Shown: piece after piece, positions 1 through 64,000 of the stretch
Numbering within the stretch: the stretch's first letter is position 1
Layout: every line of letters starts with the position of its first letter
Virus record (IMG/VR): IMGVR_UViG_3300045988_117041
Reading direction: 5' to 3' (one strand)
DNA: 64,000 bases
Source: a virus
The notes under the pieces: generated by a model
The model's input: only the letters and a program-made list of their open reading frames with translations
Told to the model about the DNA's origin: nothing
Databases searched by the model: none
Position numbers and translations under genes: made by a program

Positions 1-382
1 ATTTTGGTGTTTTGAGACCGTTTTTGAGGACATTTAAGGTGTGTTTGTCCGTACAGGAAAGACGTGTCTATTTTTCACATAGGTAATTTTCAAAAAAAGA
101 CCAAAAGTTTACATCTATTGTTATCTCACCCCGGGAATTTTCGACACTTTTATCAAAAAATAACAGTAATACTAAACTTTACATAGGACTGGATTATAAG
201 TGTTTCTGACACCATGAGGAAACACCAAAGTGTGTTAGGAAGGTGTTTTTGTACGCCATAGAAAGACATAGGTGTAAACACCAAACCAACACCAAAATTA
301 GGACACCTAACACAGTCATTGATTGGGTGTTGGTGTTGTCCTAACACTGTGTTGACACACTAAAAGACCAACACGAAAACAC

Positions 383-411
383 TAGACAAACACCAAAAAG
401 GATGATACACT
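383..411 (+). promoter_or_regulatory. early promoter (TAGACA-N17-TACACT, TGn-extended -10)
   Basis: TAGACA 383-388, 17-nt spacer starting AACACCAAAA, TACACT 406-411 preceded by TGA. About 60 nt upstream of the 470 ATG. Confidence 0.5.
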
Positions 412-469
412 AGACATCACGTAGTACCTTTACAACCACATATTCATTATTGAAAGAGAGGGTCTTATT

Positions 470-799
470 ATGAAAATTAAATCACCCGGCACAGTTTTAC
501 ACACAAACACCGAAACACAGGTAAAACCTAGTGTTATAACACCAGATAACACACCGCCAGACACTATTGAGTGGTGTCAATGTCGTTGTTACGAACGTGT
601 TATGAGGTGTTGTGATTGTCACCAAAAGATAGACACTGCTTTTCATTATAATCACTACTTGTCCAAACACAGTGACGACCAGGGTTATTGGTGGCGTTTC
701 TTTTGTCCCGCGTGTTATGAAAAACACAAAGATGATACAGACCTAGAGACACTGTATAGGACACACGAAAGTTGTTGTTTACCAGATGAATTTGAGTAA
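470..799 (+). CDS. hypothetical early protein, Cys-rich (putative zinc-binding)
   Basis: 109-aa ORF with purine-rich SD gaaagagaggg upstream of the ATG. Contains CQCRC, CCDC and CPAC clusters. A hairpin follows at about 808-842. Confidence 0.6.
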   Translation: MKIKSPGTVLHTNTETQVKPSVITPDNTPPDTIEWCQCRCYERVMRCCDCHQKIDTAFHYNHYLSKHSDDQGYWWRFFCPACYEKHKDDTDLETLYRTHESCCLPDEFE

Positions 800-915
800 T
801 ACCATTAAAGCGGCGCACATTTAATTTAGTGTGACCGCTTTTCTTATGCCCGCCAGACGCACTAGAACGTCCATAAAGACCGGGAATAGCAGTGTTTAAC
901 ACAATGTACGTGGGT

Positions 916-944
916 TTGCATAATGTGTGTATTTGTGCTATACT
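916..944 (+). promoter_or_regulatory. promoter TTGCAT-N17-TATACT
   Basis: TTGCAT 916-921, exact 17-nt spacer, TATACT 939-944. Lies upstream of the 985 ATG. Confidence 0.6.
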
Positions 945-984
945 ATGTGTAGTTGATAGAGACATAGAAAAGGAGAGCGATACA

Positions 985-1680
985 ATGAAAAAGACACTTA
1001 AACCTAGGGAGACCAGCACAGACTTTACAGACACATGGGTCATCATTAAAGGACAATATAACAATCTCAAAGGTGTTGATTCCTTTAACCCAGAAGACCC
1101 CACAACACATGAATGGTATCAGGCAATGGACCGAAACACCTATCACACAGTGGCGTGTGGGTCTAACTTTGAAAATGTTATTCGTGGCCTAATGAATAAT
1201 GTGAAGGGATTTAAGACACAAGAGGCGTACTATAAGTTCCTGGGTGAGACCACCACTGAGGACTACTACCGTGTACACTTTTTAGGTATGCCACCATACA
1301 GTGTGAGAGAGAAAGAGGTGATGGCGAAGGAAGGTGTTTCGTGTGCTGTGTCAACACCCATGAAAGACCTGTACAAGCAGGTGGTGGACGCGTATGGTGA
1401 TTACTACTACGAAGAAGTAGAAGACGCTGTGGCGAGGGCTTACCGTGAGTTATACGCAAGTACACGAAAGACCGCCAGGGGCAGTGTTAAGAAGACCAAA
1501 CTGGTGGCAAAGAAAACACCCAAGCCTACACCAACACCACAGAGGAACGGAGCGACTAAGAAGACTGTACTAAAGCCAAAGAAGGAGCCGGAGTATTTAA
1601 TATTAGAAGAACCTGCAACACCAAAGGTAACACTTAAAAAGAATAAGATTAAGTTGTCCTTGAAACACAGGAGGACATAA
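985..1680 (+). CDS. hypothetical early protein with Lys-rich basic C-terminal tail
   Basis: The ATG at 985 is preceded by aaaaggagag, in frame with track ORF 892-1680. Upstream codons overlap the promoter, so 985 is preferred as the start. Confidence 0.6.
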   Translation: MKKTLKPRETSTDFTDTWVIIKGQYNNLKGVDSFNPEDPTTHEWYQAMDRNTYHTVACGSNFENVIRGLMNNVKGFKTQEAYYKFLGETTTEDYYRVHFLGMPPYSVREKEVMAKEGVSCAVSTPMKDLYKQVVDAYGDYYYEEVEDAVARAYRELYASTRKTARGSVKKTKLVAKKTPKPTPTPQRNGATKKTVLKPKKEPEYLILEEPATPKVTLKKNKIKLSLKHRRT

Positions 1681-1686
1681 CACCAC

Positions 1687-1725
1687 AAGACCATCTTACT
1701 GTATAGGTAGGGTGGTCTTTCTTAT
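1687..1725 (+). terminator. hairpin terminator
   Basis: aagacca (1687-1693) pairs with tggtctt (1713-1719), followed by a T-rich run. Confidence 0.5.
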
Positions 1726-1838
1726 TATATACGCGCACACGTATACACGCGTGTTTAGTGTGTTTTGTGCAATGTGTCCAGTGTTTGTGAGTGTGTTTGT
1801 GCACTTGTACTAAAAGCGATAAAACACCAAAAAACACA

Positions 1839-1867
1839 TTGACAAACACCAAAATGGTCTATATACT
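1839..1867 (+). promoter_or_regulatory. early promoter TTGACA-N17-TATACT
   Basis: TTGACA 1839-1844, spacer begins AACACCAAAA, TATACT 1862-1867. Confidence 0.65.
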
Positions 1868-1935
1868 TGACGTAGAAACACCAAACAACACAACACCAAG
1901 AGCGTGAGAAACGCTAGAAAGAGAGAGAGAAGACC

Positions 1936-2169
1936 ATGACTGAATTTTGTGAGTACACAACACCTTTAACAGCTGATGAAATGACCGCACTCGCTGAGAT
2001 TATCGCCTCCGTGAAAGCGCGTGTTGAAAAAGAAGTAAAAGAACTTTATCCACAGAACATGACAGACCCGGTTAAGTCAAAGTATTTTGTTCGTTCTTTT
2101 ACCATTGATTCAATCCATCAGGAGACCATGACGCTGTACAAGTTTCTTGTTAACAACAAATTGATTTAA
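1936..2169 (+). CDS. hypothetical protein (77 aa)
   Basis: ORF with purine-rich SD agaaagagagagag. A leader hairpin at 1901-1915 abuts the SD. Confidence 0.6.
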   Translation: MTEFCEYTTPLTADEMTALAEIIASVKARVEKEVKELYPQNMTDPVKSKYFVRSFTIDSIHQETMTLYKFLVNNKLI

Positions 2170-2230
2170 CACCAAAAGACCGGGCGGGTTGAAACACACC
2201 CGCTCAAACACTAGAAAAGGAGATTAGATT

Positions 2231-2707
2231 ATGCAAGACTTTGGAATGTTAGCACATTGTGTTAGAAACAACAAGACCAGTGACAAGACCGCAAGCGGTT
2301 CCGTTATGAACACCACCATGTATGCGAAGGTAGGTAAAGAGAAACGTTCCGTGTGCGAAGTGAACCAGTTTTCAAGTGGCAATGAACGTGTGTCACAGTT
2401 CTCATTTAGTGACCGGGCAGGTATTAGTTCCGCACTCACTGTCATTGTGAATGAAGAAACGGGTGTCACCACCTGCAAACACCCTCATGTTGTGTGTGAG
2501 GATGGGTGGGTGTTAAAGAACCTCGACATATTCCAGAAGGTGTATCTAGTGACAGACCCCGCAGATGTACCCAAGTGGTTTAATGATATGTTCCTTGAAA
2601 TTATGGACAGATTACTGTATGATTGTGAGTGTGACGATTTACCGGAAATTCTTGTGAACGTCCGTGACTATATCAGTGGGTTATCAAGACCCGTAGGAAA
2701 GGAGTAG
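2231..2707 (+). CDS. hypothetical protein (158 aa)
   Basis: SD aaaaggaga lies 8 nt upstream of the ATG. Tightly packed against the next gene. Confidence 0.6.
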   Translation: MQDFGMLAHCVRNNKTSDKTASGSVMNTTMYAKVGKEKRSVCEVNQFSSGNERVSQFSFSDRAGISSALTVIVNEETGVTTCKHPHVVCEDGWVLKNLDIFQKVYLVTDPADVPKWFNDMFLEIMDRLLYDCECDDLPEILVNVRDYISGLSRPVGKE

Positions 2708-2709
2708 TT

Positions 2710-3129
2710 ATGAGTAAAGACTACATTAAAATATCACCCAAACATGGGGTGAATCCCTCAATGATTATTTGTCCGTATTGCAGAGAGCCGAAAGGTATTG
2801 CACTCATGGGAAGACTACCACAAGACCGTGAAGCACCAAAAGAGGTCATTGCAGACTATGAACCGTGTGACAACTGTAAGAAACTGTTTGCCGGAGGTGT
2901 GTTGTGTTTGGACACCGTAGAAGTACCTACGTTTGAAAACCAGCAACCAGTGTTTGAGGACAAGAATATTAAACTCTATCCGACATTCAGGTTCATGGTG
3001 TTGAATAAAGAGTTTGTGAAGGACAACTTTAACATAAGTGACGACCAGGACACCATGGTTATGGCCCATCAAGCGTTCGACCATTTGTACAGTCAGATAC
3101 AGTCTTTCATGGAACCCGTAGAAAATTAA
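2710..3129 (+). CDS. hypothetical protein with CxxC...CxxC zinc-ribbon-like motif
   Basis: SD gaaaggag. Contains CPYC and CDNC pairs. The start lies 2 nt after the upstream stop. Confidence 0.65.
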   Translation: MSKDYIKISPKHGVNPSMIICPYCREPKGIALMGRLPQDREAPKEVIADYEPCDNCKKLFAGGVLCLDTVEVPTFENQQPVFEDKNIKLYPTFRFMVLNKEFVKDNFNISDDQDTMVMAHQAFDHLYSQIQSFMEPVEN

Positions 3130-3149
3130 ATGTTTTAACGTGCACACTA

Positions 3150-3179
3150 TTGACAGTGTTTTAGGACGTGTATTATAGT
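3150..3179 (+). promoter_or_regulatory. promoter TTGACA + AT-rich -10 (TATTATAGT)
   Basis: TTGACA 3150-3155. The -10 candidates within tattatagt give a 15-18 nt spacer. Confidence 0.5.
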
Positions 3180-3263
3180 GTGTACTGTAAAGCACTTAAC
3201 GAGTGCTAGGTAACACAACCACATATTATATAGTGCGCAAGAGTGCGCAGAAAGGACAAGACT

Positions 3264-3674
3264 ATGTTAAAATCAAAGAAACTGAAACCGAGGTTAAATG
3301 TAAAGAGAGCGTTAGACATGGAGAAAGAAGCACCAAAAGCCGAGAGTAAGAAAAAGACTAAATTCGAGGACAAGTACACACCAGAATTTGACCCGGTAGA
3401 GGTCGTAATGAGTGATAAGTACAAACTTATCCTTACCGTCCAGAGAGACAATGAAAATGGTCTGTTAGAATTGGACATACGCACATATCAGACCACAGAC
3501 CTGTACACAGGGTTTACTAAGAAGGGTGTTCGTGTCCCGTTAGAGAAAGTGGCTAACCTTGAATCCGCATTATATGACATATTAGAGAAGTGCGAGGAAC
3601 ATGACCTCATGGAAGAAGCATTTGAGTATGAAGAATGTGGTGCCAGAGAGTATGCGGAATCATACGAGGAATAA
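3264..3674 (+). CDS. hypothetical protein, basic N-terminus and acidic C-terminus
   Basis: The ATG at 3264 follows gaaagga. The upstream part of track ORF 3243 overlaps leader hairpin 3234-3249. Confidence 0.6.
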   Translation: MLKSKKLKPRLNVKRALDMEKEAPKAESKKKTKFEDKYTPEFDPVEVVMSDKYKLILTVQRDNENGLLELDIRTYQTTDLYTGFTKKGVRVPLEKVANLESALYDILEKCEEHDLMEEAFEYEECGAREYAESYEE

Positions 3675-3696
3675 TGGAATAAATGTACCTATAACA

Positions 3697-3742
3697 AGAC
3701 ACGCTATGAGCACAAGAAAGACCGCTGTAGCGTGTCTTTTTG
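3697..3742 (+). terminator. rho-independent terminator
   Basis: Perfect 10-bp stem: agacacgcta 3697-3706 pairs with tagcgtgtct 3728-3737. A TTTTT run follows. Confidence 0.8.
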
Positions 3743-4097
3743 TTGTCTTGCTACACTACAGCCCACACAACGCATTACAAGCCATTTCCAGCCCTTTTGT
3801 GTGTCTTACCCTAACCACATATCACCTAACACGCCTAAATGCCGTTTACGTGCCTTGTAGTGCGTCACAGACCATAAACACCGCATACACACATACACAT
3901 ACGCGCACATATACGCGCGTGACGCATTGTACACCACATAGACCCGTCTTATTTAATCCACCTGCATTTATTCCCACAACACCAAAACAAGACCACATAA
4001 CCGCAAATTTTAAACACTAAAAACACCCGCAAACCTTGTAAATACGTTGTTTTCCGCATTTTGTGTGAATGTCCACAAAATTTATTGCAAAAAAGTG

Positions 4098-4126
4098 TTG
4101 ACAACACCAAACACCAGTGATAAGAT
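4098..4126 (+). promoter_or_regulatory. early promoter TTGACA-N17-TAAGAT
   Basis: TTGACA 4098-4103, spacer begins ACACCAAAC, TAAGAT 4121-4126. Confidence 0.6.
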
Positions 4127-4207
4127 ATAGCCAGAAACACAAACAACCACACACAAGCAACACCAAAATTTCACAGTGCGCTAGAGCGCAAGAAAGAGAG
4201 TAAGATT

Positions 4208-5032
4208 ATGACAAAGACAAACACAACCAACAACGCAACCGTAAACACAAACACCAACACCAACGCAATCAACAACACCAACGCAAAGAAAGCAACTATC
4301 CCCACTATGAGCAAAGAGACCATGCAGAGCAAGACCAACAAAGACTTGCGCGATTATATCGACAACTACTTTACTGACAAGGTACTTGCCCGCTACAACA
4401 TGACGCGCCCCAACGATAAAGCCAAAAAAGCCGATTTGATTGACTTTATCACTAGTGTATATGACGCAATTCGCAACAAAAATACACAGACCGCCCCCGT
4501 TGCCGCGTCCGCAAAACCCGCACCTACTAAAAAACCTGTTCCCGCGAAAAAGACCGCACCCGCAAAGACCGACAAAAAAGACCAGTCCGAACCTGTAGAG
4601 ACCCAAACGAGAACCAGCCGAAAAGAGCGCGAACTTGCCACTAAGTTCCCCGACTTTATCGAGAGACAGGTAGACGACACCATGGTGAAGTATACTAAGT
4701 GTGATGACCTGTACCACACGGTTGATGATATTCGTAAAGCGTCCGAAGACGGCTACACCATTCTGTTTGCTTGCTTCTGGTCTCCCCGTCTGTTGAAACA
4801 GTTTGATTACAAGGCACAGTTTGATGTTGACAGTGTTCCTAAAGCGTTCCCTGATAACCTGGACGTGGCAGAGTTGTTGCTCACCTGTGACACAATGCCT
4901 AAACTGTTCGCCCTGTCACTTGAGACCGAAGCCATGTATGCGTTCCGGGAAGAAGACTTAGAACCTGTAGATGGGATTAGAGTGTCCGCCGGGTTAGAGT
5001 TTGAGATTTACCAGCACAAAGACGCCGAGTAG
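4208..5032 (+). CDS. hypothetical protein with N/T-rich low-complexity N-terminus and P/A/K-rich linker
   Basis: 274-aa ORF with SD agaaagagag. Leader hairpin at 4177-4190. Confidence 0.65.
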   Translation: MTKTNTTNNATVNTNTNTNAINNTNAKKATIPTMSKETMQSKTNKDLRDYIDNYFTDKVLARYNMTRPNDKAKKADLIDFITSVYDAIRNKNTQTAPVAASAKPAPTKKPVPAKKTAPAKTDKKDQSEPVETQTRTSRKERELATKFPDFIERQVDDTMVKYTKCDDLYHTVDDIRKASEDGYTILFACFWSPRLLKQFDYKAQFDVDSVPKAFPDNLDVAELLLTCDTMPKLFALSLETEAMYAFREEDLEPVDGIRVSAGLEFEIYQHKDAE

Positions 5033-5046
5033 TTAGAGCGTAAACC

Positions 5047-5067
5047 GGGAGGGTGAAATTCCCTCCC
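5047..5067 (+). terminator. GC-rich hairpin (possible terminator, no U-tract)
   Basis: gggaggg 5047-5053 pairs with ccctccc 5061-5067. Confidence 0.4.
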
Positions 5068-5111
5068 ACCTAAACCAAAAGACCAACACACATAGAGAGG
5101 GAGGACTTCTA

Positions 5112-5555
5112 ATGAAAACCACAAACACTACTTTGCTTGACGCATTAAAGACCATCAACACCGTGACCGAGGACTACAGCGTGACTATCTACGTTGAGGA
5201 AGGCTACAGGCATTATGATTTAACAGACCAGCGCGATATGTGGTTCTGTGTGAGAATCATTGAAACCGCCGACCAGCAGGAAATCTCCATTGCCGAGGCC
5301 GCAGAGCAGTACATGAACTATGTTGAAATCGAAGGATGTGCACACCGCTGTACACAATGCGCACATTGCTACAAGGGCAAGTGCATGATGTACAAACACA
5401 ATAACCAGACATGGGACGAATATCTGAAAGACATTGAACCTAAGACCGTTCTGTCAAAAGAAATCATTAAGTTGGCGAACTCCGTAGAAGGTGAGCAAGA
5501 CGATAAGTTGCTTGTAACCGATTTAATCGCACTTGCAGAAAAGGAGGGAGCATGA
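5112..5555 (+). CDS. hypothetical protein with Cys cluster
   Basis: SD gagagggagga. Contains CAHRCTQCAHCYKGKC. Confidence 0.6.
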   Translation: MKTTNTTLLDALKTINTVTEDYSVTIYVEEGYRHYDLTDQRDMWFCVRIIETADQQEISIAEAAEQYMNYVEIEGCAHRCTQCAHCYKGKCMMYKHNNQTWDEYLKDIEPKTVLSKEIIKLANSVEGEQDDKLLVTDLIALAEKEGA

Positions 5556-5752
5556 GAGTTATGACAAAATGGTTAAATGTTGAATTAGAGAAAGACCTTG
5601 CCGATAAGTTAAGAACTTATTTAAAGGAACAGGAAATCACATTTGAGACTTCACAAGCTGGCGACCTCACCCACTTTGAAATCCTTGTAACAAGCCGGGA
5701 TATGAAAATCGCAATAAACCGCGCATTACTAAAATTTGAGATAGACCAGTAA
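5552..5752 (+). CDS. hypothetical protein (66 aa)
   Basis: ATGA overlap with the upstream gene and SD aaaggaggg. Confidence 0.5.
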   Translation: MRVMTKWLNVELEKDLADKLRTYLKEQEITFETSQAGDLTHFEILVTSRDMKIAINRALLKFEIDQ

Positions 5753-5759
5753 AAACAAT

Positions 5760-6660
5760 ATAGACACCTATATGGGCGGTACTTATAATAGACCACTATA
5801 TAAGGTGTCTTTTATATGGTGCCCCATATGTGATTTTGCGCTGAAAGTTTCGGCCTACAAAAGAAGGTATTTAACACCCATATATTAAACACAATATACA
5901 CCCTATTAGTCCTTTAATATAAGCTCCTATATAAAGCTCCACAATGCACATATACAGCCCCTATATACATAGTGTGTATAAGTGTGCGCTGAAATTTTAA
6001 ACACGCCCTACGTGCCGTGTGTGCGTCCTGTCATGTGTGTTGTGTTTGCATAAACATTTGTAATTGTTCAATTAGTTTTAAGTGTTGCATTAAGTCCAGC
6101 AATTCCAGACGCAAGACCACCCTTAAGTCACCCTGTACACCACCATACACGCTACCTAGTGTCACAGACTAGGAAATGAAAATGTAGGATAGGTAGATAG
6201 TGTGTTCCCATAGTGTATAGACCCCACCCATTAAGTCCAACTCACACAAGGTAATGTTAAGTCCTGCCATGTAAAATTCCTGCCATATTCCCTTCTATAT
6301 AACACCCTCTGTAACGTCCTGCAATCGTGTTTCCTGCCCTTCTACCCCTATACCCTATACAATGTTCCATAACACCCATAAACATCCGTAAGACGCCGGA
6401 TAAATGATACTCATATCATAATGTGTACATTCATACAAAAACACCATATACGAAGAAATGAGCGCGATATTTAATAACACTAAAACGTCTGAAAGCTGTG
6501 ATAGGTGCGTAATGCTGAAATATGTACCTAAAGACTGATTTAATATAGTGTTTAGTGTGTTTTTAATTACCCGGAATCGAGTGAGAGAAGGTTGCGACAG
6601 CACCTTCCTCGATACTCGTCCGCTCGTGCGCCTACGCACGTAGGTGCGCGTGTGCGGATA
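5760..6660. repeat. ORF-free, iteron-like repeat-dense region
   Basis: At least 7 CCTATA(T/C)A-type motifs, 4 copies of TTAAGTC(C/A) (6090-6264), 3 copies of TCCTGCC (6262-6338), 2 copies of TGCGCTGAAA(G/T)TTT (5837, 5985), and GC-rich hairpins at 6571-6655. Confidence 0.6.
5762..5814 (+). terminator. hairpin terminator closing the early module
   Basis: agacacct 5762-5769 pairs with aggtgtct 5803-5810. TTTTA follows. Confidence 0.55.
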
Positions 6661-6790
6661 AATCTTTTTCTTTTTTTCTAATTAATCTTTTATTTATTAT
6701 CTTTTCTTTTGTGTTACTTTTCTTTTCGTTTCTTGTTTGTCTATTAAACCTCTTTTCTTTCTTTTTCTGTGCCACTTTTTCCAGATAGTA
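6661..6790 (+). repeat. polypyrimidine (T/C) tract of about 130 nt
   Basis: Almost purine-free + strand with CTTTTCTTT-type motifs. Sits directly upstream of the promoter at 6822. Confidence 0.7.
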
Positions 6791-6821
6791 AACAATTATT
6801 TACCATTTTGGAGAGAGCAAT

Positions 6822-6850
6822 TTGACAGGTTGTTTGTTTGATGTTAAAAT
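6822..6850 (+). promoter_or_regulatory. promoter TTGACA-N17-TAAAAT (TGn-extended)
   Basis: TTGACA 6822-6827, TAAAAT 6845-6850 preceded by TGT. Confidence 0.65.
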
Positions 6851-6895
6851 GTGTCTTACGTTAAAGTTTTGTTTGTGAAAGCGAGGTGGTGAAAG

Positions 6896-7321
6896 TTGTT
6901 TGACATTCCGAAATACGAACCTGTCCAGGAGGACGAGTTGGTGTTGTTTGAAATGAGTGAAGCAGAGAAAGAGTGTTCCAAGTTAATGCAAGTGCATTTG
7001 TGGTTATCAGAACTGCGGGACAAATATGATTTTAGTGTTCCGAAAAGCATTACATATCCAGAAGGTGTTTGTGTTGATGAAGGTGTTTCACTGTTCAACT
7101 CAAAAGTGTGTTCATTTGTCAGTGTTGAAGACTGGTCTAGTGAACGACTTGAAAAAGAGGGAGTGTTCCCGGATTGTGTCTGTGTTGACTTAGACCAGTA
7201 TGGGAATTTACCTTTAGTGATGTATGAGGTGTTAAAGAAAGTTAGTGTTGCAGAGTGTAAAGACGTGTTAGTAGGATTACCCGTTTGGGTCATGGAGGAA
7301 AATGATGAAGATAAAAATTAG
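6896..7321 (+). CDS. hypothetical acidic protein (141 aa)
   Basis: TTG start with SD gaggtgg upstream. Confidence 0.5.
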   Translation: MFDIPKYEPVQEDELVLFEMSEAEKECSKLMQVHLWLSELRDKYDFSVPKSITYPEGVCVDEGVSLFNSKVCSFVSVEDWSSERLEKEGVFPDCVCVDLDQYGNLPLVMYEVLKKVSVAECKDVLVGLPVWVMEENDEDKN

Positions 7322-7541
7322 TGAGAGGGACATTATATCAACTAATCCCATTACAAACCTTGAATTAATTAAGTGCGGCGAAGATTTTATAAACGCAGTT
7401 AAGGATAGAAATATTGTTGTGGACAAAGTTATTTCTACCGGGTGTGTTTTGTTTACGAAGGTGTGTTATTTTGCCTTTGTTTTAGGAAGGAAGAAGTTTC
7501 TTAAATCACACTTTGACACCCAGAAGGACAGCAAGTTTTAA
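7302..7541 (+). CDS. hypothetical protein (79 aa)
   Basis: SD ggagga before ATGATG. Overlaps the upstream gene by 20 nt. Confidence 0.45.
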   Translation: MMKIKISERDIISTNPITNLELIKCGEDFINAVKDRNIVVDKVISTGCVLFTKVCYFAFVLGRKKFLKSHFDTQKDSKF

Positions 7542-7559
7542 GGAGAAGGTTAAATACAA

Positions 7560-7919
7560 ATGACGTTGAGAGAATTAGATATTAAGTGGGGACCGATTGA
7601 GTTTTCGTCTTGTACTGAAAATGGTGAAGACATGAAACAGTTTTTCCGGGAGTTTAGAGTTGCGTTGTTTAGTGAGTGTCTTAAAAAACACTTGATTAGT
7701 AAGTGTAGTTTGGGACATTATTATATTTCCGGTGAAATTTTAGATAAGCATGGTAACAGTGTTTACTACTGCATATCTGATGTGCGCACACATACAAGAC
7801 TATACCCGTTTAAGGTCATGTACCGCAAAGACAATAAGTCACCTAACCAGTGGTGTTGTCTTGCAGACCTCCCCAGTAAAGCGGGAGAGTACATAAAGAA
7901 GGAGTGTGTCTCATGTTGA
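7560..7919 (+). CDS. hypothetical protein (119 aa)
   Basis: SD aaggagaagg 10 nt upstream. Confidence 0.55.
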   Translation: MTLRELDIKWGPIEFSSCTENGEDMKQFFREFRVALFSECLKKHLISKCSLGHYYISGEILDKHGNSVYYCISDVRTHTRLYPFKVMYRKDNKSPNQWCCLADLPSKAGEYIKKECVSC

Positions 7920-8143
7920 TAGGTATACTTCCGTATGTTAGGATATTCACCATTGTGGTAGCTGTAGCCTTGTATTTATTTGTGTGGTGGTATCTGTACA
8001 AACACTTTGACGAATTTGTCCGCACAGGTTATGGTTATCCGTGTTTTGAAAGATTCATGGGTTATTTTTATTTTGTGTGGATAATGATTCATGCGTTAGC
8101 TGTGTTTGGTGTTTGTGTCTATGCGTGGTTAGTAGTTCTATAA
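7904..8143 (+). CDS. small membrane protein (2 predicted TM segments)
   Basis: Two long hydrophobic stretches. SD aaggag upstream. Confidence 0.5.
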   Translation: MCLMLIGILPYVRIFTIVVAVALYLFVWWYLYKHFDEFVRTGYGYPCFERFMGYFYFVWIMIHALAVFGVCVYAWLVVL

Positions 8144-8163
8144 ATTACAAAAGGAGAATAGTT

Positions 8164-8784
8164 ATGTTAAACAGAAGTAGAAGAAGGGAAATTGAAGAAA
8201 GACTTAAAAAAGGAACCATGAATCCCGGATATTTGAATAGTCTGTCCGTAAATGACCTAGCGTCATTATGTCATGCGTTAGGTGTTGAGACTACACACAA
8301 GCGCACAGATATGGTAAACGCCTTATTGCGTCTGAATGGTAAGAGTGTCAAGGTTCCTTCCGCGCCGACCTATAACGTGTCCCGTGACGGTCTTAATGAA
8401 ATGATTCTTGAATGTCTCAATGACCCCACCAACCCGGCAACCGCTAAAATGCGGGAGGAAATATCAGAGACCCTTGTGGTTGCAATGCTGTTTGTGTTGC
8501 GCAATAAGTATGGTTTTGCACAGAAACGTATTGACGGCTTTCTGAAAGAATTTAATGACGTGACAGACGGTATCACCAGCGGACAGTTAAGTCTTTCCGA
8601 AATGCACAAGGAGATTGCGAAGCCATATAAAGACGGTAAGTGTAACCTTAAGATTAGGTACGAGAGTGGCCCAGTCAATAATTGGATAAGGAATGAAGTG
8701 TCTGAGACTATTGCAGGTATGAAGACATTAGGTTGTATATCCTGTCCATTTAAAGAAACCAGGAATAGTGGTGTTGACAACTGA
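8164..8784 (+). CDS. hypothetical protein with SAP/HeH-like motif
   Basis: The ATG at 8164 follows aaaaggaga. Contains the motif VNDLASLCHALGVETTHKRTDMVNALLRL. Confidence 0.6.
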   Translation: MLNRSRRREIEERLKKGTMNPGYLNSLSVNDLASLCHALGVETTHKRTDMVNALLRLNGKSVKVPSAPTYNVSRDGLNEMILECLNDPTNPATAKMREEISETLVVAMLFVLRNKYGFAQKRIDGFLKEFNDVTDGITSGQLSLSEMHKEIAKPYKDGKCNLKIRYESGPVNNWIRNEVSETIAGMKTLGCISCPFKETRNSGVDN

Positions 8785-8802
8785 TTTTTAATGTGATATA
8801 CT
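8774..8802 (+). promoter_or_regulatory. promoter TTGACA-N17-TATACT driving a non-coding unit
   Basis: TTGACA 8774-8779 lies inside the 3' end of the upstream CDS. TATACT 8797-8802. Confidence 0.7.
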
Positions 8803-8995
8803 GTGTTCAAGCTAAGAAATTAGCTTACACAGTTCCCATTGAGGAATACCCCCAATTCAAAGGTCACGGTGTTGCAGATTAATCCTCCCGTGTTTGACAT
8901 GTTATCACCACTGTAAACGGTTCATAACCCACCGTGGCTTTTTCCACTCCTTGCCAGAGTGTGAGACACCTTTCTATAATGGATATGTATTGGGA

Positions 8996-9075
8996 GCAAG
9001 TGTCGTGTCGGACGACCTACAAGGTTTAGTATTCTCCTTTCCTAGTATGAATGGGTTCGATTCCCGTTACTTGCA
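8996..9075 (+). tRNA. tRNA-like element (class II, Tyr-GUA-like layout) with defective anticodon stem; possibly a pseudo-tRNA
   Basis: 7-bp acceptor stem (GCAAGTG/TACTTGC), U8, and a 3-bp D stem with GG in the loop. Canonical T arm ATGGG-TTCGATT-CCCGT and A73. The anticodon stem has only 3 WC pairs. The loop reads TAGTATT (A33, U37). There is a 12-nt variable region and no encoded CCA. Confidence 0.4.
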
Positions 9076-9187
9076 TTGACACCGTATGGTGGTTGATGGT
9101 TCGTGGTTGTACCTAGATACTACCTGTGTGAAGCGGTGTTACAATGTCTTGTCAACTTAATAACTAACTTCTCTTTCAGTAAGTATA

Positions 9188-9211
9188 AGTGGTTTTACCA
9201 CTGGTTTTCTT
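9188..9211 (+). terminator. hairpin terminator
   Basis: agtggt-ttt-accact followed by ggttttctt. Confidence 0.55.
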
Positions 9212-9222
9212 ACAACGGAATT

Positions 9223-9277
9223 AAGACCTATGCCTATAGAACACGTTAGCGTGTTGCGGGTGTAGGTCTTTTTCTTT
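9223..9277 (+). terminator. compound hairpin terminator
   Basis: aagaccta 9223-9230 pairs with taggtctt 9263-9270, enclosing the inner hairpin aacacg-ttag-cgtgtt. TTTCTTT follows. Confidence 0.65.
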
Positions 9278-9281
9278 GTGT

Positions 9282-9311
9282 TTGCTTTATACGTGTGGTA
9301 TGTGTTATACT
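9282..9311 (+). promoter_or_regulatory. promoter TTGCTT-N18-TATACT (TGn-extended)
   Basis: TATACT 9306-9311 preceded by TGT. TTGCTT 9282-9287. Confidence 0.55.
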
Positions 9312-9359
9312 GTTCCACGTAACAAATTTGTAACAAATGAAAAATGGAGGTTATACAGA

Positions 9360-10007
9360 ATGAAGAAAGCAGTAATACTAACACTGTGGTTAATAATCTT
9401 AACGTGTGTTTCATTTACCGCAGGAGCAGAAGAAAAGGAACCCGTAAACGTGATAACACTTGCAAGTGTCCCGGCAACAATACCATATGATTTAACTAAT
9501 GGTGTTAAAGAAAGTGTAGAAAATAGCGTTGCTTCTATTATAGAAGAAACACCAGCACCACAAGCCGAGATAGTTCCTAGAGAGGAACCAGTGCAAGAGT
9601 TTGTTCCTGTGATACCTCACACAGAGGAAGACGTGTATTTGCTGGCACAGTTGATTAACAGCGAAGCCGGGATAGAAAGTCCACAATGTCAAGCGTATGT
9701 GGCAAGTGTTGTTATTAATAGGTTGAATAGTCCAGAGTTCCCAAACACCATAGATGGTGTGATATTTGATAGAAAGTTTGGAGTTCAATTCAGTGTAACG
9801 TTGCGGAACAAAAAAGGACACAGACCCATTGATAACACCCCGTCCGAACAGCAGATACAAATAGCAAGGTATTGCCTAGATAACGGAAGTGTGTTACCAT
9901 CTGATGTATTAGTATTTTATTCTACCAGTTGTGATTCCGGGTGGGTAACAAGTAGAAAGAGGTTCACACAGGTAGACCACACTGTATTTTCATACAGCCA
10001 CAAATGA
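9360..10007 (+). CDS. secreted cell-wall hydrolase, SleB/Hydrolase_2-like
   Basis: The ATG at 9360 follows aatggagg. The N-terminal signal-peptide-like segment is MKKAVILTLWLIILTCVSFTAGA. The core reads EEDVYLLAQLINSEAG...AYVASVVINRLNSPEFPNTIDGVIF...QF. Confidence 0.75.
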   Translation: MKKAVILTLWLIILTCVSFTAGAEEKEPVNVITLASVPATIPYDLTNGVKESVENSVASIIEETPAPQAEIVPREEPVQEFVPVIPHTEEDVYLLAQLINSEAGIESPQCQAYVASVVINRLNSPEFPNTIDGVIFDRKFGVQFSVTLRNKKGHRPIDNTPSEQQIQIARYCLDNGSVLPSDVLVFYSTSCDSGWVTSRKRFTQVDHTVFSYSHK

Positions 10008-10025
10008 TTAAGGAGGATTTTAGTT

Positions 10026-10574
10026 ATGATTATGCCGAAACCCTATGAACTGTATTCACATTTTGGCACCAAAGAGGTGTACGTTGTAGTGTGTACCGGG
10101 TACTGCAAGAACATGGGTTACATGGTTACTTTAAGAGAAGTAGACTCTGAACTTGCAGACGATATTGTAGTTCCTGTTAAAGACTTCAATGAGGAATTAG
10201 AAGACAAGTACGACCAGCGTTATCCGTACAGCCGGGTTACTTTATCACACATTACACATAATCCCCGGCAGACACTTAGTGTCATTCCTACGTGTGAACT
10301 TGTCGCAGAACTTAATTCCCGTGGTGAAAGTTTCTATGGTATTGACCGTAGCATGATAGTAGACCACTACTATGATTTAGGCGTTAATATCCCTACTTTT
10401 GAGGACGGAGACTTTACGTTTATTAAACGGAAGGAGGCGCAGACAAAAGACCAGATGTTACAGACGTTACAGTCTATGGAGATTGAAGCACAGAATTGCG
10501 GTGGTAAACCAATAGCTGTAAGACACCATATTGTGATAGAGGTGAGAGACCCGGAGAGCGAAAGACCAATTTAA
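10026..10574 (+). CDS. hypothetical protein (182 aa)
   Basis: Strong SD taaggagga 8 nt upstream. Confidence 0.6.
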   Translation: MIMPKPYELYSHFGTKEVYVVVCTGYCKNMGYMVTLREVDSELADDIVVPVKDFNEELEDKYDQRYPYSRVTLSHITHNPRQTLSVIPTCELVAELNSRGESFYGIDRSMIVDHYYDLGVNIPTFEDGDFTFIKRKEAQTKDQMLQTLQSMEIEAQNCGGKPIAVRHHIVIEVRDPESERPI

Positions 10575-10633
10575 CATTATGTGCGCTACGTGCTATAATA
10601 CACGTATCGTTAAATATAGAAAGGAGTGATACA

Positions 10634-11740
10634 ATGGCAGTAAAGTTTAGAGTTAGACCAGAAAACAGTGTTAGTAATATTCCGGTTCCGTTTGAGACTG
10701 AAAGACAGCGGGAGATATTGATTCCAAACAAAGATAAACTTACTCTTGAGGACTTGTATAATAAGTCACGGGACATACAGAGTAAGTGCCAGGACGCAAG
10801 TGTGATACTCACCACACCAGACACGGTGCACTATGATAGTGACCGGGACGAGTTTAGTTTCGTGACTGATGAAGGTGTTTTCCACACACTTGTGACAGAC
10901 CATTCAAAATCACAAATGTGTAACAGACTGGGAATACCTGTACGTTTCTTGCAGAGATTACAAGGTGCTGGTCTTCATGAGTTAGCGTCTGAAAATATCA
11001 ACACCCTGTTTACCACGGGTGATATGAAACCTCTATTTTTGCGTATGTATACCGACACAGACAGACGTTATTTAAGAGGTATGCTTACACCGTCCTACAG
11101 TCCTATGGACACAGACGTAGTGTTAGACAGTGTTATGGAATCTGTAGCTGGGACAGATATTGAGAACTATAAGGTGAAATCCTTCACATTGACACCAGAG
11201 CGTTTTCACACACGACTGACCGGGCCAAAGTTAAACATTCCCGGTGAAGATTTATACTCCGGGATTCAGATTGATTCCTCAGACGTAGGTAAGTCCAGTC
11301 TGTCCGTGAAGTATTTGATATACAAGTTAGTGTGTAAGAATGGTCTTATGGTGGCGAAGAAAGACTTCACCCTGTTTGAGAGAGTACACAAAGGTATGTC
11401 ACCTTTAGAGTTTAGGGACAAGTTTGTTTCCTCTATAGAAAGACTTCCAGAGTTGGTAGCTGTAGCCGAACACTTAATAACGTCCACCATAACTAAAGGC
11501 GAAACCTACGACTTTGAGAATATGGAAGAAGATGTTATGACGCATTTTATTAAGAGTGTCAAACACAAGACCGCACTTTCAGATAAAAGTATGGATAAAG
11601 TAATTGAACTTATGCAGACAAGGTATACCCCTACACGCTGGGGACTTATCAATAGCATAACAGAAGTTGCGCAGGACTTCACTTTATCCAGACGGTTAGA
11701 GTTAGAGAAGATTGCGGGAGATATGTTGCTTGTTGCGTAA
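10634..11740 (+). CDS. DUF932-like phage/plasmid protein
   Basis: 368 aa with SD aaaggag. Recalled DUF932 hallmarks are present: LGIPVRFLQRL and ...LRGMLTPSYSPMDTDVVL. Confidence 0.55.
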   Translation: MAVKFRVRPENSVSNIPVPFETERQREILIPNKDKLTLEDLYNKSRDIQSKCQDASVILTTPDTVHYDSDRDEFSFVTDEGVFHTLVTDHSKSQMCNRLGIPVRFLQRLQGAGLHELASENINTLFTTGDMKPLFLRMYTDTDRRYLRGMLTPSYSPMDTDVVLDSVMESVAGTDIENYKVKSFTLTPERFHTRLTGPKLNIPGEDLYSGIQIDSSDVGKSSLSVKYLIYKLVCKNGLMVAKKDFTLFERVHKGMSPLEFRDKFVSSIERLPELVAVAEHLITSTITKGETYDFENMEEDVMTHFIKSVKHKTALSDKSMDKVIELMQTRYTPTRWGLINSITEVAQDFTLSRRLELEKIAGDMLLVA

Positions 11741-12125
11741 GCTAGAGTGTACAATAGAAGAAGACCTTAAGACGTTGGGTATTGTGCTTAATAGTACCCA
11801 ACTGGTCTTCAAGCCTTACAGTAAGTCCATGTATGCGTGTTACAGGGCCAAAACTGATAAAGTCTACCTGTATTTGTATCAAGACGCGGGAAAGACCAAA
11901 ATTTACGATTATAAACACTATCTCACACAGGTAGTACATGAAATGTGTCACGTCATTCAGTATTATGACCCGTTGTGGGTGCGCAAGAAAAATGTAATGC
12001 ACGATAATAAGTTCTGGGAAATGTTAGACCACTACTTATTAGAAGCAGAGCAGTTTTATTTATTTAATAAGGAGGTGATAGTTAAAGATGGCAAGTTCTT
12101 TACGTGCAAAAAGAACGAAGGTTGA
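11712..12125 (+). CDS. SprT-like HExxH metallopeptidase-domain protein (start uncertain)
   Basis: Contains VVHEMCHVIQY (HExxH). Several TTG/GTG start candidates and no clear SD. Confidence 0.5.
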   Translation: MREICCLLRKLECTIEEDLKTLGIVLNSTQLVFKPYSKSMYACYRAKTDKVYLYLYQDAGKTKIYDYKHYLTQVVHEMCHVIQYYDPLWVRKKNVMHDNKFWEMLDHYLLEAEQFYLFNKEVIVKDGKFFTCKKNEG

Positions 12126-12369
12126 ATTGAAAGACCTTCCTATTAAAGAAAAAGTAGAAACAGTAATCAGCAGAACGCTTTTAAATGCGTTTGCATGGCT
12201 GTTTGTGCTTATCACGGTAGTGTCCCTACTCAGCGTGTGTGTATTGCTGGTTTTAGTCATGTATAAAGTCTATTGTGAACAATACATGGACGCTGTTAAA
12301 CTATGTGTAGTGCTAGTTACAATGTTGTTAATTAACGTGGTCGTTGAACCACCGGAGAGAAAGGTTTAA
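12088..12369 (+). CDS. small membrane protein
   Basis: SD taaggagg. Two hydrophobic helices. Confidence 0.55.
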   Translation: MASSLRAKRTKVELKDLPIKEKVETVISRTLLNAFAWLFVLITVVSLLSVCVLLVLVMYKVYCEQYMDAVKLCVVLVTMLLINVVVEPPERKV

Positions 12370-12384
12370 AAAGGTGTTTGCAAA

Positions 12385-12723
12385 ATGACCGATAATGTGT
12401 TAGAATCTAACAGTAATCAGAAAACGTCCACAAACGAGGACACAACATTTGCCCAAGTGGTAGATATGTCCCGCGAAGATTTTAAAAAATATTGCGAGGG
12501 TATGAACGCAACGTTACTTTTAGGTCTTAGAAATTTACTGGCCTCCACCTACGTCAATGTAGAAAGTGCAAAAGACAAAGTTGTTGATATGATGGTGAAA
12601 GACGCTAAGGTGAAAGAAGACCCTGTATACCAGAAACACTTACAGGACTTATACTTATTGTTACAAGACCTAGAAGACAAGGCGGCCTACATACGTGCGT
12701 TATTAACTGCCCCGCTTAATTAA
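12385..12723 (+). CDS. hypothetical protein (112 aa)
   Basis: ORF with a weak SD aaaaagg. Codon usage looks consistent with neighbouring genes. Confidence 0.55.
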   Translation: MTDNVLESNSNQKTSTNEDTTFAQVVDMSREDFKKYCEGMNATLLLGLRNLLASTYVNVESAKDKVVDMMVKDAKVKEDPVYQKHLQDLYLLLQDLEDKAAYIRALLTAPLN

Positions 12724-12759
12724 TAGATTAGGACGCAGACGAGAAAGTGAAATGTGGTG

Positions 12760-12788
12760 TTGACACGCTGAATTTAGTGTGTTATAGT
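12760..12788 (+). promoter_or_regulatory. promoter TTGACA-N17-TATAGT
   Basis: TTGACA 12760-12765, TATAGT 12783-12788 preceded by TGT. Confidence 0.7.
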
Positions 12789-12832
12789 AACACCACAACA
12801 ACAAAAACACACCACGAAAAGGAGAAAAGAAA

Positions 12833-13879
12833 ATGAACAAAAAGTTACTGGGAGCAATCGAAGAAGCAATTAAGGGACTGAACATGGTTGCAGAGGCAAT
12901 CAAAGCAGAAGGTGCAGACGCAGACGAGAACAGCGCACCCGCAAAGAGAACACCAGCGGGAAGAAAAGCAAGTGAGAAGAAAGCACCTGCAAAGTCCGCC
13001 CCGGCGAAGAAGACCGCAGACGAGGACGAAGATGATTCTGCTGGTGAGTACACCTATGAAGAACTCATGGATATGCCGTACAACGACATGAAGAAGTACG
13101 CCAAGTCCGTTGGTGTTACTGCAATGGGTTCCCGTGAGAAGATTGTCAACGACATTCTTAAGACCTATGGTGTTGAAGCCCCGGACGAAGAAGATGAAGA
13201 CGAGGACGAAGCACCCAAGAAGAAAGCACCTGCTGGGAAGAAGACCACCGCAAGCAAGAAGTCTGCACCCGTTGAAGAAGAAGACGAGGAAGACGAAGAA
13301 GAAGATGAAGTGACCGCACAGGTCAACGAAGCTGTAAAAGACATGGAAGACAGCGAGATTGCAGAACTGCTTAAACAGGCGGGTCTTCCGTCCAAGGGTA
13401 AGAGAACTGCTTTGATTGCCCGTGTTATCAAAGGTGTTAAAGACGAAGTGATTGACCTGGACGGCGAAGAAGATGAAGACGAGGACGAGGAAAGTATCTA
13501 CGATTCTCTGAATGACTACGAGAACAATGAGGAAATCCCGGAGGAAAGAGCCGCCGCTATCAAGAAGTTTGAAGCCGCGACCAACAAGAAGGTAAAAGCA
13601 AAGACCTTGAAGATGGCTATGATTAAGAAAGCACTCACCGCGTACTATGGTGATGAAGCTGACCTGTCCGAAGCAGGTGACGAAGAACTGGTTGAAGCCT
13701 ATATTGATATGAAGTGTCGCTTCATTGATGATGAAGGTGATAACTATGAGGGCACAGACGACGCTTACTATGTGAATGGTATGCTTGCTTGCCACGGATA
13801 TATCTGCGAAGAATCCGAAGACGGTTCCTCTCTTGTTTGCCCGGTGTGCGGTGCCGAGTACGAGAACGAAGCCGAGTAA
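12833..13879 (+). CDS. highly acidic protein with two SAP/HeH motifs and a C-terminal zinc ribbon
   Basis: SD aaaaggaga. Motifs YAKSVGVTAMGSREKIVNDILKTYG and IAELLKQAGLPSKGKRTALIARVIKGV. D/E runs throughout. C-terminal C..C...CPVCG. Confidence 0.7.
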   Translation: MNKKLLGAIEEAIKGLNMVAEAIKAEGADADENSAPAKRTPAGRKASEKKAPAKSAPAKKTADEDEDDSAGEYTYEELMDMPYNDMKKYAKSVGVTAMGSREKIVNDILKTYGVEAPDEEDEDEDEAPKKKAPAGKKTTASKKSAPVEEEDEEDEEEDEVTAQVNEAVKDMEDSEIAELLKQAGLPSKGKRTALIARVIKGVKDEVIDLDGEEDEDEDEESIYDSLNDYENNEEIPEERAAAIKKFEAATNKKVKAKTLKMAMIKKALTAYYGDEADLSEAGDEELVEAYIDMKCRFIDDEGDNYEGTDDAYYVNGMLACHGYICEESEDGSSLVCPVCGAEYENEAE

Positions 13880-13936
13880 TAATACAGCCTGGGAAAGACC
13901 TAATCTATAATTTAATTTGTGCGCACATTTAAAACA

Positions 13937-13967
13937 AAGGGAAACGCTGACGAGTGTTTCCCTTTTG
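13937..13967 (+). terminator. rho-independent terminator
   Basis: aagggaaac 13937-13945 pairs with gtttccctt 13956-13964, followed by TTG. Confidence 0.8.
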
Positions 13968-13990
13968 TAATATAGAAAGGAAATACACAT

Positions 13991-14731
13991 ATGATGGAGT
14001 ATAGAAGAATACCCAAAGGTGGTCTTTTCATAGACACCAAAGACGTTGACGACAATCTTATGACGTACACCAAACTGTACAAGGACAGACACAACCAGAG
14101 TGAATCCCTGTGCGGTGAAGAAACTATCCGCAATCATAGACCGGGTGTTGTGAATGAGCCGTTATTTAATGTGATACGCGATAAGTTCCAGCGGGCCAAA
14201 GAAGACACCCCTATAACCTTCTATCGGAAACCGATTAAGCTGTACACGTCTATCCGGGAGACAGAACACACCAATTTGATTGTGTATGATAAGTGTATTC
14301 TGAAAGGTGAATATCCTGCATATCCGCAAGGGTTCCTGTATGATGGCAGTACAACGATAGAATCATATGACCGTGAGAATTTCTATGACCTTATCATGCT
14401 GTCGGCGTTTGAAACACTCAATACTGTAGTAAATAAGGAGTTAGTTCGTGTTGCGGATATAAGAAAAGACTATGTATCTCATTCAACACCACTTCCAATA
14501 GGTGCGTGTTATCTCAATGACTGTTACGTGGTAGTAACCACGCTTGCCATACATATGCCTTATTTTGCGCGGTTATCGGTGTCTTTAAATGAAAAGTATG
14601 ATATAATGCCATTGCATGAAATAAAGGATATGTTGCTTAATAACAGTGTTTGTTATCCTAACATGGGTGCGTTGTATGAGTTGTTCGCGTCCATGAATGA
14701 AATCAAAGGAGGAAAAGACCATGAGAGTTAA
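13991..14731 (+). CDS. hypothetical protein (246 aa)
   Basis: SD gaaagga upstream of ATGATG. Confidence 0.6.
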   Translation: MMEYRRIPKGGLFIDTKDVDDNLMTYTKLYKDRHNQSESLCGEETIRNHRPGVVNEPLFNVIRDKFQRAKEDTPITFYRKPIKLYTSIRETEHTNLIVYDKCILKGEYPAYPQGFLYDGSTTIESYDRENFYDLIMLSAFETLNTVVNKELVRVADIRKDYVSHSTPLPIGACYLNDCYVVVTTLAIHMPYFARLSVSLNEKYDIMPLHEIKDMLLNNSVCYPNMGALYELFASMNEIKGGKDHES

Positions 14732-15119
14732 TAACGTAACTACCGTGTCTGGAATGACCCGTAACGTGGAGAACATTTCCCACAAGCCGAGAAGGTTCCA
14801 GCACCAGATTGAAGAAGACATAAAAGCAGAGAAAGAGTTATATGGTGAGTCTGTAGCAGACGAGGAACCTCGCACCATTGAAACACCTTTGAATTACACA
14901 GGTGCAGTACCTAAGTTTATCACCAAAGAGAAAGCAATACACTACTTTGAACAGAACGCGAAGGGTGAAGTTGCGGAGTTATATATTAAGACCGCAATGT
15001 GGTTAAGACAGAGTTTGTCCAATAAGAAAGACTACCAGGAAGTGTTGAAAGCTGTGCAGAGTAAAGACCTGTCTTCAAGTAATGTAGAAGATTTATCGGA
15101 GGAAGAAGGTACTGTATGA
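14721..15119 (+). CDS. hypothetical protein (132 aa)
   Basis: The ATG at 14721 follows aaaggagga, in frame with track ORF 14697. Confidence 0.55.
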   Translation: MRVNNVTTVSGMTRNVENISHKPRRFQHQIEEDIKAEKELYGESVADEEPRTIETPLNYTGAVPKFITKEKAIHYFEQNAKGEVAELYIKTAMWLRQSLSNKKDYQEVLKAVQSKDLSSSNVEDLSEEEGTV

Positions 15120-16528
15120 TTTTCCATAAGTTGAAACCGCGCGGGTATTATGATTTAACACAGTACCGGGCCACGTCACCTATGTTCTCTGACTATACCA
15201 CACCTAAAATGTATGAAGCAGACGAGGTAATGTATTTAGTCCCAATGACCGCAAAGGAAGTGTTAGAAGACACGGAATACAAACACTTTAAAGACGCATT
15301 GGAACTGATTGAAGAAAAGCTGGATGGTAAGCGGGCCACGCTTCATATGTATTATGACGAGTTTTCATATTCCCGTGTGTTTGGGCGCAGTAAGAGTGTA
15401 GTCACTGAATGGCTATCAGAAGACACAGACCGTTTGCCACATTTGCGTGACCTAATATTTGATGAAGAATGGGCCGGGACTATAATTGACGGTGAGTTGA
15501 GAATACCCGGTTACGGGTTTAAAGAAGTGTCCAGTACCTTAAACTGTTTAGTAGAGGAAGCGATAAGCAGACAGCTTGAATACGGTCACGTTGTATTGAA
15601 CGCTTTTGACATTATGTATTATAAAGGTGAGTGTGTGGAGAACTTACCACTTATCAAGCGAAAAGAGTTGCTTCATGAGGTTATAGAAATGCTACAGTCA
15701 CCCTACGTCATAGAACACCCATACTACGAGGGAATATGTGAAGTGCAAGAACTGACCGATAAAGACGGTCAAAGACTGTTAAAAGACATTACAGAGCGTT
15801 CAGAGCATAGTCAATATGTGACGTTGTTCCGTGAGATAAACGCACAGCGAAAACACACAGAAGAAATCGGCACCTACAATTTAACACGCAAAGCATTTTA
15901 TGAGTATATTGTACTTACAGGTGGGGAAGGTGTTATGATTAAAGACCGCAACGGTGTGTATGAAGAAGATAAGCGCACAAGGGCTTATCAGAAGATTAAA
16001 AAGACTATGACTGTTGACGCTTTCATAATGGGATTCACACCACCCACCAAAGAGTACAAAGGTAAATTCCCAGACCCGCAAATTTGGCGTTATTGGGAAG
16101 ACGAAGACGAAGTGTTGTGGGACACCTCCATTGAGGAAGACCTTAAGTATGTAGAAGACAATGTGGTCAACTGTAAGCCCGTGTCCAAGTATTTTGCTGA
16201 AAACTGGGTAGGCACTATGCGTTTTGGTGTTATCATCACTAAAGACGAGATAAAGAAACTGCCTAAGAAAAAGAAGTTTGTGGTGGAAGACTTTGTGTTT
16301 AATGGTGTTGATGTTAAAGTAGTTGAAATAGGTGAGTGTTCCGGGTATGACGAAGACGTTAGAAAATACCTGTCTGATAATCCAGATTCACATATAGGTG
16401 AGACTGTAGAAATCAAGTGCAACGGTATATTTGATGATACAGGTAAGTTAAGACACCCCCGTTTTGTGAGATTCAGACCAGACAAGTTAAACACTGATTG
16501 TACATGGAGGGAACACATTGACAGGTAG
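15116..16528 (+). CDS. ATP-dependent DNA ligase
   Basis: Motif I EEKLDGKR (KxDG), motif IV GEGVMIKD, motif V YQKIKK, and a C-terminal OB-like LRHPRFVRFRPDK. Confidence 0.85.
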   Translation: MIFHKLKPRGYYDLTQYRATSPMFSDYTTPKMYEADEVMYLVPMTAKEVLEDTEYKHFKDALELIEEKLDGKRATLHMYYDEFSYSRVFGRSKSVVTEWLSEDTDRLPHLRDLIFDEEWAGTIIDGELRIPGYGFKEVSSTLNCLVEEAISRQLEYGHVVLNAFDIMYYKGECVENLPLIKRKELLHEVIEMLQSPYVIEHPYYEGICEVQELTDKDGQRLLKDITERSEHSQYVTLFREINAQRKHTEEIGTYNLTRKAFYEYIVLTGGEGVMIKDRNGVYEEDKRTRAYQKIKKTMTVDAFIMGFTPPTKEYKGKFPDPQIWRYWEDEDEVLWDTSIEEDLKYVEDNVVNCKPVSKYFAENWVGTMRFGVIITKDEIKKLPKKKKFVVEDFVFNGVDVKVVEIGECSGYDEDVRKYLSDNPDSHIGETVEIKCNGIFDDTGKLRHPRFVRFRPDKLNTDCTWREHIDR

Positions 16529-16641
16529 TGTAAATCGTGATAGACTTCTTGTGTTGACTTATATAGAAGCGGCTAAACCTAAGTCTGAAATGGCAAAAGT
16601 TTACCGTGACTTATGCAGACTGTACACAGGAGGACGACACC

Positions 16642-16998
16642 ATGAATGTAATTGCAATCAGAAGGAATAATACCTACAAATACCCATTAAGACGAAACAC
16701 CAAGTATGCCACTTGTGAAGGTGGTAAGCACCTAACCCGTTGGGACGTATTTAAAATGTGGGTGCGCAGAAGAATATATTTGCCAATACTATATGACCAC
16801 TTGCTGTATGGAGGTAAGCCAGAGTATGAAGATACTTGTTGTCCATTATGCGGTTGGGATACCTGTGATTCAGATTCCCATTGGTGGGTAGAAGGTTCAT
16901 CAAACCACTACAGCAATCCAGATGGGTATGAGAGTTGGACTACACACTATCTTTGTCCCAAGTGTGGCATACAGTTTCAGACCTTTGACAGCAATTAA
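16642..16998 (+). CDS. hypothetical Cys-rich protein
   Basis: The ATG at 16642 follows acaggagga. Contains CCPLCG...C and CPKCG pairs. Confidence 0.55.
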   Translation: MNVIAIRRNNTYKYPLRRNTKYATCEGGKHLTRWDVFKMWVRRRIYLPILYDHLLYGGKPEYEDTCCPLCGWDTCDSDSHWWVEGSSNHYSNPDGYESWTTHYLCPKCGIQFQTFDSN

Positions 16999-17046
16999 GT
17001 GCTGGAAATAAACTTAATAGTAGTGTATAATAAAGCCACGGTGATT

Positions 17047-17067
17047 AAAGCCGCTGGCTTTATTTTT
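17047..17067 (+). terminator. hairpin terminator
   Basis: aaagcc-gct-ggcttt followed by attttt. Confidence 0.65.
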
Positions 17068-17089
17068 ATGTAAGAAAGGGTGTGATTGT

Positions 17090-18844
17090 GTGTCTCATAA
17101 ATTGGGACGTTTTATTTTGTGGTGGAAAATAACACTGTGTTTTCTGCTGTCATGGGTGTTAGACCTTTGTGACTGTACACTTGTTAGAATTATAGAGGTC
17201 ACAGTGTTTGCCGGGAGAGTGAAGACTACAGACCTAGTGAACATGATATTTAATTTCTGTGAGCTATATTCTGGCAAGACTATGTTCCCGTACCAAGCAC
17301 AGTTCTCAAAGAGGGTTATCCGTTCAATACTGTTAAATGACGGTGAAGAAATAACAGCCCTGTTTGCGCGACAATCTGGTAAGTCAGAGACCATAGCAAT
17401 AACAGTTGGTGGTCTTATGATTATGTTGCCACAGCTTGCCAATATGCCAATGTTCGCGGGAGACACAAGACTTGAAATGTTCAAAGACGGTCTCTGGGTT
17501 GGTATATTCGCACCCGGTAAACGACAAGCAGAGATTACTTATAACCGTGTAAGACAGCGGTTGCAGTGTAAGACCGCATTAGCAGTAATGCAAGACCCGG
17601 AATTTAATCTATACTTCCACACGTCCAACGGGCAAACGTGTTCACTGTCTAACGGTTCTTTCGTTACGTGTATATCAGCGTCAGACCAGTCCAACATTGA
17701 GGGTGAATCTTTCAAACTTATTATATGTGAGGAATGTCAAGACATATCCAACTATAAGATTAGAAAGTCCATACACCCAATGGGCGCCGCTTATAATGCT
17801 ACCATAGTTAAGATTGGTACTGCTACCACCTTTAAGGGTGATTTTTATGACGCTATACAGCGTAACAAGACCAACTACGAGCAGAAGAAAAAAGAGTACC
17901 GCAAGCGTGGCAGTAATATATCTACACTTGTTCGGAACCATTTTGAGTATGACTATAAAGTGGCCGCTAAGTATAACCCTAAGTACGCCAAGTATGTTGA
18001 ACAGGAAATGAAGCGTTTAGGCGAAAACTCAGACGAGTTTAGAATGGCCTATAAACTAGAGTGGATTATCGAACGTGGTATGTTCGTTGATATAGATAAG
18101 TTTGAGGTTGCAAATGGTGAACCAATGCTTGAACGTGTTTCTTATGACAAGAAAGCTAAACACGTTGCTGGTATAGACGTAGGTGGTAAGAATGACGATA
18201 CCATTATCACCATAGTAGAGGTAGACTGGTCTATGCCTGTTATCATGGAGGAACGTACAGAAGATTCCGGGCAAAGAATCATGTATGAAGCGTATAACAC
18301 CTTTATTGTAGACTGGTGTTGTATAGCAAATGAGCCGGATTATGAAATTCAGTACAACATGATAATACACTACTTAAACAATTTCTGGGTAGTCCGTGTT
18401 GTGTGTGACGCAACCAGAGAGGCAAGTTTGGCCCATAGACTAAGAGCAAATTTAAGGTGTGAAGTCATACCATACATTTTCACCACGGTGTCTAAGTCCG
18501 AACTGTACAAGCTGTTAGACACAGAAATATCTTCCGGGCGCGCAAGAGTTCCATGCGGTGAAGCTACGAAAGAGACCAAAGAGTATAAGTCATTCATGAA
18601 GCAGTTAGGTGATTTACAAAAAGGCTGGTCTGGTGCGCACATGGTATGTTGCCACGGTTCCGGGAAAGACGACCATGATGATTACTGTGACAGTTGGGCT
18701 TTAGCTGTGTGGGGTGCTAGTAGTAAGGGAGAAGAAAATAACACAGAGACACGGGAAAATAAGTTCATGAAGAAGACACCAAACGAAAAGACCGCAAACA
18801 ACAGACGTAATTGTTTGACGGCGCGAAGAATGAGAAGGAGGTAA
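17090..18844 (+). CDS. terminase large subunit (start uncertain: GTG 17090 or ATG 17252)
   Basis: Walker A-like FARQSGKSET, Walker B LIICEECQD, and a C-terminal nuclease-like region. The first 54 codons are hydrophobic and atypical. No obvious small terminase lies upstream. Confidence 0.85.
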   Translation: MSHKLGRFILWWKITLCFLLSWVLDLCDCTLVRIIEVTVFAGRVKTTDLVNMIFNFCELYSGKTMFPYQAQFSKRVIRSILLNDGEEITALFARQSGKSETIAITVGGLMIMLPQLANMPMFAGDTRLEMFKDGLWVGIFAPGKRQAEITYNRVRQRLQCKTALAVMQDPEFNLYFHTSNGQTCSLSNGSFVTCISASDQSNIEGESFKLIICEECQDISNYKIRKSIHPMGAAYNATIVKIGTATTFKGDFYDAIQRNKTNYEQKKKEYRKRGSNISTLVRNHFEYDYKVAAKYNPKYAKYVEQEMKRLGENSDEFRMAYKLEWIIERGMFVDIDKFEVANGEPMLERVSYDKKAKHVAGIDVGGKNDDTIITIVEVDWSMPVIMEERTEDSGQRIMYEAYNTFIVDWCCIANEPDYEIQYNMIIHYLNNFWVVRVVCDATREASLAHRLRANLRCEVIPYIFTTVSKSELYKLLDTEISSGRARVPCGEATKETKEYKSFMKQLGDLQKGWSGAHMVCCHGSGKDDHDDYCDSWALAVWGASSKGEENNTETRENKFMKKTPNEKTANNRRNCLTARRMRRR

Positions 18845-18847
18845 CAA

Positions 18848-20440
18848 ATGAATAGTTTCAGCAGGACACTTGATAGTACACCGTCTTACTTATTAGACCC
18901 GGTGTTAAGCAGTGGTGAGTTGTCCACCAAACAGAAAGAAGACCTTGAAAACCAGATAAGAGCGTGGAACTTCTATAAGGGGTATCACTGGGAAGAACTG
19001 CCAGAGCAGGACAAACCAGAGATTACCGTGAACTACTGTAGAAAGTTCGTGGATAAGTATGTAGCGTTTGAGTTAGGTAATTCATTCACCATCACAGTGA
19101 ACAAGAAGTTAGACGAAGAAGTGTTGACAGAAGATGGTGAAACACTGTTAGACTACCTTAACAACGTGTGGGTGAATAATAATCAATATGACCTAACCGT
19201 TGAGATAGGTCAGATGAAAGCAATCACCGCCAGAGCGTGGGTTCAAGTCCGTTTTGAAGAACCGGGAGAGTTTGAAGACCCATTCGGTTTTTATCCGAAG
19301 GGCCGCATAAGGTTGTTACTTCATAACAGTAAGACAGTGTTTGCGGATTATGATGAACACGATAAGACAAAGCTGGTGAAACTTACTTTAATGTACTACT
19401 ATGACACCTACACCTCAGTAGGTTTAACACGTAGACCCACACTGACTAAAGTCCAGTATAAGCAAGTATGGACTAAAGATAGTTGTGTTGTTACAGACAA
19501 TGGTGTATCAAAGACCTACCCTAATAGATATGGTATCATACCGTTTGTGCAGATAAAGAATTTAAGTGACGCAGACACCACCTGGGGACGTGGAGACCTT
19601 GATGATATTATTCCTCTTAATATGGAAGTGAATCTTAAAAAGAGTGATATATCGGAAATCATTGAGTATCATTCCGCACCCATCACGATTGTGTATGGTG
19701 CAAAGATTGGTAGTCTTGAAAAGGGCGCGAATAAAATGTGGGGTGGTATACCCAAAGACGCGAAAGTACAGAACCTTGAAATGCAGAGTGAGTTAGGCGC
19801 GTCAAGGGCATATGTAGACGATACCAAAGAGGAAATGTGCCAGATAGCAAGTGTACCTAGTCAGTCTTTAGGTGGTGCTACAGCTATCAGTAATACCAGT
19901 GGTGTTGCACTACAGTATATCAACCTTCCGTTGATTGAGCAGGTGAAAATTAAGCGGCAGAATACACAGTCCGGGATTGAAGCAATAAACCGTTTAATAA
20001 TTCTTATCAGTGAGATAGAGGGACTTATTGAACACCCTACGTCTGTTACTATCACAACGAAGGAAGAAGACGAAGTGACCGGGGAAATTATAGAGACCAC
20101 AGAAACAGTCCCGGTGTCAAACAAAGAGTTCTACACAACGGAAGTAAGACTTCCAGACACCTTACCTAAAGATATGCTGTTAGAGTTACAGCAGATTCAG
20201 ATGGAAATGAAGATGGGACTTGAAGATAGACGCGGTGCTTTAATAAGACTTAAGAGAGAAGACCCGGAAGCTAGGATTAAAGCCATAGACAAAGACAGAG
20301 CAGAGCACCCAGATGTGTATGGTATCAATCCGCAGATGGGAGAACAAGACCCCCAGTTGAACAGTGGGTTCACGAATGGACAAACACCTGTAGAGCAGGT
20401 AAGAACAGAAATAACAGGCAGTAACGGTATGTCTAATTAG
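18848..20440 (+). CDS. portal protein
   Basis: 530 aa, immediately after TerL, with SD aaggagg. The length and acidic C-terminus fit an SPP1-type portal. Confidence 0.8.
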   Translation: MNSFSRTLDSTPSYLLDPVLSSGELSTKQKEDLENQIRAWNFYKGYHWEELPEQDKPEITVNYCRKFVDKYVAFELGNSFTITVNKKLDEEVLTEDGETLLDYLNNVWVNNNQYDLTVEIGQMKAITARAWVQVRFEEPGEFEDPFGFYPKGRIRLLLHNSKTVFADYDEHDKTKLVKLTLMYYYDTYTSVGLTRRPTLTKVQYKQVWTKDSCVVTDNGVSKTYPNRYGIIPFVQIKNLSDADTTWGRGDLDDIIPLNMEVNLKKSDISEIIEYHSAPITIVYGAKIGSLEKGANKMWGGIPKDAKVQNLEMQSELGASRAYVDDTKEEMCQIASVPSQSLGGATAISNTSGVALQYINLPLIEQVKIKRQNTQSGIEAINRLIILISEIEGLIEHPTSVTITTKEEDEVTGEIIETTETVPVSNKEFYTTEVRLPDTLPKDMLLELQQIQMEMKMGLEDRRGALIRLKREDPEARIKAIDKDRAEHPDVYGINPQMGEQDPQLNSGFTNGQTPVEQVRTEITGSNGMSN

Positions 20441-20447
20441 TGCGATT

Positions 20448-20481
20448 GAACACCTTCCAAGTGAGGGTGTTCTTTCTTTTT
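20448..20481 (+). terminator. rho-independent terminator
   Basis: gaacacc 20448-20454 pairs with ggtgttc 20466-20472, followed by TTTCTTTTT. Confidence 0.75.
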
Positions 20482-20562
20482 ATAGTCAAACCTCTTTACA
20501 ACACCGTAAAATAATGGTATCATAACTGACATACAATAAACCATATGGAGGTAGAAGTAAAA

Positions 20563-21363
20563 ATGTATAAAGGACTTGTACAGAAAGCAGAAGATACTGT
20601 TAAAAGACTGATTGACAAGTTGGTTGTTGGAATGACCCTGGACGTATTCGCAGAAGGTGAGGAACCCGCGAAGACTGAACCGCCCGCAGACCCGGCCCCT
20701 GTTACTGCTCCCGCTCCGTCCGTTGACATTGCCGCTCTCATAGCGCAGGTAAGGACAGAGGAAAAGAACAAGTTATATCCTCAGATTACAAAACTCAAAG
20801 AGGAAGTAGCAAAGTATAAAGGTCTTTACGAGACAGTGACCGCCGAGAAGGTTGAGTTAGGGAAAGAGGTCAAAGCACTCAAAGAAAAGCTAGAAGGTGT
20901 TGAAGACCCGGAGTTAATCCAGACCTTGAACGCCAAGATTGCGGAACTTGAAGGTAAACTTGCAGAGAAACCGGACGAAACTGCTATTCGTGCAGAGATT
21001 CGCGCTGAACTGGAAAAAGAGCAGGAGGTTAAAGACTACATAAAGAAGGTCAAGGACGAGAACAGTAATGTTCTGCTTTCAGTGTTTGCGGACAACATCA
21101 AAGGAACTACAGTAGAAGAAGTGGACACTGCTTTAGCGGACGCTATTGAGAAGTCCAAGAAGACCCGCAAAGATTTAGGTCTGCCAGAGGAAGGTACTGC
21201 TACTAAGAAGACCAACACCAAGAAGCAGACCACCGAACAGCCCCCAGTCGCTAACCCGCAGGTTACTACTACGTCCCCGGCAGTAGCATTAAGTGTTCTT
21301 AAGAACATGGACGTGCGTTCTGACGAGTACAAAGAGTACCGCAAAAAGATGGGATTTAAGTAA
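20563..21363 (+). CDS. scaffolding protein
   Basis: Coiled-coil, E/K-rich protein between the portal and capsid genes. The ATG at 20563 lies 9 nt after ggagg. Confidence 0.7.
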   Translation: MYKGLVQKAEDTVKRLIDKLVVGMTLDVFAEGEEPAKTEPPADPAPVTAPAPSVDIAALIAQVRTEEKNKLYPQITKLKEEVAKYKGLYETVTAEKVELGKEVKALKEKLEGVEDPELIQTLNAKIAELEGKLAEKPDETAIRAEIRAELEKEQEVKDYIKKVKDENSNVLLSVFADNIKGTTVEEVDTALADAIEKSKKTRKDLGLPEEGTATKKTNTKKQTTEQPPVANPQVTTTSPAVALSVLKNMDVRSDEYKEYRKKMGFK

Positions 21364-21393
21364 ACCACAACACCAAGGAGGTAAAGATTTAAC

Positions 21394-22458
21394 ATGAAGA
21401 AAAACAAGTTATTTAACAGTGTAGCAGACATTCTGACGGGTCTGTTTACTATGGACGTACACGCCGAAGGAATGGTTGCTACAGCAGTGGTAGAAACAGA
21501 TAACAATTCCGCCGCTGATAAGCTGGACTACGGCACTCGTGAAGTATGGTCTAAAGAGATTGAGTACAAGGCCATGCCTTTGATGATGTTCTATCAGTTC
21601 GCCACGATTAAGACAGAGTTAGGAGTTGAGCCGGGACTTACCATCAATATGCTGACCTGGGACAACCTTAAGCTGGGTGGTGCTTTAACTGAGTTGACGG
21701 ACATGAAGACCCAGGCGTTAAGCAATTCCTTGAAGCAGATTACCGTACAGGAATACGGCAATGCTGTAAGTGCTTCTGAACTGCTTATCCGTTCTTCTTT
21801 CCTGGACGTTATGCAGAACACCACTACCCTGTTAGGACGTGACTACGCCCTTGTCCTGGACACCGAGTTAAGAGACTGTGCGTTGACTGGTATGAACCGT
21901 GTGTATGCGTCCAGAGGTGATGGCACCAAAGTGGCCGCAAGAAAAGACCTGGACGAGACCTGTAAGCTGAAAGTTGCCACCATCAAAGACTGTATCGAGA
22001 TTCTGGCTACTAACAATGCACCTATGTACAACGGTACTGACTGGATTTGTTTCGTACACCCACATCAGGCCAGAGATATTCGTGACGACGCCGCATGGAT
22101 TAACACCTCCAATTATGGTGCACCTACACTTCCGTTCACTGGGGAAATTGGTCGTATTGACAACACACGTTTCATCCAGACTACTTTAATGTGCAATGGT
22201 GCCGCACCTGAGGACGACCCTGGCTACAAAGCTGAGCTTAAGAAAGGTGCCGGTGATGGTGGCTCTCAGAATAAGACTAATATATATCAGGCAGTTATTT
22301 TTGGTGAAGCTTACTATGGTCTTGCACAGTCTTTACCTGTCGAACTAAGAGATAATGGTGTAGAAGATTTTGGGCGTAAGAGAAGCCTTGCATGGTACTC
22401 CATCTTTGGTGTTGGCAAACTGCATGACAACTACGGTGTTGTAATCGAGACCGCATAA
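21394..22458 (+). CDS. major capsid protein (HK97-fold type)
   Basis: 354 aa after the scaffold gene, with SD aaggagg. Position and size are typical. Confidence 0.8.
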   Translation: MKKNKLFNSVADILTGLFTMDVHAEGMVATAVVETDNNSAADKLDYGTREVWSKEIEYKAMPLMMFYQFATIKTELGVEPGLTINMLTWDNLKLGGALTELTDMKTQALSNSLKQITVQEYGNAVSASELLIRSSFLDVMQNTTTLLGRDYALVLDTELRDCALTGMNRVYASRGDGTKVAARKDLDETCKLKVATIKDCIEILATNNAPMYNGTDWICFVHPHQARDIRDDAAWINTSNYGAPTLPFTGEIGRIDNTRFIQTTLMCNGAAPEDDPGYKAELKKGAGDGGSQNKTNIYQAVIFGEAYYGLAQSLPVELRDNGVEDFGRKRSLAWYSIFGVGKLHDNYGVVIETA

Positions 22459-22472
22459 GAAGGAGGTACACA

Positions 22473-22703
22473 ATGGCCTATTCGTTAGCAGAAATTAAAA
22501 GAGCGTGTTTATACGCTGGCACTAAGCCGGACGATTTAGCAAAAATCATCAACACTTTGCAGACCAGCGGAACACCCGGTGTAGGTGTAAAGACCATTAC
22601 AGGTACGATTGACGCGAGTAATAAACTTACGTTGACTTTTACACTGACCGATAACACTACACAGACCGTTGAGGGTACTATCACACCTACACCAGCGGCT
22701 TAA
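22473..22703 (+). CDS. small head-associated protein (possible decoration protein)
   Basis: 76 aa with SD gaaggagg. The C-terminus is beta-rich and T-rich. Confidence 0.5.
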   Translation: MAYSLAEIKRACLYAGTKPDDLAKIINTLQTSGTPGVGVKTITGTIDASNKLTLTFTLTDNTTQTVEGTITPTPAA

Positions 22704-22737
22704 AATTTGAACGAGAAGCAGAAAGGAAGGACGTATC

Positions 22738-23199
22738 ATGGCAAAGCCACCCAGGAGAAAAGTTCCAGCACCAAATACCAACACCACAGGAGAAGCATAC
22801 GTTGACGACACAGAGTTAGAAGACGGTGCCGACAATGTAGAAGATACCATCACAGAAGGATTTTCCGAAGATACAGCAGAAGACGGGGAAGTAGCCCCCG
22901 CCGTAGAAGACATCGAAGACGAGACAGAAGCCGAGACTGGCGTTACCTTTAACTACCCCACTATGGAAGAAATGGATGAGGAAGAAGACGAAGACACAGA
23001 GACCGAAGCTAGTGTTCACTTTGTAGGTTCTACACCTAAGAAAGACACCCCGGACGCACTTGTCAAAGTCCGTATTTCCTGTCACAAGCAGTTTGTAGTC
23101 GGCGGTGAGAGGTATGATATGTACCCCGGAAAGACCTACCTTGTTCCCAAGAATGTTAAAGACGTTTTGCGGGAGAATGACCTGTTAAGACCTCTTTAA
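22738..23199 (+). CDS. hypothetical acidic protein
   Basis: SD aaaggaagg. D/E/T-rich N-terminal half. Confidence 0.55.
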   Translation: MAKPPRRKVPAPNTNTTGEAYVDDTELEDGADNVEDTITEGFSEDTAEDGEVAPAVEDIEDETEAETGVTFNYPTMEEMDEEEDEDTETEASVHFVGSTPKKDTPDALVKVRISCHKQFVVGGERYDMYPGKTYLVPKNVKDVLRENDLLRPL

Positions 23200-23220
23200 T
23201 CAAGTAAGAAAGGGGAAGTA

Positions 23221-24036
23221 ATGACTGTAAAAGACCTTATTGATTATCTGAGGTTATCAGTCAGTGTTTCTACCCCAGGTGATGTTGTGGAAAGTACGGA
23301 CTTCTTAAGCATGACTGATGAAGACCTAACCCTGTTCTTGCAGATTGCAATGACAAGGGACTTTCCACAGATACCTACTTTGGAACGTTTACCTGCTGAG
23401 AGTGTCTACCCGTTAATGTTGCTTGCTAAAAAGGAGTTGTACTACACCATGGCGTGTAAGTTCGCACCCCAGTTTAGTTTAGTGGCAGACAATAACAACC
23501 AGTTAATGAGAAAAGGTAAATTTGACTCTATTATGAAACTTATTGCGCAAGTTGATAAAGAATATCAAGATTACCTTGAAGACGGTGGAGGGAGTGGAAC
23601 AAATGGAACACTATCAACTTATAATGTACTGTTACCGAGTAGGTACGACACCAAGTACAATTATGAGCATGGTTCCGTTCCATTCCCTCTTATTTATGTA
23701 GACAGGGTGTATGAGGACAAAGTAGAAATTAGCTGGACGTGCTCGTTTAGCAAATTCGCTTGTTACCGTGTGTATTTTTCCAGCAAACCCATTGTTGACA
23801 AGTACGCCGGGAGCAAGAATTTAATCACCACAGGTTCAACACTGATTAAGACCATCAAGGACGTACACCAATGTAAGTGTCGTATAAGTAACCTGTTACC
23901 GGGTACTGAATACCACATTGCTGTAGCGGGTGTTGAAATGAGCGGGTTAATTGGTGCAGATGAAGTAACAATAAACACACTTCCCACAGTACAGGACGTA
24001 GAGCCGTTAGTTGACTATACGGACGTTAGTATTTAA
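23221..24036 (+). CDS. head-tail connector-like protein with C-terminal FN3-like domain
   Basis: The N-terminus (VKDLIDYLRLSVS...DEDLTLFLQIAMTR) resembles gp6-type connectors. The C-terminus has the FN3 signature LLPGTEYHIAVAGV. Confidence 0.5.
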   Translation: MTVKDLIDYLRLSVSVSTPGDVVESTDFLSMTDEDLTLFLQIAMTRDFPQIPTLERLPAESVYPLMLLAKKELYYTMACKFAPQFSLVADNNNQLMRKGKFDSIMKLIAQVDKEYQDYLEDGGGSGTNGTLSTYNVLLPSRYDTKYNYEHGSVPFPLIYVDRVYEDKVEISWTCSFSKFACYRVYFSSKPIVDKYAGSKNLITTGSTLIKTIKDVHQCKCRISNLLPGTEYHIAVAGVEMSGLIGADEVTINTLPTVQDVEPLVDYTDVSI

Positions 24037-24048
24037 GGGGGTGTTGTC

Positions 24049-24471
24049 ATGGCACAAGACCTGTCCATACAGAAAGCGTTTCTTGACGGCATGAAAGAGT
24101 TGTGGGACACAGTATTCACAACTGTAGACCTAGTTCTCCTGGACACAGACAACACCATCATAAATGAAGTGTATAGCGAAGTCGTGGGAGATAAAATATA
24201 CTTACCACCTTTAACGTTACCAGCGAAGGTAGATTTATCGTTGCATAAACTGAGTGACGATACAGAAGGTAAAAGTTATAATGCAACGTTTAGATTCCCC
24301 ACAAAGGTATTTTTAGACAATAACATTGACCTATCTGTTAAGGGACTTGATACATTGCGGAAAGCAAAGATTGAGTACCAAGGTGCAGGGTATGAGATTC
24401 AAGACATAAAGCCACAAACAAATATACAAGGTGTGTATCTGTTCTATCAGTTCTTATGCAACGAGGTGTAG
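24049..24471 (+). CDS. hypothetical head-tail joining protein
   Basis: Assigned by position within the head-tail joining block. SD aaggggg. Confidence 0.45.
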   Translation: MAQDLSIQKAFLDGMKELWDTVFTTVDLVLLDTDNTIINEVYSEVVGDKIYLPPLTLPAKVDLSLHKLSDDTEGKSYNATFRFPTKVFLDNNIDLSVKGLDTLRKAKIEYQGAGYEIQDIKPQTNIQGVYLFYQFLCNEV

Positions 24472-24473
24472 CC

Positions 24474-24959
24474 ATGGCGAATACAGTGAGTTTCAAAAAG
24501 ACTGGACAGTGGCAGAAAGCGGGTGTTGTGTTAAAGCATACTAGCGCAAGACTGAATCCCGCATTTAAAGCCAAGCTGTACGAGAACGGGGACATGATAC
24601 TTGAACGTATCAAAGGACACATAGACGCACAAGACCTACCGTGGACACCATTAAGCCAGCAGACAATACAACGTAAAGGTCATGACACAATTTATGTAGA
24701 AACCGGGTTTTTAAGGGATAACTTAGAAGTCCGAAAAGTAAAGTCTACGACATATGGTGTTACACTGTTTGTAGGTGCAAGCGCGTGGAAAAGAACACCA
24801 AAGGGTGTTAAACTAAGTGACCTAATGATATGGTTAGAGTATGGCACATCACGTATACCGCCCAGACCCTTAATAAGACCCACGTTTGAAGAAGTGGAAG
24901 GACTTATTAAAAATGAGTGGGCCGACCTATTAAAAGACATAGTAGAAGGGAGGGTGTAA
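24474..24959 (+). CDS. HK97 gp10-family tail-completion protein
   Basis: The ATG at 24474 follows gaggtg. The C-terminus (YGTSRIPPRPLIRPTFEE) is typical of the gp10 family. Confidence 0.65.
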   Translation: MANTVSFKKTGQWQKAGVVLKHTSARLNPAFKAKLYENGDMILERIKGHIDAQDLPWTPLSQQTIQRKGHDTIYVETGFLRDNLEVRKVKSTTYGVTLFVGASAWKRTPKGVKLSDLMIWLEYGTSRIPPRPLIRPTFEEVEGLIKNEWADLLKDIVEGRV

Positions 24960-25014
24960 CATCATAGCAGAGTATTTCCCTAATACTGTAGACAGACAAG
25001 AAATTGACCGGGCC

Positions 25015-25563
25015 TTGATTGAATACATCAAGTCCAAAGTCAAAGTGAACGGTAAGATTATAAATGTGTTTGTGCGCAAGTATGACACAGATTTTAAGAA
25101 GGTAACTAAACCGTGTGCTTCTGTCTATGTCACCGGGTTTACAAAAGACCCAACAAGACAATCACCATTCGGCACTGAAATAGTGTTAGGCAAAGATAAA
25201 GTGAATAAGACCGTATCAATGCAGAAAAGCGGAACCGCAGTAGAATACACCTACAGCATTGACTTCTGGTCTGATACACAGAGCGAGTTTAACATAATGA
25301 CAGAGCAGTGGTTGTTGTCCAGCAGTTTCAGTAAATGGTTTAATCTTCCCGTGAAAGACAGCAAAGGACTTGATACAACGCTTTTGTGTTTAGAGCGCAC
25401 AGGTGTTATATCACAGACAGAGGTGGAAGAAAATAAAGAAGCAGATAACTACAGGTTGTTCCATAGTTCACAAGTGTACAGTATATACACCTACTATGAA
25501 GGTGAAGTATATGACGCACCTATGGTAACAGACGTTTCATTTGACACGGAGGTATTAAAGTGA
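25015..25563 (+). CDS. hypothetical tail protein (possible tail terminator); true start may be non-canonical at 24961
   Basis: The TTG at 25015 lacks an SD. The frame is open from 24946, and a strong SD gaagggaggg lies 6 nt before ATC 24961. Confidence 0.5.
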   Translation: MIEYIKSKVKVNGKIINVFVRKYDTDFKKVTKPCASVYVTGFTKDPTRQSPFGTEIVLGKDKVNKTVSMQKSGTAVEYTYSIDFWSDTQSEFNIMTEQWLLSSSFSKWFNLPVKDSKGLDTTLLCLERTGVISQTEVEENKEADNYRLFHSSQVYSIYTYYEGEVYDAPMVTDVSFDTEVLK

Positions 25564-25775
25564 TTGTAAGAGAGATTAAGGGTTGCTATCACTGTATCAC
25601 GCTTTCCGACAAGACCACGTTAAGGTTATTTCCCCGTAAGACCGTAGAAGTCGCGGACGCTCTTGTATCTAAAGAGATTCACGACCTTGAAGACGCGGGC
25701 GAAGTGATGTTAAGTGCTTCACCGAAGAAAGCACCAGTACAGAATGACGACAACAAAGAAGGAGGTAAGAAATAA
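25560..25775 (+). CDS. hypothetical protein (71 aa)
   Basis: GTG start 8 nt after ggagg. Overlaps the stop of the previous gene. Confidence 0.5.
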   Translation: MIVREIKGCYHCITLSDKTTLRLFPRKTVEVADALVSKEIHDLEDAGEVMLSASPKKAPVQNDDNKEGGKK

Positions 25776-27274
25776 TGGCAGGAGAGTATTTAACACCGCA
25801 GGTCAAAGTTATCAACACTAAGACCTCAAAGTCCCCCAACAAGGGTTCCAGTGCAACTACTGGTGTTCTGATTGGTGTTACGCAGAGAGGGCCGATTGGT
25901 GTTCCCACGAAAGTGTCGTCCTGGGAAGAATACATTGAGAAGTTTGCTTATGGCATGGAAACACCGTTCCTGGTGGACAGCTACTTAGCATACTCCGTGT
26001 ATGGCTTTTTCCAGAACGCCAACGCTGTGTTGAACGCGGGCGAAGTGAGTAAGGGTGCAGACCTTTATATCATGCGTGTAGCGTCCACTACTGCAAAGGC
26101 TTCTACATTCAGTGCAACGTCCGATGAATCACCTTTGGTTATCAATGCCAAAGACAAAGGTAAGTGGGGCAATAAAGTCAAAGTCGTGTTACAGGTGAAC
26201 AAAGAAGAATCTACACTGGTTGACTGTATCGTGTATATCGGTGCTGAGAAGAAAGAGCAGTTTTCCCGGCTGACAAAGACAGCCTCCAGTCCCAAGTTCT
26301 ATGAGACCTGGATTAACGATAACAGCCAGTTTATCAATGTAGTTGCTGGCAACTTTACAGCGAACACCTATGACACAGCCTTTGCACTCGCTGGTGGTAC
26401 TGATGGCACCGAAGATTTAACAGACGAGATTTACAAAAGTATGCTTGTGAACCTGGACGAGATTGAAGACGCAAGACCTATCGCAATTCCGGGAGAGACA
26501 AGCGAAGGTCTCACCACAGCTTTGATTGACTATTGTAGTAACCGTAGAAACGGAGACCTGTTCCCTGTACTTGATGGTGCAAAGACAGCAGACGTTGACG
26601 CAATCAAGACGTACAAGACAGCTATTGCTGGAACGCCCGGTGCTTTGTACTATCCGTGGTTGAAAGTGTCTGACCCGCTGTCCGTGTCTTCCAGTGCTAC
26701 CATTGATTGTCCTACCTGCGGTCATGTGATGGGTGTCATTGCAAGAATCGCTAACAGTCGTGGTGTGTGGAAAGCACCTGCCGGGACAGAAGCCGTAGTC
26801 GTAGGTGCTGTAGGTCTTACCCGTAAGTTAAAGATTGGCGAAGACACAGACCAGTTAAGCCCTAACGGTATCAACGCTATCCTTGTTAAGCCAGAGTACG
26901 GCATTGTTGTATGGGGTGCAAGAACAATGGACAGCGAAGATATGGAGTATGTGTCCGACCAGTTGTTTAATATGTACTTAAGAACCACGCTGGACACACA
27001 GACACAGTGGGCCGTGTTTGAGCCGAACAAGGCAATTACCAGAACCAAACTTTCCACCCAGGTTGAAGGTATCATGTATGACCTGTTCAAACAGGGTGCT
27101 TTTGCTGGTGAAGCAGAAGACGGTTCTGATAGTTATTTTGTGCAGTGTGATGATTCCATCAATACCCAGCAGGTCATTGATAACCACAAGATTGTGTGTA
27201 AGGTGGGTTACGCACTTTCCAAGCCAGCAGAGTTTGTGGTGTTCTACCTGTCCCACAACTTAGAGACACAGTAA
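25775..27274 (+). CDS. tail sheath protein
   Basis: 499 aa. The C-terminal block GINAILVKPEYGIVVWGARTM...WAVFEPN matches the recalled sheath signature. Confidence 0.9.
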   Translation: MAGEYLTPQVKVINTKTSKSPNKGSSATTGVLIGVTQRGPIGVPTKVSSWEEYIEKFAYGMETPFLVDSYLAYSVYGFFQNANAVLNAGEVSKGADLYIMRVASTTAKASTFSATSDESPLVINAKDKGKWGNKVKVVLQVNKEESTLVDCIVYIGAEKKEQFSRLTKTASSPKFYETWINDNSQFINVVAGNFTANTYDTAFALAGGTDGTEDLTDEIYKSMLVNLDEIEDARPIAIPGETSEGLTTALIDYCSNRRNGDLFPVLDGAKTADVDAIKTYKTAIAGTPGALYYPWLKVSDPLSVSSSATIDCPTCGHVMGVIARIANSRGVWKAPAGTEAVVVGAVGLTRKLKIGEDTDQLSPNGINAILVKPEYGIVVWGARTMDSEDMEYVSDQLFNMYLRTTLDTQTQWAVFEPNKAITRTKLSTQVEGIMYDLFKQGAFAGEAEDGSDSYFVQCDDSINTQQVIDNHKIVCKVGYALSKPAEFVVFYLSHNLETQ

Positions 27275-27291
27275 GAAGGAGGATAAAGCAA

Positions 27292-27765
27292 ATGTTTAAG
27301 AGTATCAAAGACCTGTTTGTGTTAGACGTACAGGCGGCTAGAACTACGGCAAGTGACCCGTTACAGAAGTTCATGTTCCGTGTCACCATTAACGGTATGC
27401 CGTCCTCAATCGGATTCCAGAAGGTGTCCGGGCTGTCTAAAGAAATGGGTGTTGTAGAATACCAGGAAGGTGGGTATGACTACGCACACAAGCTGTCTGG
27501 AAGACCGAAGGTAGGGGAAGTCACAATGGAGCGTGGTGCTTTCGCAGACCGTTCCCTTGAAGAACTTTGGAAGAAGACCCTTATGGATTCCTCCGCAAGA
27601 AACACTATCATCATTGAAATGTTAGACAGACAGGGTAATGTGTCCCGCACTTACAAACTTGCCGAAGCGTGGGTGAGTAAGTGGGAAGGTTCCGACCTTG
27701 ACGCTACCAGTGATGATGTGGCAATCGAAAAGATTACCGTCCAGCATGAGTATTTCCTGGACTAA
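27292..27765 (+). CDS. tail tube protein (T4 gp19/TIGR02241-like)
   Basis: FRVTINGMPSSIGFQKVSGLSKEMGVVEYQEGG...AIEKITVQHEYF. Lies directly after the sheath gene. Confidence 0.85.
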   Translation: MFKSIKDLFVLDVQAARTTASDPLQKFMFRVTINGMPSSIGFQKVSGLSKEMGVVEYQEGGYDYAHKLSGRPKVGEVTMERGAFADRSLEELWKKTLMDSSARNTIIIEMLDRQGNVSRTYKLAEAWVSKWEGSDLDATSDDVAIEKITVQHEYFLD

Positions 27766-27791
27766 TCTAATATAGCACTCTCCATAACAAG

Positions 27792-27829
27792 TCCCCTAAT
27801 TAGTTGTTGCTAGTTAGGGGATTTTGGTT
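27792..27829 (+). terminator. rho-independent terminator after sheath-tube
   Basis: tcccctaattag 27792-27803 pairs with ctagttagggga 27810-27821 (1 mismatch), followed by TTTTGGTTT. Confidence 0.8.
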
Positions 27830-27880
27830 TATAATAGGCTTAAAACAAAATAACAACCTTTCATCAAGGAGGACAAGAAA

Positions 27881-28693
27881 TTGAAGAAATTAGTACCTAA
27901 AAAGAAAGTAGCAGAAAAGACGGTTGAAAAGAGGGTTGATAGTGTTGCACAGAAATCCAACACTGGTAATCTTTCATTTCAAGTAGGTGTTAAAGACGAA
28001 GTGACAGGTGACACTTATAAATACTATGACATTCGTGGTCTTACGGGTGCTGACGAAGAAGAACTTGCCAAACCAGAGTACAGAAACAACAAAGGTAAGT
28101 TCATCAACGTTATCCTGTCCCGGTGTATCACCCATATCGGCCCATATGACAAAAAGACGTTGGACTTTAAGAAGTGGTATGAAGTGATACAGTCTTTAGT
28201 CATTGCAGACCAGGACTTAGCCCTTATGGAAATCCGTAAGAAGCTGACAGGTGATAATATCACTACAGAATCTATGTGTCCTGCGTGTAGCGCACGTCTT
28301 AAGACGGAAATGTCTATTGACGAGTTCCCCATCAAACCCTATCTGGGTGAGACTGAATGGGAGAATGACCTGCCAGATGGTGTTGAGATTAATGGAGAAA
28401 TCCGTACTCACTACACTATGAGACTTCCTAATGGTCTTGACCGTGAACTGTATATGCCAGTGGCAGATAAGAACGCCGCGAAGGGAACTACACTGTTACT
28501 GTCCAGGCTTGCTACTTTTGAGGGTGTCGTTACTAACGCTGAGACGTTCCGTAACATGACATTATCAGACAGAAAGTATATGGAAGATGATTTAAACGAG
28601 CACAACTTTGGTTATGAGTTAATAGCTGAGGTTGAGTGTCCAGAGTGCGGTGAATCCTATAAGATTGCGGTGGGAAATGTAAATTTTACTTAA
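27881..28693 (+). CDS. tail assembly chaperone-position protein with two zinc ribbons
   Basis: TTG start after caaggagga. Contains CPACS and CPECG pairs. Lies between the tube and tape-measure genes. Confidence 0.5.
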   Translation: MKKLVPKKKVAEKTVEKRVDSVAQKSNTGNLSFQVGVKDEVTGDTYKYYDIRGLTGADEEELAKPEYRNNKGKFINVILSRCITHIGPYDKKTLDFKKWYEVIQSLVIADQDLALMEIRKKLTGDNITTESMCPACSARLKTEMSIDEFPIKPYLGETEWENDLPDGVEINGEIRTHYTMRLPNGLDRELYMPVADKNAAKGTTLLLSRLATFEGVVTNAETFRNMTLSDRKYMEDDLNEHNFGYELIAEVECPECGESYKIAVGNVNFT

Positions 28694-28722
28694 ACACATT
28701 TTTCGCCCAGGAATTAGAGGGT

Positions 28723-28947
28723 GTGTGTGACCTAAAAGCGAGAGCATGGGAAATACACACCCTTGCTTATTGTTATCACTGGTCTTTAGCAGAAATAAAA
28801 GCACTTTCCGTTAAAGAAAGAAAAATGTGGTATTTAATGGTGCTTAAACAGAAAAGAGCAGAAGAAGTTGCATTGAAGGGCAAAGACAAAGTGGAACCAT
28901 CACCACTTGATGAAATGCTAGAAGAAGAAAAGGACTTTGTAATATAA
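28723..28947 (+). CDS. hypothetical protein (74 aa)
   Basis: GTG start after agaggg. Lies just upstream of the tape measure gene. Confidence 0.45.
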   Translation: MCDLKARAWEIHTLAYCYHWSLAEIKALSVKERKMWYLMVLKQKRAEEVALKGKDKVEPSPLDEMLEEEKDFVI

Positions 28948-28966
28948 GAGAAAGGAGGTTAATACT

Positions 28967-31900
28967 ATGGGCGCATTTGGTCTAGGTTTAGTGCTTAATT
29001 TTACCGATAACGCAACCGCAGGTATGAATAAAGTTTCTAACACCTTTAATTTAATGTCGCAAAACGCAGACGCTATGGTGTCGTCTGTAGAAGGTTCACT
29101 GAGTAGATTGTCGAACATGGGTATTATTGGTTCAACACTCATGCAGTTTGGTGATACCATGCAATCCGCAGGAGCGGGAATTTTAAACACCTACGAAAAA
29201 ATCGGTAATAAAATAACTTCTATCGGTATGGATATGTACTCTGCAAGAGCACAGCTAACATCATTGTATGGTGGTGCTGACCCTGCCGAGGAACAGTTAA
29301 ACAATATTATGACTTATGCAAGAAAGTCGGTGTTTGCTTATCAAGACGTGTTAAAAGCCGTCATTATGATGAAAGCAAATGGTATTGAAGCACTAGAGGA
29401 AGTAACAAGCACAAGTGGTAAGTCAACACAGAAGTTGATGGACTATGCTTCCGACCTAGCCGCATTTAACCCGCAAATGCGTAACTCATACGGAACTGGT
29501 GTTAGAGCCGCTATGGGTGCTATCAATGAGTACATAGCAGAAGGTAACGCTATTTCATTGAAACGTGGTGCGTCCCTAGATATTAACTCCATTCTGGGAG
29601 AAGATAAGGGTGCAACGATTGAAGAACGTACAAGACAGATAGCAGACCTCATGGAGAAGTTAAACATGGTTGGTCTTACTGCTGGTCTTGCAGGAACACC
29701 TATGCAACAGTTATCTAACATGGGCGACTTAGTGTTCCAGACGTTTTCAAAAATATCTGATAATGGTGTGTTTGAGAAGTTTAGTGAAATACTTGCAACT
29801 CTCACCACACCTATACAAAGACTTGCGGACGAGACAGATATATTTGACCGTGTAGCAAGGTCTTTAGCTGACGCTATGTTAGCCATTATGAATCCTATTC
29901 AGAAGGTTGCAGAGTATCTAGCAACGTGGATAGAACCTATATTAGAGTTTGTAGCACAACACCCTAAACTTGTAGCCATGATAGGTGTCATTGGTGGTAT
30001 AGCGGGTGTGTCATTACTCGCCGCAGGTATGTTACTCAAACTTGTAGGTAGTATTACCATGTTACAAGTAAGCCTGGGACTTTTAAGATTGAGCGGGTTA
30101 GGTGGTATAGGTATATTTAAGATGATGATTACCGCTGTAGGTGGTCTTATATCTGCAATAGCACCTTTTGTAGCCATAGCCTTTTTAATGTATGAAGCCT
30201 GGACTAATAACATTCTGGGTATACGTGATGCGTTGACCGCGTTCATACAAGACGTTATGTTCTTAGGGACTGTGTTAGTAGACGCTTTGAGTGATGATAC
30301 AATTTCCTATGATATGTGGGTGAAAGCCCGTGACATGGGACTATTGCCCTTCATAGAAACAATACTTGACCTTAAGTATAACGTGATTGATTTTATCAAT
30401 GGGTTTAAGCAAGGACTACAAGACATTAAGTCTTTTGTAGACCAAGTAGCAAACACCATGACACCGTTTGGATTCACGTTAAAAGACATTACAGACAAGG
30501 TTACAGAACTACTTGATAAGTTTGTAGGGTTCAAGTTTTCGTCTGGCTGGGAAAGCGCGGGAAAGACATTCGCTATCATAGGAAGTGCTTTACTTGTAGC
30601 ATTACCCGCAATTAAGATAGTGTCTATACTGTTTGGTGCTATGACCTCACCTATTGGACTTATTGCCGCAGGAATAGCTTTAGTAGTCATGAACTTTGAC
30701 AAGCTGAAAGAAGTCCTGGGTAATATACCGGGTATGATTGAAAACCTAGACCTTAAGTCTTTAGGAGGTTATATATCTGCCGCGTTGTTAGGACTTTTAG
30801 CAACTATCAAAGGTGGTTCATTCGCCTCTGGTTTTGCCAGTGTTATGTTGGGTGTGTTCAAAGGCGGGTTTGGGTTATTAATGAGTTTAGGCTCCTTCTT
30901 TGGCCCAATGATAATTAAGTTCTTTCCTATGTTAGTCAAAGGTCTTTGGAGCATGATACCAGCAGGTATACAGTTATTTGCTGGTCTGTTTGCGGGTGTG
31001 TTTACAAAAATGCTACCCCTGTTTGGTGCTAAAGTCATTGCGCTAGGCGGTAGAGTACTTGCACCTATACTGTCTATCTTTGGTGGTCTGGGCGCGAAGT
31101 TATTACCTTTACTACTGAAAGTAGGAGGGACATTATTGGGTGCCATTGGTGCTATATTCGGGCCTATCATAAGTGCTATAGGCGGTGTTCCTCTGTTAAT
31201 TGGTGGTGCTATCATAGCCGCTATTGCTGTAGTAGTAGCGTTGATAACCAATAACGGTGAAGGAATAAAGAACGCCTTTGAGAAGATATGGAACGCAATA
31301 CCAGAACCTATACAGGGTGTTATCATTAAAGTAGGTCAAATGCTGTCCGGGTTAGCAAATAAGCTGATAGACGCATTAGGACTTAGACCTTTAATGAACA
31401 CCATACAGCAGAACCTTCCACAGATTATTCAGTGGTTCAGTAACCTAGGAAACCAGATATTAGGTATATTCAGTAAGTTAATCACCTGGGTAAAGGGTGC
31501 ATGGGACGGATGGCTGGGAGACCTTATAAGAAACATTGGTTCCTTTGTGGGTAATGTAATCACAATCGTAGGTGGTCTGTTAGCTGTACTGATTCCTATA
31601 GTCATGGACTTAATCAGTGGTATACTTGATGTAGTGTTACCTATCGTTGACGGAATTGGTGCTATCATCAATGACGTTATGGACGTAGTGAACGGTATAC
31701 TAGAGTTTATCATTGGTGTGTTCACTGGTGACTGGGGTAAAGCCTGGGACGGTGTTGTGTCTACGTTCTCTGGCATATTCAACGCCGTGAAAGATATTTT
31801 TAAGACAGTTATCAATGCAGTAATAGGTCTTGCGAATAAGTTTATCGGTGCACTGAATAAGATAAGTATTCCGGGAACAGATATAGGTGTTAATATTCCA

Positions 31901-32263
31901 GAGATACCGTTACTGAACACTGGTGGTTATGTAGAAAAAGAGGGCGCGGCAGTATTGCACCCGTCCGAGATTGTAGTCAATGCACCAATGACAAAGAAAC
32001 TGGACGAGTTCTTGAATAACCAAGACAGAGCAGTGCCTAACGCTGGTGCCGTACCTACACAGGTAACACCGCCAGCAGTAACCGCAGATTCACATGACGA
32101 TTACAGTGTTAAGTTTGAGCAAGGAAGTATTGTCATTCAAGCACAGAAGGGTATGTCCGAAGCTGAAATGCGTCAGATGGCAGAAACCATCATGAAGTAT
32201 GCAGAGCGCAAGAGAGAAATAGACGCTATGGCAAGAAAGCCTAAAAAGGAGGTGTATGCTTAA
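28967..32263 (+). CDS. tail tape measure protein
   Basis: 1098 aa with long G/A/I/L-rich hydrophobic repeats. Position between the chaperone and baseplate genes. Confidence 0.85.
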   Translation: MGAFGLGLVLNFTDNATAGMNKVSNTFNLMSQNADAMVSSVEGSLSRLSNMGIIGSTLMQFGDTMQSAGAGILNTYEKIGNKITSIGMDMYSARAQLTSLYGGADPAEEQLNNIMTYARKSVFAYQDVLKAVIMMKANGIEALEEVTSTSGKSTQKLMDYASDLAAFNPQMRNSYGTGVRAAMGAINEYIAEGNAISLKRGASLDINSILGEDKGATIEERTRQIADLMEKLNMVGLTAGLAGTPMQQLSNMGDLVFQTFSKISDNGVFEKFSEILATLTTPIQRLADETDIFDRVARSLADAMLAIMNPIQKVAEYLATWIEPILEFVAQHPKLVAMIGVIGGIAGVSLLAAGMLLKLVGSITMLQVSLGLLRLSGLGGIGIFKMMITAVGGLISAIAPFVAIAFLMYEAWTNNILGIRDALTAFIQDVMFLGTVLVDALSDDTISYDMWVKARDMGLLPFIETILDLKYNVIDFINGFKQGLQDIKSFVDQVANTMTPFGFTLKDITDKVTELLDKFVGFKFSSGWESAGKTFAIIGSALLVALPAIKIVSILFGAMTSPIGLIAAGIALVVMNFDKLKEVLGNIPGMIENLDLKSLGGYISAALLGLLATIKGGSFASGFASVMLGVFKGGFGLLMSLGSFFGPMIIKFFPMLVKGLWSMIPAGIQLFAGLFAGVFTKMLPLFGAKVIALGGRVLAPILSIFGGLGAKLLPLLLKVGGTLLGAIGAIFGPIISAIGGVPLLIGGAIIAAIAVVVALITNNGEGIKNAFEKIWNAIPEPIQGVIIKVGQMLSGLANKLIDALGLRPLMNTIQQNLPQIIQWFSNLGNQILGIFSKLITWVKGAWDGWLGDLIRNIGSFVGNVITIVGGLLAVLIPIVMDLISGILDVVLPIVDGIGAIINDVMDVVNGILEFIIGVFTGDWGKAWDGVVSTFSGIFNAVKDIFKTVINAVIGLANKFIGALNKISIPGTDIGVNIPEIPLLNTGGYVEKEGAAVLHPSEIVVNAPMTKKLDEFLNNQDRAVPNAGAVPTQVTPPAVTADSHDDYSVKFEQGSIVIQAQKGMSEAEMRQMAETIMKYAERKREIDAMARKPKKEVYA

Positions 32264-32691
32264 TGGCAAAGATAACCAAAGGTTATTTAAAGAACATGGA
32301 CACCGGGAGTATTAAAAAGTTCCAGTATAACCCAACACACTTTCAACACGGGAAAAATGCAACCTACGTGAATATTGAAGCCGTAGGTATGCACCACCCC
32401 ATCATTGCATTTGTGAAAGGTGAAGCAGAAGAATTTCCTATGGAAATTTATATGTATGACAATCCGTCCACAGGTAAGATTGCGTCATTTGAGAAATTCA
32501 TATTGAGTTTAATGCCGAAGGACAGAAACCCGTCCGTGTTTACAAAACCAGCTAGTGTTATTGTTGCATACGGACGCACAGTTAAAAAGTGTGTTGTGAC
32601 CGGGTATACAGTAGACGAGACTATGCACGATAGAAAGCTGAATGTCATGGAAGCAACGTTCACAATAAACTTCAAAACGATAGGAGGGTGA
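32263..32691 (+). CDS. hypothetical tail protein (142 aa)
   Basis: ATG overlaps the TMP stop (TAATG). Confidence 0.55.
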   Translation: MAKITKGYLKNMDTGSIKKFQYNPTHFQHGKNATYVNIEAVGMHHPIIAFVKGEAEEFPMEIYMYDNPSTGKIASFEKFILSLMPKDRNPSVFTKPASVIVAYGRTVKKCVVTGYTVDETMHDRKLNVMEATFTINFKTIGG

Positions 32692-32990
32692 TTCCAGTGT
32701 TATTTCAAGGTAGTAGGTATCTTTCCTGTAAGCTACACTTACAGAGCGGGGAAACACCAATTCTGACGTTTAGAAGACCATACAAATTCAACATTGATAA
32801 AGCTACAACTTATGTGTTCAAGGAATTTGATACAATCGACTATATAGCGTATAAGACTTATGGTGATTCACGTCTGTATTGGGCTATACTTGACGCAAAC
32901 CCACAGTATCAAAGTGAATTAGAAATACAGGTAGGGGACGTGTTAATAGTCCCCGCCTATGACGAGGTGGTGACATTGAGTGGCAAGTAA
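32688..32990 (+). CDS. LysM-like tail protein (gpX/XkdP-like)
   Basis: FDTIDYIAYKTYGDSRLYWAILDANP...VGDVLIVP. The start is GTG at 32688 or 32697. Confidence 0.65.
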   Translation: MIPVLFQGSRYLSCKLHLQSGETPILTFRRPYKFNIDKATTYVFKEFDTIDYIAYKTYGDSRLYWAILDANPQYQSELEIQVGDVLIVPAYDEVVTLSGK

Positions 32991-33810
32991 GTATGTAATG
33001 GCGGTGTATGATATGACACTGAATGGCAGTGATTTAACTACCAAACAAAGAAGTTGTATTAATGCCGTAAACATCATGCACAGTAGTAAAGGTGCAGACA
33101 CCATGACCGTGAATGTCACAGACCCGGACTTTGTATATATCAATGATGATATTTTCGTAGATGATGTGCCAATAACAGCGGACGTGTATTTCCTCAATAA
33201 TAACACCAAAGATTCATTTTCTGGTTTTATATCCGCAATAGATATAACTTTCCCAGAAGACGGAAATCCGACACTGGTGTTGAACTGTATTGATGAAACG
33301 TATCGTATGACCCGTGGCAAGAAAAAGCGTTCCTGGACTAATACCACAAGTGCCGCAGTTGTACAGGCAATCGCCGCCGAATATGGTTATCAGTGTGTGA
33401 CCGAAGCCGGGTATGCTTTTGAGACACAAGAGACCATAGCCCAAGACAACACAACAGACGCGGATTTTATAGATAAACTCGCGCAAGATGAAATAGAGGA
33501 CTTCATGTTTAAGTTAGTAGGTAACACCTTGTACTACGTTAAACACGCCGTAATAGGTGAACCATCAACACACCTTTATTACAGGAGTAATGACTACAGC
33601 GTAAAGTCATTTAGTCCGCAGATTAATAAAGAGACAAAGAAGGTAGAAAGTAAGGCAGACGTTATAACACCTGCAACTAAAGCGAAAGACAGTGCTAGTG
33701 TTGCAGGAGGTGGTGAAGGTTCCGCGTCAACGTCTGGCGGTCAAGTAACACCAGACAGTCAAAAGAACATGAAGTACAATAACAAGACTGGAAAATGGAG
33801 TGAGGTGTAG
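32980..33810 (+). CDS. gpD/XkdQ-like baseplate hub protein
   Basis: Assigned by position and the N-terminal pattern (...TVNVTDPDF...FSGFISAIDITFPEDG...). Confidence 0.55.
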   Translation: MASKYVMAVYDMTLNGSDLTTKQRSCINAVNIMHSSKGADTMTVNVTDPDFVYINDDIFVDDVPITADVYFLNNNTKDSFSGFISAIDITFPEDGNPTLVLNCIDETYRMTRGKKKRSWTNTTSAAVVQAIAAEYGYQCVTEAGYAFETQETIAQDNTTDADFIDKLAQDEIEDFMFKLVGNTLYYVKHAVIGEPSTHLYYRSNDYSVKSFSPQINKETKKVESKADVITPATKAKDSASVAGGGEGSASTSGGQVTPDSQKNMKYNNKTGKWSEV

Positions 33811-33813
33811 TTT

Positions 33814-34509
33814 ATGAGTGTTTCGTATAATGAACCAATAGGGCCAAGTAATAACCCTACAGGAATGAAGTATGACCCAAAGACAGGTAGTTGGACACCC
33901 TCATATGCACCTACTTCCAAAGGCGGTAAATCAAACACTGCAAGTAACGGAACCGCTGGGGACAGTAATGGAGGTTTAGGTACTGATAAGAAAGACAGTG
34001 CCGCAGGTAAAGCCAAAAAAGAAGCGGTAGAAATTGAGAGTAACACCCTCACCGCAGAAGTACCTTTGGTTCCATCAAACAAGACACTTGCTATCAAAGT
34101 TAGAGATACTGTAGCAATAAACGGCGTGGGAAAGTATTTGAGTGGCAATTACTACGTGACTAATAAGACAGTGGCACTAGATACCAGTTCTGGTATCACT
34201 GTCTCAATCAGTGTTGTAAAGTCAAAGTTTGCGGATAACATGAAAACACCTACAGAGTTATCCGAGGACGATATAGTAACACTGAACGGGCCAGAACCAG
34301 AACCCAGGGTAGAACCCGTGGAATTAGAGTATGCAGATACTTTAAGAGTAGGTGATAAAGTAAAACTGTTTGACCCCAGTGAGTTAGGTGTATCAACACC
34401 TGTAGCAAACGGTGTGTTGACCGTAAGTAAGATAAAAGAAGATAACACCAAAGTGTTACTGAGGGAGTTATTCTGCTGGGTAGAAACTGATTTTGTATAT
34501 AAAGTGTAG
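33814..34509 (+). CDS. hypothetical baseplate protein
   Basis: SD gtgaggtg 6 nt upstream. Same reading frame as the upstream gene, separated only by TAG-TTT. Confidence 0.5.
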   Translation: MSVSYNEPIGPSNNPTGMKYDPKTGSWTPSYAPTSKGGKSNTASNGTAGDSNGGLGTDKKDSAAGKAKKEAVEIESNTLTAEVPLVPSNKTLAIKVRDTVAINGVGKYLSGNYYVTNKTVALDTSSGITVSISVVKSKFADNMKTPTELSEDDIVTLNGPEPEPRVEPVELEYADTLRVGDKVKLFDPSELGVSTPVANGVLTVSKIKEDNTKVLLRELFCWVETDFVYKV

Positions 34510-34520
34510 AGGTGATTGCA

Positions 34521-34961
34521 ATGAGTAGTAAAGTGTTAGCAGGAATGTACAGAGGAACAGTAGTAAGTGTAGACGACCCGGAGAACAGATACAGAGTTTT
34601 AGTGTGTGTCCCTAGCGTTACAGGTGAATATGCCGCTGGCTGGGCTGAACCGTGTTTTCAGTATTGTGCCGATACAGAAGGTGATTGTTTCCTTCCCGTA
34701 GTTGGAGACACCTTATGGGTTATGTTTGAAGAAGGTAAGTTAAACAGACCTGTGTGGATTGGAAACTGGTATTCTACAGCTAAAGCACCACAGGACATTG
34801 CCACCAGTAAAACAAAACGTGTCATTATGTACCAGGGTACTAAAATTGTAATTGGTGGGGGTGTTGTAGAAGTAGTAGGAAACCTTGCAGTACAAGGCAA
34901 CATTACCGCAACAGGAAGTATAAGTGCAACCGGTACAGTGACGGGCAGTAATATAAGATAG
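34521..34961 (+). CDS. baseplate spike/assembly protein V-like (gp5 OB fold)
   Basis: YRGTVVSVDDPENRYRVLVCVPSV...GDTLWVMFEEGKLNRPVWIGNWY. Confidence 0.7.
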   Translation: MSSKVLAGMYRGTVVSVDDPENRYRVLVCVPSVTGEYAAGWAEPCFQYCADTEGDCFLPVVGDTLWVMFEEGKLNRPVWIGNWYSTAKAPQDIATSKTKRVIMYQGTKIVIGGGVVEVVGNLAVQGNITATGSISATGTVTGSNIR

Positions 34962-34971
34962 AGGTGATTTA

Positions 34972-35370
34972 ATGAGTGACAGAAAGCAAATACGGGGAAT
35001 AAGTTTCCCGTTCCGTATCAACGTGAGAGGTGGTATTGCTATGAGTGTTACAAACACAAACACCTTTACACATACGGACGAAGCTATACATCAGTTGTTG
35101 ACTACAGAGCGGGGAGAACGTTTAATGGAGTTCTACCTGTATTCTGATTTGGACACACTGATTTTTGAACCCAATGACGAGACCACCAAAAGTCTTTTGG
35201 AGTTTGAAGTTAAGGACACGATACAGACACATTTGAGTGACACCCTAGAGATTGACGATATACAGGTGACACAAGACAAAAACCTTATATTTGCAGATAT
35301 TACATACCACCTTGTAAACTTTGGTGGTAATCTGCATACAACGAGGGTGCAGATAGGAGGTTATCAGTAA
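34972..35370 (+). CDS. baseplate wedge protein, GPW/gp25 family
   Basis: IRGISFPFRIN...IHQLLTTERGERLMEFYLYSDLDTLIFEPND. Confidence 0.8.
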   Translation: MSDRKQIRGISFPFRINVRGGIAMSVTNTNTFTHTDEAIHQLLTTERGERLMEFYLYSDLDTLIFEPNDETTKSLLEFEVKDTIQTHLSDTLEIDDIQVTQDKNLIFADITYHLVNFGGNLHTTRVQIGGYQ

Positions 35371-36857
35371 TGAGTAATGTAGGCAACAATATGTTAGACT
35401 ACACCAACAGGGATTATGAATCCGTGAGAAATGACCTTGTGTCCACTCTGCCAAAATACCTACCAGAGTACACGGACACGTCAGAATTAGACCCTGGAAT
35501 CGTCATACTAGAGTTAATCAGCCGGGGAATAGATATACTCAACTTCTACCAGGATTCACAAGCTAATGAAGTGTTTTTGCAGTATGCGCAACAGAGGGAA
35601 AATATACTTGCAAACAGCTATTCACTGGGTTACACCCCGGCAGAAGCAACACCATCTATATTTGATTTGGTCTTTGTGTTGAACAGTGTACAGAAACAGG
35701 CTGTGACAATACCCATGGGATTTAAAGTGCACACTGTTAAGACAGAGGTTGACAGTGAAGTGTATTTTGAGACCACAAAAGACCTTGTTATTCCAGCGGG
35801 AAGTTTAGGTAATGAGAAAGACACCAGCGGTAATTATCTGTACACCGTAGAAGCAATACAGGGACAGACAATCGAAAGTGAATTAGTCGGAACCAGTACG
35901 GGTGCTGAGAACCAGGAGTTTACACTTGCATACGCGCCTGTAATATACACCAGTGTTTCATTGCTGATTAATGAAGGTACTGGTTTTACACAGTGGGACA
36001 GAGTAGATAATTTCATTGATAGTCTTCCAGACAGTAAGCACTTCCGTGTCGTACTGAATATGGATAACAAAGCAAAGATTATCTTTGGTAATGGTGTTAG
36101 TGGTAAAATACCTAAACCTTACAAGAACGGTATCTACGCTTACTACAGAATCGGTGGTGGAACGATAGGTAATGTAGGTGAGAACACCATCACTGAAATG
36201 AATACCAGACCAGCGGTAGTGAAAGAGTGTTTCAATCCTAAACGCGCAAGAGTACAAGCCACAGACAAGGAAACCAATGACGAGGTTAGAATAAACGCAC
36301 CAAAGTATAACATGACGAAGTATGCACCAGTGCGGGAGGAAGACCACTCTTATCTAGTGTTAAAGGAGTTCAAGACCAAACTTAAATTTGCGTCCGCGAT
36401 AAGAGACCCAGATGATGTGGATTTAATTGACCTGTATGTGTTAGTCCGGGAAGAATACAGTGATACGTTCACACTTGATGATACACTTAAGGCAGAGATT
36501 GAATCCTACTTTGCAGAGTGTCAGATTGTGGGATGTAAACTGAAAGCATACCCGCCGACTTATAAGTCTATTGGTCTTGATTGTACACTTGAAGTAAAAG
36601 ACACGTTTTTGCGGGACGAAGTGAAAGCTAATGTTGAGCAGTATTTAAGACAGTATTTCAAAATAGGTTATTATGATTTTGGACAAGAGTTATCCTTGAC
36701 CGACCTTGAAGGTCTTGTGTCTACCAACATTGACGGCATAAGGGTGTTCCGTATAAACACAACACCATTGACAATAGTCCCGGCTAAGAGTGAGATTTTA
36801 ACTTTAGGTTCGTTGACTATATCCGCTACAGGAGGTGCTAAAGTTGTCACGAATTAA
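35370..36857 (+). CDS. baseplate J-like protein
   Basis: 495 aa directly after the gp25-like gene (TAATG overlap). Order as in XkdS-XkdT or P2 W-J. Confidence 0.75.
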   Translation: MSNVGNNMLDYTNRDYESVRNDLVSTLPKYLPEYTDTSELDPGIVILELISRGIDILNFYQDSQANEVFLQYAQQRENILANSYSLGYTPAEATPSIFDLVFVLNSVQKQAVTIPMGFKVHTVKTEVDSEVYFETTKDLVIPAGSLGNEKDTSGNYLYTVEAIQGQTIESELVGTSTGAENQEFTLAYAPVIYTSVSLLINEGTGFTQWDRVDNFIDSLPDSKHFRVVLNMDNKAKIIFGNGVSGKIPKPYKNGIYAYYRIGGGTIGNVGENTITEMNTRPAVVKECFNPKRARVQATDKETNDEVRINAPKYNMTKYAPVREEDHSYLVLKEFKTKLKFASAIRDPDDVDLIDLYVLVREEYSDTFTLDDTLKAEIESYFAECQIVGCKLKAYPPTYKSIGLDCTLEVKDTFLRDEVKANVEQYLRQYFKIGYYDFGQELSLTDLEGLVSTNIDGIRVFRINTTPLTIVPAKSEILTLGSLTISATGGAKVVTN

Positions 36858-39800
36858 GGCAGACGAATATCTTGAATACCTCTATGGTAGACTTCCCACA
36901 CAATGGAGGTTATTAGACCAAGAAGAAGGTCTTCCTCTGTACAATTATCTTAAAGTGATTGTGTACGGAGGACTTGAAAAGAATATAGACCTTGCGAACA
37001 AGTTTACAGAACTGACAGACCCGGTTAGGTGTCCTAGTCCGTTCTTTCCTACGTTATACGAATCCATAGGACTTAAGTATGACTGGGGAATCAGTGAAGT
37101 ATATCAAAGACGTGTGTTCCAGAATATCGGTGAGTTAATGCGGCGTAGAGGTTCCTATAACTCAATCAGATATTTAATCCGTGTGTTGACTGGAATGGAG
37201 TGTAACCTTGACTACCAGAGAAATCCGGTAAAGAACTATGAGAACACAGACCTTGTAGCGTTCCAAGGATATAATAAAGGTGATATTACCGTCCTTGAAA
37301 TGAAAGGTGAGACGACACAGGACACCACTGAGGGTTATAATGTACTTGATATAGTAGGTAAAACTGCTACAAGTGGTGATTGTCGTGTTAAAGTGTACGA
37401 TAATGGTGTAATGCAAGTAACTGGAACCCTTTTATCAGACAGTTCAGATATGTACATTAGTAATAACTACACTGCCGAGGAAAAGAAAAAACTTAAACCG
37501 GGAATATACACTTTAATAGGAGGTAATAAAGTATATCCAACACCTTTTTTTAAGTTTAGCAATGGTGAAGGTTTTATAGAAATAAAAAATAATACTAACA
37601 CGACAATGGACGTAACACAGCGTATGTTAGACGCTGATTATAATGTTGTGTCTGGTGTGTGGGGTGGAAGAGGTGTCAAAGTAGTTCCGGGGTTATGTAG
37701 ACCTTATGTAGTGTGTGATAGTGATAATCCTAATATATTCGACCATTGGGCGTTAAAGATATATGATAAGGCTACCTACACAATACAGAATAACTATGGC
37801 TTCACCGTAGTAGGAAATCCAGTATCATTTGATATGGTGCCAACTAAGAGATTTTCAGAGTATGCGGGGAAGACATTGTACATTAGTGGTGAGATAGTTA
37901 GTGAGACAACTACCGCGGGCGTTCACACAGAAGTGTCTATAAACCACTATGACGGCACTGCATGGCAAGGTAGTAGTATCAAGTTAGGTGTTGGTAAGTT
38001 TAGAAACGTTGCATACACTGTACCAATGACAGCAGAAGGTTCCTATACACGTCTGATATTTAGACCTAGAAATGGCACCATGGTGTTAAATAATATCCGG
38101 GTTACTGAAAAACCTTACGTTGATGATAACAAAGTAAGTACAGGTGTTCAATTAATAAATTCGGATATGTTACCTAGTGTAAATAACAACGGTGTTACGA
38201 TAAATAACAACGGTGATGGTAGTTTTACAGTCAAAGGTACTGCTACAGGATATATTACCAGTATCTATAATCTATCCTTATCACCCGGAACTTACTGTGT
38301 AAGCGGAAGGAAAAATAATACTCAATTTTTTATTCGTGTTAGCAAAGACGGTCAGAATTATGTCAATTATACCAATTCTTTTGAGATAAAGGGTGACGAA
38401 GCCTGGGTGAAAGCCTTTATCCAAGTAGACAAGGGTAAGACAGCAAATGACACGATATGGCCTATGCTTAATACAGGTTCCGTAGCAAAACCATGGGAAC
38501 CATTCACCTATGGTATTCCAGTGAAAGGACACGTAACACCAACGGAACCGTTTGAACCTTATTCAAAAAGTGTACCCTCACCGAGTATAGAGTTTAGACA
38601 GCCGTTCCATAATGTAGGAGACCCGGTAAATTTAATCAAGCTGAGATTATCGTCCAGAACGTCAAACGGTATAACTTATACCAACAACGGTGATGGAACA
38701 TTCAGTATTACAGGTACTAATACACTCGCCGCAGAAAACACCACTTTCAGAATAGACCAGACAGATGGTAATACGTCTGATATAACCACTTACGAGCCGG
38801 GTTATTATTCAATGCATTTTGAAGTGCTGGAAGGGGATAACACATCAGAAGAAATAGGTCTTGCGCTGTACTCACCCGGCATGAATAAGACATACGTGAG
38901 TGAAGCAACAACACCTATGTACGTGAGTGAGACAATCAAAGATGGAACTATAGTCCTTATCGTTAAAGGTGGTAAGACTGTAAATTCCAGAATAAGAGTA
39001 CAGCTACAGAAGGGGTGTTTCTGTACAGACTGGAAACCTTATTCAGAAGGTGGTGTATACGAGTTCATCACCAGTAAGGGAAGACGTAACCTGTTATCAC
39101 ACACCAACATGGGTTACTACGGTTTTTACGCAACACAGTATTCACGTTTGGAACGTGCGCAGACCCCTACTGATAAAAACGCTGTAAAAGCAATATGCAC
39201 TAAAGCGGGACAGAATTACGGTATAAGAAACAGGGTACCAGACTTTAAGGCAAACACCATTAAACCAAACACTATATATCAAGTGTCTTTTGATTACTAC
39301 TTAAGCACAAACAACAATGTAGAGCTAAGGTGTGATTTACAGCGTGACGAAGATTGGGTCAAAGTTGTAGAATTTAATGCTAAGGCTACAGAAGTACAGA
39401 AGTGGAATAGTGTAGAATTTAATGCTAAGGCTACAGACTTTTTACAGATAAACACTGATTTAATATTGACCTTATATGTAAGTAGTGGCAGTAATGCTGT
39501 AGGTGATTATATCACCATTCAGAATCTACAGTTACACGAAACAGACTTACCTAACGAGTGGGTGCCAGCGTTAGAAGACCAGACAGCAGGAACACCAAAC
39601 AATGATGATGTACAGTTATTTGACGCGTCACAGTTACGTCCTTTACACACAGATAAAACTACTGTGACAGTGGCAAGTAATGTTATCACCATAACCACTA
39701 CAGAAGCGTGGGGTGGTGCTAAGTACGAAATCACAGAGTTAGTGAAAGGCAGAGAAGTATTTATAAGTGGTGTTAAGAAGTCTGTAACGCCCGGTAGTAC

Positions 39801-40869
39801 AGGAGAAACCGCACTGCAAGTTAAAATCACTAAAGCAGATGGCACCAAGTCATATACCTCAGAGGGACACAGTGTTGTAGTGGAAGACGATATTAAGTCT
39901 GCTATCGTTGAATTAGTAACTAACAATACCGGGTCAGACTTAGAAGCACCTAAAACGGCTACTTTCACTGATGTAATGTTGAACTTTGGTAACAGAGCAT
40001 ACCCATGGAGACCTTATGACCCGTCCACTGCAATAATACCAAAACCGGAACCAGTGAGTGATTATATCCAGCGGGCAATGATTAATTTAACAGCACCTTT
40101 AAGAAGTTGTGGACTAATCAATCCTGTACGTGATAGAATTGTAAGGACAGGTACTAAAGACGCGTACAAGTGGAAAGTGCATAGACGTGTAGGTGTTCAA
40201 GTATTAAATGGTACTGAGAGTTGGGAAGTGTCTTTCGTGCAAGGTAGTTATATCCGTTTCGCGTTGATTAACAATGACCTGTACGATATTGCGGGGCCAA
40301 GAATGTGTGATGGTCTTCCTTATGAATCAGTGTATGACAACACTATGACACATGAGTGTGTACACAGCAGTTTAGAGGACGGGCGAATAGGAATAACAAT
40401 CCTTTTAAGCAGATTAGCAACGTCTGATGTAGCCGGGTTTAAATCGTGGCTGACAAGTAATAATCTGACCGTGTTATATGGTAAAGCACAGATTGACTAT
40501 GAAGACCTGGACGCAACGTCACAAAGACAACTGAGTGCGATAGAGGCATATAACAGCGAACACACAACCTATATGTATACAATGGACAGTGTGAACCCGG
40601 ATTTACTCGTAGAATACACAGGCTTTGGACGTTATCTGTTTATTGCAATGTTGGCGGCGGATATAGAACAGTTAAGGAATATGGACAATAGTGTTAAACT
40701 CGTAGAGAGGTTCTTAACACAGTTCGTACCGTACTATATAACACCTGTAGTAAGTGGTGAAGTTTCACAGCAAGAAATAACAGGTACACACCATATGGGT
40801 GTTATTGTCACTGAATCAAAGATATACACACTTGTACAGTACAGGTCAGATAACCTAACACCACAGTAA
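36844..40869 (+). CDS. large tail fibre protein with gpI/XkdU-like N-terminal domain
   Basis: TTG at 36844 lies 6 nt after ggaggtg. The N-terminus is RLPTQWR...FFPTLYESIGL...MRRRGSYNSIRYLIRVLTG. The protein is about 1340 aa with repeated NNGDG(S/T)F..(K/T)GT modules. Confidence 0.7.
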   Translation: MSRIKADEYLEYLYGRLPTQWRLLDQEEGLPLYNYLKVIVYGGLEKNIDLANKFTELTDPVRCPSPFFPTLYESIGLKYDWGISEVYQRRVFQNIGELMRRRGSYNSIRYLIRVLTGMECNLDYQRNPVKNYENTDLVAFQGYNKGDITVLEMKGETTQDTTEGYNVLDIVGKTATSGDCRVKVYDNGVMQVTGTLLSDSSDMYISNNYTAEEKKKLKPGIYTLIGGNKVYPTPFFKFSNGEGFIEIKNNTNTTMDVTQRMLDADYNVVSGVWGGRGVKVVPGLCRPYVVCDSDNPNIFDHWALKIYDKATYTIQNNYGFTVVGNPVSFDMVPTKRFSEYAGKTLYISGEIVSETTTAGVHTEVSINHYDGTAWQGSSIKLGVGKFRNVAYTVPMTAEGSYTRLIFRPRNGTMVLNNIRVTEKPYVDDNKVSTGVQLINSDMLPSVNNNGVTINNNGDGSFTVKGTATGYITSIYNLSLSPGTYCVSGRKNNTQFFIRVSKDGQNYVNYTNSFEIKGDEAWVKAFIQVDKGKTANDTIWPMLNTGSVAKPWEPFTYGIPVKGHVTPTEPFEPYSKSVPSPSIEFRQPFHNVGDPVNLIKLRLSSRTSNGITYTNNGDGTFSITGTNTLAAENTTFRIDQTDGNTSDITTYEPGYYSMHFEVLEGDNTSEEIGLALYSPGMNKTYVSEATTPMYVSETIKDGTIVLIVKGGKTVNSRIRVQLQKGCFCTDWKPYSEGGVYEFITSKGRRNLLSHTNMGYYGFYATQYSRLERAQTPTDKNAVKAICTKAGQNYGIRNRVPDFKANTIKPNTIYQVSFDYYLSTNNNVELRCDLQRDEDWVKVVEFNAKATEVQKWNSVEFNAKATDFLQINTDLILTLYVSSGSNAVGDYITIQNLQLHETDLPNEWVPALEDQTAGTPNNDDVQLFDASQLRPLHTDKTTVTVASNVITITTTEAWGGAKYEITELVKGREVFISGVKKSVTPGSTGETALQVKITKADGTKSYTSEGHSVVVEDDIKSAIVELVTNNTGSDLEAPKTATFTDVMLNFGNRAYPWRPYDPSTAIIPKPEPVSDYIQRAMINLTAPLRSCGLINPVRDRIVRTGTKDAYKWKVHRRVGVQVLNGTESWEVSFVQGSYIRFALINNDLYDIAGPRMCDGLPYESVYDNTMTHECVHSSLEDGRIGITILLSRLATSDVAGFKSWLTSNNLTVLYGKAQIDYEDLDATSQRQLSAIEAYNSEHTTYMYTMDSVNPDLLVEYTGFGRYLFIAMLAADIEQLRNMDNSVKLVERFLTQFVPYYITPVVSGEVSQQEITGTHHMGVIVTESKIYTLVQYRSDNLTPQ
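39367..39437 (+). repeat. 26-bp perfect direct repeat, 45-bp period, in frame
   Basis: gtagaatttaatgctaaggctacaga occurs at 39367-39392 and 39412-39437 and encodes VEFNAKAT twice. Confidence 0.9.
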
Positions 40870-40888
40870 AGAAAGGAGCGGTAAATAA

Positions 40889-41824
40889 ATGGCAACATGG
40901 AGAACAGACTGTACGTTCATTACTAATGAGGGGTTAGCTTTAATAGCAAAACTCGCGTTAGGTGACAAGCAGTTAGAATTAACAAGGTCTGCCTTTGGTA
41001 GTGGTAGAGTACCAGAAGCTATGCTGGCAAGACAGACAGCCTTAACAGACGAGGTGAAAAACCTCGTCTTCACTGATAAGAGAGTGGTAGATAACAGCAC
41101 CGTGATACAGACACAGCTAACCAATGAAGGTGTTACCGCACAGACAAACATCAACCAGTTAGGGTATTTTGCAAATGACCCGGATAAAGGTGAGATACTC
41201 TATCTGATAACACAGTGTGACCAGGACACAGCAGATAAGTTACCAGCGTATGCAGATACTCCTACGGTGCTGTCCTACAGCATACAGTTATTCCACGAAA
41301 ATGGTGTGCAGATAAATGCTACTGTAGACCTTGCCGGGTATGTAAATAATATGCGGTTTAATGAGTATAAAGCCGAGGTAACAGAGACACTTAATAACTA
41401 CGTGTTGAAGACCGGGACGCTTAACCTTAACACCGTGGAGTTTAGTATGGCTTCAAGTAAGGTTCTGCCCGTATCCGCAGAAACGTTACCAAATATTATC
41501 GGTAAGATAACAAAATACCTCCATGATTGGGAGCGGTCATATTTAATGACCCTACCAGCCAGAGGCTGGGCCGGTTCCGCTGATTCCGGGTGGACACAGC
41601 GGATAAGGGTAAGTGGTATAGATAACACCACAGATGAATATAAATTCTACAGGACAATACCAGATGACGTGAACACACCGGCACTTGCAAAGACCTATAA
41701 GAAGTCTGCCGGGTTTGTTGATGAAATGTACCCTGTGAACGTGAGTGGCACAGTGTATGTAGAAGCAAAGTGTTGGAACAAAGTTCCTACAGTAAACCTT
41801 GTGTTTACACTAGAAGGGAGGTAA
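40889..41824 (+). CDS. tail-collar fibre protein-like
   Basis: The N-terminus (ITNEGLALIAKLALGDKQLELTRSAFGSG) resembles the phage tail-collar fibre N-domain. Confidence 0.6.
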   Translation: MATWRTDCTFITNEGLALIAKLALGDKQLELTRSAFGSGRVPEAMLARQTALTDEVKNLVFTDKRVVDNSTVIQTQLTNEGVTAQTNINQLGYFANDPDKGEILYLITQCDQDTADKLPAYADTPTVLSYSIQLFHENGVQINATVDLAGYVNNMRFNEYKAEVTETLNNYVLKTGTLNLNTVEFSMASSKVLPVSAETLPNIIGKITKYLHDWERSYLMTLPARGWAGSADSGWTQRIRVSGIDNTTDEYKFYRTIPDDVNTPALAKTYKKSAGFVDEMYPVNVSGTVYVEAKCWNKVPTVNLVFTLEGR

Positions 41825-41829
41825 TCATT

Positions 41830-42963
41830 ATGAAGTATATAAATGCGTCTGGCGGTGGTGGAGGTGGTACTGGTTCTGATGATGTGACAGCACTCAACAA
41901 ACACGTACTGGAACCGTACACAGCAGTAACAAAAGAGAGTGATGATGACCCCGCAAAAGGAACTATGAAGAATTTAGTAGACCGGGCCACAATAACGCAC
42001 ACATCAGATAATGCAACAAAGGTGTTGTTAGCAGATGAAGCCTATATAGCAGAAAACTCAGATGGTGTTAGACGTGTTGAGTTACGTTACAACGGTGATG
42101 AAGGTTTTATAAAGACTAACACATTAGTTGCATACCCAGAATCACAAGCAGGAGCAAAGTTTGGTATTACAGCAGACAAGATAGCAAACGGTCAAGTAGT
42201 GTTGGGAATGACCGGGACGTATAAAGGTTTAGGTAATGCTACAGCCGCACAAGTCCTTAGTGGTTATTCGTTTTCTTCTGCCGCTTTAAGTAATGCCTCT
42301 GGTTCTATGCCAGATAGAGGTGCATGGGGTGCGACACTTGCAATCAACGGCAGTGTTACAATACCTGCCGGGTATCACAATGGTTCTGGACGAATAACAC
42401 AAAGTATTGCCACAAAAGGAGCAACCACTATAACACCCATGTCTGCACAGCAGACAGCCGTAAGTGCTGGCACCTATTGTAGTGGCAATATAATCGTTGC
42501 TGGGAACGGCAACTTTGTAGCAGGAAACATTAAAAAGGGAGTAAACATCTGGGGTGTGGTAGGAACTTTTGAAGGTTGGGTACCTACACCACAGGACTGG
42601 TATTACAACGGTGTAAACACCTATGGAGTAGACTGTAATAGTACATACTTCCGATTTGAGAATACCCGCATATACTGTTTTTCTACTTCGTCTTCTAGGG
42701 TAAATAGTATCCAATTCAGAAGAGCCTACAACGTACAATCGTATTCAAGACTTAATTTTAATGGACATTTTATAAGTAACGCGGCGACTATTAGAGTAGA
42801 CTTAGAAGGAAGTAATATAGGCACCACAGTTACTAATGTACCAAATGGAGCGGGTTCTTTTAGTATTGATATATCACAGATATCCTCTTTTTCTGGTTCA
42901 GAAGCCCTATGGATACGTGACCTTAAAGGAGGTCTGTTCTTTAATAGAATATCACTATCTTAG
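41830..42963 (+). CDS. tail fibre protein with exchangeable C-terminus
   Basis: The ATG at 41830 follows gggagg. Has a Gly run near the N-terminus. Contains the left 26-bp inverted repeat at 42561-42586. Confidence 0.65.
   Translation: MKYINASGGGGGGTGSDDVTALNKHVLEPYTAVTKESDDDPAKGTMKNLVDRATITHTSDNATKVLLADEAYIAENSDGVRRVELRYNGDEGFIKTNTLVAYPESQAGAKFGITADKIANGQVVLGMTGTYKGLGNATAAQVLSGYSFSSAALSNASGSMPDRGAWGATLAINGSVTIPAGYHNGSGRITQSIATKGATTITPMSAQQTAVSAGTYCSGNIIVAGNGNFVAGNIKKGVNIWGVVGTFEGWVPTPQDWYYNGVNTYGVDCNSTYFRFENTRIYCFSTSSSRVNSIQFRRAYNVQSYSRLNFNGHFISNAATIRVDLEGSNIGTTVTNVPNGAGSFSIDISQISSFSGSEALWIRDLKGGLFFNRISLS
42561..42586 (+). repeat. IR-L, left 26-bp inverted repeat (putative recombination site)
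   Basis: aggaacttttgaaggttgggtaccta, encoding (V)GTFEGWVP(T). Confidence 0.95.
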
Positions 42964-42970
42964 ACCTTTG

Positions 42971-42993
42971 CTTTTGAAGGTTGTGGTATCCAT
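42971..42993 (+). repeat. third, degenerate copy of the repeat (direct relative to IR-L)
   Basis: cttttgaaggttg (13/13 identical to 42566-42578) followed by tggtatcca, where IR-L has ggtaccta. Lies 8 nt after the fibre stop codon. Confidence 0.7.
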
Positions 42994-43002
42994 TACGTAA
43001 GT

Positions 43003-43065
43003 GTTTATTAATTAATCTCCATCTGTGTTGGTATCTACCATGCAAGTGGAGATTAATTAATAAAC
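43003..43065. terminator. 19-bp perfect palindromic hairpin (bidirectional terminator candidate)
   Basis: gtttattaattaatctcca 43003-43021 pairs with tggagattaattaataaac 43047-43065, with a 25-nt loop. Confidence 0.6.
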
Positions 43066-43101
43066 GTCCATATTTTAATAACACACCCCAAAAGTTATAG
43101 G

Positions 43102-43548
43102 CTATTCTACATAGATGTGATAAATCATTAGTTGGTTATTTGGGGCATACCAATTTGAGACAATTAACTCAAAAATTGAGGTTTGATGAAATGCGGATAT
43201 ATCTGTAACTATAAAGGTATCATCTTTATTGATAACGAAGTTATTGTAGTTTGCTATCTCTACACCATTAAGTTTTTCAATAAAGTTAAATTTACCGATT
43301 GTGTCGGCGGACGTACATCTTGTCCTTATACAAAGTTTATTAAATGGAGAAAAATTAAATGCAGAACTTGCAGTTAATCTTACACCCGTTTTATACGGAA
43401 TATTTAGTAGGATACACCCACTCTCAAATGTCACACCTTGTCCGCTAGTTACGTGTAGACCTACTACGTTATTACCCATCTTGTATAAGTCCCAAGAGCT
43501 AGGTACCCAACCTTCAAAAGTTCCTGTAATAGGGACTAGAAATGTGAC
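43102..43548 (-). other. silent alternative tail-fibre C-terminal cassette, without promoter or start codon
   Basis: The minus-strand frame opens only 8 codons before the repeat. It reads VTFLVPITGTFEGWVPSSWDLYKMGNNVV... to the stop at 43102. No SD is present. It is the only minus-strand coding segment in the window. Confidence 0.65.
43500..43525 (-). repeat. IR-R, right 26-bp inverted repeat
   Basis: + strand taggtacccaaccttcaaaagttcct is the exact reverse complement of IR-L. Confidence 0.95.
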
Positions 43549-43595
43549 TTAGAGTGTGGTATAATGAAAGACATATGAGAAAGGAGGTTACAGCC

Positions 43596-44009
43596 ATGGA
43601 CGGTGACGATATCGTAAAAGTAGTAGAAGGTGAGCCGATAGTGACAGACCCCTTAGACATATGGGTGTTAGACGACCCCGCCAGAAACGGTCACGGTGAA
43701 ATAGTGTGTTTAAGAGAAAATTCCACAGGTGATGATTCCTTGACACACTACGTCATAGACCAGTCGCAAATGTTTGCGGGAAAGTGTGATGATTATATCT
43801 TAGGTTACTGTTACGAAGTGACGAAAGACAAAGACGGGAAAGTGTTACAGACCAGTGTGTATCCCTACAAAGACTGGGAGACACTGAACACTATTCAGAG
43901 ACTTTGGGAAGAATCACAGCGCAACAAAAGAAATCTGGATATGACAAGTGAAACACTCGTTGACCTTGACTACAGACAGACAATGATGGAGTTAGGTCTT
44001 ACACCATAA
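43596..44009 (+). CDS. hypothetical protein in the XkdW position
   Basis: The ATG at 43596 follows gaaaggagg. A TGG-TATAAT extended -10 lies at about 43558-43566. Confidence 0.45.
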   Translation: MDGDDIVKVVEGEPIVTDPLDIWVLDDPARNGHGEIVCLRENSTGDDSLTHYVIDQSQMFAGKCDDYILGYCYEVTKDKDGKVLQTSVYPYKDWETLNTIQRLWEESQRNKRNLDMTSETLVDLDYRQTMMELGLTP

Positions 44010-44030
44010 TATGAGGAAGGAGGTCTAAAA

Positions 44031-44216
44031 ATGCCGAGTGAAGTTACCTACAAGAATTGCAAGACATTGTATATCTTGCGCAAGGAGAGTGGAGGTCTTA
44101 CTGCTCAGTTTGTGGAACAGCAGAGCAATATCCTTGACACATTTTTAATGGCAGGACGTATCACTGAGGAACAGTACACAGAACTGAACGGTATTCTCGC
44201 AAATACAGCACAGTAA
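44031..44216 (+). CDS. XkdX-family small protein
   Basis: 61 aa. GRITEEQYTELNGI resembles the XkdX signature. SD gaaggagg. Confidence 0.5.
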   Translation: MPSEVTYKNCKTLYILRKESGGLTAQFVEQQSNILDTFLMAGRITEEQYTELNGILANTAQ

Positions 44217-44234
44217 AGACAGGAGGAAGGAACA

Positions 44235-44468
44235 ATGAAGTTAAGACCCAATATCAACAAAGGCTATGTCAATGCGGGGCCTGGAACACCAGATAAGAAA
44301 CCTGGAACTGGTGTTGATGTGAAATCAACTCACGTTGCAAAAGACCCTTACACTGGTAGTAAGAATCCCGGTAAGGGAAAAGACGAACCGAACCATATCG
44401 AAGCTGGCCCTGGGGACGAACAGAAAAGACCCGGCACAGGCAAACCGAAAAAGCCCGTAAAGAAATAA
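44235..44468 (+). CDS. hypothetical P/G/K-rich protein, likely disordered
   Basis: Internal repeat AGPG....K(K/R)PGTG occurs twice. SD caggagga. Confidence 0.5.
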   Translation: MKLRPNINKGYVNAGPGTPDKKPGTGVDVKSTHVAKDPYTGSKNPGKGKDEPNHIEAGPGDEQKRPGTGKPKKPVKK

Positions 44469-44527
44469 AAGACGGTCTCATACAAAATACAAAGACGTGG
44501 AGGACACGTAAACCAGTATAAAGCGAG

Positions 44528-44908
44528 GTGATAAAGTTGATACAAATGGAAACGTTAATCACAATTATTTCCTTGATTGTAGCTGGTGTGTCTTGTATAG
44601 GCGGCCTTTACTTTAATACTCGTAATTCCAGCAAAGCTGACACAGACCGGGTGATTGAAGAAGCAAAAAAGGACGCTAAGTTGGAAGTAAAAATGGAGGA
44701 AGTTGTAAGGAGCAATGCTCAGTTGTCCGCTGACGTTAAATCGTTACTATCTGAATTTCAGAAGACCAGTGAAAGAATGACATTAAATGAATCGTCTATA
44801 AAGTCTTTACACAAGCGCGTTGATTACCTTTTCGATAAGATGGGTATTGACCGCCGAATAACAGACACGGTGCCGGACAATAAAGACAGTTTAGGAGGTG
44901 TAAAGTAA
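44528..44908 (+). CDS. membrane-anchored coiled-coil protein (lysis-associated?)
   Basis: One N-terminal TM segment (LITIISLIVAGVSCIGGLYF) followed by a coiled coil. The start is ambiguous (GTG 44528, TTG 44537 or ATG 44546). Confidence 0.5.
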   Translation: MIKLIQMETLITIISLIVAGVSCIGGLYFNTRNSSKADTDRVIEEAKKDAKLEVKMEEVVRSNAQLSADVKSLLSEFQKTSERMTLNESSIKSLHKRVDYLFDKMGIDRRITDTVPDNKDSLGGVK

Positions 44909-44909
44909 A

Positions 44910-45185
44910 ATGCAGACACAGGATTTAGGACAATTCATTGTCGAGAATAAGCAGATTATCGTTCCTGTAGTGTACGTGTTAGGTATGTTCCTTAAGAAAA
45001 CACCGAAAGTCCTTGATTGGATTATTCCGTGGATTCTTTTAGCAGTGTGCATTGCACTGTCTATTGGAATTGACCTGTATACACCAGAACCGATTAATTT
45101 TGCGGTAGCAATCATGCAGGGTATTCTCTGTGCGGGTGAAGCTGTCCTGGTTAATCAGTTAATCAAGCAGACGAAAAACAAATAA
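44910..45185 (+). CDS. holin (phiLC3/Hol44-like)
   Basis: 91 aa with 2-3 TM segments and a charged C-terminus (IKQTKNK). IVPVVYVLGMFLKKTPKV...IPWIL resembles that holin family. Confidence 0.7.
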   Translation: MQTQDLGQFIVENKQIIVPVVYVLGMFLKKTPKVLDWIIPWILLAVCIALSIGIDLYTPEPINFAVAIMQGILCAGEAVLVNQLIKQTKNK

Positions 45186-45238
45186 GCCGAAAGACCTGTA
45201 CAGAAATGTATGGGTCTTTTATGTTAGGGGTGTTGTTT

Positions 45239-45391
45239 ATGAAAATCGTATGTAACAAGAACTGTAGAAAGTGCGGAAAATTAAACGCAAAGACAGACGA
45301 TAAAGGTTATCCATGGGCGTGGGAGTGCTTGAAATTTAATGAGCGCATACCACAGGAGAGATTAGAACGTTCAAAGACATTTGTAAGATAA
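45239..45391 (+). CDS. small Cys-containing protein
   Basis: MKIVCNKNCRKCGKL. A weak SD agggg upstream. Preceded by a hairpin at about 45191-45221. Confidence 0.4.
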   Translation: MKIVCNKNCRKCGKLNAKTDDKGYPWAWECLKFNERIPQERLERSKTFVR

Positions 45392-45405
45392 GGAGAGTGT
45401 GTTTA

Positions 45406-46305
45406 ATGGCGATTTATGTATCTAAGGCACCGTTAGCCTATCCAATCATTCAGAAGGTCACAGACGAGCATTTTAAGTGGCTGGATTATTGCGAGAAAGA
45501 CTACCAGAAATATTTAGGAACCTATGATAACCCAGAAGATTATCAGCAACACGCCGGGGACGGCAATATGACTGTGTTTGCTAAACTGTACAAAGAGAAG
45601 ACAGGTATTGATGTACAGGGACAGCCATGGTGTGACAGTTATCAAGACACTGTACTGATTCATCTGTTTGGTGTTGATAAAGCAAAGCAGTTATTAGGTG
45701 GTTTTAGTGCTTATACACCTACCAGTGTGAATTTTTTTAAACAGATAGGAAGATGGTTCAAAGACCCTAATGTCGGTGTACAGGTTTTCTTTAAGAACAG
45801 TACACGTATATACCATGTAGGATATGTGTACGATTGGGACGAAAAATATATTTACACCATTGAAGGTAACACGTCTTCTGCACCGGGAGTTATTGCAAAT
45901 GGCGGGTGTGTTGCTAAAAAGAAGTATTTAAGAACAGACCCCAAAATTGCAGGTTACGGATTCCCAGACTATTCTATTGTGAATGTGTTTGAAGAAGGTT
46001 GGGTACGTGCCGCAGACGGTGTACGCTGGTGGTATCAGACCAGAGAGGGCAAATATCCTGCAAACGTGTGGTGTATTATCAATCACCACTGGTATCTGTT
46101 TGACAAAGAAGGTTATATGCTCACTAACTGGCACACATGGGACGGGAAGAATTGTGATGTACCGGGTGATGAAAACTGGTACTTCCTTGAAACTTCCACT
46201 AAACACAACCTTGAAGGTGCTATGTACGGTCAAAGACCAGATAGCGCAGTTGGTCTTTTATCCCCGCTTTACGTTAGTGACAGTAACTTGATTCCTGTCC
46301 CTTAG
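45406..46305 (+). CDS. endolysin: N-terminal CHAP-like domain plus C-terminal choline-binding-type (CW_binding_1) repeats
   Basis: The ATG at 45406 follows aaggagag. Has a QPWCDSY catalytic-Cys context and H...EGN. The C-terminus has GW/WY aromatic repeats (WWYQTREGKYPANVW..HHWYLFDKEGYMLTNW..NWYFL). Confidence 0.8.
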   Translation: MAIYVSKAPLAYPIIQKVTDEHFKWLDYCEKDYQKYLGTYDNPEDYQQHAGDGNMTVFAKLYKEKTGIDVQGQPWCDSYQDTVLIHLFGVDKAKQLLGGFSAYTPTSVNFFKQIGRWFKDPNVGVQVFFKNSTRIYHVGYVYDWDEKYIYTIEGNTSSAPGVIANGGCVAKKKYLRTDPKIAGYGFPDYSIVNVFEEGWVRAADGVRWWYQTREGKYPANVWCIINHHWYLFDKEGYMLTNWHTWDGKNCDVPGDENWYFLETSTKHNLEGAMYGQRPDSAVGLLSPLYVSDSNLIPVP

Positions 46306-46348
46306 AAATACCCGCTGTGCGCGGGCGTGAGGCATAATTTATATAAAT

Positions 46349-46379
46349 ATATTTAATACACATAACACATATTAAATAT
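46349..46379. repeat. AT-rich inverted repeat
   Basis: atatttaata 46349-46358 pairs with tattaaatat 46370-46379 around cacataacaca. Imperfect flanking extensions are present. Confidence 0.7.
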
Positions 46380-46423
46380 TTTATATATTTATTCTTTTCT
46401 TTGTAACACTTTCTTTTCTTAAG

Positions 46424-46447
46424 CCCGGTCTAACCCACCGGGTTTTT
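46424..46447 (+). terminator. rho-independent terminator
   Basis: cccggt 46424-46429 pairs with accggg 46437-46442, followed by TTTTT. Confidence 0.8.
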
Positions 46448-46508
46448 GTTTGCAATAAAATCGGTTCAGTGTTACACTATATCCAAAACTAAAACGAGAG
46501 GTGACGAA

Positions 46509-49157
46509 GTGTTAAAAGTAAAACCCGTAGGAAAAGAAAGACACTTATATTTATCAGAGTGCGCGACATTAACAAACCCCACCAAGAAAGAAGTAAAATC
46601 AATTAAATCGGCAACCACCTTTACGAATCCAGCATATGAGCGGGCAAAGAAATATACTCATTACACGTCCTATAAGATTCCCCAAACACTATGCTTTAGT
46701 AGTGTAGGTTATTTTAGAGGTGTTCCAGCTATCAGATTCCCTATAGGTCTTAGATTTGAGGTATCAGAAGACAGACCGATACATAAGGTCATAGACTACA
46801 GGGTGTTTGAAAAACCAAAACATAGACCGCCAGAGTTTAAATTAACTTTGCGGGAAGACCAAGAAAGAGCGTTGCTACAGTACGTGAGTATAAACGCATG
46901 GCAAGAAAAACAGCCTTGTGGTCTTGTACAGTTGCCGACCGGGAAAGGAAAGACTATATTATCTTTAGCGATAGTGAATGAGTTTAAGTTAAAGACGTTA
47001 GTCATAGTGCACACCAATGGTCTTGTTAAAGCCTGGACTGACGATATAAAGAAAGCCTTTGACGGTAAAGTTGTGCCGGGTCTTATAAAAGCTAAAAGCA
47101 AGACTGTAGGGGACTATATAACCATAGCAACCATACAGACGCTTAATAACATACCAGAGGACGAATTAGAGACCTTATTTGATACCTTTGGGCTTATTAT
47201 ACAGGACGAGTGCTTGGTTGGTGATACCTTAATCACCATGCAAGACGGTTCATATAAACCCATTAGAGACATTAAAAACGGGGATAAAGTTGCTGTAGGC
47301 GGCACCGTTAGTAATGTGTTTAGTAGGAAGTCTGAGATATACGAATTAGTATGTAGACATTCCACTATAAAAGGTAGTCCTACACACAAGACATGGTGTG
47401 TTAAAAAGAAAAACGATAAACACAATTACTATAGTAAGGAAGACCTTGTACTACTTCCTCTAAAAGACATAACCAAGGACTATTTAATACCTGTTAGGAT
47501 AGAAGAACCAATAAAGAAATCTAACACTTTAGGCAGTAATTTATGTGCTTTTATCGCACTCATAATCTGTAGTGGACACATAGATAAAAAAAGTAATCGG
47601 GTTGTTGTAAATGTATCAAAAAACACTGACTTCTATAGAAGTGTATTTGAAGAAGGGTGTAAGTGTTTTGGTGTTACTGCAAGTACCAGTTATGATTGCC
47701 GAGGAAACTTAAGAATGTGGACAAACAACGTAGATATAAGATATTTTCTTGAAACCACTATGAATATAAACAAAGGTAAAAAGAACAATGTTGTTAGTGT
47801 CCCACGCTGGATACTTAATGCGTCAAACACAGAGGTTAAATCATTTATAGAAACGTGTTTTAACTGTAGCGGTGATTTACAGGAAAACAAAGCAATGCAC
47901 TTTAACTGCGCGTCACAATCGTTTTCTATGGGACTTGTGTTATTACTTAAAAGGTTTGGTGTATTAAGCACTATTCACTGTGTTAATAAACGTAAAGGTG
48001 TTAAAATTCAATACCGTGTTACTGTAGGAGGTAAGAACTTTAATAAGTTTATGGACACATTTAATCTGCTGTCCTATAAAATGACCGATAGCAGAAATAC
48101 AGGTAAACACACGTTCAATAACAGATATGCGGGTAACTACTTTCTTAGTGATGTAGTAAGTTGTAAGTCTTTAGGTTACACAGAGGACGTATATGATTTC
48201 ACTGTGAGTAAAGATAACCATAGTTTTATAGCAAATGGCGTTCTAACTCATAATTGCCATCACTGCCCTAGTACAAGCTATGAGTTAGTGAATAGGTTCA
48301 GAGCCACCTATAGATTAGGTCTCACAGCAACACCAGAAAGAAATGACGGTCTCACATTCTTAATGACTTTATATTTTGGCGGGTTCTGTTATGAGTACAA
48401 CAAAGAGTTGCAAAAAGACCAGAAGAAAGACAAAGACATTTTACCATTTGAGGTGATACACCGGGCCATGAAATATTCTTTCACACCTATGCTACGTCCT
48501 GTAGGTCAGAGAGGGTATAAAGTATTGCCGTTTAATTATCCCGTGAATAAATATGGCCCGGAAGATATACCTATTGATTCCATACCTTATAGAGACAGAC
48601 CGAAAGTAAAGTACAACGAGGTATCAGACCTCGTGATGTTAGATGAAAATAATATTAAACAGGTGTTACATGATGTATATACAGAAGGTGTTATCAATAA
48701 CCGTAGCTGTGTGGTGTTTTTTACCAGTCGTGTGCACTGTGAACACTATTTCCAGAAGTTCAAAGAAATGGTGACACACACTACTAGGTATACGTCCGGG
48801 AATACAAAGTTTAGTAATATAGCACAGTTATACACAGGTGCTACCAAAGATGATGAAACATGTTTAAAACGTGCAATAAACCGGGAAGTAATAATTACCT
48901 TTACCACCTTTGGTAAAAGCACAGAAGGGACTAATATACCGTGTTTAGAAGTAGCGTTTTTAGTTACTTCCATTAATGACGGTAAGAACACCGAACAGGC
49001 CATAGGACGTATTCGCCGTAAGTGTGACACATACCATAAATTAGGGCGCGTAAGAGTGTATGACTATGACTATAACAAAGTGTATATGTTGAGGTCTCAT
49101 TACAGAACACGTCTTGAAAGGTATAAGACCTTGAAAGGTAGAATCATTGATGTATAA
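46509..49157 (+). CDS. SF2 DExH-box DNA helicase, interrupted by an intein
   Basis: GTG at 46509 after agaggtga. Motif I LPTGKGKT, motif II split as IIQDE|intein|CHH, motif III LTATPER, motif VI QAIGRIRR. Confidence 0.85.
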   Translation: MLKVKPVGKERHLYLSECATLTNPTKKEVKSIKSATTFTNPAYERAKKYTHYTSYKIPQTLCFSSVGYFRGVPAIRFPIGLRFEVSEDRPIHKVIDYRVFEKPKHRPPEFKLTLREDQERALLQYVSINAWQEKQPCGLVQLPTGKGKTILSLAIVNEFKLKTLVIVHTNGLVKAWTDDIKKAFDGKVVPGLIKAKSKTVGDYITIATIQTLNNIPEDELETLFDTFGLIIQDECLVGDTLITMQDGSYKPIRDIKNGDKVAVGGTVSNVFSRKSEIYELVCRHSTIKGSPTHKTWCVKKKNDKHNYYSKEDLVLLPLKDITKDYLIPVRIEEPIKKSNTLGSNLCAFIALIICSGHIDKKSNRVVVNVSKNTDFYRSVFEEGCKCFGVTASTSYDCRGNLRMWTNNVDIRYFLETTMNINKGKKNNVVSVPRWILNASNTEVKSFIETCFNCSGDLQENKAMHFNCASQSFSMGLVLLLKRFGVLSTIHCVNKRKGVKIQYRVTVGGKNFNKFMDTFNLLSYKMTDSRNTGKHTFNNRYAGNYFLSDVVSCKSLGYTEDVYDFTVSKDNHSFIANGVLTHNCHHCPSTSYELVNRFRATYRLGLTATPERNDGLTFLMTLYFGGFCYEYNKELQKDQKKDKDILPFEVIHRAMKYSFTPMLRPVGQRGYKVLPFNYPVNKYGPEDIPIDSIPYRDRPKVKYNEVSDLVMLDENNIKQVLHDVYTEGVINNRSCVVFFTSRVHCEHYFQKFKEMVTHTTRYTSGNTKFSNIAQLYTGATKDDETCLKRAINREVIITFTTFGKSTEGTNIPCLEVAFLVTSINDGKNTEQAIGRIRRKCDTYHKLGRVRVYDYDYNKVYMLRSHYRTRLERYKTLKGRIIDV
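47211..48254 (+). mobile_element. intein (348 aa) with LAGLIDADG-type homing endonuclease domain, in helicase motif II
   Basis: Starts CLVGDTLITM. Block B is SPTHKTW. LAGLIDADG-like segments are FIALIICSGHID and FIETCFNCSGDL. Ends FIANGVLTHN followed by Cys+1. The joined exteins read DECH. Confidence 0.85.
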
Positions 49158-49168
49158 ATATGTTCGTA

Positions 49169-49197
49169 TTGACTAATACTTACAATAAAGATATAAT
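49169..49197 (+). promoter_or_regulatory. promoter TTGACT-N17-TATAAT
   Basis: TTGACT 49169-49174, TATAAT 49192-49197. Confidence 0.75.
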
Positions 49198-49228
49198 TAA
49201 CGTTAGTATAATTTAAGGAGGTAAAATT

Positions 49229-49714
49229 GTGGCATTAAGCATAAGGGACATAAAAAGACAGACCTTAGAAGGTAAAGTAGCACGTTACGACCAGATAAGG
49301 TCACAGATGAAAGCACTCAGCGAGGAAAAAGACGAATTGTCCAAAGAGATTAAAGAGTTTGCGTCCAAAGAGGGTGTTAAAGATTCCTCCGGGTCTTATT
49401 ACTGTGACAATGACGGGTTTGTGTTCGGCAGTGTTGCAAAGACCGTGAGAAAGATAAACCAGGAGAAAGCGATTGCCTTTTTTAAAGAAATGGGTTATTT
49501 AAGGTGTATCAAGAAAGTAGAAGTTGTCAATGAAGCCATGGTAGAAAGATACCTTGATGAAGGTAAGTTGACTGTAGAAGACCTGGAAGACATAACAGAC
49601 AGCACAACAACCTACAGTGTTTCAGTAACACGCAAGGAAGAAATGCCAGAGGTTGAACAGACCTCTTTCTCCATGGCGGCGTCCAGAAAACCAAAGTTAA
49701 GAGTAAGGAGGTAA
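49229..49714 (+). CDS. hypothetical protein, coiled-coil N-terminus
   Basis: GTG start 7 nt after aaggagg. Confidence 0.55.
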   Translation: MALSIRDIKRQTLEGKVARYDQIRSQMKALSEEKDELSKEIKEFASKEGVKDSSGSYYCDNDGFVFGSVAKTVRKINQEKAIAFFKEMGYLRCIKKVEVVNEAMVERYLDEGKLTVEDLEDITDSTTTYSVSVTRKEEMPEVEQTSFSMAASRKPKLRVRR

Positions 49715-49719
49715 TGTAT

Positions 49720-50055
49720 ATGCCATTCAAAGGGCCTGTCAAAGTTAAAGTACCGTCTGGTGAAGTAGTGAATTGCTACTATTTATATGAGTTAGCAGAG
49801 AGACTAGGTAGACAGTCCCAGACAGTGAGAAAGTGGGAGATTGCAGGGACTATACCACAAAGCGGGTTCCGTGATAAATTTAATTGCCGTCTGTATTCCG
49901 AGGAACAAATGCAGATTATAATTGAAGAAGCGGAACGCGCCCATTTAAGACCGGGTAGACACCCCGCACACACTACGTTTGCTATGCATGTAAGTAGACG
50001 CATGAAGGAGTTATCAGACCGTTACATGACACCAAAGAAAAGTGTTGCGGTATGA
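49720..50055 (+). CDS. MerR/excisionase-type HTH DNA-binding protein
   Basis: YYLYELAERLGRQSQTVRKWEIAGTIP is HTH-like. The ATG at 49720 lies 8 nt after aggagg. Confidence 0.5.
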   Translation: MPFKGPVKVKVPSGEVVNCYYLYELAERLGRQSQTVRKWEIAGTIPQSGFRDKFNCRLYSEEQMQIIIEEAERAHLRPGRHPAHTTFAMHVSRRMKELSDRYMTPKKSVAV

Positions 50056-50081
50056 AATAAAGTAGAAGGGAAAGAATAAGT

Positions 50082-50540
50082 ATGAAATTTAAAGAAGCAT
50101 ATAGACTTATGAGAGAAGACAAGAAAGTGAAGTTGCCTAGCTGGTCTGGATTTTGGTGTTGGGATAAAAACAAAGAAAGTATTATCATGCACACTAAAGA
50201 AGGAGAAGTGTTAGACATACGAGACACCAAGAACGTAGGGTATACACTTACGAATATCTTTAGTGATGAATGGGAAGAAGCAACACCAATAAACACCCCG
50301 CTGATTGGCGGTTCATTAGCAATGTCATTTGAAACGGCATTAATGTTAATGAAGTGTAAGAAACGTCCTATGAGAAGAAACACCTGGGAAGACGGGACGT
50401 ATATTATTACATGGGACAGTGCAGAAGGACCGAGACTTAAAAAGACTACGGATAAATCATGTAGCTTTAAAGTATATACACCAACACAAGAAGATATGTT
50501 CACAGATGATTGGACATATTTTGTACACAAGGAGGACTAA
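50082..50540 (+). CDS. tandem DUF2829-domain protein (family that includes Tad2)
   Basis: Two copies of the DUF2829 pattern: MKFKEAYRLMREDKKVKLPSW...IFSDEWEEA and MSFETALMLMKCKKRPMRRNTW...MFTDDWTYF. Confidence 0.6.
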   Translation: MKFKEAYRLMREDKKVKLPSWSGFWCWDKNKESIIMHTKEGEVLDIRDTKNVGYTLTNIFSDEWEEATPINTPLIGGSLAMSFETALMLMKCKKRPMRRNTWEDGTYIITWDSAEGPRLKKTTDKSCSFKVYTPTQEDMFTDDWTYFVHKED

Positions 50541-50543
50541 ACA

Positions 50544-50864
50544 ATGAAAGTACCTGTTAAGAAAAAGACTGAGGATAAGGTGAAGAAAAGCATTAAGCAA
50601 TTAAATGCACCAAACCTTACACCAGAGGAAACAGAAGCACTTGAAGATATGTTACAGGAGACAGAACCCAGTGAGGTTCCTATTGACCGTCTTAATAAAG
50701 TGGTCGAGTTTGTGTTTAACCGTTTCAATCTGCAAGACAAGGACTATCAAATTGATTCTTATGCAGAGAAGAATGGTAAGGTGAAATTGAGTGTTAGTAA
50801 TCCGCAGTACACCGTGGCTGTTACAATCAATGACCGGGAAGAACACCCAGAACTTATGTATTAA
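50544..50864 (+). CDS. hypothetical protein (106 aa)
   Basis: SD aaggagga. Tightly packed against neighbouring genes. Confidence 0.55.
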   Translation: MKVPVKKKTEDKVKKSIKQLNAPNLTPEETEALEDMLQETEPSEVPIDRLNKVVEFVFNRFNLQDKDYQIDSYAEKNGKVKLSVSNPQYTVAVTINDREEHPELMY

Positions 50865-50879
50865 CAAAGGGGAATACGC

Positions 50880-51053
50880 ATGGCTGTAAAAGTGATTGAG
50901 TATGGCAGAAGAAGGATACGTTGTCCAGAGTGTCTTTCTATGCTAGAGTTTGAAAAGAACGATATAAAAACAGTGCAAACAGGAATGAACGAGTACGAAA
51001 AGGTGATTGAGTGCCCTAACTGTGAAGCACAAATAGTAGTGAAGGAGCGTTGA
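50880..51053 (+). CDS. small zinc-ribbon protein (57 aa, below the ORF-track cutoff)
   Basis: ATG after aaagggga. Contains CPEC...CPNC. Confidence 0.5.
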   Translation: MAVKVIEYGRRRIRCPECLSMLEFEKNDIKTVQTGMNEYEKVIECPNCEAQIVVKER

Positions 51054-51055
51054 AA

Positions 51056-51397
51056 GTGAAAAGAAAGTTAAGCAACCCACAGTTAAGAACACAGACACAG
51101 AAGAATGTAAGAAAAGGTAACACCACCGTAACCAGAAAGCGTGACGGTATAGAAGATTTAATAGAAAAAGGTGCTGTAGCAGAACTTCCTATTAAGAGAC
51201 AGTCCAACACAGAACCACTTGTCGGTATGAGTAAGGGTATCACCAAGAATATGCAGAACTATGAAAGCCTGCGACTGGACGTGTGGTATAGTGATGTTGT
51301 CAGAAAAGGTGAAACACCACAAGACGCATTACAGCGTGTAGAAGCGGTTATAGATACCGTCCTTGAAAACACTGTAGCGTACTATCTGGACGATTGA
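51056..51397 (+). CDS. hypothetical basic protein
   Basis: GTG at 51056 lies 8 nt after aaggag. The track start TTG 51050 is too close to the SD. Confidence 0.55.
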   Translation: MKRKLSNPQLRTQTQKNVRKGNTTVTRKRDGIEDLIEKGAVAELPIKRQSNTEPLVGMSKGITKNMQNYESLRLDVWYSDVVRKGETPQDALQRVEAVIDTVLENTVAYYLDD

Positions 51398-51408
51398 GAG
51401 GTGTACCC

Positions 51409-51606
51409 ATGAAATACTCCGATAAAGTGTTAGATGGTGTTAAAAGACTACTCTGGTGCGATTTACACACTATCAACGTTAAGAGACAGAGAGCAGAAAA
51501 GCAGGACAACAAAGAACTTGCTAAAATGTACAAAGACCAGGGAGAATTGATAGCCACACTCATTGCCAATACACCTGGGCTACAGGATAAATTAGGCCAG
51601 TCATAA
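51409..51606 (+). CDS. hypothetical protein (65 aa)
   Basis: ATG at 51409 after gagagg. Confidence 0.5.
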   Translation: MKYSDKVLDGVKRLLWCDLHTINVKRQRAEKQDNKELAKMYKDQGELIATLIANTPGLQDKLGQS

Positions 51607-51621
51607 GACTGGTCTTCTTTT
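51597..51621 (+). terminator. hairpin terminator
   Basis: ccagtc-ataa-gactgg followed by tcttctttt. Confidence 0.7.
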
Positions 51622-51649
51622 GACCTTATATGTGTTTATGTGTTAAAAT
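51620..51649 (+). promoter_or_regulatory. promoter TTGACC-N18-TAAAAT
   Basis: TTGACC 51620-51625, TGT-TAAAAT 51641-51649. Confidence 0.6.
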
Positions 51650-51688
51650 GCTAATATAATAAATAAGTGTGAGAGAGGGGAATTAAAT

Positions 51689-52276
51689 ATGAACGACATT
51701 GACGGTCTTTTGAGCGAGTTTAGAAATGCCAGAGGACAGGAGTTAAAGCCGCCCCAAAAGAATGATGGTGTTGTAAACAGCGTACACGCTGAGTATGACA
51801 AGGGTAAGACACATTCCGCAAGCAAGTGGTATAATCATTTTCTTGCACTGTATGACGATATGGAAAACACCATAGACGATTGGACAGTAAGAGACTTAAT
51901 GTACTACTTCCGGGAAAAATCCCGTGAGAATGGGTGTAACTATGTTATACACAACATGAAACGTGATATGGGAATCTTCAAGACACTATGTAGTAATTTT
52001 AGTAACCGGGACATAGTGTTGATGATTGAATTTCTGTATGAGAGCGGGCAAAAGTATTTATCATTAGACACCCTACAACCTACGGTGTTATCAAGTAATT
52101 GGGTTATTACTATTCAGCGTGACGCACACTTGTGGTTAGACGATAAGTTTGACCCGGACAAGAAGAACGTTGATAAAAAGAAACCTTCCTTATATAATAA
52201 GAAAGCAACACCTTCCAGAGAGTACACAAAGCCAAACACTGGAAAGAGTAAAGTTAGAATAGGAGCGTGGAAGTAG
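51689..52276 (+). CDS. hypothetical replication-module protein
   Basis: SD gagagggg. Lies directly upstream of the helicase-loader-like gene. Confidence 0.55.
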   Translation: MNDIDGLLSEFRNARGQELKPPQKNDGVVNSVHAEYDKGKTHSASKWYNHFLALYDDMENTIDDWTVRDLMYYFREKSRENGCNYVIHNMKRDMGIFKTLCSNFSNRDIVLMIEFLYESGQKYLSLDTLQPTVLSSNWVITIQRDAHLWLDDKFDPDKKNVDKKKPSLYNKKATPSREYTKPNTGKSKVRIGAWK

Positions 52277-52899
52277 TGAGACCGAGAAGAACAAGTTACA
52301 AACAGTCAAGTCTTTTGATGGTGGGTATTCCTAAAAAATTCTGTGAGTGCACACTAAAAGACTACAACACCTTTGGGTCTACAGACTTAGTGGCATTGAA
52401 AGACTACATTAGATTTTACATTGAGAATGTAGAAGACACTTTCAAAGAGTGCCATGGTCTTTATATGTACGGTAGTAACGGTGTGGGTAAGACTATGTTA
52501 GCGTCTATTATTTTACGTGAAGCATTTATGTGTCGTTTCACTGTTAGAAGGTGCACATTTGCTGATTATATCGCAGAGTACACCAGAGCGTGGTCTTGTA
52601 CCGGGAAAGACGAAAAAGACGCAATGGAAGATAACCTGTTTACATACTACAAGGGTGTTGAGTTCCTTGTGTTAGAAGAAGTGGGGAAAGAGATTGACAC
52701 AAAGATAGCGCGACCGATATTAGAAGACCTTTTGAGGTATAGAGAAGAAAAGGGCCTTGTAACCATCATGTGTTCCAACATAACCCCGGAGGACTTCTTT
52801 GAGAGATATGGTAACAGTATAATGTCTTTAATGCAAGGTAACATGACCCCTATCGAGATTGTAGGGAAAGACCGCCGAGAAGTTAAAGACCACTATTAA
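52267..52899 (+). CDS. DnaC/IstB-like AAA+ ATPase (helicase loader)
   Basis: Walker A GSNGVGKT and Walker B FLVLEEVG. Confidence 0.65.
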   Translation: MEVVRPRRTSYKQSSLLMVGIPKKFCECTLKDYNTFGSTDLVALKDYIRFYIENVEDTFKECHGLYMYGSNGVGKTMLASIILREAFMCRFTVRRCTFADYIAEYTRAWSCTGKDEKDAMEDNLFTYYKGVEFLVLEEVGKEIDTKIARPILEDLLRYREEKGLVTIMCSNITPEDFFERYGNSIMSLMQGNMTPIEIVGKDRREVKDHY

Positions 52900-52910
52900 G
52901 GAGGAAAGCA

Positions 52911-53270
52911 GTGTTAAAGCTGAAAGTAAGAAAGAAGGTCTCCGAGACAAAACCGAACACGCATGACTGGGAGTTAATATCCAGTCTTGCAAGACAAATG
53001 GTAGATATTGAGCGGGAGATAAACACCCTCAAAGAGCAGTACAACGAGGTCAGAAAGCAGTTAGCGTGTGCGAAGTACAACAACCTGCAATTAGGCAAGA
53101 AGTACAGTTACAGGACAGACAAGAGTGTTGTAGAGGGTATATTAAGATACCGCACCACCTATGACAATCGAAACGAATACTTTGAGTTGCAGGTGGTGAA
53201 GAAAGACGGTCTGATAGGTGAAGTAGTCCGCGTAGTGTTAAACCCGGACGACCTCACTTTGGTAGAGTAG
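52911..53270 (+). CDS. hypothetical protein (119 aa)
   Basis: GTG start after aaggagga. Confidence 0.55.
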   Translation: MLKLKVRKKVSETKPNTHDWELISSLARQMVDIEREINTLKEQYNEVRKQLACAKYNNLQLGKKYSYRTDKSVVEGILRYRTTYDNRNEYFELQVVKKDGLIGEVVRVVLNPDDLTLVE

Positions 53271-53360
53271 TTTGTGGCACACAAATAAATATGATATAAT
53301 AGCGCATAGTGCAAACAACCATTATGCGCTAAAATTTTACATAGAGAGAAGGTGTTATAA

Positions 53361-53789
53361 TTGTTACATGGAGACATATCTAACCAGTCCGGCACAACCA
53401 TAGCGTTCCGCTGTGAAGACTTCCTTATTAAGTTTCACAATGACACACTGACTGATAAAGTGGTTACTTTCTTTGCGGGTAAAGAAAAACGAGCGGAGGT
53501 AGATAACAAAGTGTTAAGTGTCATGGAACACTTGTACAGAAACACAGAGTACAACGTGGACTTAGTGATTGAGAGAAAGAACTACACAGATAAGCTAAAA
53601 TCTATGGTGGAAGATATGCCCTGTAGTCGTGTGGTGTTGATTGATAATCTCAATAACATAGGGTCACGTATTTTAGTAGGTGATTTAAGTTACTATGTTG
53701 ATGATGATTATGAACGTAGGCGGCAGATAAATAGCAACTATGCAGTGACGCTAAACGAACTTAGAAGTATGACAAGAATAGGACGGTAA
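53361..53789 (+). CDS. hypothetical protein (142 aa)
   Basis: TTG start after gaaggtg. A TATAAT-type -10 lies at about 53294. Confidence 0.5.
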   Translation: MLHGDISNQSGTTIAFRCEDFLIKFHNDTLTDKVVTFFAGKEKRAEVDNKVLSVMEHLYRNTEYNVDLVIERKNYTDKLKSMVEDMPCSRVVLIDNLNNIGSRILVGDLSYYVDDDYERRRQINSNYAVTLNELRSMTRIGR

Positions 53790-53794
53790 TCGTT

Positions 53795-55132
53795 TTGAGT
53801 GACAAGAACCTAGATAAACTCAATGTCGAGCGGGGGCTTATATCAAAGCTGATAGAGACACGGGACATTGAGACCATAACTACATTAGATATAGACACCA
53901 GATTCTTTACCGGGGAACACAGACGGGTGTTCAGTTACATAACAAAGTTTGTGTTAGAGAATGGCGAGGTGCCAACGCCCCGTGTTGTAAAGAAGAACTT
54001 CCCAAACTACATCATTGAACGATATTACAATGACGACCGGGGAGAAAAGATTTACGGTACAGCAGAACCACTTGACTATTGGTGTTCAGAAATACGCCGA
54101 AAGTTGAAACACAACACCCTTGCAGAAATGATAGAAAAAGCGGGTGAGACACTAGGCGAATTTGATACTGAGGAAGCCTATAGCCAGATTAAGAAAGCTA
54201 TTTCTTACGTTGACAGCGAAGTAGAGATAACTAAGTCGGTAGACATTACAGACGGCACTGATAAGCGAAAAGAACTGTATGAGAAGAAAAAGTTAAACCA
54301 CGGTATTGTAGGTCTTGAAACGGGTATACTTCCGTTAGACAGAATATTAAGAGGTCTTCCAGATGAAACACTGACTATGATAATAGCCACGACCGGAGTG
54401 GGCAAGACCTTCATGCAAGTTCTGATTGGTGCTTACCTTGCGTTAGAGGGTTACAAAGTACAACACTTTATCACTGAAATGTCTGACGGTCTAATGAGAG
54501 ACAGGTATGAAATGATGTTATACTCAATGACTGTGGGACACATAAGCTATAAACAGTTTAAAGAAGGTAAACTTCCGTTTAAGCAGGAGAAGTCTTATTA
54601 TGAATTTTTAGACGAGATACTACCAGACATAACCCCGGTGATTCTTACACCTGCAAAGGGTGTTCTTGCAATGAGAGCAGACATAGAGAAAGAGAAACCA
54701 GACCTTGTTATGATTGATGGTGTTTACCTCATGCAAGACGACCAGGGAGCAAAAGATGACTGGTTAAGAGTAGCGCACATTACCCGTGATTTAAAGACCG
54801 CCAGTAAAGATTTACACCTACCATTTTTAGGTAACACGCAAGCAAGTCAAGCTACATCAAAGAAGACCGGGCCAGGACTTGATTCTATCATGTATACACA
54901 AGCCATAGGTCAAGACTGTGATAACATCATAGCCTTATGGCGTGATGAAGTGATGTATAACGAGAAAGAAATGGGTGTTAAAGTATTAAAACAAAGAGAA
55001 GGTGAACAAGGACAATTTATAATGACCTGGGACTTTGATACAATGACCTTTAAGCCTATTTACAGTGTAGACCAAGACGGTAACTCCAATCCAGAAGAAG
55101 ATGAAGACGCAGAAGACGCTTTACTGGATTAA
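53795..55132 (+). CDS. dnaB: replicative DNA helicase, DnaB family
   Basis: N-terminal ERGLISKLIE...FFTGEHRRVF, Walker A ATTGVGKT, Walker B LVMIDGVYLM, and the QASQ motif. Confidence 0.85.
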   Translation: MSDKNLDKLNVERGLISKLIETRDIETITTLDIDTRFFTGEHRRVFSYITKFVLENGEVPTPRVVKKNFPNYIIERYYNDDRGEKIYGTAEPLDYWCSEIRRKLKHNTLAEMIEKAGETLGEFDTEEAYSQIKKAISYVDSEVEITKSVDITDGTDKRKELYEKKKLNHGIVGLETGILPLDRILRGLPDETLTMIIATTGVGKTFMQVLIGAYLALEGYKVQHFITEMSDGLMRDRYEMMLYSMTVGHISYKQFKEGKLPFKQEKSYYEFLDEILPDITPVILTPAKGVLAMRADIEKEKPDLVMIDGVYLMQDDQGAKDDWLRVAHITRDLKTASKDLHLPFLGNTQASQATSKKTGPGLDSIMYTQAIGQDCDNIIALWRDEVMYNEKEMGVKVLKQREGEQGQFIMTWDFDTMTFKPIYSVDQDGNSNPEEDEDAEDALLD

Positions 55133-55139
55133 TAGTATT

Positions 55140-55168
55140 AGACGGTGTTTGAATAGCACCGTCTTTTG
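55140..55168 (+). terminator. rho-independent terminator
   Basis: gacggtg 55141-55147 pairs with caccgtc 55157-55163, followed by TTTTG. Confidence 0.8.
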
Positions 55169-55206
55169 TTGTATAATGATACATATTTGAAAGAGAGGTG
55201 ATTGTA

Positions 55207-55398
55207 ATGTTTACTCGTTATAGAATCATGAAGACCCTAGACACGTTAAAAGGTGAATGTCATGTTCGGTGTGTTTCCTGCGGGAAACTAATGACACCAA
55301 AAGAAGTGTATTATTTTGGAACCACCTGTGAAAAGTGTGAGCAAAAACAGTTAAAGAGGTTAGAGAATGAGCGAGTTATTGACGAAAGAACAAGTTGA
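55207..55398 (+). CDS. small zinc-ribbon protein
   Basis: ATG after agagagg. Contains CVSCG...CEKC. Confidence 0.5.
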   Translation: MFTRYRIMKTLDTLKGECHVRCVSCGKLMTPKEVYYFGTTCEKCEQKQLKRLENERVIDERTS

Positions 55399-56371
55399 AG
55401 ACCTATTAGATTACATAGGTGTTGATAAAGTAGGGGCGTGGAAGGGTAGCAATATCCAGTTTTGTTGTCCTATACACGGTGAATCACACCCCTCATGCGG
55501 AATCACTACAGAAGCAATAGACAGAGACACGGGCAGAACGTTTCAAGCGTTTAACTGTCTTGCGTGTGGTGCACACGGTAACTTAGTTAAATTCCTGTGG
55601 AAAAGTATGCCAGATGATTTCAAGACATATTGGGACGCCGCTTACTTTATGCAGGAGCGTTATAATCTGTTTTATGAATTTGACCCGGACAGTGTTGAAT
55701 CAGTTGCGCGTTATGATGAACAATACGAGGACAATGACGATTCAGAAAGAAGAATAATTAAGCCAAAGTATTTCATAGCACCATTTGAAAGTGGCAAGAA
55801 GACCTACAAGTATTTCTTTGAACGGGGATTTACAAAGTCTGAAATGAAAGAATATATGATAGGTCTTGACCGTGAGAGTAAGACCATCACTATACCCGAC
55901 TTTTGGGAAGACGGTCAGTTAGCAGGTGTTATTGGTCGTTATGTGTCACCACACAGAAGACACAATGAGCGGTATAAAATTTATGACTATCCCAAGAATG
56001 ATTTAATATACCCGCTGGACAAAATTAAGCCTATCAATAACACCATCATTATTATGGAATCCATGTTAGATACGATACGTGTTAGACGCTTGGGTTATGA
56101 AAATGCCGGGTGTATAAAAGGTATGTTAATGTCTGCAAGACAAGCTAGATGGTTACGTGAGAATTGTGCTTGTGTTATAGACCTGTTCGATAATGACAGT
56201 GGTGGTATCAAAGCGCGGAGAATTGCAAAAGAACGTCTTTATGATATAAACTATAAAACGTGTGTATATCCAGAGTATGGGAAAGACCCATGTGACTGGG
56301 AAGACGAGGATTTAATAGAAACTATTGAAAGTGCAAAGACTATGCACGTATTTAAAGTACCACGATTATAA
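55367..56371 (+). CDS. dnaG: DNA primase (DnaG-type: CHC2 zinc finger plus TOPRIM)
   Basis: CCPIHGESHPSC...CLACG zinc finger. TOPRIM motifs IIIMESMLD and DLFDNDSGG. Confidence 0.8.
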   Translation: MSELLTKEQVEDLLDYIGVDKVGAWKGSNIQFCCPIHGESHPSCGITTEAIDRDTGRTFQAFNCLACGAHGNLVKFLWKSMPDDFKTYWDAAYFMQERYNLFYEFDPDSVESVARYDEQYEDNDDSERRIIKPKYFIAPFESGKKTYKYFFERGFTKSEMKEYMIGLDRESKTITIPDFWEDGQLAGVIGRYVSPHRRHNERYKIYDYPKNDLIYPLDKIKPINNTIIIMESMLDTIRVRRLGYENAGCIKGMLMSARQARWLRENCACVIDLFDNDSGGIKARRIAKERLYDINYKTCVYPEYGKDPCDWEDEDLIETIESAKTMHVFKVPRL

Positions 56372-56384
56372 GGAGGTTTATGTT

Positions 56385-56810
56385 ATGGCTGTATACGCAT
56401 ATGAGAAAGAAAAAATACCAAAAGAAAAAGCAGAAGTATATAAGTCCCAGCTTAGGTCATTCTACGGGTCTTTAGAAAATGCCATAAACTATCGAGTGTG
56501 TTCACTGGATTATTCTGTCATAGACAAGGGTATAATTAACTGTGTGAATACCTTCAACCAACACGGTCTGCACACCATATACTCATGTTCGGGACATAGT
56601 GAAACTGATAGTGCCTATGTGGTGTTTGCGACATATGTTACCCGCGAAAAGATAGAACGCGAGTTTGAGTTGTTGGGTATCAAGAAAGGTGTGTATAAGA
56701 TAGAGAGGAAGTCCCTGTTCCAAGGTGAAGTAACCACATTAAAAGTAACGATACCGCCAGACAGCAAAGACTATTTCTATATCTGTAGTTTTCCAAAACA
56801 CCGGAAATAG
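56385..56810 (+). CDS. hypothetical protein (141 aa)
   Basis: ATG at 56385 after taaggagg. Confidence 0.55.
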   Translation: MAVYAYEKEKIPKEKAEVYKSQLRSFYGSLENAINYRVCSLDYSVIDKGIINCVNTFNQHGLHTIYSCSGHSETDSAYVVFATYVTREKIEREFELLGIKKGVYKIERKSLFQGEVTTLKVTIPPDSKDYFYICSFPKHRK

Positions 56811-56819
56811 AAGGGGTTG

Positions 56820-56848
56820 TTGCACTTTGTAAATTGCCATGATATAAT
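56820..56848 (+). promoter_or_regulatory. promoter TTGCAC-N17-TATAAT
   Basis: TTGCAC 56820-56825, TATAAT 56843-56848. Confidence 0.7.
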
Positions 56849-56892
56849 GCAATAGTCAATTCAAAACCATAAGATAAAAGGAGAGTGACACA

Positions 56893-57897
56893 ATGAGTAG
56901 AAAACTGTTTAACACGGGGTATACCGCTGTTAAAGAGGAAAAAGAACGTCAAGAGAGAAACCGCGAGAAAGTAAAGGGTAAACTCTGGGACTTCTACCTG
57001 TCTGATGATGGGGACGAAGCACAAGTACGTTTCTTGACTGAGGAACCCGTGAACTACTATGCACATTCTGTACCAGAAAAAGGCGGCAGGTATCAAGAAC
57101 ACATATGCACCCAAGATGATGATTGCGAGTATTGCAACGAGGGTGATAAACCACAGTTCAAGAGTGCATACCTTATATGGGATAAGCGCGAATATGAGAC
57201 CACCAATGAAAAGGGTAAGAAAGTTAAGAAGTCCGGGTGTTTAAGACTGTACACCCAGGGAACCAAAGTAACGTCACAGCTTGCCCGTATTTCATCAAAG
57301 AGTGGTATCACTGTGAAAGACCTCAATATTGTTCGTTCCGGGAAAGGGACACAAACGTCCTATATGTTTGAAAACGATTTTGAGCGGGAACCTTTAACTG
57401 CTGATGAAGTTCGTGAAATGCTGGCAGTGTTGCCAGAAGAACAGCAAGCTATGTATAAGGGTGACGTTAAGAAGGGTAACAAGTCATTGCTTAATGTAGT
57501 CATGGCACAGCTTGAAATGCGTATGGACGATTACGAAGAAGACAAGAACACCAATTATGATGAAGACGAGGATTATGACGAATCAGACGGTGATGAAGAC
57601 GAGGAAGAAACACCCAGAAGGTCTTCAAAGTCCAGCACAAAAAAGACTTCTAATAAACGTACATCATCAAACAAACGTAAGCGTTACGAAGACGAGGACG
57701 AAGAAGATGAAGACGACTATGAGGAAGATTATGACGAAGATGAAGACGAGGACGATTACTACATTCCAGATGATGAAGACGAGGAAGACGATTTTCCAAT
57801 GAACAGTCCCCGGTCTTCCAGAAAGTCTGCACCAGCAAAGAGAACACCCGCGCCCAAGAGTAACAAGGGACGTTCAAAGGGTCTGTTCAGAAAGTAA
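56893..57897 (+). CDS. putative ssDNA-binding protein (gp32-like organisation)
   Basis: Cys/His cluster HICTQDDDCEYC, a long D/E-rich C-terminal region, then a basic tail. Lies in the replication module. The assignment is tentative. Confidence 0.4.
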   Translation: MSRKLFNTGYTAVKEEKERQERNREKVKGKLWDFYLSDDGDEAQVRFLTEEPVNYYAHSVPEKGGRYQEHICTQDDDCEYCNEGDKPQFKSAYLIWDKREYETTNEKGKKVKKSGCLRLYTQGTKVTSQLARISSKSGITVKDLNIVRSGKGTQTSYMFENDFEREPLTADEVREMLAVLPEEQQAMYKGDVKKGNKSLLNVVMAQLEMRMDDYEEDKNTNYDEDEDYDESDGDEDEEETPRRSSKSSTKKTSNKRTSSNKRKRYEDEDEEDEDDYEEDYDEDEDEDDYYIPDDEDEEDDFPMNSPRSSRKSAPAKRTPAPKSNKGRSKGLFRK

Positions 57898-57948
57898 AAC
57901 TACACACTGTATAGTGTAGAAATAAAACACACATAAGGAGAAAAAGAC

Positions 57949-58227
57949 ATGAGTAAATTAGGAATCAAGGAAGTAGCTGAGAGAGCTGCAGAGAAGACCG
58001 GGAAAAGTGTGAAACTGTCAAAAGACGTTATCAATGCCACGCTTGAAACAATCCAGGAGGAACTTGCCGAAGGCAATGACGTTGCGTTTGTCGGCTACGT
58101 GTCCTTTAACGTTGAAGAAGTTGCCGCACGTTCCGGCAGTTGCGCGGGCCGTAAGTGGTCTAAACCCGCACACTCTGTAGTGAAAGCAAAGCTGGGAGCA
58201 AAGCTGAAAAACGCTGTCGAGGAATAA
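57949..58227 (+). CDS. HU/IHF-family DNA-binding protein
   Basis: 92 aa. VINATLETIQEELAEGNDVAFVGYVSF...AKLGAKLKNAV fits the HU fold. The arm region is atypical (SGSCAGRKWSKPAHS). Confidence 0.75.
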   Translation: MSKLGIKEVAERAAEKTGKSVKLSKDVINATLETIQEELAEGNDVAFVGYVSFNVEEVAARSGSCAGRKWSKPAHSVVKAKLGAKLKNAVEE

Positions 58228-58238
58228 GTCTTTCGTGT

Positions 58239-58267
58239 TTGACTGATTGTAGGTGTTATGCTATGAT
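58239..58267 (+). promoter_or_regulatory. promoter TTGACT-N17-TATGAT
   Basis: TTGACT 58239-58244, TATGAT 58262-58267. Confidence 0.65.
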
Positions 58268-58313
58268 AACAACGTAGTGTAGCACCTATTTTTATTGTAG
58301 AGAAGGTGAGAGA

Positions 58314-61300
58314 ATGAAAGACGAAAGACTTAGAATGATGAAGCCCGTGGTCTACAGTCCGTTCTATTCCAAGTGGTATCCGTTAAGACCACGAATAGAG
58401 AAATACACCATTGTAGACACCATTCCAAAACTTAGGAAGTTGGCGAAAAAAGCAAAGACAAAAACTGAATTTGCTTTTGATACAGAGACCAACGGGTTAA
58501 GAGCATACGGGCCAGACAAGAATTTCAGATGTGTGTGTATCACAATAAGCTGGGGGCCTAGAGATAACTACTATATCCCGCTTGCACACTTGCGTGACGA
58601 GGACATAGATAGAAACCTTGATTTAAGTGTTGCACGTCCTCTATTAAATAAGATATTGGGCCGCAAAGACGTAAGACTAATAGGACATAACATAAAATTT
58701 GATATGCACGTATTAGCGCGTATTGGCGTTTATGTAAAGACAAGAGACTTATTCGACACAATGGTAGGTGTTTGGCTATGTGATGAAAACACACCTAACG
58801 GTTTGAAAGAATCTTCAAAGATTAAGATGGATATAGACCAGACCCATTTTGCAGACGCAGTGGCTACAGTTCCAAAAGAAGTTAAAAAGCGTTTTGGTCT
58901 TAAGCCTAACAGTAAAGCCACGTATGACCTTGTGCTGATAGACGAAGGTGCACCATACGCGTTAGATGATAGTTACTTTACCTGGGAACTGTACTTAGGT
59001 TTGTTAGAAGAACTTGAACATGAAGAAATGGATAAGATTTTCTACAAACACTATATGCCGTTCATATGGACACTGTATCATATGGAAGAACGAGGTATCA
59101 CCGTTGATGTAGACAAGCTGAGACACATGGGTGTTGATATGGACAAAGACCTTGAAGACCTCATGTATCAGATGGTAGAGATTGCGGGTATACAGTTTAA
59201 TCCGTCTTCACAGCAGTTAGGTGAATTATTGTTTGGTTATGTTAAAGAAGACAAGCTGAACGAAAAGACAGGTAAGATAACCAAAGCAAACCCAAACTGG
59301 GACATTATCAAGCGTTCCTTTAAGTTCCGTATCATAAGCACCACACCAAAAGGTGCACCACAAGTTAATAATGACGTATTGTGGAAATTGTCGCGCTTAG
59401 AGTATAAAAAGAGTAAGCGCAAACAGCAAGGTGTAGAATTTGTAAAGCTGTTAATGTCCTACAACAAAATCAAAAAGTTAAAGAGTGCTTTTGTTGACGG
59501 TCTGTTAGACCAGATATATGATGATGGGAAAGCACACCCTTCCTATAACATCATAGGGACAGACACGGGACGTTTAAGCTGTACAAGCCCTAACCTACAG
59601 CAGTTGCCGAAAGCAGAGGAAGAAGACCAGTACCAGATTAGAAGTGTGTTTATCGGTAGTTTAGATAAGTCCACAGGTAAACGTAAAAAGTTAATCGCGT
59701 GTGACTATGCTAACCTGGAAATGCGTGTTCTTGCGCATTTTTGCGTTCAACGCAATATGCCTATTGCACTTGAAGACGGTTCAAGTATTGAGATGGGGAG
59801 TTTAGTGCAGAAATGTGATAATAGTAGAAAAGTTAAATCATATAATTTTGATACCGGGAAGATAGAAGCACAGCCAATAACAAATTTCTGGAAGAATGGT
59901 AAGTCAAATTTATATGACACACCACAATATCGAGGTACTCATGATGATTGGTTGAGAATAGTAAATGACGGAGACTATAGTAGACTTGTTGTTACTGACG
60001 ACCATGAGATATTTACACCTCGTGGTAAAGTACGTGCAAAGAATTTACATGAAGGTGATACCATGTACTACAATGCCCCGGAATTTAGTGATGATTTAAA
60101 AGAACTTGTCGTGGGTATTACACTAGGTGATTCAAACTTTAAAGACAAGTGGTCTGGTCTTGTGTTCTATCATGCTGACAGTCAACGTGAGTATTTAGAT
60201 TGGAAGAAGTCTTTATTAAAAGACTATGTTGGCGAAGTTTTTGAAGACACTACAGTTAATAAGATATATTTAAAAGCTAACCCCTTTATACTCAAACTCA
60301 AAGAGTGTTACACACAAGGTAAAGACAATTCCCATAAGTTAATTAATGTAGATATAGTTAAACATATGAGTGTTAAGTCTTTAGCTGTATGGTATTTAGA
60401 TGACGGGTGTTTTAGCCACGATGATAGGTGTTGTAGTATGAGCGGATACAGTCTAACTATTGCTAGAAAGAATATATCCCTTGATGTAGTTAAGGCTTTA
60501 AATGATAAGTTTAATTTTAATTTCAGACTTACTTCTACAGGTATTAGTTTATCAGGAAGTTATTTTAATAAGTTTTTAAGGGCTATAGCACCTTATTGCC
60601 CCAAGTGCATGAACTATAAGTTTCCTCACTTCTTAAAAGACCTAGTAGGTACTTATATCTGGAACACTGCACATCGTGATGTTACAGAAGTTAAGATTGT
60701 GAGTATAGAGAGAGTGCAGAAAGGGGACCCGTTATTTAAAAAGTCATTGATACAGTCTGGGTATGACTTAGAAGTGTTCGGTAACCATAACTACTTTGCC
60801 AACAACATACTTGTGTCCAATAGTAAAGACAAGAATTTGATAGATATGTTCTTGTCCGGGGCAGATACACATGGTGCCACTGCTGTTAATATGTTCAATC
60901 TTGACTGTGAACCGAATGAGGTAAAGAAGAAGTATCACCATTTGAGACAAGCCGCGAAAATCATTAACTTTATGTTGATGTACGGTGGTGGTAGATTCAG
61001 ACTGTATACTGCGCTTAGAGACGACCAGTCCTCACCCATTGATTTAGGTAGTGAAGAATATGTCACCTTGTACGCTAAACAGATAGCAGAGTTTAAGCGT
61101 AATTTCCGGGGACGTAAAGTACCTAGTGACGGGGAGATAGTAGCACAGATTTACATTGACCGCTACTTTGATTCATACAAAGGTGTTGCAGAGTTCATAA
61201 AGAGAGAAAAACGTTATGCACATAGACACGGATATGTGTACACATTAAAACGCCGTAAAAGACGCATACCAGATATTAACAGTGATAATTTTGGTACTGT

Positions 61301-61592
61301 AGGGTACTGTGAGCGTGTTAGTGTCAATGCACCTATCCAGGGTAGTGCGGCAGACATAACGTCCAGTGCACAGAATCGTGTTGACCTTGACGATTTCTTT
61401 ATAGAACACGGTGCACTGTTATTACTCCAAGTGCATGATGAACTTGTCATGGAATGTCCAGAAGAACACGTAGAGGTAGTCACTAAACGTCTGCAAGAGT
61501 TAATGGCACACCCATTCGGTGATAACATTGAACTGAACCTACCCCTTAGAGCAGACGCAGATTCAGGGGATTCCTACCAGGATGCCAAGTAA
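58314..61592 (+). CDS. polA: DNA polymerase I (family A, with 3'-5' exonuclease), interrupted by an intein
   Basis: Exo I FAFDTETNGL, Exo II GHNIKFD, Exo III YALDDSY. Motif A CDYANLEMRVLAHF|intein|SKDKNLIDMF. Motif B RQAAKIINFMLMYGG. Motif C QVHDEL. Confidence 0.9.
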   Translation: MKDERLRMMKPVVYSPFYSKWYPLRPRIEKYTIVDTIPKLRKLAKKAKTKTEFAFDTETNGLRAYGPDKNFRCVCITISWGPRDNYYIPLAHLRDEDIDRNLDLSVARPLLNKILGRKDVRLIGHNIKFDMHVLARIGVYVKTRDLFDTMVGVWLCDENTPNGLKESSKIKMDIDQTHFADAVATVPKEVKKRFGLKPNSKATYDLVLIDEGAPYALDDSYFTWELYLGLLEELEHEEMDKIFYKHYMPFIWTLYHMEERGITVDVDKLRHMGVDMDKDLEDLMYQMVEIAGIQFNPSSQQLGELLFGYVKEDKLNEKTGKITKANPNWDIIKRSFKFRIISTTPKGAPQVNNDVLWKLSRLEYKKSKRKQQGVEFVKLLMSYNKIKKLKSAFVDGLLDQIYDDGKAHPSYNIIGTDTGRLSCTSPNLQQLPKAEEEDQYQIRSVFIGSLDKSTGKRKKLIACDYANLEMRVLAHFCVQRNMPIALEDGSSIEMGSLVQKCDNSRKVKSYNFDTGKIEAQPITNFWKNGKSNLYDTPQYRGTHDDWLRIVNDGDYSRLVVTDDHEIFTPRGKVRAKNLHEGDTMYYNAPEFSDDLKELVVGITLGDSNFKDKWSGLVFYHADSQREYLDWKKSLLKDYVGEVFEDTTVNKIYLKANPFILKLKECYTQGKDNSHKLINVDIVKHMSVKSLAVWYLDDGCFSHDDRCCSMSGYSLTIARKNISLDVVKALNDKFNFNFRLTSTGISLSGSYFNKFLRAIAPYCPKCMNYKFPHFLKDLVGTYIWNTAHRDVTEVKIVSIERVQKGDPLFKKSLIQSGYDLEVFGNHNYFANNILVSNSKDKNLIDMFLSGADTHGATAVNMFNLDCEPNEVKKKYHHLRQAAKIINFMLMYGGGRFRLYTALRDDQSSPIDLGSEEYVTLYAKQIAEFKRNFRGRKVPSDGEIVAQIYIDRYFDSYKGVAEFIKREKRYAHRHGYVYTLKRRKRRIPDINSDNFGTVGYCERVSVNAPIQGSAADITSSAQNRVDLDDFFIEHGALLLLQVHDELVMECPEEHVEVVTKRLQELMAHPFGDNIELNLPLRADADSGDSYQDAK
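59742..60821 (+). mobile_element. intein (360 aa) with LAGLIDADG homing endonuclease, 10 residues after the Pol I motif A Asp
   Basis: Starts with Cys (CVQRNMPIAL). Block B is VTDDHEIF. LAGLIDADG motifs are LVVGITLGDSNF and LAVWYLDDGCF. Ends YFANNILVSN followed by Ser+1. Confidence 0.85.
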
Positions 61593-61597
61593 AATCT

Positions 61598-61621
61598 GAC
61601 AGTTATCAAGACGCAAAGTAA
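61598..61621 (+). pseudogene. vestigial, synonymously recoded copy of the polA 3' end
   Basis: gac agt tat caa gac gca aag taa encodes DSYQDAK*, identical to the polA C-terminus (61569-61592). 16/24 nt match. It is out of frame with polA. Confidence 0.6.
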
Positions 61622-61631
61622 GAGGTGTTAT

Positions 61632-61799
61632 ATGAAAGACCAAAAATGGGTTGACCTGTGTGGTAATTGTGCTAATATTAATATGTGTGAATCTTATTGT
61701 TATGGTTCCATGTACAGAAGGAGCACGGTTAAGTATTTGCGCTTTAAGTTTAGTGTTTGGTTACAACACCAGATTGACAAGGTGTTTGCAATAAGGTAA
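61632..61799 (+). CDS. small Cys-rich protein (55 aa, below the ORF-track cutoff)
   Basis: ATG after aagaggtg. Contains CGNC...C..C. Confidence 0.45.
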   Translation: MKDQKWVDLCGNCANINMCESYCYGSMYRRSTVKYLRFKFSVWLQHQIDKVFAIR

Positions 61800-61800
61800 T

Positions 61801-61829
61801 TTGACAAGTTTCTTTGTTGATGTTATATT
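61801..61829 (+). promoter_or_regulatory. promoter TTGACA-N17-TATATT
   Basis: TTGACA 61801-61806, TGT-TATATT 61821-61829. A second TTGACA lies at 61774. Confidence 0.65.
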
Positions 61830-61887
61830 TCACCTATCAGCAAAGAAGCTGTCACAAAATACAAAAGTAGAAAAGGAGATTGAAAAC

Positions 61888-62316
61888 ATGGCAACAACGA
61901 CAAGTAAGTTAGCAGGAAACGCAGTAAAGAAGAATGTAGGTGCACAGGCACCGAAAGCAACACCAACACCCGCACCACAGGCGACACCCGCACCCGTCCA
62001 GGATAAGACTTCCAGTGTTGACCCTAAAGGTGTAGCAAAGTTCCTTGAAAGTGTTCGCACGAATAATGTAGAGGACATTGTGTGGGCGATTGTGACCGCC
62101 GGGGAATTTGACACCCTCACCAATGAAGCTATTGAGGAAGCTGTACAGAACGTAAGTAATGCTTTAGGTGTTGTAGATATGGAACACCGTACAGAGATTG
62201 ACAACCTTTCTAAAGAACTGGACGCTATGCGTGAGCAGTTAGAAGGTGCACTTGCAGAACGTGACAAAGCAAATGACCGTGTAAAAATGCTGTGCGGTAT
62301 TATTGCTGATATGTAA
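61888..62316 (+). CDS. hypothetical protein, coiled-coil C-terminus
   Basis: ATG at 61888 after aaaaggaga. Confidence 0.6.
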   Translation: MATTTSKLAGNAVKKNVGAQAPKATPTPAPQATPAPVQDKTSSVDPKGVAKFLESVRTNNVEDIVWAIVTAGEFDTLTNEAIEEAVQNVSNALGVVDMEHRTEIDNLSKELDAMREQLEGALAERDKANDRVKMLCGIIADM

Positions 62317-62346
62317 GACGTATTACAATTTACATGAAGTAGGGTA

Positions 62347-62375
62347 TTGACCTCCTAGTGTGTTTATGCTAATAT
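62347..62375 (+). promoter_or_regulatory. promoter TTGACC-N17-TAATAT
   Basis: TTGACC 62347-62352, TAATAT 62370-62375. Confidence 0.6.
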
Positions 62376-62429
62376 GTACGTGTGATTAACACACTCGTAC
62401 AACGCTAAACATATTAGGAGGTTTTTCAT

Positions 62430-63149
62430 ATGAAAGACAAGAAAGAGAAGTCAATGTTTAGTGACGAGAGGACAAAGTTTATTTATTTCGACTTTGTTAT
62501 AATTAGTGCGATACTTGCTTTTATCAGTATACGAGGTGAGTATGTACACGCTGTATTGTGGGCCGTTGTTGAATTGATTGTGACCCCGTTCATTGTGAGA
62601 AAAGGTGTTCGTTTACAGCTTATGTTGTTCACCATAATAGCGTTTTTCGCTCTCACAGTAGCGGGCGTGTCAGTCAACAAAATGTTTAAGACAGCCCAAG
62701 CTAGTTCAAGTGCTGTAGTATCTGAGAGTGTAGCGGCAGAAATGTCCTCCATGAACGCCGAACTTGAAAGGCTAAAGAAAGAGTCCGAAAAGCAGAGCGA
62801 GCGCGAGAGCGTCCGAGAATCATTAGACGCATATTATACCGCCGAATACCCCGGAGAAACGCCTACAGACACCGTAGAAGACGCTACAGAGACCACAGCG
62901 AACCAGCAAACAGAAACACCAGAAACAACCACAAAAGAGTTTGATGGCAAGATACCTACAAGCAGAATGATTTACACAGGTTCCGACTTGTTCTGGACAG
63001 CCACAAACGACTACTACGGTCACGTACTTAAAACAACATTGAATGAAATAACCATTGAGTTAGCAAACGGTGATGTTGTAGTACAGCCTAGAAAGTCAAT
63101 CATGCAGGCTGATTTATATGGGTATAACCCAAACAATGTAGACCAGTAA
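62430..63149 (+). CDS. membrane protein (3 TM segments plus extracytoplasmic domain)
   Basis: SD taggagg. Three hydrophobic helices in residues 15-95. Confidence 0.6.
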   Translation: MKDKKEKSMFSDERTKFIYFDFVIISAILAFISIRGEYVHAVLWAVVELIVTPFIVRKGVRLQLMLFTIIAFFALTVAGVSVNKMFKTAQASSSAVVSESVAAEMSSMNAELERLKKESEKQSERESVRESLDAYYTAEYPGETPTDTVEDATETTANQQTETPETTTKEFDGKIPTSRMIYTGSDLFWTATNDYYGHVLKTTLNEITIELANGDVVVQPRKSIMQADLYGYNPNNVDQ

Positions 63150-63194
63150 GCACACAAAAGAAATAAGCGTTGTATAGGTGTTAATCACATTGGG

Positions 63195-63219
63195 CGGGAC
63201 TTAATTGTCCCGTCTTTTT
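63195..63219 (+). terminator. rho-independent terminator
   Basis: cgggac 63195-63200 pairs with gtcccg 63207-63212, followed by TCTTTTT. Confidence 0.75.
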
Positions 63220-63227
63220 ACGTGAAA

Positions 63228-63256
63228 TTGACTTATATTTTGAAAAATGTTATGAT
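63228..63256 (+). promoter_or_regulatory. promoter TTGACT-N17-TATGAT
   Basis: TTGACT 63228-63233, TGT-TATGAT 63248-63256. Confidence 0.65.
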
Positions 63257-63295
63257 TGTATTACAAAATTACAATACATAAGGAGGAAGTGTTAA

Positions 63296-63487
63296 ATGGC
63301 TAATGAAAGATACACCATCCTGGTAGAACCATGTCTTACAGACCGGGCCGCACAGACCTACAAGAAAAGATATAACACACTGTCTGAGTTCTACACCACA
63401 GCGATTTTAAATCAGCTTGAAAATGATGGGGACTTTGATATTCGTGATGAATACCAGGAGGTGTTAGAACGTGCCGAAGAAAATTAG
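63296..63487 (+). CDS. hypothetical protein (63 aa)
   Basis: SD taaggagga. Confidence 0.5.
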   Translation: MANERYTILVEPCLTDRAAQTYKKRYNTLSEFYTTAILNQLENDGDFDIRDEYQEVLERAEEN

Positions 63488-64000
63488 TTTAAAGACAAAA
63501 GGTAGTGTTGGTGTTTCCAGAAACCAGACCACCACAAAGACAACACCAAAGACACAGAGTAAGTCTATAACCCCGGCCCAAAAGAAGTTATTAGACGAAC
63601 TGTCAAAGAAGTTTGGGGAAAACACAGTGACGTTGGGTGTTCCAGAAAAGCGTCTTGTGATACAGAGAATAAGAACAGGGTCATTGTCACTCGATATTGA
63701 TTTAGGTGGTGGTATACCTTGTGGTCGATATACAGAGATTGCAGGGCCGTTGTCTTCTACTAAAACTACAACGTCCTTGCATATTTTGCGCAACGCGCAG
63801 AGAATGGGTAAAGTGTGTGTTTTAGTAGACGCAGAGGGAACTACAGACCCAGAGTATTTAGAGCGTTTAGGTATTGACCCTAATATGCTTTACTATTCCC
63901 GTCCAGACAGTTTAGAGGAAGCGGCACAGTTGTTGTTAGACCTACAAAAAAGTGGTCTTGTACAAGTTGGTCTTTTAGACAGTATCGCCGCTTTAGGTGC
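63471..64000 (+). CDS. recA: RecA/RadA-like recombinase (5' part, runs off the window; absent from the ORF track)
   Basis: GTG at 63471 lies 10 nt after aggagg. Sequence reads RIRTGSLSLDIDLGGGIPCGRYTEIAGPLSSTKTT...VCVLVDAEG...LLDSIAAL. Confidence 0.7.
   Translation, partial: MPKKISLKTKGSVGVSRNQTTTKTTPKTQSKSITPAQKKLLDELSKKFGENTVTLGVPEKRLVIQRIRTGSLSLDIDLGGGIPCGRYTEIAGPLSSTKTTTSLHILRNAQRMGKVCVLVDAEGTTDPEYLERLGIDPNMLYYSRPDSLEEAAQLLLDLQKSGLVQVGLLDSIAALG

Follow-up and report, generated by a model that had tools for sequence, protein, structure and literature searches.

The helicase gene and the insert in its motif II

The window, i.e., the whole 64,000-nt stretch of viral DNA that was analysed, comes from a tailed phage of roughly 80–84 kb, probably a member of an uncultured gut lineage of Firmicutes-type phages. 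Its helicase gene had no megablast match among GenBank phages, so the phage is without a close cultured relative, and the best protein-level match of the helicase was that of Bacillus phage BCD7 (31.6%). The gene spans 46509..49157 (all features described here are on the + strand) and encodes a precursor that has 882 aa with the intein and would have 534 aa once spliced. Translation likely starts at the GTG at 46509, which has an AGGTGA Shine-Dalgarno sequence upstream and is the identical start called in both an intein-free contig, L001, and the sister phage L002; the TTG at 46446, where the mechanical ORF begins, was rejected as a start because this codon is within the T-run of an upstream terminator hairpin.

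The N-extein (46509..47210) carries motif I, TGKGKT (46938–46955), and ends with ...GLIIQDE, whose final Asp-Glu belongs to motif II (Walker B). The C-extein (48255..49157) starts with Cys+1 in CHHCPSTSY, completing DE-C-H, and carries motif III, LTATPER (48321–48341), and motif VI, QAIGRIRR (48996–49019). The SF2 helicase motifs I (GKT), II (DExH), III (TAT) and VI (QxxGRxxR) are all intact, and in the alignment of the helicase family (A1) the residues T165, K167, G168, K169, D254, E255 and H605 are invariant. The protein scored 86.6 bits against Pfam ResIII (cutoff 22.5) and its spliced sequence matched PHROG 16, “DNA helicase” (phrog_16), at 2.9e-57; it is an SF2, ResIII/XPB-like phage helicase of the replication/repair type. 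In the comparison with the sister phage, the exteins had a dN/dS of 0.015, with a single non-synonymous change in 1602 nt, and are under very strong purifying selection. Because of this selection, and with motifs I, II, III and VI intact, the helicase is taken to be working.

Between the Glu and the Cys of DE-C-H lies a class 1 intein of 348 aa (47211..48254), extending from Cys1 to Asn348. The initial annotation had given this insert as starting with CLVGDTLITM and ending ...VLTHN, with ...GLIIQDE before it and CHHCPSTSY after it, and the translation (CLVGDTLITM...FIANGVLTHN) agrees with it to the base. Insert and exteins form a single ORF without interruption. A 92% identical but intein-free helicase of 535 aa, P0002, reads QDE/CHHCPSTSY (slashes mark the insertion site or a splice junction), missing exactly the residues C1–N348; aligned with such intein-free homologues, the window helicase shows a gap exactly at DE/C, at both junctions, and is not collinear with them through this region. 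At the DNA level, the allele of P0002 on L001 reads ...ATACAAGACGAG/TGCCATCATTGCCCT... and that of the window ...ATACAGGACGAG/(intein)/TGCCATCACTGCCCT..., and their codon alignment has its gap exactly at 47211..48254. The BLAST alignment with L001 breaks at window positions 47213/48255, 1–2 nt off the junctions, because both sides start with TGC. The placement of the insertion within the catalytic motif II was likewise borne out, D254, E255 and H605 being among the invariant residues of the family.

The insert had also been described, by eye, as rich in AT and Lys. Its GC content is indeed 34.6%, compared with 39.2% and 38.5% in the exteins and 41.4% in the window, so that it ranks within the bottom 0.24% of the 1044-nt windows and is the lowest-GC stretch of the 64,000 nt; the enrichment in Lys was not found (9.8% in the insert vs. 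9.4%), and the enriched residue is Asn (9.2% vs. 4.3%). Two other identities for the insert were considered and rejected. A group I intron or a free-standing homing-endonuclease gene would not account for a continuous frame with no stop, no internal start signal and intein junction residues. A native, lineage-specific helicase domain is contradicted by the absence of any insert at the site in 114 of the closest 120 helicase clusters listed, from which it follows that the insert is not a domain of the helicase family, and by homologous inserts in unrelated ATPases.

Splicing residues, family and fold of the intein

The canonical hallmarks of class 1 inteins are all present, both those that the initial annotation had claimed (Cys1, block B, the terminal Asn and Cys+1) and the other residues of blocks F and G. 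Block A, CLVGDTLITMQD (47211..47246), begins with Cys1, the N-terminal splicing nucleophile, which was found in 44/44 aligned inteins and in all 16 variants of the phage population. Block B had been read as a TxxH block in SPTHKTW; its His stands (H59, 44/44 inteins) but its Thr does not, the core S56-P-T-H59 (47376..47387) being an SxxH variant; of the 44 inteins, 23 share this Ser and 21 have Thr instead. Blocks F and G, VYDFTVSKDNHSFIANGVLTHN (48189..48254), contain D329, H337, the penultimate H347 and the terminal N348, and across the aligned inteins D329 is invariant, N348 is found in 44/44 and H347 in 38/44. All of the splicing residues and C+1 are invariant in the 16 variants of the phage lineage, and in these the reading frame is open over 882 codons.

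The HMM search of the insert gave matches to both Hint and LAGLIDADG domains. TIGR01443 (intein_Cterm) was passed with 29–32 bits against a cutoff of 15.6, whereas Pfam Intein_splicing, at 34.7 bits, and the N-terminal region TIGR01445, at 16.5 bits, remained below their curated cutoffs of 35.8 and 24.5; the insert also matched the HMMs of intein-containing RtcB, radical SAM, VMA and RNR proteins. An exhaustive HMMER search retrieved 393 relatives of the intein, 24 of them at E<=1e-30, and most of these relatives are located at hhhDE/C...THN/CHH in helicases. With the intein as the sole query, a word-index protein search returned no matches, though the protein P0001 is 94% identical there, and this is taken as a limitation of the tool. 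In P0001, a second, P-loop intein proposed by a regular expression (“GKGK^ intein 191 aa starts TILSLA”) was dismissed as a false positive.

An AlphaFold2 model of the intein was obtained with a pLDDT of 94 and a pTM of 0.92, and Foldseek matched it first to full-size inteins exclusively, with 7qsu (TliVMA) at the top, followed by PI-SceI, the PhoVMA intein and PI-PfuI; model and matches together establish the Hint fold. The same group of VMA-type inteins, represented by TliVMA (7qss/7qsu), PhoVMA (7qst), PI-SceI (1vde, 1lws) and PI-PfuI (1dq3), also includes the best PDB match by sequence (TliVMA intein, phmmer, 4.9e-7), and the fold matches range from 6.9e-23 to 1e-13 with a TM of ~0.55–0.67. 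As in the window, these inteins have a Hint domain interrupted by a LAGLIDADG endonuclease and are inserted in a P-loop NTPase; however, host protein (V-ATPase subunit A or ribonucleotide reductase) and site are different, identity is 14–20%, and the window intein, at 348 aa vs. 360–540 aa, is without the extra DNA-recognition region. The exact gap relative to the 92% identical homologue, the significant HMM and PDB matches and the fold similarity (E=7e-23) confirm, far beyond chance, that the insert is a class 1 full-size (Hint plus LAGLIDADG) intein.

The insertion site is one that is already known to be occupied. A helicase intein is found in the Nitunavirus Bacillus phages BSP10, BSP15, BSP18, BSP21, phiNIT1, SIOphi and SPG24, where the gene is annotated as “intein containing DNA helicase” (MH707432.1 BSP15_090), and that of BSP10 is mentioned in Viruses 2018;10:240 (PMC5977233). 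It shares with the window intein the DE/CHH site in motif II of an SF2 helicase (...VMIADE/CLVEGS...GALTHN/CHHSKADTW), homology across the full 348 aa at 32–34% identity, the class 1 residues and the Hint plus LAGLIDADG architecture. The Nitunavirus host helicase, in contrast, is distinct and much larger (1391 aa), belongs to a myovirus of ~150 kb, and has a second, upstream intein ending ...VNHN/T. Inteins have further been described in TerL1-e and a HepA-related helicase of mycobacteriophages (PMC5050341) and in PolIII gamma, MCM, Ski2, HepA/Snf2, UvrD and RecG (PMC4760082). As far as the accessible text of these two articles goes, these inteins, too, occupy the catalytic motifs that are best conserved in ATPases of replication and repair, Walker B among them, and their hosts include SF2 helicases and genes of phages; but the host families are other ones, as apparently are the intein lineages, and no description of the DE/CHH site of ResIII/XPB-like phage helicases was found there.

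The endonuclease domain and the history of the intein

Inserted in the Hint fold is the LAGLIDADG homing-endonuclease domain (aa 99–290, 47505..48080), which scored 32.3 bits against Pfam LAGLIDADG_3 (cutoff 22.5), aligns with the endonuclease domain of the TliVMA intein (7qss/7qsu) and was matched by Foldseek to I-DmoI with a TMt of 0.7. The two LAGLIDADG-like segments that had been pointed out in the translation correspond to long helices in the AlphaFold2 model, H109–121 and H206–220, each followed by beta strands, in the two-helix alpha-beta-beta-alpha-beta-beta-alpha arrangement of a pseudo-dimer. Helix 1, SNLCAFIALIICSGH (aa 109–123, 47535..47579), has S121 at the position of the catalytic Asp, and helix 2, NTEVKSFIETCFNCSGD (aa 206–222, 47826..47876), has S220 at that of the catalytic Glu/Asp. 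Both serines are the last residues of their respective helices in the model, and they align with the D of ...LIADG and of ...IVCDG in 7qss; the catalytic Asp/Glu is thus absent from the C-terminal ends of both helices of the window intein. Among the 44 aligned inteins, Asp is found at position 121 in 36, and position 220 is occupied by Glu in 35 and by Asp in 2; in the population, all 16 variants have S121 and 15 have S220, the remaining one carrying Arg there. The Nitunavirus endonuclease retains D-G (LVMADGHLD) and E-G (FSCEGDIS), while S-G stands at both places in the window copy. D222, which is beside S220 and is also conserved where relatives have retained the Glu, is a conceivable substitute ligand.

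In known LAGLIDADG enzymes, mutants of these acids (I-CreI D20, PI-SceI D218/D326, I-DmoI D21/E117) lose cleavage, and PI-SceI and PI-PfuI, which have both acids, are active as nucleases. With both of its catalytic acids replaced by Ser, the homing endonuclease is probably catalytically inactive, while splicing would have been kept. The endonuclease domain is also more variable than any other part of the protein: 12% of its columns vary among the 16 variants, compared with 5.8% for Hint and 3.6% for the exteins. Both acids are retained in 36 of the 44 aligned inteins, lost in seven (including the window intein), and in one a single acid is missing, as would be predicted if loss of the first acid lifts the constraint on the second.

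The alternative is a fully active mobile intein that splices and whose LAGLIDADG domain cuts intein-free alleles, with homing between co-infecting phages. The domain is full in length and fold, and its evolution is not neutral: in the comparison with L002, dN/dS was 0.17 for the endonuclease domain and 0.06 for the Hint parts. A dN/dS of 0.17 is compatible with selection for a fold that permits splicing, and just as well with an activity that persists or a function newly acquired. Potential targets exist as well, since an intein-free DECHH allele is carried by a related phage (the L001 type, 87–89% nucleotide identity) and by ~20% of the family clusters listed; the empty site of L001, ATTATACAAGACGAG/TGCCATCATTGCCCTAGT, also written ...GGTCTTATTATACAAGACGAG/TGCCATCATTGCCCTAGTACAAGT..., is the candidate target of the nuclease. 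The Cys in the x position of DExH in P0002 may be read as the footprint of a precise loss of the intein; DECHH, however, was found in 23–24 of the 114 intein-free clusters among those listed, so this Cys is a common polymorphism.

The divergence of the intein from the sister phage is also of the kind that homing with co-conversion leaves behind. The intein forms an island of 4–7% divergence from L002 over a local background of 1–2%; on average it differs by 5.6% of its nucleotides, compared with 0.9–1.3% in the exteins (Fisher p=4e-11), dS is 0.21 vs. 0.05, and the raised divergence spills ~300 nt into the C-extein, where it is 3%, vs. <1% beyond. Relaxed selection as the sole cause is not sufficient, as the synonymous divergence is raised fourfold too, and we read the island and the low GC content as a foreign or mobile history of the intein. 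The synonymous divergence suggests that intein alleles may still be exchanged, which is a little awkward with a nuclease that would already have been dead in the common ancestor of L002 and the window phage. Against an active nuclease stand the Ser at both metal-binding positions, the distribution of the two acids among the aligned inteins and the S220R of one population variant, a further step from an acid, and we consider continued homing unlikely.

Proposed splicing, retention and meaning

We regard it as very probable that a canonical class 1 splicing intein occupies the DE-C-H box of the helicase, with a nuclease that is most likely dead, and that it has become fixed post-homing. If the helicase is functional, the intein must come out, and the splicing residues point to an autocatalytic reaction, which can be modelled on the standard class 1 pathway. 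The 882-aa precursor would be unable to hydrolyse ATP, because 348 residues split its motif II. An N-S acyl shift at Cys1, aided by S56/H59 of block B, would produce a thioester, and this would be attacked by Cys+1 (trans-thioesterification). Cyclisation of Asn348, aided by H347, H337 and D329, would then release the intein, and an S-N shift would remake the peptide bond to give the 534-aa helicase, ...IIQDECHHCP..., with the predicted junction peptide ...LIIQDECHHCPSTSYELVNR (...LIIQDE-CHHCPSTSYELVNR). The intein would now spread only passively, via phage–phage recombination, and its persistence would be explained by the damage that an imprecise deletion would do to an essential motif.

A different reason for its retention might be that the intein has been exapted as a conditional-splicing switch, i.e., that splicing gates the activity of the helicase during infection, e.g., in response to redox state or Zn2+, which would affect Cys1, Cys+1 and the C+1-H-H-C+4 motif; the dead LAGLIDADG domain might then bind DNA, as that of WhiA does. 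WhiA is a free-standing, DNA-binding transcription factor with a LAGLIDADG fold that lacks the catalytic acids. WhiA/DUF199 (3hyi, 8dy7) appeared among the structural matches found by Foldseek, and like the window domain it is without the metal-binding Asp/Glu, though it is not part of an intein. An insertion within the catalytic motif means that the precursor must be inactive, the C-extein starts with the CxxC-like CHHC, and the endonuclease domain, dead as it may be, remains under constraint (dN/dS 0.17). A stress-responsive intein in a helicase has a precedent in DnaB of M. smegmatis, according to the accessible part of PMC6195587. CHHCP, however, belongs to the consensus of the helicase family with or without an intein, and the intein is dispensable, as only ~4% of the family clusters listed carry any intein and none is present in the 92% identical phage helicase. 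Such a switch appears distinctly unlikely, and very unlikely in its most specific form, in which the constrained dead LAGLIDADG domain and Cys1/Cys+1-H-H-Cys+4 would make activation of the helicase conditional on redox, Zn2+ or DNA binding, and the dS island would reflect the exchange of functional intein alleles. That the insertion does not splice at all, being a decayed intein or a bacterial-intein-like domain, a helicase pseudogene or a lineage-specific helicase domain, would agree with the Pfam Intein_splicing and TIGR01445 scores below their curated thresholds, but is extremely improbable in view of intact and invariant splicing residues, the low extein dN/dS, the frame that is open in all 16 variants and the clusters listed that are missing the insert.

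For annotation, the gene should be taken as one helicase (534 aa when mature) plus an intein, and not as a protein of ~900 aa or a helicase–endonuclease fusion. The current understanding of inteins is unchanged, the DE/CHH site being already occupied in annotated Bacillus phages. Inteins with presence/absence polymorphism were noted in this phage group in the helicase and Pol A of the window phage and in DnaB of the sister phage. What the locus offers is a textbook example, and a clean one, of the life cycle of an intein: a full-size intein has become fixed in a replication helicase, at its most strongly conserved motif, the splicing residues are frozen, both acids of the homing nuclease are lost, and the empty site survives in a closely related phage. 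With several polymorphic inteins, the phage group is a usable natural system in which the gain, decay and loss of inteins can be followed.

An intein inside motif II of a phage helicase

Overall, the window is the genome of a tailed phage, with genes for structure and packaging (large terminase, SPP1-type portal and capsid protein) and for replication (ATP-dependent DNA ligase, DnaB-type helicase, DnaG-type primase and family A DNA polymerase). The SF2 helicase, in which motifs I (TGKGKT), III (LTATPER) and VI (QAIGRIRR) are all intact, lies in a long plus-strand ORF called mechanically from a TTG at 46446 to a stop at 49157 (903 codons); in related contigs, which are 80–84 kb long, a holin gene is found shortly upstream of it. 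The true start is very probably GTG 46509, because an AGGTGA Shine–Dalgarno sequence stands a few bases upstream and the same start was called by gene callers on both related contigs, and TTG 46446 is disfavored because it falls within the T-run of a GC-rich terminator hairpin. With this start, a precursor of 882 aa would give a spliced product of 534 aa.

The initial annotation had proposed a class 1 intein of 348 aa at 47211–48254 (+), and the translation agrees exactly, running from CLVGDTLITM to FIANGVLTHN, with ...GLIIQDE before and CHHCPSTSY after it. With the conceptually spliced helicase as query, 269 homologues were found, among them P0001 (882 aa, 98–99% identical to the window protein, a cluster of 153 sequences) and P0002 (535 aa, 92% identical), which is without the insert. 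The suggested alignment to an intein-free homologue was made with P0002, which reads ...FGLIIQDE/CHHCPSTSYELV... (slashes mark junctions), with a gap from Cys1 through Asn348 of the insert. In DNA comparisons with L001, the contig of P0002 (87–89% identity), the BLAST alignment is interrupted within 1–2 nt of both junctions, the gap in the codon alignment falls at exactly 47211 and 48254, and the empty site reads ATTATACAAGACGAG/TGCCATCATTGCCCTAGT. Since D254, E255 and the His that follows the insert do not vary across the family alignment, the insertion point is placed inside motif II.

Among the 120 best helicase clusters, the DE/C position is empty in 114 and holds a homologous insert in three (P0001, P0054 and P0104); P0098 has a homologous insert three codons downstream, and P0100 an unrelated one in the P-loop. 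The latter (341 aa, GKGK/AQPLYTEIL...FIVTHN/TVLGL) begins with Ala instead of Cys or Ser, has Cys at the usual block F Asp (..CQCIMV..) and Thr at the fifth block G position, a signature of class 3 inteins, to which it may belong. Of the 114 intein-free clusters, 76 have Met directly behind DE (x of DExH, 48255–48257), 23 have Cys, 7 Ala and 5 Val, so that about one-fifth of the empty alleles already offer the Cys+1 nucleophile that the intein requires; this Cys may be a pre-adaptation or the footprint of earlier occupancy.

The proposed search for Hint (splicing) and LAGLIDADG (homing endonuclease) domains gave matches above cutoff for Pfam LAGLIDADG_3 (32.3 bits, cutoff 22.5) and the NCBIfam C-terminal intein region TIGR01443 (29–32 bits, cutoff 15.6); Pfam Intein_splicing (34.7 bits) fell slightly below its cutoff of 35.8 and the N-terminal region TIGR01445 (16.5) below 24.5, and there were partial matches to many NCBIfam models of intein-containing proteins. 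Searched exhaustively with HMMER, 1.8 billion representatives yielded 393 relatives at E<=1e-3, of which 24 reached E<=1e-30; the full-length ones are inteins embedded in other proteins and share the termini of the window's (C...[T/S][H/S]N). When 44 inteins were aligned (the window's, four from helicase homologues and 39 representatives), Cys1, the block B His59 and Asn348 were present in all 44, the block F Asp329 was invariant and His347 was kept in 38. Block B, given as TxxH in the initial annotation, is SxxH here: the window has Ser56, and of the 44 inteins 23 carry Ser and 21 Thr at this position. By sequence, the closest solved structure is the Thermococcus litoralis VMA intein (7qss/7qsu, E=4.9e-7). 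The AlphaFold2 model, built from 39 sequences (mean pLDDT 94, pTM 0.92), has as its best PDB matches full-size homing-endonuclease inteins only, namely TliVMA (6.9e-23), then PI-SceI, PhoVMA, PI-PfuI and the 2cw7 intein, followed by free-standing LAGLIDADG enzymes such as I-DmoI. Every criterion that could be computed, from the exact gap and the relatives to conserved residues, predicted fold and HMMs, speaks for the class 1 reading, though of the splicing-domain HMMs only the C-terminal one exceeds its cutoff.

Splicing and the state of the endonuclease

Comparison with the sister phage contig L002 showed 17 synonymous and one non-synonymous change in the exteins (dN/dS 0.015), so the helicase is under strong purifying selection, and a helicase with 348 residues inside DE-x-H cannot work. 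The Hint parts have a dN/dS of 0.06, and in 16 variants of the lineage, each 882 aa long, Cys1, Ser56, His59, Asp329, His337, His347, Asn348 and Cys+1 never vary. Together, this is strong indirect evidence, drawn from sequence comparison, that the intein still splices.

In LAGLIDADG enzymes, the final residue of each LAGLIDADG helix is a metal-binding Asp or Glu (I-CreI D20, PI-SceI D218/D326, I-DmoI D21/E117). The window intein has Ser121 (...LIICSGH...) and Ser220 (...FNCSGD...) at these positions; their aligned counterparts in 7qss are the Asp residues of its two xDG motifs, and in the AlphaFold2 model they terminate helices 109–121 and 206–220. Of the 44 aligned inteins, 36 have Asp at position 121, and at position 220 there are 35 with Glu and two with Asp; both acids are kept in 36 and both lost in seven (including the window, P0001 and P0054), with a single loss in only one. 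All 16 population variants have S121, and 15 of them also have S220, the remaining one carrying Arg there. The endonuclease domain is also the most variable part of the protein, with 12% variable columns among these variants versus 5.8% in Hint and 3.6% in the exteins. The homing endonuclease is therefore probably dead, as far as sequence and model can tell. Counter to simple decay, however, its domain still has a dN/dS of 0.17 versus L002, a constraint that we read as selection to keep the insert well folded and harmless to splicing; it may instead reflect a residual or new function of the domain.

A probable separate history of the intein, and mosaicism in the phage group

The insert had been described as AT-rich by eye, and its GC content is indeed 34.6%; the exteins have 39% and the whole window 41.4%. 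Just one other stretch of the 64 kb has a GC content as low, and it too is an intein, at 59742–60821 (+), 360 aa, inside the family A polymerase (Pol A) ORF 58314–61592. Its junctions, ...EMRVLAHF/CVQRNMPI...ANNILVSN/SKDKNLIDMF, lie just past motif A; it has Cys1, a penultimate Ser, a terminal Asn and Ser+1, and scores 34.2 bits with Intein_splicing and 58 bits with LAGLIDADG_2.

Relative to L002, the helicase intein has diverged at 5.6% of its bases and the exteins at 0.9% and 1.3% (Fisher p=4e-11), and the excess is synonymous too (dS 0.21 versus 0.05). In 300-nt windows, divergence is 1–2% in the local background, 4–7% in the intein and 3% in the 300 nt that open the C-extein. These differences suggest an older common ancestor for the two phages' intein alleles than for the gene around them, and hence recombinational exchange, perhaps accompanied by co-conversion of a short tract. 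Since both copies share the Ser/Ser nuclease, such exchange would be passive or driven in trans.

L002 is 96% identical to the window over a 10.7-kb stretch spanning the DnaB gene. The DnaB-type helicase of the window (53795–55132 (+), 445 aa) is intein-free, whereas the DnaB_C protein of L002 (12281–12649 and beyond) has 789 aa with Hom_end/LAGLIDADG_3 matches; within a single phage lineage a third intein thus shows presence/absence polymorphism. A mosaic patch at 50100–51300 (+), 11–22% divergent from the sister phage versus a 1–2% background, starts in ORF 50082–50540 with a Tad2-like (Thoeris anti-defence) domain (41.8 bits, cutoff 25), so this anti-defence gene is located at a recombination hot spot. 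The segment at about 42560–43525, upstream of the lysis genes, is 98.8% identical to L002 on the opposite strand, an inversion of ~1 kb.

Walker B sites and the inteins of Bacillus phages

Most full-length relatives of the intein are located at hhhDE/C..N/CHH of ResIII/XPB-like helicases, and some at DE/C of XPD-like (DEAD_2) helicases and AAA ATPases. Clear relatives (E about 1e-23 to 1e-40) stand at the Walker B hhhDE/C of P0133 and P0155 (AAA ATPases) and P0144 and P0148 (XPD-like DEAD_2); a Pfam scan covered P0133 and P0144, and P0155 and P0148 were assigned by similar junction sequences. A single intein lineage has colonised functionally equivalent Walker B sites across unrelated P-loop ATPase families. 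The inteins of P0098, P0123 and P0124, 38–42% identical to the window's, occupy DExHH/C...THN/CP, three codons downstream of DE/C...THN/CHHCP, and are nested in a neighbour-joining tree within the clade of DE/CHH inteins from the same helicase family, which suggests that the insertion site has moved by 9 nt inside motif II and not that these helicases were invaded independently.

A tblastn search of deposited phage genomes matched 19 Bacillus phage records, nearly all ~150 kb, including BSP10, BSP15, BSP18, BSP21, phiNIT1, SIOphi and SPG24, with 32–34% identity across all 348 residues; several are annotated 'intein containing DNA helicase'. The BSP15 (Nitunavirus) intein uses the same DE/CHH site (...VMIADE/CLVEGS...GALTHN/CHHSKADTW) and, unlike the window intein with its Ser/Ser, keeps both catalytic acids. 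The BSP10 helicase intein is mentioned in the genome paper of that phage (PMC5977233), and two surveys (PMC4760082, PMC5050341) already describe inteins in Walker B motifs, SF2 helicases (Ski2, HepA/Snf2) and phage helicases. The window element thus adds a divergent member to an intein allele family that was already known, in a helicase lineage that is new as its host. The most useful additions are the probable inactivation of the nuclease, the sister allele with its empty site and the polymorphism of the phage group for several inteins.
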